Shown here piece by piece: positions 1 through 25,801 of a stretch of 25,801 nucleotides of DNA. Every line of letters begins with the position of its first letter. Positions within the stretch are counted from its first letter, which is position 1. The position numbers were made by a program, and so were the translations under genes. The notes under the pieces were generated by a model. The model was given only the letters and a program-made list of their open reading frames with translations. It was not told the DNA's origin and ran no database searches. Source of the stretch: a virus (lineage: Duplodnaviria > Heunggongvirae > Uroviricota > Caudoviricetes); the IMG/VR virus record IMGVR_UViG_2582581315_000004, positions 1 through 25,801 of that record. One strand, 5' to 3'.

Positions 1-252
1 TCATAGCTTGCCCTCGCGTGCTGCAAGTTCGAACATTTTCTTAATTGTCTCTGGATGGCCGTGAATACGACCGGCGATGATGAACACATCCGGATTGGGC
101 AGATCGATATATCTGATGCGCTGGCGATGACCCTGTTTCATGCGCCGCCGAGCACGCGATGGTGCCCGAACTTGCGACCAGTCCTTGGTTCTGACCGTAA
201 AATGCCAACTCTCGATGATCGGCATTCCGTTGAAGCTGAAATTATTCCTCAC
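1..252 (-). CDS. Hypothetical protein (83 aa)
   Basis: In the frame of track ORF 1..360. Likely start is GTG at 252, which overlaps the upstream TGA (GTGA) and has a CAGGAGGG SD; stop TGA at 1-3. Confidence 0.6.
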   Translation of the reverse strand: MRNNFSFNGMPIIESWHFTVRTKDWSQVRAPSRARRRMKQGHRQRIRYIDLPNPDVFIIAGRIHGHPETIKKMFELAAREGKL

Positions 253-542
253 GGTTTCCGCCCCTCCTGTGCCTCTGAGAGGGCCGAGCGAGCACGCTCG
301 AATTCGAGAACAAGACACAACAACTTGGCCCGAGCCCACGTCATATTTAACTGTTTCCATGGTGTATCCGTCATGACTGCAATCGCCTCGCAGACAGATA
401 AGCCACTGCGATGAGCGAGGCCATTAAGGCTCTGGCTATGATTGCGCTGCGCCTGTGCTTCATGTGGCGCAATTGCTGCCCAAGGAATTGCCTTAATGAC
501 GGGATCATTTAGGATCGGAAACATCGGCTCTGTGCTCATCAC
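249..542 (-). CDS. Phage hypothetical protein (PW..IAPHEAQA..NHSQSL..LA.R.GLS.CEA motif)
   Basis: ORF with GTG542/ATG539 start coupled to the upstream stop; the motif resembles a recurrent phage hypothetical family. Confidence 0.78.
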   Translation of the reverse strand: MMSTEPMFPILNDPVIKAIPWAAIAPHEAQAQRNHSQSLNGLAHRSGLSVCEAIAVMTDTPWKQLNMTWARAKLLCLVLEFERARSALSEAQEGRKP

Positions 543-676
543 TTCGCTTCCTCTTGCTCAGTGGCGGCGCGGGCAATGGCCTTTCCGAGGCAAACCGGCC
601 AAAGGATCGCATCCCAAACCTTGCCCGTCTGCTTGGAGTAGCCGATGGCGATCAAGCTATAAATTAAGGTGATCAC
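539..676 (-). CDS. Small hydrophobic protein, 45 aa (MITLIYSLIAIGYSKQTGKVWDAILWPVCLGKAIARAATEQEEAK), not in the ORF track
   Basis: GTG at 676 overlaps the upstream TGA, has a GAGGAGG SD, and its TGA (539-541) overlaps the next ATG; it fills the gap exactly. Confidence 0.62.
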   Translation of the reverse strand: MITLIYSLIAIGYSKQTGKVWDAILWPVCLGKAIARAATEQEEAK

Positions 677-1509
677 GATCGCGCCTCCTCTTGCCCAGGA
701 GTGACGGCCACATCAACTTCCGGCATCCTGATGTGAACGCCTCCCCATAATCCTTGAGACTGAAAATGCGCAGCGCCAGAGGGAAGAGGGGGCAATTCGC
801 CGATGATCTTGAAAAGTTCGGCTGACATTTCAACTGTTGCGCTTTTCAAGCGCTCGTTCTCAGCTCGGAGAGTGACAAGTTCAGAACATGCCATATCCAT
901 GAGCGCGTAAGCCTCGGGCTGATATCCGGTAATCCCGGCGCCGACGATCTTCATCCACTTGTCGAGGTCGCCCTCAAAACGCAATCGCTCACGTTCTTCG
1001 GCTACCTCGGATGCTGGGCCGCCTCGCGAGGTGGAAAGAGCTGATCTGATGGCGGCACTATTGTCTGCAAGCCAGAGAACCGCCGCGCGATTGTTGTTCG
1101 CCCAATGAATCTCATCTTCCATCGTGCCGTCTGGTCGATCGGACCATAGTGGAAGCCTCGGCCCGGTAACTGGAGGCATAGGCTCGAGCGCGTTCATGCC
1201 CACCGTCTCTTGAGCTACTGCGGGTGGCGCTGGGGCAGCGGCAAGCATACTTGCCCACACGATCCTGCATGAATGGAAATTGTGAGATAGCAGCATTTCT
1301 ACCGTCGGCGTCTTCGGCACCAACTGCCAGCCGTCCGGTATCGCCATCTCATCCCGTTCAGCATCGGAGGGGGAAGCGGAAAGAGCCAAAAGGTCACTAT
1401 CAGATAAGCGCAGCCGGCATTTTCCTGCATAGAAAATATAGATGTCATCACAGCCAGCAGCGGCAATTGCCGTAGCAGAAAGTTGTTTACGCAGTTCACT
1501 TATCGGCAT
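673..1509 (-). CDS. Mosaic phage hypothetical protein with an Ead/Ea22-like IPDGWQLVPKTPT.EML segment (278 aa)
   Basis: Likely start ATG1509 (MPISEL) with a CAGGAG SD; the track extension to 1626 overlaps the upstream gene. Confidence 0.7.
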   Translation of the reverse strand: MPISELRKQLSATAIAAAGCDDIYIFYAGKCRLRLSDSDLLALSASPSDAERDEMAIPDGWQLVPKTPTVEMLLSHNFHSCRIVWASMLAAAPAPPAVAQETVGMNALEPMPPVTGPRLPLWSDRPDGTMEDEIHWANNNRAAVLWLADNSAAIRSALSTSRGGPASEVAEERERLRFEGDLDKWMKIVGAGITGYQPEAYALMDMACSELVTLRAENERLKSATVEMSAELFKIIGELPPLPSGAAHFQSQGLWGGVHIRMPEVDVAVTPGQEEARS

Positions 1510-1945
1510 TGTTCTTCTCCTGAGCGAGCTTGGCCCTGAGGGTGGCGAGGCAAATAGTGACCGGTAGGGAATTGCCCTCGGCTTCACTAAGAATCTCTTC
1601 GGAGCCGAATAGGAGTTGGACCGCATATAGCGGCTCCTCGATGCGGAGCCGCCCGCGGGACATCATCCAGAAGGCATCCGGCAAGACGCGCTCCACCAGA
1701 GCAACGGCTGCGTCGAGACTGCCGGTAACCGCGGGGAAGAACCGCACGTCCATCAAGCCGCCGCCTTCGAAGCGGATTGTTCCTTCAGACTTGTCCATCC
1801 AGAAATTCTGAATAGGACGAATTGGCGTGAACCCCGCTGCGTCGAAGCGATGCGGCTCCAATGATGCGGCAATCCGAGCATCAAGCCAGCGATCCGGCCC
1901 CGTTGCCATCTCCAGCGCTGCAATCAGCTCTTCAATCTTTTGCAT
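1496..1945 (-). CDS. Phage hypothetical protein (TGPDR.LDA.IA ... P..TGSLDAA..L..R.LP family)
   Basis: ATG1945 with a TGGAGG SD; motif typical of alphaproteobacterial phage early genes. Confidence 0.78.
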   Translation of the reverse strand: MQKIEELIAALEMATGPDRWLDARIAASLEPHRFDAAGFTPIRPIQNFWMDKSEGTIRFEGGGLMDVRFFPAVTGSLDAAVALVERVLPDAFWMMSRGRLRIEEPLYAVQLLFGSEEILSEAEGNSLPVTICLATLRAKLAQEKNNADK

Positions 1946-2579
1946 GGGAATAGCCCTCCAGTTTGAGGAGGGTCGAAGCATTGATGACGCGGCTCATTTC
2001 GATGTTGATGCCGGAAAAATCCCAATAGCTATCAAGTTCGATACGGCCTTCGTCTCCGACTTGAGCGTCGATGAAGTGAAATTCTGCCCAAATGTGGTTG
2101 CCGGGCTCAAAGCTTAGCCGCTCTGCCGCACTGAGGATTGCCTCTGCCTGTTCGTTCAAATCTTCTTCGTTGGGTTCAAATGATCGCGGATAGCTCGACG
2201 AGACGTGAGAGCCAGATTCATTGCGGCCATCGAGGAACAAGACACAGAAAGGCCTATCGAACGTCTTCCTTGCTTCTTCCAGTAACTCCTCTCTGTCTAA
2301 TGAGGAGTGTGGAGTGGGGGAGGTGTAGAGAGGGACATCGCCTACTCGAGCTATGCCCCTGCCGTGAACCGCAGTGGCGCCATCTTTAACGCGCTTGATC
2401 CGTTCCAGATCTGTGGCGTTTATGTAGCAGACTGGCTCGCCCGGTAGCAGCGCAAGGGCGGCGGTGGCCCCAGCAGCAGCTACCTCGGCAAACGCTTCAA
2501 TGAGCGCGCCTGGCTGGTGCCCTGCCAATTCTCGGCCCTTTGCCTTGGCGGCTTCGATCATTTCTGGTGTCTGCTTCAC
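1932..2579 (-). CDS. Hypothetical protein (215 aa)
   Basis: GTG2579 overlaps the upstream TGA (GTGA) and has a GAGGA SD. Confidence 0.7.
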   Translation of the reverse strand: MKQTPEMIEAAKAKGRELAGHQPGALIEAFAEVAAAGATAALALLPGEPVCYINATDLERIKRVKDGATAVHGRGIARVGDVPLYTSPTPHSSLDREELLEEARKTFDRPFCVLFLDGRNESGSHVSSSYPRSFEPNEEDLNEQAEAILSAAERLSFEPGNHIWAEFHFIDAQVGDEGRIELDSYWDFSGINIEMSRVINASTLLKLEGYSHAKD

Positions 2580-3010
2580 TGTTCCGTCCTCGCTCTGAGA
2601 CGGCCGGCCATCGCCAAGCCTTGATTGATACGGGCTGTGCACCGCTCGACCGCTTCGCCGTGATCAAAGTCACAGAAAATGCCCCAGAGGGTGTTGGCGA
2701 GCTCGTGCGGATTGATGCCCTTCGATCGCCAGTAATCCTGCTCAGATCCCAGCTTGCAGCTGTGCTGCCAATCGTGCTCTTCGGGTGACAGGGGAAGCGC
2801 AAAGCGGTCCGGCGCTTTTGTGCCCTTCGCGCGACCGAAGTGGCCATGCCAGGTGCTTGCGAAAGAAACGTGCGCTGCTTGGACGCCGGTCCTGCCGGTG
2901 ACCACGCACGGTAGCTCGTGCAGAAAGCTCAGGTAGTCAGGGCGCTTTGCTGGACGGCGCTTGGGCGGCGGCGATTCACGGGATGGATTGACAAATCGAT
3001 AGGCGCTCAT
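2576..3010 (-). CDS. DUF968/Ref-like HNH-fold nuclease
   Basis: YL.FLHELPCVVTG ... AAHV ... K.PDRFALPL...EH..QH pattern; ATGA coupling. Confidence 0.75.
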   Translation of the reverse strand: MSAYRFVNPSRESPPPKRRPAKRPDYLSFLHELPCVVTGRTGVQAAHVSFASTWHGHFGRAKGTKAPDRFALPLSPEEHDWQHSCKLGSEQDYWRSKGINPHELANTLWGIFCDFDHGEAVERCTARINQGLAMAGRLRARTEQ

Positions 3011-3642
3011 CGTTTGCTGGCCCCGATTGCATCCAGTCCTTCGTCGCGTGCGCGCGTCAGCTCGTTAAAAGCCTCCGTCGAACCGCCGGGCGAATCCGGG
3101 TGTAGGTATCTCGATTTTGCCCGGTACCGATCTTTGAGATACGCGGCGCTGATCGGCTCGGTCGGACCGAAGCCAAAGACCTCTCTCCAGGTGCGCCTGC
3201 CTGGCTCCGGTAGCGCGAGGAAGCCGGTGAACATCTCGGAGAGCGAAGCAACGCCGTAGCGCTCGATCGCCCGCGTGGCCTCGATATGCTTGGCAATGGC
3301 TGCGATATTGTCGGCAACGCGGTCATATCTATCGCAGGGCAGGCAGTGCGGTTTGCCTGCGAGTGTGAAGTACAGGGCCACGCCTTTGTCGGTTGGCTCC
3401 GGCTGGCCGGAGCGCGGAAGACCGTCGAGCCGAACCTGGACGTTCGACGACAACACATAGTTCTTTGCTCCCAGCAGATCGACTTCGCGCTGCAGGCGGC
3501 CAAGAGCGTCGGCAACCGTCAGAGACTCGCTGCTCGCCAGGGTTCTCCCAGGTCGGGTCACGCGCTTTCCAAAGGTCGCGCGAATGGGGGTCTTCGTCCG
3601 GGGGCGGGAAATCGGCCATTGGAGCGGGTGGGCTTGTGTCAT
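3007..3642 (-). CDS. Phage J-domain (DnaJ-like) protein, 211 aa
   Basis: C-terminal J domain with HPD (YRAKSRYLHPDSPGGSTEAFNEL); N-terminal PLQWP...CDRY..VADNIAAIA family motif; ATG3642 overlaps the upstream TGA. Confidence 0.85.
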   Translation of the reverse strand: MTQAHPLQWPISRPRTKTPIRATFGKRVTRPGRTLASSESLTVADALGRLQREVDLLGAKNYVLSSNVQVRLDGLPRSGQPEPTDKGVALYFTLAGKPHCLPCDRYDRVADNIAAIAKHIEATRAIERYGVASLSEMFTGFLALPEPGRRTWREVFGFGPTEPISAAYLKDRYRAKSRYLHPDSPGGSTEAFNELTRARDEGLDAIGASKR

Positions 3643-4523
3643 AGTGCTGGAACCTCTGGAAAGGCGTCGTGCGTGACGCCGTCGAGCTGCCGCCCGGCGA
3701 ACTTCCTGCCGACCTTCTGCATTGGCCACCCCTCATCGGAGCGTCTGCCGGCAGTCGTGACGCGACAGAACCCCGGCGCGTCCGTTGGCCACCGGCCGTC
3801 GTTGGCTAGCAAAGGCACCCATTCGCCATTCTGCTTGTGATGGTATGGCACGCCTGCGGCGACGCACTGATCGCGGAGACTGCGAAAGCAATCTGGATGC
3901 GTCGGGCGTGCCTTGTGCCCGCCTTGATCGGTCTCGCCGCCGGTGATCACCCAATCTGGCAACAGCAGCCGGGGAGCAACGATCAACTCGAGCAACGGTT
4001 CGAGAGAGCCGAAGGTGAAAAGTGGCTTGGTCTCTATTTTCGCGACCCGCAGCGCGGCCAGATTGGATTCAGCGCGCTTCTGATCCTCTGACGTCGTTCC
4101 GAGGGCGGCATTTTCCGGCAGGCCGCCGGCGGCATCCGCCAGCTTCACAATGTTCTGAGGGCGCTTGGTCAGCAGCAAATAGACGAGGTTCGGCGTCCTG
4201 CGCATCACCTCGAAGGCATCGGCGCGCCATTGCGGGTCGACCTGGTTGTCGAAGATATCGGACAGGGACGAACTGAACACGAACGGCCGGCGCCCTTCGG
4301 ATTCTGCCTTCCGGTTCCATTTGAACGGCGCATTCCAAGTTGACTTGGATGTTCGCGCCCGTGTGCCCTGACCTTTGCCAGGCGCTCCCCATTCAACGCG
4401 GTGATATCGACGGTCCATCATCGCTTCTGCGTAGCAACCGTCGCAGGCAGGCGAGACCTTAGCGCACCCGATCCACCAATTGATCGTGTGGTCGCACCAT
4501 GAAATATTAGTGACTTCACCCAT
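3639..4523 (-). CDS. DUF5131 / phage Gp37Gp68 family protein (radical-SAM-like Cys motif)
   Basis: T.I.W.DHT.N.W.GC.KVSPACDGCYAE, FVFSSLSDIFD, LLTKRP, WVITGGE, HKQNGEW; GGAG SD. Confidence 0.9.
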   Translation of the reverse strand: MGEVTNISWCDHTINWWIGCAKVSPACDGCYAEAMMDRRYHRVEWGAPGKGQGTRARTSKSTWNAPFKWNRKAESEGRRPFVFSSSLSDIFDNQVDPQWRADAFEVMRRTPNLVYLLLTKRPQNIVKLADAAGGLPENAALGTTSEDQKRAESNLAALRVAKIETKPLFTFGSLEPLLELIVAPRLLLPDWVITGGETDQGGHKARPTHPDCFRSLRDQCVAAGVPYHHKQNGEWVPLLANDGRWPTDAPGFCRVTTAGRRSDEGWPMQKVGRKFAGRQLDGVTHDAFPEVPAL

Positions 4524-4535
4524 TCTTCTCGCTCC

Positions 4536-4754
4536 TCAGTGCATCGCCATTCTATTCAGGGCGGAAACAATCATGTCGGCATTCTCTTCGGTGAAGCAGC
4601 TGCAGATGACTCCGACGCCATCTGGATCTTCCATGATCTGTTCCTCGGTGGTTTCTTCCTTCACGATGACGTAGAATAGGGCGTCATCATCTTCTTCATC
4701 GCCGTCAGTGTCACCGATCATTACCTTCTTGAAGCGTCCAAAACTCATCATCAT
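4536..4754 (-). CDS. Small acidic hypothetical protein (72 aa)
   Basis: ATG4754 overlaps the upstream TGA; the track extension to 4979 overlaps another gene. Confidence 0.6.
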   Translation of the reverse strand: MMMSFGRFKKVMIGDTDGDEEDDDALFYVIVKEETTEEQIMEDPDGVGVICSCFTEENADMIVSALNRMAMH

Positions 4755-5050
4755 ATCCCGGCAGCAGCTTCGATGGCCGCGCGTTTGCATTTCTCCCATG
4801 CGTGGCGATGGCGAAGCCATATGGTCGCCGCCGATTGCCTCGCAGGTCCCTTCGCCATCTTCCAGAACTCGGCATATTCCGGCCTTCGACGAAGGATCAT
4901 TCTCACGCGCTTCCTGACGGTCTTCCACTCTGCCTTGATCTGTCGCGGCACCAATGGCCAATGCTTTCCGCAGATCCATTCGCCTCCGAGGCCGTCATTC
5001 ATTCGAGTGCGGCGACAGAATGGAACGCAGCATGCGATCCGATCAACCAT
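4751..5050 (-). CDS. Small Cys/His (zinc-binding-like) phage protein, 99 aa
   Basis: CCVPFCRRT ... WICGKHW pattern; ATG5050 lies next to the upstream stop. Confidence 0.75.
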   Translation of the reverse strand: MVDRIACCVPFCRRTRMNDGLGGEWICGKHWPLVPRQIKAEWKTVRKRVRMILRRRPEYAEFWKMAKGPARQSAATIWLRHRHAWEKCKRAAIEAAAGI

Positions 5051-5249
5051 ATGACTTTGCCTTCGGCCGCCGGTATTTCTCGCGCTCATTGCGAGCGATC
5101 TTCATGGCGTGCCCAGATGCGTATTTTATGTGAATGAAGTCGCGGTCTATATATGTGATCACGGCCGAATGCCACAAGTATCCATCGTGGGTCGCCATGC
5201 GAACTTCGAGGTCATCACCTTTTTCTAAATTGTGAAGCTGCTGCTTCAT
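5043..5249 (-). CDS. Small hypothetical protein (possible SH3/Tudor-like beta fold)
   Basis: 68-aa ORF with ATGA coupling and alternating beta-strand patterning. Confidence 0.62.
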   Translation of the reverse strand: MKQQLHNLEKGDDLEVRMATHDGYLWHSAVITYIDRDFIHIKYASGHAMKIARNEREKYRRPKAKSYG

Positions 5250-5665
5250 ATCTGTTCCTCATTCAAAAGAATTTCTCGCGTCAACCGCATAAGAGCTGGA
5301 AACCCTCCGCCCACCTTGATTCTGACCATGACAGCTTCAACGGAGGCGAAAAGCCAAACTGATTGTGGGGGAACTTCGCATCCAGGCATCAGAGATGACC
5401 GTTCCCACTCGTGCACAGCTGTTCCATTCCAGTTGCCGTTCTCGATTTTGAACCACCAGCACTTGGCTCGATATTCGAGAAAGCCGGTAAGCGTCTCATT
5501 AGCTCCCTCACGGTCATTGGTGCGCCGACTAAACCGCCTGATCCGCCATGGCCATTCGCGTGACGTGGAATGGCAACAGATGTCTTCCAGAATGCCGGTT
5601 GCAGTGTCATCGCCGTATCGCCGGCAGAAATTGAGGAATTCCTCGCAGTCGTAGTCTTCCCTCAT
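5246..5665 (-). CDS. Hypothetical protein (139 aa)
   Basis: ATGA overlaps at both ends. Confidence 0.6.
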   Translation of the reverse strand: MREDYDCEEFLNFCRRYGDDTATGILEDICCHSTSREWPWRIRRFSRRTNDREGANETLTGFLEYRAKCWWFKIENGNWNGTAVHEWERSSLMPGCEVPPQSVWLFASVEAVMVRIKVGGGFPALMRLTREILLNEEQI

Positions 5666-6774
5666 ACCACGATCGTCAGTTGCTCGGCGGCGCGGGTAAT
5701 CCCAGTATATAGGTGGCGACCGCGGTCGGCGCCGAAGCTTCCGCTTTCATCGAAAAGGCAGACGTCCGGCCATTGCGAGCCCTGCGCCTTGTGCACGGTC
5801 AAAGCATAGCCGAAATCGAATTGTTGGGTCCCGCGAAGCTCCTTCCACGGGACTTCCCTTTCCTTGCCGAGAAAAAGCTCTTCACGGCACCGCACCTCAA
5901 CGGGTGCTGTGCCATCGAAGTCAAGTGATTTAACGAGCATGTGGATGCAATGATCTTCGACAGTTCCTCGGCCTCGTTTTTTCACCTCAAGGACAGACCA
6001 AAGGCCGCCATTCAAAATCCCGTTCGGATGATCGTTCTTCAATGCGACAAGGCGATCGCCGGGAACCGGGAATGTTCCTTGATGGCCAGCAAGTTCGCGC
6101 ATCCGGCGGTTATAGTTTTGCCTGGTGCGGTTTACCCCGACGAGGACCTGGCTCGCATTGGTTACCAGCTCCGGACCAACGTCGCGTTTGGTGATGATCT
6201 TGACGGCGCCATAATCTCCGACGACGAGGCCGCGCCCTTCGCGCACATCAGTTGCAATCCGGATAATTGGGTTATCCGCGGCCTGTCGGTGAATTTCCTC
6301 CAACATAACGTCTGGCTCGTGGTTCGTGAAATAGCCGCCGCCATTGACTGGTGGAAGCTGCCCAGGGTCGCCTAGAACGAGCACAGGGATGTGGTAGGAC
6401 AGGAGATCCTTGCCAAGCTCCTCATCGACCATGGAGCACTCGTCGATGATGAAGAGCTTGATCTTAGCTAGTTCAAACTTCGGTCGTTTTTTGAACGACG
6501 TTTTGCCAGTGTGCTCGTCCTGCTTCACTTTGTAGAGGATCGAATGGATCGTCGACGCGCCGGCGCATCCATTCTTCCTCATGACCATCGCCGCTTTGCC
6601 GGTAAAGGCTGCGTATTGCACGTCACCGTCGATGTGTTCGGCGAAATGACGGGCGAGGGTGGTTTTGCCAGTGCCAGCATATCCGAAGATGCGGAATATC
6701 GGTTGCCTGCCGTCCTCATACCAGCGAGCGACTGCATCGACTGCAGAGGATTGTTGAGGCGAGAACTTCATCAA
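5662..6774 (-). CDS. RecD/Dda-like SF1B ATP-dependent DNA helicase
   Basis: Walker A GYAGTGKT, AAFTGKAA, TIHS, Walker B IIDECSM, VLGDPGQLPPV, EIHRQA, YALTVHKAQGSQW, LYTGITRA. Confidence 0.93.
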   Translation of the reverse strand: MMKFSPQQSSAVDAVARWYEDGRQPIFRIFGYAGTGKTTLARHFAEHIDGDVQYAAFTGKAAMVMRKNGCAGASTIHSILYKVKQDEHTGKTSFKKRPKFELAKIKLFIIDECSMVDEELGKDLLSYHIPVLVLGDPGQLPPVNGGGYFTNHEPDVMLEEIHRQAADNPIIRIATDVREGRGLVVGDYGAVKIITKRDVGPELVTNASQVLVGVNRTRQNYNRRMRELAGHQGTFPVPGDRLVALKNDHPNGILNGGLWSVLEVKKRGRGTVEDHCIHMLVKSLDFDGTAPVEVRCREELFLGKEREVPWKELRGTQQFDFGYALTVHKAQGSQWPDVCLFDESGSFGADRGRHLYTGITRAAEQLTIVV

Positions 6775-7112
6775 TCGCTGTCCTTTCCGCCCGGGAAAAC
6801 AATCAGTTCCCCCTTATTCTTTGGTTTGCCGGGAAGATCGAGCAACGGCGGAAGCGGACCGCCAAACTTCCAAGCGTCAACCTGGGCCTTTGTCTTCCGG
6901 CATGACTGGGATGCGTACCAGCGGAACACATCGCCTATTTCTTGGTAGTGTCGCTTGCCATCGCCCCTTTGGTAGAGATTCCAATAGGCGCTGCGATTAG
7001 ACCCGGTTTTGAGTGCCTGGCCGTTTGCGTCAGTCAGGAGCGTCTCGCCCACGGCAGTCCCGACCCACGACCATCGATACCGCTCGAAAAACGTTTGGAT
7101 TGTCTTGATCAT
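6771..7112 (-). CDS. Hypothetical protein (113 aa)
   Basis: Overlaps its neighbours at both ends. Confidence 0.65.
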   Translation of the reverse strand: MIKTIQTFFERYRWSWVGTAVGETLLTDANGQALKTGSNRSAYWNLYQRGDGKRHYQEIGDVFRWYASQSCRKTKAQVDAWKFGGPLPPLLDLPGKPKNKGELIVFPGGKDSD

Positions 7113-7570
7113 GTTGCCACCTGCGCGCGTCGCTGTAGCTGCTTTGCCAATCGATCATAAAGAACGACGTTGGTCGTGGCCGCGAGGTTCATGCAAAGCG
7201 ATGTCGGCACCATGACGCGATAGGGGCACCAATCGAGGATGGCCTTACCAAGCGTTCCATCCTCAGGCCCGAAGATATAGAAAGCCGACAACGGATGGAC
7301 GAAATCTGGGAGCTCGATCGCGTCGTCCACCAGATCGACGGCGACCGGTGTTGCTCCATAGGGGATCAGCCCACGTAAATCCCCTCGCAGAACCGGCAGA
7401 TGCCGCTGCGCTGCGCTGGTGTTCGCTGCGTGGCTGATCGCCCGGCCATCAATGCGATCGCCTGAGATAGCTACCAAGCTCGCGCCATAGCAATGCGCCG
7501 CGCGGAGCACGCCGCCGATATTGTGGAGATCCTTTGGCCGATGAAGGCCAATTGCCGCAAAGCCTCTCAT
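7109..7570 (-). CDS. SPOUT (SpoU/TrmH/TrmL-like) RNA methyltransferase, 153 aa
   Basis: L..PK...NIGGVLRAA..YG, YIFGPEDG.L, VMVPT..CMNLAATTNVVLYDR motifs; ATG7570 with GGAG SD overlaps the upstream TGA. Confidence 0.9.
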   Translation of the reverse strand: MRGFAAIGLHRPKDLHNIGGVLRAAHCYGASLVAISGDRIDGRAISHAANTSAAQRHLPVLRGDLRGLIPYGATPVAVDLVDDAIELPDFVHPLSAFYIFGPEDGTLGKAILDWCPYRVMVPTSLCMNLAATTNVVLYDRLAKQLQRRAQVAT

Positions 7571-7737
7571 TTTTGTCTCCACTCTTCCAGGCAGCTAGCA
7601 ATGAAGTGCAACCCGGTGATGGCCGCAAACACGTAAAGAGTCGGATCCGTTGCCCAAATAATCCTCGCTATCTGAAAGTAGATTACGGCAGTCGCCGCGG
7701 TGAACGCGATCCTATAGATCAGTCTCAGAGCCTTCAT
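7567..7737 (-). CDS. Small membrane protein, 56 aa, two predicted TM segments (MKALRLIYRIAFTAATAVIYFQIARIIWATDPTLYVFAAITGLHFIASCLEEWRQK), not in the ORF track
   Basis: ATGA overlaps at both ends (7734-7737 and 7567-7570); GGAGG SD. Confidence 0.68.
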   Translation of the reverse strand: MKALRLIYRIAFTAATAVIYFQIARIIWATDPTLYVFAAITGLHFIASCLEEWRQK

Positions 7738-8408
7738 GCTGCCTGCACCTCCGGAAAAAATCCGCGCTTGGCGAGATCGAAGTACATATCCTTCAGGAGC
7801 GAGATCTCCTCTAGGCTGTCACGCGATTGGCCCGGGCGCCGCCCGAGAATCGCCTCGCATGCCTCTTCAAATCTCGGCCAGCGATATTCGGTTGAGGTTT
7901 CCACTTCACTGGGAAGCTTGCAGATCTGCTGGCCATAGGGCTTCTGCAGATCGACGAACGTCGTCATAGGTCTCGTCAGCCAAAGTCGATCATATGCGGT
8001 CGATGCCTTGCCAAGCGAAATCGCGAACCTCGCGAAGAGGCTGGCCATAACCATCTTGTCCATGTCGCCATAGGTCACGATCTTCATCTCGGACTCGAAC
8101 GGTCCGACCTTAAGCATGTCAGACAGCATGCCGAGCGCCCGAGACTCGGGAATGCCAAGCCGTCCGCATATCTTGTGATCAATGCCGTGCTTCTCGAGCG
8201 CACCGCCCTTTACCATTCGACTGTCGGGCTTGATGTATGCGGCAAAGTGGTTGATCACTTGGCCGGCCGCATTGCATTGCATCGCCCCGATATACGGCGC
8301 CCATGGCTGCTGATTGCTGTCGATCGACTCTCCGCGCATATAGAGGCCGCTTGTCTTCAGATCGAGGAAGATGATGTTCGGGATGGCAACTGGTGTAGGG
8401 TCGGTCAT
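7734..8408 (-). CDS. DnaQ/DEDDh-fold 3'-5' exonuclease-like protein with degenerate catalytic motifs
   Basis: IIFLDLKTSGL (ExoI DxE reads DxK), ALEKHGID, FVDLQK, WPRFEEA, and RDSLEE where HxAxxD is expected. Confidence 0.78.
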   Translation of the reverse strand: MTDPTPVAIPNIIFLDLKTSGLYMRGESIDSNQQPWAPYIGAMQCNAAGQVINHFAAYIKPDSRMVKGGALEKHGIDHKICGRLGIPESRALGMLSDMLKVGPFESEMKIVTYGDMDKMVMASLFARFAISLGKASTAYDRLWLTRPMTTFVDLQKPYGQQICKLPSEVETSTEYRWPRFEEACEAILGRRPGQSRDSLEEISLLKDMYFDLAKRGFFPEVQAA

Positions 8409-8674
8409 TCCTTGGCCTCGAAAATTGAATCGCGAAGATCGGCGTCGATGAAAATTGTGGTCGCATCAACGGTCACGTTGACGCCATGCGAGCCGCGGAG
8501 ATCTGCGCCGGTGAAGTCGAACCCGCGCAGATCGCAGTTGTTGAAGTCGACCCCACTTAGGTTGGCGTGGCGAAAATCGTGTTTCCTATCGAGGCCGGCC
8601 AAATCGCAAAGCACCACGAAGTTATCTGTCTCGGATTCGATGATCGCGACCGCTTTTTGCTCAAGACCCATCAT
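8405..8674 (-). CDS. Pentapeptide-repeat protein (89 aa)
   Basis: FRHAN LSGVD FNNCD LRGFD FTGAD LRGSH repeats; ATG8674 overlaps the upstream TGA. Confidence 0.75.
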   Translation of the reverse strand: MMGLEQKAVAIIESETDNFVVLCDLAGLDRKHDFRHANLSGVDFNNCDLRGFDFTGADLRGSHGVNVTVDATTIFIDADLRDSIFEAKE

Positions 8675-9468
8675 ACCGCGATCCTTTCGATGTTCTCTTT
8701 GACGACGGTGAAGGTGTAGGCAGCGACAAACGGGTTTCTGCCCCAGGAGCCAGGCCCGTTGATTTCCTCCCAAAGGCAGGAATAGGCTGTCACGGGGTTT
8801 GCAGTGCCCGCGGCGTTCTTGTGTTCGGCGGTGAACCACCAGAATCCAGGACGGATTTCGATGAGCCCTTCAGCGATTGCATCAGCTGCGCTAATGTCCT
8901 GGAGGCGTTGCACCCTGACCTCGGTCACGAGCAATGTCAGACGTGATGCCCATTTCGGCATGAAGCGAGAGTTGCGTAGTTTTCCGAAGGGTCGAAGATC
9001 GTCTCTTTCGTCGTCGAACAGATAATCGATGCCGCCCTTGGTGATCGCGAGGCCGCCACCTGCCTCGTAGGCTATGCCGGCGCCGCGGTCCTGATCTTTC
9101 GACCACACCTCCGAAGGCTTAAGGTTATCCAGGCTGACGAAGGTGCGCCACCCTTCCTTCACCCACAACCGGTCGCCCTTCTCGATCCGAAGACGTCCGA
9201 GCCATTGGGACATCACTGCGCCGCTCTGATGCGGCCCCGGATCGGCCACCCACGCTATCCGACCTTCGATCGCTCGAAAATCTCTTGCGTTGTTCATGGC
9301 GGCATCGAACATATCCGCGTCCGGCTTTACATATCGGCCGCCGTGGTCAAGGCCGCCGGTCCAGACCCGAAGACTTCTTGGCGACAGCTCGCGCCTCGTG
9401 TTCGTCTTCCGATCTTCAAGGAGAGAGCGCACGTTTAGAGCCGACATGGTGATGAACTGGTCAGCCAT
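8671..9468 (-). CDS. ASCH/PUA-like phage protein (KTxTRR family), 265 aa
   Basis: NVRSLLEDRKTNTRR, DRLWVKE.W, FMPKWASRLTL.VTEVRVQRLQDIS..DA.AEG, LW..ING..SW..NPFV; ATG9468 with GGAGAAGGAG SD. Confidence 0.8.
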   Translation of the reverse strand: MADQFITMSALNVRSLLEDRKTNTRRELSPRSLRVWTGGLDHGGRYVKPDADMFDAAMNNARDFRAIEGRIAWVADPGPHQSGAVMSQWLGRLRIEKGDRLWVKEGWRTFVSLDNLKPSEVWSKDQDRGAGIAYEAGGGLAITKGGIDYLFDDERDDLRPFGKLRNSRFMPKWASRLTLLVTEVRVQRLQDISAADAIAEGLIEIRPGFWWFTAEHKNAAGTANPVTAYSCLWEEINGPGSWGRNPFVAAYTFTVVKENIERIAV

Positions 9469-9883
9469 TCTCCTTCTCCCACTGCTTGCGCCAGTCGAAG
9501 AAGCCGAGCGCGCCCTTGACTTTGATGAATTCGACGGGGCGGGGGTCGCGTATGACAAAGCCATAGATACCCTGGAACCACTCGTTGTCGCTTTCGGTCA
9601 CGCAATCTACGAAGTCAGCGACACCGACTATACCGCCCAATCCGAAACCCTCATCGGGGAGCAGAGACCGTAAATCTAATTCGGTTCCTTGAACGGGGTG
9701 ATGGCCGTCTAGCAAAGCTCTTACGCAGCCATAGTCGATGGATTGACCTGCGTGGATCGCGACACGCCCGCGATAACCCTTCAAGGTGTCTCGATTTTCT
9801 ATATCTTTGAGACCATGGACAATTAACCACGCCCATGGTTGCCGGATCGAGAGGGCGAAACGGGGAAGTTCGGGATAGATCAT
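9461..9883 (-). CDS. ASCH domain protein
   Basis: ALSIRQPWAWLIVHG.KDIENR, YRG.VAIHAG, GGIVG....VDCV, WF.G.YGF, KG.LG.F motifs. Confidence 0.88.
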   Translation of the reverse strand: MIYPELPRFALSIRQPWAWLIVHGLKDIENRDTLKGYRGRVAIHAGQSIDYGCVRALLDGHHPVQGTELDLRSLLPDEGFGLGGIVGVADFVDCVTESDNEWFQGIYGFVIRDPRPVEFIKVKGALGFFDWRKQWEKENG

Positions 9884-10500
9884 CCCTTCACCTCGCTCTT
9901 CTTCACCGCGTGCGCATACATTCCGTCCTCAACACGGGCCAGGCCCTCGATCCGGAGCGGAAAATCGCCAGCCAACAGCTTCTCAGTAGACACCCACGCC
10001 CTGCCGGGCCGGAGCGCCGCGTACGGTTGATTCCACGTGGATCCTGCATTGACGTTATCGGCCTCGAAGATCTCCGAGCGACCAGGCGTCAGCCATGGCC
10101 CGAAGATACGCTCTCCGGCCTTTCGATCGGGGTTGCGCTTCTCCAGCAGTTCCCGCGGTCCGGTCATGCGGGCCGTCGTGCGGCACATGCTGCCGGAGCA
10201 TTCAAAGCCGTCGTGTTCGATCAGCGTCCAGTCTGGGGTGACAACGCGAATAATGAGCGTGAACACGCTGCAGAAGTCGTAGCCTTCATCTTTTCGATTG
10301 TAGAGCGGCCGAAGGATCATCACCTCGACTGGCTCTCCGACTGGAGGCGTTGGCGCTCCTTTCTCGAAAAAACATAACTGTCTGTCGATGAAGGCGATCA
10401 CCTGTCCTGGCTTCTTCTTTGAATCCTTCGGTACCACCACCAGGCGCGCGTATTCAGGCACCGGCAGAGGTGTTTGCGGCTTGTAGGGATCGTTCGTCAT
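9880..10500 (-). CDS. Hypothetical protein (206 aa)
   Basis: ATG10500 overlaps the upstream TGA; contains [12 protein letters not shown]; the track extension to 10779 overlaps the PurA-like gene. Confidence 0.75.
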
Positions 10501-11696
10501 GCCGCTTCCTTTCCAATCACGGATATGTTTTTCCTTGCAGGCCCATAGCTCATCGACCGGATCGGCAATCCAGTTCGAACGGAGATGTTTTCGGCGAGTT
10601 TCGCTCGAGCGATCGTTGTCTGGCGTCCGCCGACGTGCACGTCTGCCGTATCTGCAATTTGATCTACGCACGTGATTGCGATGGTGCGCTCTGTGTGAAA
10701 CCCATCGATGAAATCGGCCGTGATGGCGTCGCGCAGACGATCGATGTTCAAATGGCCAAAGCGCATCGTTCCTTGCCACGGATTGGGCATATTGGTTCGA
10801 TCCTCATAGGAGAGGCCGTGCACAGGATCGAACGGGCCTTCGCCGTGACGCGTCGAATATGCTCGGGAAACATAGATCGTCGCGGCGGGTTCGATACCTG
10901 CCTGGTTGCATATCGAGCGGATGTTATGGCTGCCCGTGCGTGCACGGGTCACATGCGGAAAATCTGGACTGCATTCGTCTAGCAGAAGTCCTTGTGATCC
11001 TTCGAAGACGACGTGCTGAGTTCCACCCATGACGTTCACGTCGCATAAACGCGTTCCCAGGCTGAAACATTCCGAGGCATAGCAATAGTCATCGATGACT
11101 TTGCCCTTATAGATGGCTTCGTGGATCGGCGCGGGGAGGGTTTCCAGCCCAAGTTCATTCATCCGCCACGGAAGGTAATGTTCTTTGAGGAACATCAGCC
11201 AGTCGCGCAGCTGCTTCGGGTGCTGCAGGATCGCTGCATTGCCATGAAATTCCTTATTGGTATGCTCGTTCCTCGTGACCGTCTCATTGATGCCAACGCC
11301 GCAGGAACCGTGGCGCAGCATGCCTCGGCCGATTTCCAATGCCTGATTGATCGCTATATCGATCGGGGTTGTAATCGGCGATTGGCTGTCGACTAAGAGG
11401 AACGGAAAGAGGCCCTTGGAATTCAGTTCTGTCAGCTCCTTCAGCCACAGGATTGGATTGCTAATGAAGAAGCGGGAGAGATAGGTTTCCGCGCCGGCGA
11501 ATGTGCCGGATCCAAAGTGGGAGAAGACATGGCGCAGACCGTCGTCGCCCATCACTGTATGACCGGCGTTCGCACCGCCGCTGTATCGGCAGACAAGCGC
11601 CGTATCGCTCGTCGACGAGACCACGTCATGAACGATCGATCCTTTACCTTCATCGCCCCAAAGGGCTCCAATGACAGCGGTGGCGCGCATAGCCAT
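10497..11696 (-). CDS. Divergent adenylosuccinate synthetase-like (PurA-fold) GTP-dependent ligase; not PurZ
   Basis: [61 protein letters not shown]; the Asp-binding loop is replaced by [16 protein letters not shown]; AAGGAG SD. Confidence 0.9.
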
Positions 11697-11713
11697 GCCT
11701 TCTCCTTCTTCGG

Positions 11714-12604
11714 TTAGAAACGAACGACGCCGGTGCCAGCGCCAGACTTCGTCAGGCCGTTGACCGCGGTGGAGACCACGAGCGACGTGTCGCCGCTCCA
11801 GGAGCTGACGACCGCATTGACGTCACGGCCCTCAATGATCTCGATGGTCGAGACGATGACTTCGGCCAGCTTTTGGTGATCAGTGACCTTGATGGAACGT
11901 TCGCCAAGCAGCGTCGCCCAGCTGGACGCGTCGTATCCGCCCGGGTTGACGATGAGATGGAACACCTCCCAGAGCTGCGACGCGGCCGCCAGGAGATCTT
12001 TTGCCGAATAGTCCTTCTCGACATCGTCGCCGAAGATGCTCTTGATCTGGTCCTTGGTCAGCGTGAGATGAGGAGGCTCGTCGCCGATGGTGAAGAGGTA
12101 TCCCTTCTTGTTGCGCTTCATCATGGAGTCGCACTTGGTCTTCATCGCTGCGAAGTACCAAGCGGCGAGGTAGGATTCGCCGCCATTGCCGCCGCCGCCG
12201 CCCTCAAGCCAGAGCTTTTCGACTTGTTCTGCCAACACGATGCTCGCCTCGAACTGCGTCACCTGCAGCGGAGCCGTGTCGCAGAAGCCGTCGCCGATTG
12301 CAGCGCAAAGAACATGCGGGTCCGGTATCGGCTTGCGGTCATAGATCTCCTGCATGATCACGCCGAGGCCTTTTCTGACGATGTTCTCTGCGAGGATGCC
12401 CATGGAGCCCGTGACGTCCACCGCCACGATAACCGGTGTCGAGTTCGGATTTGCCTCGGAGTCGACAGACTCGCGAACCGATATCGAATTCGGGTTGAGC
12501 GCCGGGTTTATTGCCTTGCTCGTGAAGATCTGCTGCTGCGTCTTCGACTGAGTGGTCGACTGGTACGATCCCCAATCGCTCGCATCCCAACGGGAGCTAC
12601 CCAT
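11714..12604 (-). CDS. von Willebrand factor type A (vWA) domain protein
   Basis: MIDAS-type [32 protein letters not shown]. Confidence 0.88.
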
Positions 12605-13630
12605 TCACTTCTCCTTCTCAAAAATGTCGCTTGCGGTAATCTTGAGATCGACGAAGCGACGGGCGCCGAAACTCTCGCCAATGGCTTTTTGCCAGTTGGC
12701 GTAATCTTCGCGGGCACTTGGAGACGCCGGCGAGCGCAAGAACCGTACCATTGGTTCAGGTGCCAGGCTGCGGAGCGTCATCCCTGTGGGATCGCCGAGC
12801 AGTGACCGCCCGAGCAGGCGAATGGATGCCGTATCAATGATCGGGCTTGCTTTCTTCTCGCGAAGAACGTCAGGCGGAGTCACCGAATGAATTGACCTTG
12901 GGAGCGCCCGCAGCTTCTCGCCTACCGGGGTGGCGTACCACCATCCCCCATAGAGCATGACGCTGTGATGTTTGGGCGAGACGAAGACGCTGTCGGGCGT
13001 GATGCCTCCATGGCACAAGCCTGAGAATTCAAAGTAGCATGCGATGTTGTAAACGCCGCTCATCACCCAGGCGACGTGACGCGGATCGATCGCCCCGCCG
13101 AGATGCAGGCGGACGTCGTCCAACATGAAGACGTCGTCAGTCTTTGTCAGGACAAGCCCAACGCTTCCATCGGCGCATTTATGGACGCCGGCGATGGACG
13201 GGAGATACTTTCGCATCTCGGTTTCCATCCGCTCGCTGGCGAAATTCAACTTCGCGACGCGATCCTGGACGCTTTTCGTCAAATCGGCGAAGCCAGACGA
13301 GATCTGCCACAACAGTGCGGATCTGCCATAGAATGACTTGCCTGCCTCAATCGATCGTTCCATTTCGAAGCGAACTCGAAATGAGCGCCCATCCGCAGCC
13401 CTGATCGTTATGACCCCATCTTCGCGCCAGGTGCCCTGCTTAACCTTGTCATGGGCGATAGTGCGTAGCGCGGACAAGTGCGCTGTGACCTTGGTTGCCG
13501 CGACATCAGGATTGGTGTCCGGATGCCATTCCCGCGCTAGCGCCCGGAACTCCTGATCGATCACGGTCGGTGCCGAAAAGAGGCGTTCCGGCCGATCAAG
13601 TGGAATGGAAAGGATTTCGTCAGCGGTCAT
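12605..13630 (-). CDS. Truncated J-domain (HPD) fused to a protein-kinase-like fold, likely pseudokinase
   Basis: N-terminal FRALAREWHPD; C-terminal HVAWVMS...LCHGGITPDSVFV....H.VMLYGGWW resembles the catalytic loop and Mg-binding segment but lacks both Asp residues. Confidence 0.75.
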   Translation of the reverse strand: MTADEILSIPLDRPERLFSAPTVIDQEFRALAREWHPDTNPDVAATKVTAHLSALRTIAHDKVKQGTWREDGVITIRAADGRSFRVRFEMERSIEAGKSFYGRSALLWQISSGFADLTKSVQDRVAKLNFASERMETEMRKYLPSIAGVHKCADGSVGLVLTKTDDVFMLDDVRLHLGGAIDPRHVAWVMSGVYNIACYFEFSGLCHGGITPDSVFVSPKHHSVMLYGGWWYATPVGEKLRALPRSIHSVTPPDVLREKKASPIIDTASIRLLGRSLLGDPTGMTLRSLAPEPMVRFLRSPASPSAREDYANWQKAIGESFGARRFVDLKITASDIFEKEK

Positions 13631-14640
13631 CAGTGCGCGACAACCAATTGATGACGATACTGCCGGAAGCCGACGAAATTCGCGTGCTCCCAGCTGTGAG
13701 CCCAGCGCTCACCCGTCCACGAACCATCGTACGCAATCGTCCGGCCATCAGCCTGTGCCACGTGCTCGCACGGTGAGGCGTGGATAGGCCGGCTGCCGAC
13801 GAGCTTGTCATGCAGTTCGATGGCGCGCTTCAGCGTCATGTCGAAACCGTCGACTGTCTTGTAGGAAGTGCTCGCGCACCGGGCTACGGATAGCTTCTTC
13901 GCCGCATCCAGGAACACTTCTTCCGGAATGTGGGCGCCGGAGGTGTCGCTGTCATCCAGGTACGGTGCCATGATCTCGGCGTCGACCTGAGCGCGATCAA
14001 CGAACGGCAAGTGCCATTGGCCTGGCTGCAGCACCTGCATGGCAGGTTTTGCAAGCTCTGCTCGGACCGCGCGCGCGAGCATCGCGATATGGGGTTCCGC
14101 GTCGCCATGGTCCCGCAGTTCGAGGAAGTTCAACCACTCAGTTGCTGACGCGAGAACCTTGATATGCATATAAGGTTCCAGGATTCTGTTGACGATCTGC
14201 TTGTGGGCACCGATAAGCCGTTCTTCTTCATCGATTCCCAGGCGGCACATCTCTGTGGCATAGGCGATCGCGCTTTCCATCGAGCGCATCCAAATATCGT
14301 AAGCCAGCTGGCGCTCCGCCGGTCCGAGCTCTTCCTTCGCCTGCATGCCGGCTATATTTTTGCCCCAGAACAACGGCACCGCCGGGTCTGCCCGTATTGC
14401 TTCGATCATCTTGGCGACGGGGATCGCGCGGCTCGACGCCGCATTGCGAGAGAGGAACGGATCTTCCATGGGAGCCGGCGTGAACACCAGAACCTCCATG
14501 TCTTCAGCTATGCGAAGAATTCGATGGGTGCGGCCTTCGGCGTGGATCCATCGCGGATACGTCCAGAGCTGCGTATCGAGCCGCGCGTTCGCGCTCGCGT
14601 GTTGGCTGGAAAGAATTGTTTCGGCGGAAATGGTTGTCAC
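13630..14640 (-). CDS. thyX: Phage-type FAD-dependent thymidylate synthase (ThyX-like) with an insertion in the signature motif
   Basis: YPRWIHAE..THR...SRNAASSRAIPV, HKQIVNRILEPY, NFLELRDH..AEP.I, SVARCA..SY, HASP.EH.A, NF.GF.QYR. Confidence 0.83.
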   Translation of the reverse strand: MTTISAETILSSQHASANARLDTQLWTYPRWIHAEGRTHRILRIAEDMEVLVFTPAPMEDPFLSRNAASSRAIPVAKMIEAIRADPAVPLFWGKNIAGMQAKEELGPAERQLAYDIWMRSMESAIAYATEMCRLGIDEEERLIGAHKQIVNRILEPYMHIKVLASATEWLNFLELRDHGDAEPHIAMLARAVRAELAKPAMQVLQPGQWHLPFVDRAQVDAEIMAPYLDDSDTSGAHIPEEVFLDAAKKLSVARCASTSYKTVDGFDMTLKRAIELHDKLVGSRPIHASPCEHVAQADGRTIAYDGSWTGERWAHSWEHANFVGFRQYRHQLVVAH

Positions 14641-15482
14641 TGGCGAGCTCCTGCTGATGCGATGACCTCGTGCACGAATTCTCGCGCATTGAGCTTCAGA
14701 GCTTCGAGATCGGAATGATTTGGGATGATGCAGTCGTACTGGAAGTTCTCGACCTCCCGATCCGCCGCATTGCTGTCAACACGTTCTGCATCCGGACGGT
14801 CGACGAAGACCGTCAGGAATTCATTGGACGCGATGGTCTTCATGAAGGCGATCGCATCTGGCTCGCGGACATGAATGAAGCCGATCTGGAAATCGTGCGC
14901 CGACTGGAACATCTGGTGTTCCATCCTGTGAATGATCAGTCGCGAAGCGAAGCGATCAAACTTTTCGAACGCCGCCTTTATCTCGGCCCAAAGAGCGCGC
15001 TTCTCCGGAGTCTTCGGTTCGTCGGCGATCCCAGCATCTTGGGTGATCTTCTTGGCGAAGTCGATGGAGCTCATTGCATATGCGCGCCAACCCATCCAAG
15101 AGAAATACTCTCCGGCAAATTCGACGAATTTGTCTTTGCCTGCGCGCGGATAACCGTTCACAATCACGATGACTCTGCCCGGCCCATTCACTCGACTGAA
15201 CACCTTCATTGATCGTCTCACCTCGATGGCATTGCGCCTGGAGTTGTCTGTATCAAGGGAGGGGCATCGGCGGATTTCTCCCATCCGCAGCGCCCGCTTC
15301 CATAGCGGCCAAGAGCTAGCGCCCTTGGTGTAGAATTCTCTGGCTTTCCCTTCGCGATCCAGCCAATAAGAGTGCAGGTTCCCGCGCCGATCGCGCGTGA
15401 ATTTGACAGTCCCTCGGCTGAGCATTGCTGCTCCAAAAGCCACGATGAAGCAGTTCGCCGGAAACCGAACCGGCGCTCGCAT
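14637..15482 (-). CDS. Phage dNMP-kinase-like P-loop protein with a ~91-aa N-terminal extension; probable internal start at 15209
   Basis: IVNGYPRAGKD P-loop, SSID..K, FIHVREPD.I, N.AD..V.NFQYD.II.N; GAGGTG SD upstream of ATG15209. Confidence 0.72.
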   Translation of the reverse strand: MRAPVRFPANCFIVAFGAAMLSRGTVKFTRDRRGNLHSYWLDREGKAREFYTKGASSWPLWKRALRMGEIRRCPSLDTDNSRRNAIEVRRSMKVFSRVNGPGRVIVIVNGYPRAGKDKFVEFAGEYFSWMGWRAYAMSSIDFAKKITQDAGIADEPKTPEKRALWAEIKAAFEKFDRFASRLIIHRMEHQMFQSAHDFQIGFIHVREPDAIAFMKTIASNEFLTVFVDRPDAERVDSNAADREVENFQYDCIIPNHSDLEALKLNAREFVHEVIASAGARQ

Positions 15483-15485
15483 TGA

Positions 15486-16601
15486 CTACACGCGCATTGG
15501 CATCAATACGTACAGCGTATCGTCGCCTTCCTCGTCACGGATGACTGTCGGGCTGCCTGAATCCTGCAGGTTGATACGGGCACGCTTCGATTGAATATTG
15601 GCCAGGATGTCGTTGACATATTTGGCGTTGAAGCCGATCTGGAGTTCCGGCTGGTCGGATGGATAGTCGATTTCAACATCATCCTCGGCGGCGCCGTGGT
15701 CTGGGTTATTGACGTCGAGATGCAAGTTTCCGTCCGAGAATGTCATTCGCACCGCGCGACCGCGCTCGCTCGAGATCGTCGATACCCGGTCTGTTGCCGC
15801 GCGAATGAGATCGGAGTCCGCAATCGCAATGATGTTGTTCGTTTGCGGGATGACACGCGTGTAATCTGGGAAGGTGCCGTCGATCAATTTCGAGAGCAGA
15901 ACGACGTCGCCACGCTGAACGCGGATCTTTGAATCCGATACCTCGATCAAAACTTCGCCGGCATCCAGAAGCTTCTCCAGTTCGCCGACGGTCTTGCGCG
16001 GGATGATAACGCCTCCCAAGCCGGCCGCGCCGGAGGGAGCTTCGACCTGCGCTCGGGCGAGACGGTGTCCGTCGGTCGCGACCGCGCGCAGAACCAGTCG
16101 GCCTGCGTCCTCCGTCGTGTGCATGAAGATGCCGTTCAAATAGTAGCGGGTCTCTTCGGTCGAGATCGCAAACTTCGTTCGCGCAATCATCATCTTGAGA
16201 CTGGCCGCCGGCAATGAGAACGTGTGCGCGAATGTGCCAACGTTCATGTCCGGGAAGTCCGAGATCGGCAGGCACTGCAATTTGAACTTGGATCGCCCGC
16301 CGCCGACCGTCAGCGCGTCCTTGGCGCCGTTCAGTTCGAAAGCCACTGTACCGCCGGCCAGCTTTCGCACGATATCGCTCAGCAGTTGGGCCGGCACGGT
16401 GATTTCGCCGCCCACGGCGATGTCGGCCGCCACGGTCAAATTGATCTCGAGATCGAGGTCGGTGGCGCGCATGGACAATGACGCTCCATCCGCGACAAGC
16501 GCCACGTTCGCCAAGATCGGGATTGTATTGCGTCGTTCAACGACTCTCGAGACCTGGGCAATGGCATTGGCGATGACTGCTTTTTCGACTGAGAATTTCA
16601 A
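15486..16601 (-). CDS. dnaN: DNA polymerase III beta sliding clamp, phage-borne copy
   Basis: VVERRNTIPIL.NV, ATDLD, FAISTEETRYYLNGIF, VATDGHRLA, SKLIDGTFPDY.RVIP, IGFNAKY, LYVLMPMRV; TTG start overlaps the upstream TGA. Confidence 0.97.
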   Translation of the reverse strand: MKFSVEKAVIANAIAQVSRVVERRNTIPILANVALVADGASLSMRATDLDLEINLTVAADIAVGGEITVPAQLLSDIVRKLAGGTVAFELNGAKDALTVGGGRSKFKLQCLPISDFPDMNVGTFAHTFSLPAASLKMMIARTKFAISTEETRYYLNGIFMHTTEDAGRLVLRAVATDGHRLARAQVEAPSGAAGLGGVIIPRKTVGELEKLLDAGEVLIEVSDSKIRVQRGDVVLLSKLIDGTFPDYTRVIPQTNNIIAIADSDLIRAATDRVSTISSERGRAVRMTFSDGNLHLDVNNPDHGAAEDDVEIDYPSDQPELQIGFNAKYVNDILANIQSKRARINLQDSGSPTVIRDEEGDDTLYVLMPMRV

Positions 16602-17548
16602 AGCGGGAGCTCCATCGTGTTCGCGTCGCGCCGCACAAGCGGTTCGAGGCCGGTGCGGGCTTCGTTCGGGGAGGCACGACCATCGGCGAGATCTTCAGTG
16701 GCGCTTTCGAAGGAGGCCGTCTCTGGCATCCCATTCGCGCGGTATTGGCGATTGAGCTCCTGGCGCTCAGATTCAAGGCGCTGATCCATATCCCGTTTCT
16801 CAAGGTGATACCGGGCGGTGTGCAGCGTGTCGGCGTCGAACTTCTTGGAAAGGATCCAGGTAAGCATGCCGTATTCGACGTCCTCCCACGGCGTACCCTT
16901 GCCGCCATTCCGATACTGCTCACCGATCTTGCAGCGCGGCAGGAGCGCGGGCTCGTTCGTCCACTTGATGAGCGTCTCCACGGAGTGACCGGCGTTCAAC
17001 GCTTCCCGCAGGGTGAATGCCGTGACGTAAGAATCAGGCAGAGCGCGATGAGTGGGAAGCGCGCGATCGCGAATGAGGCCGGTCGGCATGAGATAATATC
17101 GGATCGCGTTGTTTGAATGGGACATCGAGCCAGGCCACAGGCGAAGAGCGATTTTGTAAGTATCGATCCATGGAAGGCCGCCGGCGGCAGCGCCGATCAG
17201 ATTTTTCTCGCATTCGATGTTGTGTGCAGCGAGTGCAACAATCCGCTCGCTCGGATTGTTGACGAGGGTGACACACGGAGCGACTTCTGACCAAGCGGGG
17301 CTGCTCTGCACGTCGTCATCGGTCAGGTTGTGGATCGCAGACGTCTCGGGCGGGATCGGCCCGTAGGGCCTCACCAATGATTGCATCGAGTCGAATGGGT
17401 TCTCGCCAACCTGCCAATCGAATGGGCTGCCAAGCATATCGTGTTGATCGGTCCAAAGGTCAGTATGACCGTATTCGATAATGCCTGGTTCTCCCTCGAT
17501 GGGGTCTGGCCCTGTCTCGAGGTCGATGACGCGGATGATGGTCTTCAT
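16598..17548 (-). CDS. Exonuclease X-like DEDDh 3'-5' exonuclease with a C-terminal extension
   Basis: VIDLETG, AIHNLTDDDV, AAHN, WIDTY, HRALPDSYVT; C-terminus MELPL; GAGGAAGG SD. Confidence 0.88.
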   Translation of the reverse strand: MKTIIRVIDLETGPDPIEGEPGIIEYGHTDLWTDQHDMLGSPFDWQVGENPFDSMQSLVRPYGPIPPETSAIHNLTDDDVQSSPAWSEVAPCVTLVNNPSERIVALAAHNIECEKNLIGAAAGGLPWIDTYKIALRLWPGSMSHSNNAIRYYLMPTGLIRDRALPTHRALPDSYVTAFTLREALNAGHSVETLIKWTNEPALLPRCKIGEQYRNGGKGTPWEDVEYGMLTWILSKKFDADTLHTARYHLEKRDMDQRLESERQELNRQYRANGMPETASFESATEDLADGRASPNEARTGLEPLVRRDANTMELPL

Positions 17549-17566
17549 GTTTCGGATCGCCCTTCC

Positions 17567-18826
17567 TCAGAGTCGGTTGAAAGATTGATCGATGATCGCC
17601 GCCACATCCTTCTTCACCGCGTCCGGCTGCTTGCTGCCGGTCATGCGCTGGAGATGCGCCGCAATTATCTTTTTGCATAGATCGATATCGGCCGGATCGG
17701 TCGGCTTGCCGCCGTTGTCCGCCCAGAAGGCGTCGCTGGCTTGCGTCGCCTTGTCCTTGTCCTTCTCGGCGCCGTTGCCAGTTCCACCGAAGCGAAAGAG
17801 CGCGCTGGAGAACGCTTCGAAGATGCCAACAGGGGCGCGCTGGGAGGAGGAGTGCGCGCCCCCGTTGGACTTATCATCGCCCGCCTGCGAGGAGGTGGTG
17901 GAGGACGACGAATTGGTGGGGCTCCGGCCGTTCTGGCTGTCGGAAGCCCCGTCGGCTTGATGTGCCGACTTTGCAGAGGACTGGGACCGACTGGGCGTTG
18001 TTCTACCCGCCGCGCCGGACTGTGCCCCTGAATTTGCTTCGATGAGTTCGCCGGTCTCGCCATCGAAACGTTCCATTGGAAGGCCGCCGGCGGCGAGTTG
18101 TTTCGCCGCACCCGGCGTGAACCCATCTCCTGATTGATTTCCGAAACGGCTAGCGAGCGACGGTGTGACGTTGCGCGCATTGTTGGCCCGACGCTCGATC
18201 TCGATTTCAAGCAACTCGTCGTCGGCGAGCACACCCATGATTGCGGCAGGCTTGTAAACGCGCGACCATTCGCGGGTACCGCGGTAGACCAGCATTTTGC
18301 CGAACGTGTTCGGCCGCCATGGAGAACCGTTTCCGGTGGTCTTCCATTCCGCAACTGAACCATCGAGGATGTTATAGCCTGGGAGCCGAATACCTGGCGC
18401 CAGCTCGGAAACGACATCTTCCGGCAGTTCCTGGTCGCACAAGTAGATGCGGTAGTCGTCGGAGGTCGGATTGCCGGTGTAATATTGGTGCAGAACGATG
18501 CCGAAATTCGCCTCAAGCACGGCGGCAATGACTTTGCCTTCAAAGCCGAGCTTGCCGTGAACAATCGCGGCGCACGACAGAAGTGCGAACGGAGATTGGT
18601 TCCAGCGATCAGCTTGTTCACATACGGCGAAAACGTTCGCCACTACCTGCTCACGCGGGAGCGGCTGCTTGTTGTTGCCGCTTCCCTCGAACTTGAGAGT
18701 TTCAGGGACAAGACTCGAGCTGGAGATCCTCTCCGCAAGCGTCCAAAGGTAATCCAGGCGCTCTGGATTAATTGCAGCCGACGGGCGATAGACGTCCGGC
18801 TCAGTTGACGGCGGGAGTTCGTTCAT
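17567..18826 (-). CDS. RecT-family single-strand annealing protein with a long low-complexity linker (419 aa)
   Basis: VFAVCEQADRW..SPFA....AIVHGKLGFEGKVIAAV and YRGTREWSRVYKPAAIMGVLADDEL motifs; directly downstream of the RecE-like gene; ATG18826 overlaps its TGA. Confidence 0.7.
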   Translation of the reverse strand: MNELPPSTEPDVYRPSAAINPERLDYLWTLAERISSSSLVPETLKFEGSGNNKQPLPREQVVANVFAVCEQADRWNQSPFALLSCAAIVHGKLGFEGKVIAAVLEANFGIVLHQYYTGNPTSDDYRIYLCDQELPEDVVSELAPGIRLPGYNILDGSVAEWKTTGNGSPWRPNTFGKMLVYRGTREWSRVYKPAAIMGVLADDELLEIEIERRANNARNVTPSLASRFGNQSGDGFTPGAAKQLAAGGLPMERFDGETGELIEANSGAQSGAAGRTTPSRSQSSAKSAHQADGASDSQNGRSPTNSSSSTTSSQAGDDKSNGGAHSSSQRAPVGIFEAFSSALFRFGGTGNGAEKDKDKATQASDAFWADNGGKPTDPADIDLCKKIIAAHLQRMTGSKQPDAVKKDVAAIIDQSFNRL

Positions 18827-19800
18827 TGTGCAAGTTCCTGTTCGATCTGCGTGAGGCGTCGCTTCGCCCATTCCCGCGTCCATGGGGTGCGGCGGACGAA
18901 GCTGCCGTCGCCGGCGTCGCCTTTCGGGCCAGGCCACTCATTCGTTTGGAGGGCGCGCGCAAAGAGGCGCAGTGCAGCGCGGTTCTCAAGTATGCCGTCG
19001 GCGACATCGTCCGGATGGATGGTGGCGATGCGAACGCTATGCGGTCGCTTCTGCTCGACGTAGATGAGAAAGAAATTCTCCATCATGCGACCAAAGACGT
19101 AGCGGACAGCCTCGAATGTCAGAGCAGCTTGTTGATGGTAGCCGCGATCACCAAGGCCGCGTGAAATGCCATCATCAAAGACGTCAGAAACACACTTGAG
19201 ATCAGCGCCGTCCGCGTCGTTCGGCACAGCGTCGGGTCGCGACTTGATCCAGATTCCGGTCTCTGGATCCTGGTAGAACATCGAAAGCTCGACGTGGCCG
19301 CTCAGAATGCCGCTACAAATGGCCGGCTCTTCCAACATGCTCTTGGCCATGCCACGGATATATTCAAGCTGCTCCGGCTTGATAACGGTGAGCCCATCCA
19401 AGGCCTGTGCTGCTGCCCAAGACTTGCAGTAGTTTGAATTGCCGTTCCAAGGCTTGTCCTCACCCTTGTCACCTGGGTAGGATGCGGGACGAAGGACGAA
19501 GTATCTCCCGAATTCACCCTCGCCGAGCAGGAGATGATGTGCCGCGCGGCCGAGTATCGTCGCCTCGGTGTCCTGGAAAGGCTCCCGGTCCGGATTTAGC
19601 GGCGACTGGTTCCAGTAATGCTTGAGGCTCTTCGAGAAAATCGTCCGAAGCTGACTCGAGCTGATCGACGGCCCGACGCACGGCTGACCATGATAGACTT
19701 CCATCGGCATGTTGCGCACGGCAACGGCGGCATCAACCTTGAGGCCCGGAACGTAGTCGTAGATGCCAAATTCATCGGGCTGAAAATCGAGGTAGCTCAT
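18823..19800 (-). CDS. RecE/ExoVIII-like PD-(D/E)XK exonuclease (DUF3799-like)
   Basis: YH....ISSSQL, GRAAH..LL, WIKSRPD, ADLKC, YHQQAA, F..IYVEQK.PH. Confidence 0.85.
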   Translation of the reverse strand: MSYLDFQPDEFGIYDYVPGLKVDAAVAVRNMPMEVYHGQPCVGPSISSSQLRTIFSKSLKHYWNQSPLNPDREPFQDTEATILGRAAHHLLLGEGEFGRYFVLRPASYPGDKGEDKPWNGNSNYCKSWAAAQALDGLTVIKPEQLEYIRGMAKSMLEEPAICSGILSGHVELSMFYQDPETGIWIKSRPDAVPNDADGADLKCVSDVFDDGISRGLGDRGYHQQAALTFEAVRYVFGRMMENFFLIYVEQKRPHSVRIATIHPDDVADGILENRAALRLFARALQTNEWPGPKGDAGDGSFVRRTPWTREWAKRRLTQIEQELAQ

Positions 19801-21128
19801 TCGGCAGCCTCCAAGGCAGCATCAGACTTGACCATGCCGTCCTCGATAATGATGGCGCCCGGCCGATCAGACTCGACCGTTTCTACCCAGATTTGGAAGT
19901 CATGGGTGGCGGCCATTTCGGAGAGGATCCGCATCGCCGCCGTCCCGAGCAGCGAGCCGTCACGAATGATGATGACGCGGAGCCGTGGGTTGGCCGCCAT
20001 CGTCAAGCCGACTGCGGCGCGCAATTGCTCCGCACTGGACGCCTGGTCAAATGGAACGCCATTGAGCGTCACGCACCCGTCGCCGAAACCAATACCCGGG
20101 ACCGGCATTTCCGCTTTGGCAATAGCATCCGATTTCCGAACGTCGCTCTCGTCTATCGCTTTGGAGAGAGTGTCTGCCTCGTTCTCGAGGCCAGTGACTT
20201 GAGCGATCAGTTCGCCCAAATGCTTCTTGAGCTTGACGGCGGAATTCGTTGCGTTGGCCTCGTCGATCTTCACTCGGACCAACGACGGATCCTTTGGATC
20301 GGGAAGGGGGCCAGCATCAAGGAGTTTCGCCCTTCGTTCCTGGGCAGCTAGCCTCTTCTCTTTGGCCTGATCGTCCAGTTCGTCGGCCTGGCGACGCAGT
20401 TCGATAGCGCGATCGTCCAGCTGCTTTGCTTCGATCTCGAAGCGATCGGCGTCATCCGAGACGCGCTGACGATTGCCCTTGCGTGTTTCGATGTCAGCAT
20501 TAAAGGCACCGACCTCTTGCAATTCGTCCGTCAGGGCAGAGACGTCGATCTCCTCATCCGGCGTGTCATCGGGAAATGAAATGCCGGCCGCCTGCGACTT
20601 CAGCTCGCGGATCTGGCGATTGACGTCGGTCCGGGCGTCGAACGCACGCTTGCGATCGCGGGCTTCAGCCTCGAAATCGAAGCCGGGCACGAAGTCTTTC
20701 AGAATTTCCAATTGGTCGGCAGGTTTCTTTTTGGTGAACTCGAGCGGATCAAACGAGAGCTCGCCGACCATCTTGTTCAGAATATCCTGTGGCTTCTGGA
20801 AACGAGCGCCTTCCTCGGTTTCGACCACCAGTGCTGTGGTGAATGAGCCATCTTCTTGTCGGTTGAATGTCCGACGGATTGTCAGGCCGCCACTGAGCGT
20901 CAGTTCGGTCTTCGCCTTCTCCTGGCCAATGCGGATCGGCTGAGACTGAATCTCCTTCTGGCCGGCCAGATTCCAGAAGATGCTGTCAAGAACAGAGCTC
21001 TTGCCGTTGCCATTCTCGCCGGTTATCTCGACGATGCCTCCTTCAGGCGTGATGTTCACGGCCTTCAGGCGCTTCACGTTTTCGGTCTGCAGCTGCACGA
21101 TCTTATATGACTTGTCGGATCCGGACAT
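19797..21128 (-). CDS. SMC/RecN-like coiled-coil ABC-type ATPase
   Basis: ENVKRLKAV, Walker A GENGNGKSS, central coiled coil, signature SSAEQL, Walker B IIIRDGSLL. Confidence 0.85.
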   Translation of the reverse strand: MSGSDKSYKIVQLQTENVKRLKAVNITPEGGIVEITGENGNGKSSVLDSIFWNLAGQKEIQSQPIRIGQEKAKTELTLSGGLTIRRTFNRQEDGSFTTALVVETEEGARFQKPQDILNKMVGELSFDPLEFTKKKPADQLEILKDFVPGFDFEAEARDRKRAFDARTDVNRQIRELKSQAAGISFPDDTPDEEIDVSALTDELQEVGAFNADIETRKGNRQRVSDDADRFEIEAKQLDDRAIELRRQADELDDQAKEKRLAAQERRAKLLDAGPLPDPKDPSLVRVKIDEANATNSAVKLKKHLGELIAQVTGLENEADTLSKAIDESDVRKSDAIAKAEMPVPGIGFGDGCVTLNGVPFDQASSAEQLRAAVGLTMAANPRLRVIIIRDGSLLGTAAMRILSEMAATHDFQIWVETVESDRPGAIIIEDGMVKSDAALEAAE

Positions 21129-21146
21129 GGTTCTTCCCGAAGGTGG

Positions 21147-21419
21147 TTACTTGCCCAACATCTGGCGTGTGGAAGCGTCGGCAATTGCCGCGCAATCGCG
21201 CTCGAGGGGCTCGGTTATCGCAGGAGTGAGTGAGCTGCGAACGATCTCGGCGATGCGGCGCTGAGTGTCGTCGTCGGCTTTCAAAAATTCCTGGTGCGGA
21301 TTTTGGCGAAAGCGAATGCGTCGCTCTGATTGGTCTTGTCCCGGGAAAACATCGATGGGATCGACGAACAATAGAGCCGAGATGACATTTCGCATCGACC
21401 GCGTAAAATCAGTCTGCAT
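21147..21419 (-). CDS. Hypothetical protein (90 aa)
   Basis: AGGAGG SD upstream of ATG21419. Confidence 0.72.
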   Translation of the reverse strand: MQTDFTRSMRNVISALLFVDPIDVFPGQDQSERRIRFRQNPHQEFLKADDDTQRRIAEIVRSSLTPAITEPLERDCAAIADASTRQMLGK

Positions 21420-21732
21420 TGGAGACTACCTCCTTTGAGGCGCTCTTCATGCGTTCTGCCAGGCCCGTGAAATAGTCCACTCTCTCGCGATGGCTGGCAA
21501 TGTCGACGTCAAGCTGACGATTGGCCGCCTTTGCCTTCCAGTCGGGCAAACGCTTCTGCCCGATCTTCGCCTCGTTGACCTTCTGCTTGATCGCACGTTT
21601 ATGGAATGTGGCAATCGACAGGATCTGAGGCCACGTGCTTCCCTGCGCGAAAGCCTCTTCGATGGAGATCGCGTTCATGGCGGTTAGCCATCCTTCTAAA
21701 TTGTAATTTGGGGAGGGCCTTTTTCCGCTCAT
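21409..21732 (-). CDS. Hypothetical protein, first clear ORF of the leftward operon; start uncertain
   Basis: 107-aa helical, basic ORF overlapping the next gene; no clear SD at 21732. Confidence 0.6.
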   Translation of the reverse strand: MSGKRPSPNYNLEGWLTAMNAISIEEAFAQGSTWPQILSIATFHKRAIKQKVNEAKIGQKRLPDWKAKAANRQLDVDIASHRERVDYFTGLAERMKSASKEVVSNAD

Positions 21733-21947
21733 GCCCGGGAGCGCTAATCAAAGTGGAATCTAATCGGTCTCATGGATCAGCTGATCCGCGCGCAGCGCGC
21801 TGCCAGTAAATTGAAGACGCACCTCCTCGATCCTCCTGCGTGCGCAGGTTCATCCCGTGGGATCGGCGTGGTCGGAGCCGGTTGGTGGATTTCGAAAAGC
21901 ACCTTCCTGTTGGAATATTCCTGGGAATGTCTGGTGCTTGCATCGAA

Positions 21948-21990
21948 CATATATTCTTATGCGCATGTACTGTCAACATGCTTATGAGAA
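21948..21990 (-). promoter_or_regulatory. PL-like sigma70 promoter embedded in a 37-bp imperfect palindromic operator
   Basis: Minus strand TTGACA (21976-21971) N17 TATATG (21953-21948); operator TTCTTATGCGCAT-N11-ATGCTTATGAGAA (21954-21990) closely matches the PR site at 23920-23956. Confidence 0.8.
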
Positions 21991-22000
21991 TTTATTTTGA

Positions 22001-22028
22001 TTGACGAGAATTTCGGGAGGTGTATGTT
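22001..22028 (+). promoter_or_regulatory. Putative rightward sigma70 promoter back-to-back with PL
   Basis: TTGACG (22001-22006) N16 TATGTT (22023-22028). Confidence 0.5.
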
Positions 22029-22058
22029 CGAGATTGCTGGGGCGGGAACGTCGCCGGC

Positions 22059-22099
22059 AAAAAGAAAGACCCCGGCGACGTTGCAAGCGTCCCGAGGTC
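22059..22099 (-). terminator. Intrinsic terminator, leftward
   Basis: Minus-strand stem GACCTCGGGACG / CGTC(G)CCGGGGTC (12 bp with one G-U and one bulge, 7-nt loop), followed immediately by TTTCTTTTT. Confidence 0.75.
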
Positions 22100-22132
22100 A
22101 GACTGGAATGGATGCTTTGCGGCTGATCCAGT
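22059..22132 (-). ncRNA. Candidate ~75-nt LexA-controlled small RNA
   Basis: Bracketed by the promoter at 22167-22139 and the terminator at 22099-22059; 5' hairpin ACTGGA/TCCAGT (22132-22102); no ORF inside. Confidence 0.5.
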
Positions 22133-22133
22133 G

Positions 22134-22164
22134 AGGGAACAATAGCAATGTTCTCTTTTTGTTT
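22134..22164 (+). terminator. Possible weak intrinsic terminator, rightward
   Basis: AGGGAACA-ATAGCAA-TGTTCTCT hairpin followed by TTTTGTTT; it overlaps the LexA box and promoter, so it may be coincidental. Confidence 0.4.
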
Positions 22165-22167
22165 CAA
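22139..22167 (-). promoter_or_regulatory. Leftward sigma70 promoter with extended -10
   Basis: Minus strand TTGAAA (22167-22162) N17 TATTGT (22144-22139), preceded by TGn. Confidence 0.68.
22150..22164. promoter_or_regulatory. Alphaproteobacterial LexA (SOS) box, one mismatch
   Basis: GTTC-TCTTTTT-GTTT versus consensus GTTC-N7-GTTC, with a T-rich spacer; overlaps the -35 and spacer of the leftward promoter. Confidence 0.6.
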
Positions 22168-22183
22168 TCAAAATCTTCCGTTC

Positions 22184-22533
22184 CAAGCTTCATGGGATGT
22201 CTCGACCGCAAGGCGAGACCCCGCAGCCTCGGCATAGCCGAGCTACTGATGGGTAGTTGGGGGCCACGATGTTCGCCCCATGAAGTTGCGCTAGGACACG
22301 GGTGGTTCAGGTGCCTCTGCCATTTATCAGAGGAAAGGGACGAGCAAAGCGCAATGGGAATCCGAAACCCTGCTCGTGAGATCAGCCTTCCAGAGGCTAA
22401 AGAAACGGATCATGAACCGGGCTGGTAAGTGCCGCCATATGGCATGCCGGGGATGCACGGAAACCTCAGAACACTCAGTCGAGTGCTGAACGCGTGCAGT
22501 GCCTATAGGTCGGTTTTCAATCCGGCCTATAGG
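22184..22533. ncRNA. Candidate structured non-coding RNA segment; strand unresolved
   Basis: Dense nested helices, including 22186-22196/22277-22287, a GCAA-tetraloop hairpin (22199-22219), 22454-22498 and 22502-22533; no convincing ORF. Confidence 0.4.
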
Positions 22534-22614
22534 GATTGTTCTGCCCATTTCCTAGAAGCCTAGTCGTTGCTGAATAGAGTTAACTACCTAAATAATAACA
22601 ATAAATAGAGAGAG

Positions 22615-23052
22615 TCATTGCCGAATTGAGTCAATTGCGCGCATGAGGCGTTCTTCCGCATGTTCCGCGGTTGGCGGGCGGTTATCTCTATTCGTTGAAA
22701 ATTTGTATAGTTCGACGATCGATCGAGCTTTTTGCGCGGCGGAAATCCTGCCAGCCAGGCCTATTCGCAGCACGGCTTCTTCGATGGCAATAATCGCCCG
22801 ATAAAGCAGATCGAAATCAAAGGCGTGTTTTGGTCCGCACAAAATTTCAGTTGGCGAGCACCCATAGACCTCAGCGGCGCGCTCTAGGAGGCGCTGTGTA
22901 TAAGGCGACTTTGCATTCTCAATTTGAGACAACAACGGCCGGGAAATATTTAATTCTGCAGCCGCCGCTTGTTGCGATATGCCACGCAGATTTCGCCATT
23001 CGCGCAAATACGTCTTTTGCAACTGATACTTAGGCTTAGCGATTGGTGCCAC
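22615..23052 (-). CDS. XRE-family HTH transcriptional regulator (145 aa from GTG23052; track start TTG23097)
   Basis: YLREWRNLRGISQQAAAAELNISRPLLSQIENAK...LLERAAEVYGCSPTEIL; GGAG SD before GTG23052. Confidence 0.88.
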   Translation of the reverse strand: MAPIAKPKYQLQKTYLREWRNLRGISQQAAAAELNISRPLLSQIENAKSPYTQRLLERAAEVYGCSPTEILCGPKHAFDFDLLYRAIIAIEEAVLRIGLAGRISAAQKARSIVELYKFSTNRDNRPPTAEHAEERLMRAIDSIRQ

Positions 23053-23139
23053 ACGCTTCTCCGTTGCAACTCTGAGGGTGATATTCTTGACCTGCAAGCA
23101 AGTAAAAGTTTTATTGACACCAGATCATGTAAAATGACA

Positions 23140-23154
23140 TTAACAACACGTTAA
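23140..23154. promoter_or_regulatory. CtrA box (TTAA-N7-TTAA)
   Basis: TTAA-CAACACG-TTAA, an exact match, in the intergenic region between the divergent XRE and Tat-protein genes. Confidence 0.65.
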
Positions 23155-23179
23155 GAGTTTAGTGCAAACGGCGGAAGGG

Positions 23180-23207
23180 TTGCAACCGCCCGGGGTGTGG
23201 ATATTAT
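23180..23207 (+). promoter_or_regulatory. Putative sigma70 promoter for the Tat-signal gene
   Basis: TTGCAA (23180-23185) N16 TATTAT (23202-23207); the -35 sits in the palindrome GGTTGCAACC. Confidence 0.5.
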
Positions 23208-23297
23208 GCCGGTGGCAGGAATATATACCTACAATCACCGGATTTCCCTTGCCAATGTTCATGTTTTGATCCACTTTTTGGGGGTAAGGAGAGATCG

Positions 23298-23513
23298 ATG
23301 GAAACACGCAGGCAATTATTAAAATCAGCATCAATTTTGGCCGCCGCTGCGGCGGTGGCCATCCCAACTAAACCCTTGGCCGCAAAGCCGGCTGATGAGT
23401 GCGAGCTGTACGCCAACAAGTTATGCGACTCTCTAGCTAGAAAGTTTGGCGGAAAATGGCAATTCCAGTTGACCGCGGGGCAAGACGCCATGCTGGTATG
23501 CAAAAACCTATGA
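23298..23513 (+). CDS. Small twin-arginine (Tat) signal protein, 71 aa
   Basis: AAGGAG SD; N-terminal TRRQLLK, hydrophobic SILAAAAAVAI, PLA/A cleavage site; ~43-aa mature part with 3 Cys. Confidence 0.78.
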   Translation: METRRQLLKSASILAAAAAVAIPTKPLAAKPADECELYANKLCDSLARKFGGKWQFQLTAGQDAMLVCKNL

Positions 23514-23882
23514 TGAACTGTCTTCCTGGCGTTTTTTCATCAGGGAGAATGTTTCGGCCATGTCGGTGAGCTGCTGCTTTAGCGACACATCCATAGTTTC
23601 CATGATGGAAATCACCCGCTGGATATAGGGATCGCTATCCTTGGTCGTCAGATGAACTGCCGGCGTCTTTCCAGTCACCTGCTCATAAAGCGCATAGATC
23701 TTGACGGCATATTTTGCATCGGGTGTTTGGGGCCGAATACTTTTTGTGCCGAGCCATTTGCTTATGTACGGTTGAGGCACGCCCATATCATTGGCCATGC
23801 GAATTCGCGGCTTTCCAATGCCGTCGGATTGGTAAGCTGCTTCGATTTCTTTCAACAGATCTAAAAGATTCTTCTCTTCCAT
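23508..23882 (-). CDS. CI-like HTH repressor without an S24 peptidase domain (124 aa from ATG23882)
   Basis: HTH-like RIRMANDMGVPQPYISKW; divergent from the cro-like gene; the track extension to 23945 runs through the promoters. Confidence 0.72.
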   Translation of the reverse strand: MEEKNLLDLLKEIEAAYQSDGIGKPRIRMANDMGVPQPYISKWLGTKSIRPQTPDAKYAVKIYALYEQVTGKTPAVHLTTKDSDPYIQRVISIMETMDVSLKQQLTDMAETFSLMKKRQEDSSS

Positions 23883-23889
23883 GGGCAGG

Positions 23890-23918
23890 ACTATAACATT
23901 CCTGCGCGCATAAAACAA
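23890..23918 (-). promoter_or_regulatory. PRM-like promoter of the repressor gene, leaderless geometry
   Basis: Minus strand TTGTTT (23918-23913) N17 TATAGT (23895-23890) with TGn; only 7 nt from the -10 to ATG23882. Confidence 0.65.
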
Positions 23919-23919
23919 A

Positions 23920-23962
23920 TTCGTACAAGCATATTGACATGACATGCTTGTAAGAATATGTT
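23920..23962 (+). promoter_or_regulatory. PR-like promoter embedded in a 37-bp palindromic operator
   Basis: TTCGTACAAGCAT-N11-ATGCTTGTAAGAA (23920-23956); TTGACA (23934-23939) N17 TATGTT (23957-23962); 6 nt to ATG23969. Confidence 0.82.
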
Positions 23963-23968
23963 CGCCTC

Positions 23969-24214
23969 ATGAATACCTTCAAACACATCAGAAAGAATGT
24001 TTTTGGTCTCCGGCAGGATGAGTTTGCTCTGATTGCCGGCGTCCACCAGGCGACCGTCAGCAAGTGGGAAAGCGGTGTTCTCTTCCCTGATTTCACCAAT
24101 CTCGTGTCGATCCGGACCAAGGCAATGAGCCTCAGTCTGGAATGGCGGGACGAGTGGTTCTTCGACGCTCCTGGTGTAGGTGCTTCCGTGGAAGGGAATG
24201 ACTGTCATAACTGA
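23969..24214 (+). CDS. Cro-like XRE HTH protein
   Basis: FKHIRKNVFGLRQDEFALIAGVHQATVSKWESG..FPD. Confidence 0.9.
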   Translation: MNTFKHIRKNVFGLRQDEFALIAGVHQATVSKWESGVLFPDFTNLVSIRTKAMSLSLEWRDEWFFDAPGVGASVEGNDCHN

Positions 24215-24257
24215 CTTGCGATCGCTTTGGCATCTACGAGCTGAGTTGTTCATGGTC

Positions 24258-24303
24258 TGGCTCCTTTCCGTTTGTTGTTCGAAGTAGTAGCGGAAAGGAG
24301 TTG
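24258..24303 (+). promoter_or_regulatory. Hairpin sequestering the SD of the next gene
   Basis: Perfect 10-bp arms CTCCTTTCCG (24261-24270) / CGGAAAGGAG (24291-24300); the AAGGAG SD is in the 3' arm, 7 nt before ATG24308. Confidence 0.65.
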
Positions 24304-24307
24304 TGAG

Positions 24308-24712
24308 ATGGCACAAAATTCACGCGGAATTTCACAAGACCTGACGTCTCCGACGGGGGCTTACGAACGGGCTTATAGCCTTGCTCGCGAAGCCGTCATG
24401 ATAGAGCGGATGTCGGCAGGTTATGTCGGCACGGCGATCGAGAACATCACCGCAGAGGGCAATTTCGGGTCATGGCTTCGTGATCTCTTTCATCGCAAGA
24501 AGGTGACAATCCATCTTCACTTTTACGAGCGCCTGGTGCGGATCGTAGAAGAACAAGACGCGGCAAAACGCCGGAAGATTGAACATATCGACAATTTGCT
24601 GCGGATCGCAAAGGGAAGCAATCATGCGATTGATGAAGGCGGTAATGGCGCTGTTACGAACGGTAGTAGAGCTGCGGCGAAAAACTCGCGAGGCCACTCG
24701 GCGCGGGCTTGA
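24308..24712 (+). CDS. Hypothetical protein in the cII position (134 aa)
   Basis: ATG24308 with AAGGAG SD; the track start 24272 lies inside the hairpin. Confidence 0.72.
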   Translation: MAQNSRGISQDLTSPTGAYERAYSLAREAVMIERMSAGYVGTAIENITAEGNFGSWLRDLFHRKKVTIHLHFYERLVRIVEEQDAAKRRKIEHIDNLLRIAKGSNHAIDEGGNGAVTNGSRAAAKNSRGHSARA

Positions 24713-24806
24713 AGCGCGCCTACCAGCTTCCTCGAGCGCAGCTCGCATTGTCGCAATCCTTTGCTTCGGTATGACGATCGGCGTGACGCTCGGCCTCTTT
24801 CGATAG
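24624..24806 (+). CDS. Small basic protein with a C-terminal TM segment (60 aa)
   Basis: ATG24624 after AAGGGA; C-terminal IVAILCFGMTIGVTLGLF; overlaps the previous ORF by 89 nt. Confidence 0.5.
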   Translation: MRLMKAVMALLRTVVELRRKTREATRRGLEARLPASSSAARIVAILCFGMTIGVTLGLFR

Positions 24807-24833
24807 TGATGCTTGATCCTCGCCAGAAACTAG

Positions 24834-25547
24834 ATGGCGAGGATTGCCGGCCCAGTGCCGGCTGAAATCAAACCGAAGTGGCAGACGATCGACATGGAAA
24901 CGAATTATGAGACCTGGTCAAAAGAGCGGCTCGTCGCACGGATCTATGACCTGGAGGCGACGATTGGGTCTCTGAAAACCTTCAATTCCGACAATCTGGT
25001 TTTGACCGTAAAACAGAGGTTTAAGCTGACCTTGACTGAGGCGCGATTGCTGACAGCGCTTGCTGATGGGCGACCGCATTCGAAGAGGGCGCTGTACGAA
25101 TATGTCTATCAAGATGAATTCGATAATTTCCCCGAGATGAAGATCATTGACGTTCTCATTTGCAAGATCAGAAAGAAGATCTTTCCTTTCGGTATCAAGA
25201 TCGCAACCATCCACAGCGCCGGCTATGAGCTCACGGACCCAGTGCGATTTGGAAAGATAGTCGACGGTGAGGTTCTGGCGCCGACTGTCTTGGAAAATCC
25301 GAATGAGCCGCGCAAGAAGGGTGAGAATGAACGGTCCGTTCTTGCTGCCTTGATCGCAGCAATGGATACATCTGGAAAGACGAAGATATCTGCAAGGGCA
25401 CTCGCCAGAAACTCTGGTCTCACCGTTCCTTTGCTTCCCATAATGATGCGGCTTGCAGAAAAAGGCATAATCCAAGTGAAGAGCCAGCCCAGTCGAAGCA
25501 ATAAACTCGCGCCGTGGGTGGTGCACGTACGGGCGAGGGCGCTTTGA
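24834..25547 (+). CDS. Receiver-less OmpR/CtrA-like winged-helix DNA-binding protein with a second C-terminal wHTH
   Basis: LTLTEARLL..L....SK..LYE.VY....PEMKIIDVLICKIRKKI....I.TIHSAGYEL; no receiver domain; C-terminal ISARALARNSGL...MMRLAEKGIIQV. Confidence 0.85.
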   Translation: MARIAGPVPAEIKPKWQTIDMETNYETWSKERLVARIYDLEATIGSLKTFNSDNLVLTVKQRFKLTLTEARLLTALADGRPHSKRALYEYVYQDEFDNFPEMKIIDVLICKIRKKIFPFGIKIATIHSAGYELTDPVRFGKIVDGEVLAPTVLENPNEPRKKGENERSVLAALIAAMDTSGKTKISARALARNSGLTVPLLPIMMRLAEKGIIQVKSQPSRSNKLAPWVVHVRARAL

Positions 25548-25801
25548 ACTGGCCGTTCGGGGATATGCTGCCGTTCTCATACGATCTGTTCGTGGTCGAC
25601 TTTCCATGGGACTTTAAGCTCTATTCCGAGAACGGGGAAAAGAAATCTGCCCGGGCTCACTATGACACCATGTCTCTTCAGGAGATTGTAGATTTCTCAG
25701 TGATTACTCATTTGGCAAAGAGAGACAGTCTTTGGCTGATCTGGACTTGCGAATGGATGAAGCCGGGTGATCAGCAGCGGATCCTCGATGCCCATGGGCT
25801 C
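25544..25801 (+). CDS. MT-A70-family (N6-adenine) methyltransferase, 5' part only, not in the ORF track
   Basis: TTG25544 overlaps the upstream TGA; translation MNWPFGDMLPFSYDLFVVDFPWDFKLYSENGEKKSARAHYDTMSLQEI..F.V..LAKRDSLWLIWT; frame open to the window end. Confidence 0.82.
   Translation, partial: MNWPFGDMLPFSYDLFVVDFPWDFKLYSENGEKKSARAHYDTMSLQEIVDFSVITHLAKRDSLWLIWTCEWMKPGDQQRILDAHGL

Follow-up and report, generated by a model that had tools for sequence, protein, structure and literature searches.

A PurA-fold protein clade with a vWA partner, distinct from PurA and PurZ and possibly linked to NAD+ metabolism

The window analysed here (the whole stretch of 25,801 nt from IMG/VR virus record IMGVR_UViG_2582581315_000004, a member of the Caudoviricetes) contains a gene whose product retains the catalytic motifs of adenylosuccinate synthetase (PurA) and carries a rebuilt loop at the site where PurA holds L-aspartate. 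This raises the question of whether the protein is a PurA, a PurZ, or an enzyme with another reaction. The features of the gene are as follows.

10497..11696 (-): PurA-like protein (putative ligase), 399 aa; adenylosuccinate synthetase superfamily, vWA-linked third clade
11701..11706 (-): Shine-Dalgarno AGGAGA, 4 nt before the PurA-like ATG, within the 17 nt between the end of the vWA gene and that ATG
11640..11657 (-): P-loop GDEGKG, retained; Asp15 corresponds to E. coli Asp13 and Lys18 to Lys16
11556..11570 (-): NAGHT loop, retained; His46 corresponds to E. coli His41; Asn43 is kept in the window protein and is Gln in 95% of the clade
11271..11315 (-): 15-residue loop at the nucleotide 5'-phosphate site, standing where E. 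coli has (A)IGTTGRGIGPAYEDK
10989..11003 (-): EGSQG motif, position checked by translation
10944..10961 (-): FPHVTR; Thr250 corresponds to E. coli Thr239 and is retained, followed by the new Arg251 (E. coli Ser240)
10761..10802 (-): rebuilt 14-residue second-substrate loop, in place of the aspartate loop GATTGRRRR
10662..10673 (-): TCVD, replacing the guanine-specificity motif TKLD; Asp345 is kept, and Lys becomes Cys or His clade-wide

The homology of this protein to PurA is not a matter of chance. Pfam PF00709 matches with an E-value of 7e-35, covering only profile positions 1-273 of 416, and E. coli PurA is the PDB match (E 5e-20). An AlphaFold2 (AF2) model of high quality (pLDDT 93.1) superposes over its full length on the PurA of E. 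coli and B. anthracis with a TM score of 0.77-0.78 in Foldseek, against 0.62-0.65 for PurZ structures, so that the structural alignment suggested in the first-pass annotation places the model nearer to PurA. The same annotation had described the GDEGKG Asp, NAGHT His, EGxQG Gln and HVT Thr as retained, and these are all present at their translated coordinates; the altered motifs that it quoted (the aspartate loop, GTT read as GSC, and TKLD read as TCVD) were likewise all located by translation. Six homologue clusters carry inteins beside the NAGHT loop, a position typical of insertion next to essential catalytic motifs. One homologue of 828 aa (P0141), considered as a domain fusion, owes its length to an intein and was rejected as such.

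Residues were compared in an alignment of 91 clade members with 77 canonical PurA sequences, using E. coli numbering. Asp13, Lys16, His41, Gln224 and Thr239 are each 100% conserved in both sets, the window equivalents of the first four being Asp15, Lys18, His46 and Gln235; Arg306, Asp333 and the SxGP motif are also kept. The picture is different at Arg131, Thr300, Thr301, Arg303 and Arg305, which are the L-aspartate contacts of PurA in the E. coli structure literature. In canonical PurA these are R (90%), T (66%), T (97%), R (100%) and R (100%), whereas in the clade they become Val/Leu/Met, Phe/Trp/Tyr, Gln (100%), Thr/Ser/Lys and Leu/Ile/Phe, and in the window protein Val134, Trp307, Gln308, Thr310 and Met311. 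Further clade substitutions are Thr128 to Ser (100%), Thr129 to Cys or Val, Val273 to His (100%), Gly298 to Asn or His, and Lys331 to Cys or His. Cys132 of the window protein was considered as a catalytic residue and rejected, as about 21% of the clade have Val or Thr there.

The site for the IMP 5'-phosphate is only partly preserved. The window protein keeps Thr239 and Asn43 and has Cys for Thr129, while Arg143 of canonical PurA is lost across the clade, with an invariant Arg142 and the new Arg251 nearby. Arg128, His129, Arg251 and His284 are new basic residues on the phosphate side, and His129, Ser131, Glu138 and Arg142 of the 5'-phosphate loop are invariant in a 50-sequence alignment (A1). 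In the rebuilt 14-residue loop Asp299, Thr301, Asn302 and Gln308 are invariant and position 307 is aromatic, the sole carry-over being Arg312 (Arg306 of E. coli). The rebuilt loops are under strong purifying selection. Judged from the alignment to E. coli PurA and its contact residues in the literature, the replacements take in all of the L-aspartate-binding residues, some of the IMP-phosphate site, and Lys331, which contacts guanine.

These changes mark a third clade, distinct from both canonical PurA and PurZ/PurZ0. NCBIfam purA models (TIGR00184 / NF002223) score 94.9 bits against a cut-off of 395.55 and 97.9 against 402 on the window protein, and the PurZ model (NF038379) scores 32.6 bits against 300. 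FastTree supports the clade at 98, with 89 of its 91 rows vWA-linked, and the SH-aLRT values from IQ-TREE for the three groups are 100, 97 and 99 (PurA-like clade 100, PurZ group 99). The relatives thus fall apart from PurA and PurZ/PurZ0 in the phylogeny that the first-pass annotation had proposed, and its description of the protein as neither canonical PurA nor PurZ is borne out by the scores below cut-off and by the separate and very large clade. The motifs of the clade, (R)HGS[CVT]G, FPHVTR, TRHG, D-x-T-N-x-x-[NH]-x-aromatic-Q-G and T[CH]xD, are all found in the window protein. As tblastn queries, phiVC8 PurZ and the window protein retrieve phage sets that share no member. At E <= 1e-30 there are 2,744 clusters (50%-identity representatives), among which some ordinary PurA remain, and known phages with relatives include Mycobacterium phage Bxz1, Rhizobium phage RHph_TM30 and Vibrio phage Va1. 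A single-sequence scan of genome contigs returned no relative, whereas an alignment-based scan did.

Of the characterized enzymes, PurA (EC 6.3.4.4; 1ADE, 1CG0-1CG4) is closest, sharing the full-length fold, the P-loop Asp and Lys, the His, Gln224, Thr239, Asp333 and SxGP, and also the expected type of chemistry, in which an oxygen is phosphorylated and a nitrogen then displaces the phosphate. The clade differs from it in lacking the aspartate residues and Arg143, in having Gln for Asn38, His for Val273 and Cys or His for Lys331, in reaching about a quarter of the NCBIfam cut-off, and in its neighbours, which are NAD-linked rather than purine-linked. The second comparison is with PurZ / PurZ0 (PDB 6FM1, 7ODX and 7VF6), the N6-succino-2-amino-2'-deoxyadenylate synthase of Z-genome phages. 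Like the window protein, PurZ/PurZ0 is a phage-borne offshoot of the PurA superfamily with an altered choice of substrate, and its name is the database label common to the window's relatives. PurZ has Ser13, uses aspartate as donor, is about 340-380 aa long and archaeal-like, and occurs with DatZ, MazZ and DpoZ (PMC12884076, PMC8342488). In contrast, the window protein combines Asp13 with a donor loop that has been rebuilt, and it is of the long form and belongs to another clade; its P-loop reads GDEGKG, while those of phiVC8 and pB23 read GSTGKG and that of PurZ0 GSEAKG. The earlier statement that PurZ has Ser for Asp13 and still uses aspartate agrees with the literature (PMC12884076) and with the aligned phiVC8, pB23 and three PurZ0 sequences. 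The PurZ labels given to relatives in RefSeq and PHROGs are probably wrong.

The PurA-like gene stands at the end of a compact module of three genes, preceded by those for a J-domain pseudokinase and a metal-binding vWA/MIDAS protein.

11714..12604 (-): vWA-like partner, 296 aa; phrog_2971 (E 6e-44); 17 nt upstream of the PurA-like gene
12404-12418 (-): MIDAS motif DVTGS of the vWA partner, with MIDAS residues Asp63 and Ser67
12605..13630 (-): J-domain plus kinase-like protein, 341 aa; phrog_3043 'kinase'
13517-13525 (-): HPD motif of the J-domain protein

These two partners are the strongest clues to the purpose of the enzyme; the first-pass annotation had treated the PurA-like gene alone. 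In 78 of 80 viral PurA-like loci the gene immediately upstream, on the same strand, encodes the vWA protein, compared with 0 of 76 canonical purA loci, and one natural vWA-PurA-like fusion was found. The AF2 model of the vWA partner (pLDDT 90.7) resembles integrin beta I-domains and the vWA domains of Ku80 and collagen VI, as well as Sec23/24, in Foldseek; the family profile had no match among PDB sequences, the fold being known solely through the model and Foldseek. The N-terminus is conserved in the family (MGxxRWDxxDW), and the MGxGRWD start unusually so: Met1 does not vary, and Gly2 is present in 90% or more. In profile searches against the PDB the J-domain protein matches J domains (E 2e-7) and protein kinases (E 1e-3). 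Its kinase-like part is without the HRD and DFG aspartates in the family alignment (A3) and is, on this pattern, likely a pseudokinase. Its gene is upstream of the vWA gene in 32 of 74 motif-typed loci, and a Met/Gly-rich protein is an alternative partner of the pair; for this protein and the vWA protein the ESM Atlas returned only unnamed clusters and no structure. As none of six genes had a match in PADLOC, the module is not a catalogued defence system. The window gene lies within a block of replication and nucleotide-metabolism genes, adjoining ThyX-like and weak dNMP-kinase-like genes, and these two were rejected as module members, with 0 co-occurrences in 169 loci.

The wider gene neighbourhood points to NAD+ and ADP-ribose. 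In all three of the Pseudomonadota chromosomal loci an NrtR gene is divergently placed beside the vWA-PurA-like pair, the flanking genes being unrelated. NrtR-type regulators belong to a family known for ADP-ribose sensing. A Clostridiales locus encodes, on one strand, NrtR, a PncB-type NAPRTase, a small partner, vWA and the PurA-like protein, and on one bacterial contig PncA, PncB, NadD and NadE genes adjoin the module. Four phage loci (L143, L151, L167 and L121) have the order NMNAT-Nudix, small partner, vWA, PurA-like, Nampt-family; in one phage lineage the module is flanked by the two genes of the NARP2 NAD+ salvage operon, NMNAT-Nudix and Nampt. Among module-bearing viral contigs, which derive from large phages, generally richer in auxiliary genes, and whose loci are phylogenetically non-independent, 19 of 50 have PF04095 and 15 of 50 have both PF04095 and PF01467; the published frequency of NARP2 among sequenced phages is about 1.1% (bioRxiv 10.1101/2024.02.11.579819). 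Searches with PF04095, PF01467 and PF00293 gave no Nampt, NMNAT or Nudix gene in the window phage record, which is 87% complete, and a Nampt-family gene is absent from 13 of 20 near-complete module-bearing phages, so the module is not an obligatory part of a phage NAD pathway.

The phage NAD+ pathways described so far are NARP1 (Adps and Namat), NARP2 (Nampt and NMNAT-Nudix) and NARP3 (PnuC and NadR). The module resembles them in being phage-borne and linked to NAD+ recycling, and in several phages it is set between NARP2 genes; NARP1 also shares the proposed chemistry, with an oxygen activated by phosphorylation and then displaced by nicotinamide. However, no published NARP pathway contains a PurA-like, vWA or J-domain protein, and the window phage is without a NARP gene. 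NARP3 was rejected as a related system, consisting of PnuC and NadR, and so was the Kongming / dITP counter-defence, where the enzyme in the preprint is a dNMP phosphatase and not PurA-like. The predicted NrtR-regulated systems of an ADP-ribosylglycohydrolase (ARG) with chaperones (vWA, SseB, TY-Chap) also place a Nudix-wHTH regulator beside a vWA protein and a presumed ADP-ribose-related enzyme (Iyer et al. 2022, PMC9503650). Unlike the present module they are centred on the ADP-ribosylglycohydrolase and phosphatases, with no PurA-like ligase (PMC9503650), and are proposed host defences, while the vWA-PurA-like module is mainly phage-borne. A full-text search of the literature found no description of an NrtR-linked or vWA-linked PurA-like module.

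The separate clade, the conserved rebuilt loops and the gene context support the earlier suggestion of a third specificity class. Its narrower form, in which IMP is kept and the nucleophile alone is changed, is probably too narrow, because the nucleotide-phosphate site is remodelled too and the gene ties are to NAD+ and ADP-ribose. The combination of a rebuilt PurA, a vWA partner and ties to NAD+ recycling genes makes an undescribed NAD-linked reaction probable over purine synthesis. We infer that the protein is active, and lean, with slightly better than even confidence, towards an NTP-driven ligase of the PurA fold linked to NAD+ or ADP-ribose, working with a vWA partner and not acting as an adenylosuccinate synthetase. 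Given the retained Asp345 and SxGP motif, the NTP is probably GTP; it would phosphorylate an oxygen on a phosphate-bearing substrate, and a nitrogen nucleophile would then displace the phosphate. The cationic pocket for L-aspartate would have become a neutral one of aromatic, hydrophobic and amide side chains, and the nucleotide-phosphate site appears to have gained basic residues. The enzyme would act jointly with the vWA/MIDAS protein encoded upstream, and in the window phage the J-domain pseudokinase may also join and recruit host DnaK. Bacterial modules would be under their own NrtR-type regulator; phage modules are often built into the set of NARP2 genes or sit beside it. In the prophage the module would most likely contribute, during infection, to restoring or protecting the NAD+ pool, and it is likely a phage counter-defence.

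As to the reaction itself, two speculative candidates are preferred: (a) nicotinate mononucleotide (NaMN) or NaAD may be amidated with ammonia to NMN (or NAD+), or (b) the terminal ribose of ADP-ribose may be phosphorylated and attacked by nicotinamide, giving NAD+ in a single active site. That the vWA-PurA-like pair is such a one-enzyme NAD+ rebuilding system, in which GTP phosphorylates either ADP-ribose at its anomeric hydroxyl or NaMN at its carboxylate and, respectively, nicotinamide or ammonia displaces the phosphate in the former aspartate pocket, is a tentative idea and on balance unlikely. Further points count against an NAD-linked role. A small-molecule enzyme would not obviously need the vWA, J-domain and Met/Gly-rich partners, which suggest a protein as substrate or a complex under regulation. 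Asp13 and Gln224 of PurA act on the lactam N1-H/O6 of IMP, and their retention is no less compatible with a 6-oxopurine substrate than with a carboxylate or a ribose hydroxyl.

Retention of these residues bears on the possibility that IMP (or dIMP, GMP or dGMP) is still used with GTP and coupled to another amine in place of aspartate: ammonia, a neutral amino compound or a different amino acid. The product would be AMP or an N6-substituted purine nucleotide, of use in purine-pool repair or as a new DNA or nucleotide modification. Asp13, His41, Gln224 and Thr239, the residues for the IMP lactam and 5'-phosphate, are invariant, the window gene lies in a replication and nucleotide block beside the ThyX-like and dNMP-kinase-like genes, and PurZ is a precedent for a switched nucleotide with conserved chemistry (PMC12884076). 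This reading is nevertheless unlikely, since those neighbours are not conserved with the module (0 of 169 loci), the conserved ones being genes for the vWA protein, the pseudokinase, NrtR and NAD salvage; the clade has lost Arg143 and, in 95% of its members, Asn38 from the IMP phosphate site; and bacterial chromosomes, where DNA hypermodification is improbable, carry the pair as a stand-alone unit under NrtR. An ordinary adenylosuccinate synthetase (an auxiliary purA) or the PurZ of a 2-aminoadenine phage is extremely unlikely. The Pfam PF00709 match suggests one, as does phrog_1211, labelled '2-aminooxy adenylosuccinate synthetase', with the same label on the Bxz1 and RHph_TM30 relatives, but the NCBIfam scores (98 bits against 402 for purA, 33 against 300 for PurZ), the replacement of Arg131, Thr300, Thr301, Arg303 and Arg305, the clade apart from both groups with its non-overlapping tblastn phage sets, and the presence of Asp13, which is Ser in 147 of 147 phage PurZ (PMC12884076), all speak against this.

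The partners themselves suggest two further alternatives. An enzyme directed at proteins, which would attach a nucleotide to an amine on a protein, such as the conserved Met-Gly start of the vWA partner, or act on proteins that carry ADP-ribose, is improbable, although the three accessory proteins are all of protein-binding types, the MGxGRWD terminus is unusually conserved, and the natural fusion suggests physical association. The vWA protein, J-domain pseudokinase and Met/Gly-rich partner would here be adaptors of a peptide-binding or chaperone type, in parallel with the ARG and vWA systems predicted by Iyer et al. 2022; in that paper the vWA domains of NrtR-controlled ADP-ribose systems are described as peptide-binding chaperones (PMC9503650). 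The position of the module inside NARP2 operons better fits a soluble metabolite. Action on a protein is also not known for any enzyme of the PurA superfamily. It is very unlikely that the protein has no catalytic activity, or no more than NTP hydrolysis, and serves as a switch for driving the vWA protein, as in MoxR-vWA or BchI-BchD, with its pockets reused for regulation. The obligatory vWA pairing (78 of 80 viral loci) and the common pairing of vWA proteins with NTPases would suit such a switch, but Gln224, Thr239 and the rebuilt second-substrate loop are invariant besides the NTP site, a pattern expected of a two-substrate enzyme. MoxR-vWA pairs have been noted in jumbo phages (PMC7824862).

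Two activities are at present assigned to the PurA superfamily, the synthesis of AMP and, in PurZ/PurZ0, that of the Z base, and the clade described here would add a third. The labelling of many copies as PurZ could yield false predictions of 2-aminoadenine genomes. The module is directly testable, being small, with clear catalytic residues and a short list of candidate substrates. Through its ties to NARP2 genes and to a family of ADP-ribose-sensing regulators it belongs to the contest over NAD+ in which phages face bacterial defences, where pathways are still emerging, NARP3 having been published in 2026. If the proposal of one-enzyme NAD+ rebuilding is true, it would be a fourth phage pathway of NAD+ reconstitution against NAD+-depleting defences, and bacteria would gain a repair step induced by ADP-ribose.

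The provirus record in IMG/VR is 113 kb long with an estimated completeness of 87%, and the window is its first 25.8 kb. The gene for the PurA-like protein is set within a long run of minus-strand genes for replication and recombination (an SbcC-like ATPase, a PDDEXK exonuclease, a RecT-like protein, an exonuclease subunit, a beta clamp and a ThyX-like gene), with a Dda-like helicase and DUF5131 farther downstream. Packing is tight: the ThyX-like gene and the next gene overlap by 1 nt, no gap is left between the J-domain gene and the vWA (von Willebrand A) gene, 17 nt separate the end of the latter from the PurA-like gene, and the PurA-like stop overlaps the start of the following gene (ATGA). 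The coordinates in the first-pass annotation are exact, and all the motifs it quoted are found at translation-verified positions.

Features of the locus
11696 down to 10497, minus: PurA-like ORF, 399 aa
4 nt ahead of the PurA-like ATG, minus: ribosome-binding site, AGGAGA
11714-12604, minus: vWA gene, directly upstream of the PurA-like gene
12605-13630, minus: J-domain and kinase-like gene, next upstream of the vWA gene
9880-10500, minus: ORF without assigned function, 206 aa, starting in the ATGA overlap
13630-14640, minus: divergent ThyX-like gene (phrog_85, E 6e-62; Pfam Thy1 19.8 bits, below cut-off)
14637-15482, minus: 281-aa gene with a weak dNMP-kinase match
9461-9883, minus: ASCH-domain protein (phrog_3193)
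8671-9564, minus: phrog_874 protein of unknown function

The 206-aa ORF has no match in Pfam, PHROG or PADLOC, and no homologue of it adjoins the module in 169 other loci. As called, the ASCH-domain and phrog_874 genes overlap by ~100 nt, and their start codons are provisional. The ThyX-like and dNMP-kinase-like genes lie directly upstream of the module and may hint at a modified pyrimidine metabolism in this phage; neither they nor the downstream ORF recur with the module in other loci.

The window protein is genuinely homologous to adenylosuccinate synthetase. It matches Pfam PF00709 with E 7e-35 (profile positions 1-273 of 416) and E. coli PurA in the PDB with E 5e-20. An AlphaFold2 model built with 50 relatives in the alignment (pLDDT 93.1, pTM 0.92) superimposes over its whole length on long bacterial PurA structures (TM 0.77-0.78), and more weakly on those of archaeal PurA and PurZ/PurZ0, the synthases of Z-genome phages (TM 0.62-0.65). 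Among 1.84 billion cluster representatives searched, 2,744 clusters reached E <= 1e-30; the 150 best of these are about 38-49% identical to the query, most with near whole-length coverage.

For the positions that contact ligands in E. coli PurA, with roles as in the crystal-structure literature on that enzyme, 91 relatives sharing the gene context were aligned with 77 canonical PurA sequences.

Ligand-contact positions (E. coli PurA numbering) in the 91 relatives
Retained in 99-100% of both groups: Asp13, Lys16, His41, Gln224, Thr239, Arg306
Mostly retained: Asp333 (92%), SxGP motif
Changed and conserved: Asn38 to Gln (95%; still Asn in the window protein)
Changed and conserved: Thr128 to Ser (100%)
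Changed and conserved: Thr129 to Cys (79%) or Val (19%)
Changed and conserved: Arg131 to Val/Leu/Met
Changed and conserved: Arg143 lost
Changed and conserved: Ser240 to Arg (76%)
Changed and conserved: Val273 to His (100%)
Changed and conserved: Gly298 to Asn/His
Changed and conserved: Thr300 to Phe/Trp/Tyr
Changed and conserved: Thr301 to Gln (100%)
Changed and conserved: Arg303 to Thr/Ser/Lys
Changed and conserved: Arg305 to Leu/Ile/Phe
Changed and conserved: Lys331 to Cys/His

The retained positions mean that the phosphotransfer half-site is intact, as had been proposed for the window protein: Asp13, Lys16, His41, Gln224 and Thr239 are kept in 99-100% of the 91 relatives. Judged from the substitutions, the formerly cationic aspartate pocket is now neutral and partly aromatic, and Arg and His residues have been added where the nucleotide site binds phosphate. 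A catalytic role for the Cys at position 129 was considered and rejected, since about a fifth of members have Val or Thr there. Six metagenomic homologue clusters (P0141, P0267-P0271; 800-840 aa) are interrupted by a LAGLIDADG homing-endonuclease intein near residue 40, adjoining the catalytic NAGHT loop.

The vWA gene is an obligatory partner. In 78 of the 80 best IMG/VR loci it precedes the PurA-like gene on the same strand, the exceptions being one contig end and one locus without a match, and it is near canonical purA in none of 76 loci from bacterial genomes. Its product has no match in Pfam, and is identified as a vWA domain from its AlphaFold2 model (pLDDT 90.7), for which Foldseek finds integrin beta I-domains, the Ku80 vWA, collagen VI and Sec23/24; the MIDAS motif (DVTGS) is intact, with Asp63, Thr65, Ser67 and Asp175 invariant in 38 relatives. 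One cluster (P0266; 715 aa, on one 4.2-kb contig) is a natural vWA and PurA-like fusion, matching the vWA family with an hhalign probability of 100%; as it has a single member, an assembly or frameshift artefact is possible. The third gene varies. In 32 of 74 motif-typed loci (36 over the whole set), it encodes a J domain at the N terminus, the HPD of which is invariant (family profile against PDB J domains, E 2e-7), joined to a protein-kinase-like domain which lacks the HRD and DFG aspartates and so is likely to be a pseudokinase. Another 24 loci, among them Va1, TM30, gut Clostridiales and Bacteroidales, have in its place a protein of ~250 aa that is beta-rich in its N-terminal part, ends in a Met/Gly-rich low-complexity tail and has no Pfam match.

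Met/Gly-rich partner genes
L151: 4447-5100
L008: 2744-3535 (TM30 gp016)
L007: 3231-3956 (Va1)
21 further loci

A link of the module to NAD and ADP-ribose genes is recurrent. In four viral loci (L143, L151, L167, L121) the module sits inside an operon of the NARP2 type, a phage NAD+ reconstitution pathway, in the order NMNAT-Nudix (NadM/NatV type), small partner, vWA, PurA-like and Nampt-family enzyme; one or both NARP2-type genes occur within 6 kb of the module in 15 of 80 viral loci. Fifty whole viral contigs with the module include PF04095 in 19, PF01467 in 21, both in 15 and a Prs-like gene in 6, in a sample made up mostly of large phages, which are generally richer in auxiliary genes, and of loci that are not phylogenetically independent. 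Among sequenced phages, NARP2 is reported in about 1.1%, and NARP1 and NARP2 together in 5.4% (bioRxiv 10.1101/2024.02.11.579819). Contigs carrying the kinase-type module, the type seen in the window, are as often positive (10/24) as the others (9/26). A Nampt-family gene is absent from 13 of 20 near-complete module-bearing records, and PF04095, PF01467 and PF00293 were not found in the window's own phage record (87% complete). The module is associated with NARP1, NARP2 and NARP3 (PnuC and NadR) but is a member of none.

In bacteria, one contig carries PncA/PncB/NadD/NadE salvage genes beside the module. With a vWA profile, 4 of the 401 Pseudomonadota genomes sampled proved to carry the module, and in all three newly found loci the vWA-PurA-like pair is divergently adjoined by a Nudix and NrtR-winged-helix regulator (Pfam PF21906, E 1e-18 to 6e-21), one of which matches the NCBIfam ADPR-responsive repressor model with E 1e-45, well under the equivalog cut-off of 400 bits. 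Their flanks are unrelated (argG, SDR, LysR, MscS, LysE, pyrF, beta-lactamase). A Clostridiales locus encodes, on one strand, NrtR, a PncB-type nicotinate phosphoribosyltransferase (TIGR01514; 429 bits, cut-off 270), the small partner, vWA and PurA-like proteins.

The protein has the PurA fold with every phosphotransfer residue, and a second-substrate pocket that was rebuilt and then frozen. Such an enzyme would move the gamma-phosphate of an NTP onto an oxygen atom in a substrate that already bears a phosphate; a nitrogen nucleophile, probably other than a dicarboxylic amino acid, would then displace the transferred group. A neutral nucleophile such as ammonia or nicotinamide fits, because four cationic or hydroxyl ligands are lost and aromatic, aliphatic and amide side chains are found instead. 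The pathway served would be NAD+ turnover. Speculatively, nicotinate mononucleotide or NaAD could be amidated, the product feeding the NMN-specific NMNAT of the neighbouring gene, with host nicotinamidase bypassed; or, equally speculatively, the terminal ribose of ADP-ribose could be phosphorylated and then attacked by nicotinamide, a one-enzyme analogue of NARP1. Neither reaction accounts for the accessory proteins. The vWA/MIDAS protein, the DnaK-recruiting J domain and the Met/Gly-rich protein are all of protein-binding types, which keeps alive the alternative of an enzyme directed at a protein instead of a small molecule, and vWA proteins in ADP-ribose systems under NrtR control have been described as chaperones that bind peptides (Iyer et al. 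2022, PMC9503650).

While alike to PurA in fold and probable chemistry, the window protein belongs with neither PurA nor PurZ, as the first-pass annotation had held: it scores 98 bits against the NCBI curated purA model (cut-off 402) and 33 against PurZ (cut-off 300). In a FastTree with 125 sequences the relatives with the vWA neighbour are grouped to one side of a branch (support 98), and an IQ-TREE with 53 sequences splits off the vWA-linked, canonical and PurZ/PurZ0 groups by one branch each (SH-aLRT 100, 97 and 99). A third specificity class is supported, although its reading as IMP plus a new nucleophile is probably too narrow. The module is new to the literature as far as searched; full-text searches found no description of it.

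A recent survey of NCBI viruses found 481 PF00709 homologues, of which only 147 are PurZ/PurZ0, and left the remainder undescribed (PMC12884076). All 147 have Ser at position 13 (PMC12884076), in agreement with the earlier statement that PurZ has Ser in place of the P-loop Asp. The window protein is part of the non-PurZ remainder, as are Mycobacterium phage Bxz1 gp250, Rhizobium phage RHph_TM30 gp019 and a Vibrio phage Va1 gene. RefSeq and PHROGs label many vWA-linked relatives “2-aminooxy adenylosuccinate synthetase”, including those of NC_004687 (Bxz1 gp250), NC_070966 (TM30 gp019) and many cluster C mycobacteriophages, which have Asp at position 13. Because of this Asp13 and the clade position, the label is probably wrong for the vWA-linked clade, and its use on Asp13 genes probably over-predicts Z-genomes.

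Follow-up and report, generated by a model that had tools for sequence, protein, structure and literature searches.

The window analysed here, a stretch of 25,801 nt, opens a 113-kb provirus record, of which it makes up the first 25.8 kb, and it contains a lambdoid immunity region whose gene order and coordinates are given in Table 1. The palindrome in which PL lies resembles the PR/OR region at 23910-23959 in inverted orientation, with ~82-84% similarity. Judged by its relatives, the phage is placed in the Rhizobiaceae; the nearest named homologue of its repressor comes from Rhizobium lusitanum, and the prophage is integrated beside dusA. Two features of the repressor's surroundings deserve mention. 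On the minus strand of 23880-23920, TTGTTT-N17-TATAGT ends 7 nt ahead of the ATG at 23882, and the repressor mRNA may therefore be leaderless, for which lambda cI is a precedent. A 71-aa protein with a twin-arginine signal (23298-23513) is encoded by a gene that runs towards the repressor gene and extends over the stop of the latter, and this protein is conserved in the relative L001.

Table 1 Features of the immunity region and of the module upstream of PL (window coordinates).
Feature	Position	Strand	Description
Lambdoid immunity region	within window		leftward recombination operon, PL, module, ORF-less gap, HTH_3, Tat-signal gene, repressor, Cro-like gene
Leftward recombination operon			RecT-like, exonuclease-VIII-like, AAA/SbcC-like, two small ORFs
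PL	21948-21991	minus	-35 TTGACA 21976-21971, -10 21953-21948; inside OL palindrome 21991-21953
P_as, putative rightward promoter	22001-22028	plus	TTGACG, 16-nt spacer, TATGTT; back-to-back with PL, outside OL palindrome
RNA-R, predicted antisense RNA	22035-22167	plus	~130 nt; complementary to all of RNA-L
RNA-L, predicted non-coding RNA	22059-22132	minus	74 nt; start inferred from the -10
RNA-L intrinsic terminator	22059-22099	minus	bulged 12-bp stem 22099-22068, U-tract 22067-22059
RNA-L 5' hairpin	22102-22132	minus	6-bp stem ACUGGA/UCCAGU, 19-nt loop
RNA-R predicted terminator	22133-22167	plus	hairpin 22133-22157, T-tract 22158-22167; overlaps P_sos and LexA-type box
P_sos, promoter-like site	22139-22167	minus	-35 TTGAAA 22167-22162, 17-nt spacer, TG 22147-22146, -10 TATTGT 22144-22139
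LexA-type operator, AAAC-N7-GAAC	22150-22164	minus	AAAC-AAAAAGA-GAAC; covers -32 to -18 of P_sos
ORF-less gap			~450 bp, between module and HTH_3 gene
HTH_3 gene	22615-23097	minus
Repressor gene			124 aa; no peptidase domain, no S24 family match

Directly upstream of PL, the initial annotation had described a leftward promoter, TTGAAA-N17-TATTGT with TG at 22167-22139, a LexA-like box AAAC-AAAAAGA-GAAC over its -35 and spacer, and a short SOS-induced RNA ending in a terminator. The promoter elements and the box, at 22164-22150 of the minus strand, are indeed present. Single-window statistics are weak for both, and the case for them rests on comparison among related variants: in 3.1 kb we counted five promoter-like sites against 2.9 ± 1.9 expected, so that P_sos is not beyond chance in the window alone. 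Across the eight variants introduced below, its -35 is invariant (8/8), the spacer is 17 nt long in every case, and TGnTAT is kept in seven, yet this motif sits in the loop of a hairpin formed on the plus strand. The -10 is weak, with a final T found in the window and absent in the other seven variants.

Folding of the RNA from 22135 to 22055 gave a free energy of -27.4 kcal/mol (z = -2.3) and reproduced the 5' hairpin (22132-22102), the 12-bp terminator hairpin and the U-tract ending at 22059 that had been read from the sequence before. The predicted RNA is 69-74 nt long in all variants. Its 5' stem starts exactly at the predicted +1 and is invariant, apart from one G.U in L113; the 5' loop, free in sequence and 15-20 nt in length, is the least conserved part. 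Since the stem at 22102-22132 is invariant while the loop varies in both sequence and length, an RNA hairpin fits better than a protein-binding palindrome. A palindrome, GAGAACAT...ATGTTCTC, was also considered as an operator for a phage regulator and rejected, because the second copy expected of such an operator is absent from the 113 kb.

The terminator stem is followed by UUUCUUUUU, which ends at 22059. Read on the minus strand, the element has the GC-rich 12-bp stem, the U-tract (8 U in 9, kept in 8/8 variants) and the compensatory changes of an intrinsic (Rho-independent) terminator. Pairing is maintained in 96/96 cells on the minus strand vs 90/96 on the plus strand; covariation is seen at three pairs (U.G/C-G/U-A, G-C/A-U and A-U/G-C), and the wobble pairs would not hold if the plus strand were read. 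Covariation in related prophages, which the initial annotation had named as a check, is thus found, as is the conservation of box and terminator on which it had staked its reading: the half-sites and the terminator are kept in all eight variants. The alternative 11-bp helix that it had drawn between 22047-22057 and 22072-22082 fared worse, as it forms in the centroid structure of the window and is conserved in no relative.

Consistent with the earlier statement that the RNA contains no ORF, no reading frame is conserved across the variants: small ORFs on either strand include none common to the variants and none that is hydrophobic. An Rfam scan at the gathering score and at E <= 5 returned only a chance-level Trp-leader match (E = 0.26), and tRNA and tmRNA scans of the window returned nothing. 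In silico, the data support an autonomous, non-coding leftward unit immediately upstream of PL that possesses both a promoter-like site and a covarying terminator.

The initial annotation leaves out two elements, a perfect LexA box near int, to which we return, and a convergent unit that would be transcribed rightward through the same DNA. In the promoter of the latter, P_as, all eight variants retain TTGAC[GA] and TAT..T around a 16-nt spacer that is unrelated in sequence from one variant to another, and for this reason P_as reads as a real promoter. We had also considered P_as as an equivalent of PRM and dropped the idea, since the likely PRM at OR is placed 9 bp further in. The first ~25 nt of the predicted RNA-R (22035-22059) are not conserved in sequence; a hairpin forms there in 8/8 variants (7/8 at p <= 0.04) and is stabler on the plus strand, with summed energies of -78 vs -58 kcal/mol. 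At the other end, the pairing of the predicted terminator holds in 61/64 cells on the plus strand vs 56/64 on the minus strand, with compensatory changes at two positions, in L025, L113 and L114. The predictions thus describe a cis-antisense pair, with convergent conserved promoters, overlapping transcripts and strand-specific terminators. One DNA segment would hold three jobs at once, as LexA operator, promoter spacer and opposite-strand terminator.

The module of ~170 bp, adjoining PL on its upstream side, is kept in eight distinct prophage variants (the window; L013 from R. lusitanum assembly GCA_010668395.1; L014/L015; L016/L001; L025; L112; L113; L114), and all counts of conservation and covariation given here refer to these eight related variants only. 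Identity between variants is ~90% within the module vs ~70% in the flanks. In L001/L016 and L014, similarity to the window begins exactly at the -35 of the leftward promoter; L025 has an intact module although its upstream HTH gene has been cut short and the HTH promoter exchanged. Both the sharp boundary and the survival in L025 argue that the module is an autonomous unit tied to PL. Three of the variants, L112, L113 and L114, are heteroimmune, with differing PL/OL operators and repressors, and retain the module. In these three (about 3100-3230), the same left operon and RNA module accompany a PL operator type made of repeats of TGCCGTTTGGCA. Because the operator type differs, the module crosses immunity groups. 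The retention of the module by heteroimmune prophages with different repressors also makes it unlikely that the RNA is an antirepressor aptamer that binds the repressor, as had been suggested. The module is rare, being found in one of the 401 family genomes and one of the 173 genus genomes searched. Phage and plasmid collections contained no BLAST match to the region, pattern scans of viral, metagenome and genome contigs returned only L001/L008 or chance matches of 17-20-mers, and a repressor-based scan of genome contigs found nothing.

We then considered what controls P_sos. Its box has AAAC, not GAAC, as the first half-site and thereby departs by one base from the strict GAAC-N7-GAAC/GTTC-N7-GTTC direct repeat. 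Generic one-mismatch boxes occur at chance level in the 113 kb (107 vs ~83 expected), and because of this frequency a generic count alone would wrongly dismiss the site. The half-sites AAAC and GAAC are invariant in 8/8 variants and the spacer occurs in four versions; this conservation is confounded, however, because the box overlaps the -35 and an arm of the plus-strand terminator hairpin. Host promoters allow a comparison of another kind, made here with Rhizobium genomes centred on the R. lusitanum lysogen, which may not be the window's own host. The R. lusitanum genome carries an AAAC-N7-GAAC box in both the recA and the lexA promoter, the latter adjoining a perfect GAAC-N7-GAAC. The pattern AAACAAA-N3-AGAAC occurs only three times in this 7.8-Mb genome, in recA, in lexA and in the prophage. 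In 26 relatives it yielded ~50 matches vs 12 for the reversed control, most of them in lexA, recA and dinB promoters, and it marks the recA and lexA promoters in about 20 species. Since the pattern was derived post hoc, after the recA and lexA sites had been seen, we also tested the phage's own exact 15-mer, which is free of that weakness. It is present in 15/173 Rhizobium genomes vs 0/173 for the reversed control, and 12-13 of its 14 host copies are located just after the -10 of dinB promoters, in 12-13 Rhizobium species.

The conserved alphaproteobacterial LexA core, with the motif GTTC-N7-GTTC, includes dinB, recA and lexA (PMC3323433). At the Rhizobium loci L094-L107 and L055-L092, an invariant GTTCTCTTTTTGTTT follows the dinB -10, AAACAAA[AT][AG]TAGAAC is found upstream of recA, and AAACAAATCCAGAAC stands inverted beside the perfect box of lexA. 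In this genus, the 'one-mismatch' AAAC-N7-GAAC is a standard operator for these three genes. The LexA-type operator of the initial annotation therefore gains in silico support, being of the same variant as those of the host SOS genes, and LexA probably binds the box at 22150-22164. A 15-mer of this class, AAACAAAAGGAGAAC, is the box of L025; in six Rhizobium genomes (L061, L062, L075, position 1501) it also provides a 100-aa MazG-like gene with its ribosome-binding region. Given this double use, some copies of the pattern may not be LexA sites.

To look for partners of RNA-L, we scanned the whole record for duplexes, searched for exact complementary words, and compared own-versus-other duplex matrices over the PL leader and ±3 kb; none of these revealed a trans target that is conserved or that co-evolves with the variable loop. 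The loop of L014 shows an isolated 12-nt match to an ORF6N gene, of which about 0.07 would be expected by chance. The convergent unit is the only conserved pairing partner predicted for RNA-L. Variability of the RNA-L loop is what one would expect in that case, because the partner would be encoded on the same DNA. With a variable loop on an invariant stem and no trans target, the best reading of the locus is therefore a putative SOS-gated sense/antisense pair beside PL.

In this model, to which we give about even credence, the locus would be a self-contained, PL-attached module of two convergent and fully overlapping small transcription units, a LexA-gated RNA-L, made from a putative sigma-70-type promoter whose -35 and spacer lie under the operator, and an antisense RNA-R. 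The comparative data suggest that these predicted RNAs may act as a switch that senses DNA damage. What is observed is the anatomy of the sequence, its conservation and covariation, and the identity of the box to host SOS operators; from these we infer transcription starts, LexA binding, an interaction between the two RNAs and its consequence, which might run as follows. In the lysogen, LexA would hold RNA-L off and RNA-R would be produced. DNA damage would remove LexA, and RNA-L would rise. RNA-L could then pair with RNA-R via its long loop to give a duplex, and polymerases would also collide head-on. The balance between RNA-L and RNA-R would flip, resembling the threshold logic of SOS-controlled sense/antisense pairs, and the flip might relieve an insulating antisense RNA or pass some transcription towards the left operon. 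The SOS-RNA proposal of the initial annotation thus stands in part: the autonomous non-coding unit and its host-type operator hold up, and the alternative helix and the repressor-binding aptamer fall away. It is quite doubtful that induction of this prophage, with its non-cleavable repressor, is signalled by the LexA-released 74-nt RNA as such, which would tip the switch to lytic growth through removal of the lysogenic antisense RNA or through some other target.

Four other explanations were weighed against the sense/antisense module. LexA might not bind the box at all, and the box might be conserved because the leftward promoter needs it for its -35 and spacer and the rightward terminator for its 3' arm and U-tract, which would leave a constitutive sense/antisense pair or an insulator with no SOS input. 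We regard this as unlikely. In its favour, the box differs from GAAC-N7-GAAC by the one mismatch that puts it in a class of chance frequency, and every one of its positions is under another constraint. Furthermore, for the spacer changes of L025 and L113 the opposite arm shows compensatory substitutions, and the plus-strand hairpin is for that reason under selection. Yet terminators need no AAAC...GAAC in particular, the exact 15-mer serves as the dinB operator in those 12-13 species while the reversed control is absent, and boxes of the AAAC type are conserved in the recA and lexA promoters.

Somewhat less probable is the explanation that only RNA-R is a gene. Here the leftward hairpin and U-tract would be an immunity-type terminator, of which lambda t_imm is an example, blocking transcripts of the HTH gene before they reach PL, and TTGAAA...TAT would be inactive. 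P_as is indeed the better supported of the two promoters, with both hexamers conserved around a variable spacer, and the -10 of P_sos is weak. Because the upstream hairpin at 22533-22502 has no minus-strand U-tract, HTH transcripts may continue to 22059. However, L025 keeps the module intact with its HTH gene truncated and the HTH promoter replaced. TGnTAT is retained in 7/8 variants within a hairpin loop, where terminators impose no sequence constraint, and the invariant ACUGGA stem begins precisely at the predicted +1.

We consider it improbable that P_sos is an SOS-gated auxiliary promoter of the left operon, attenuated by the terminator, whose read-through crosses the repressed PL and whose 74-nt RNA is a mere by-product. 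The constant attachment of the module to PL and the left operon, whatever the upstream DNA or immunity type, and the direction of P_sos, which is that of PL, would be in keeping with such a role. On the other hand, compensatory changes maintain a strong terminator, with a GC-rich stem of 12 bp and 8 U in 9, no anti-terminator is conserved, the alternative helix of the window being absent in relatives, and the combination of a 5' hairpin at +1 and an opposing antisense unit is better explained by a stable small RNA. That promoter-like and hairpin motifs fell together by chance and do nothing, a view for which the weak single-window statistics could be cited, is barely credible and contradicted by the comparative data, namely the ~90% identity of the element against ~70% in its flanks, the compensatory changes in two hairpins and the conservation of a third in structure only.

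The sense/antisense module can be set beside several known systems. By analogy, its closest precedent is the OOP RNA of lambda with its promoter pO. OOP is a 77-nt antisense RNA with a LexA-binding sequence in the oop-pO region (PMC5869508, citing Lewis et al. 1994), and it acts with RNase III (PMC2327240). As predicted, RNA-L would likewise be a small phage RNA with its own promoter and terminator, antisense to a convergent transcript and with a LexA site at the promoter. They differ in that the partner of OOP is a protein-coding mRNA, that of cII, overlapped at the mRNA's 3' end, whereas the partner of RNA-L is another predicted small non-coding RNA, and in that OOP lies in the replication region, whereas the module adjoins PL. 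In addition, the LexA motif of the module is an alphaproteobacterial direct repeat, unlike that of OOP, and no sequence or Rfam relation links the two.

In E. coli, the pairs symE/SymR, tisB/IstR and dinQ/agrB each oppose a LexA-repressed transcript with an antisense RNA that sets a threshold. This family of pairs is named in PMC2887945. These SOS pairs share the logic proposed here but encode a small toxin, whereas the module has no conserved or hydrophobic ORF; with no ORF common to the variants on either strand, it does not qualify as a type I toxin-antitoxin system of the tisB/istR kind. Face-to-face promoters with polymerase collision and antisense pairing are known from pR/pL of coliphage 186 and from prgQ/prgX of pCF10 with Anti-Q. 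The overlapping transcripts from such promoters are the point of likeness; those systems control coding operons directly, whereas the module products are predicted to be short terminated RNAs, one of them from a LexA-boxed promoter. The dinB promoter-operator of Rhizobium carries the identical 15-bp operator, with 18 bp identical in G460. There, the box stands just after the -10 on the coding strand, whereas the phage box covers -32 to -18 and also forms the opposite-strand terminator.

LexA-controlled antirepressors such as Tum of 186, AntC of N15 and those of Gifsy/Fels-2 are proteins, and to our knowledge a temperate phage whose repressor is non-cleavable is known to sense SOS only through such protein antirepressors. 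The present prophage resembles the Tum type in having a repressor without a cleavable domain and a LexA-type operator on a separate phage promoter. It differs in that the product of the module is predicted to be non-coding, with no protein gene behind the LexA operator at this locus, and in that a protein unit with a perfect LexA box is present elsewhere in the prophage. Only if the 74-nt RNA were itself the induction signal, which we hold to be doubtful, would it be an RNA counterpart of the Tum/AntC protein antirepressors. The module would offer a compact and tractable case of a host LexA operator wired to a non-coding sense/antisense pair beside an early promoter, in rhizobia, where prophage control has been little studied.

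The perfect LexA box, GAACATTTTGAGAAC (GAAC-N7-GAAC), lies outside the window at G000 108593-108607 (L093 3094-3108), just after the integrase gene, and precedes a unit encoding a 181-aa protein, a 169-aa protein and an SRAP peptidase. The R. lusitanum prophage has a homologous 181-aa/169-aa/SRAP unit, and some 330 nt upstream of it stands a perfect GAACATAATAGGAAC. We regard this int-adjacent unit as a candidate protein-level SOS or antirepressor module. It may be the main SOS input of the prophage, and it could carry the SOS signal without any RNA.

Lastly, the ORF-less segment at 22330-22545 is ~93-95% identical in L013 and L014, above the neighbouring HTH gene, and is swapped for unrelated DNA in L001/L016 and L025. 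No Rfam family matches it, a perfect 12-bp hairpin occupies 22502-22533, and the segment is a candidate for either a structured RNA or a mobile module.
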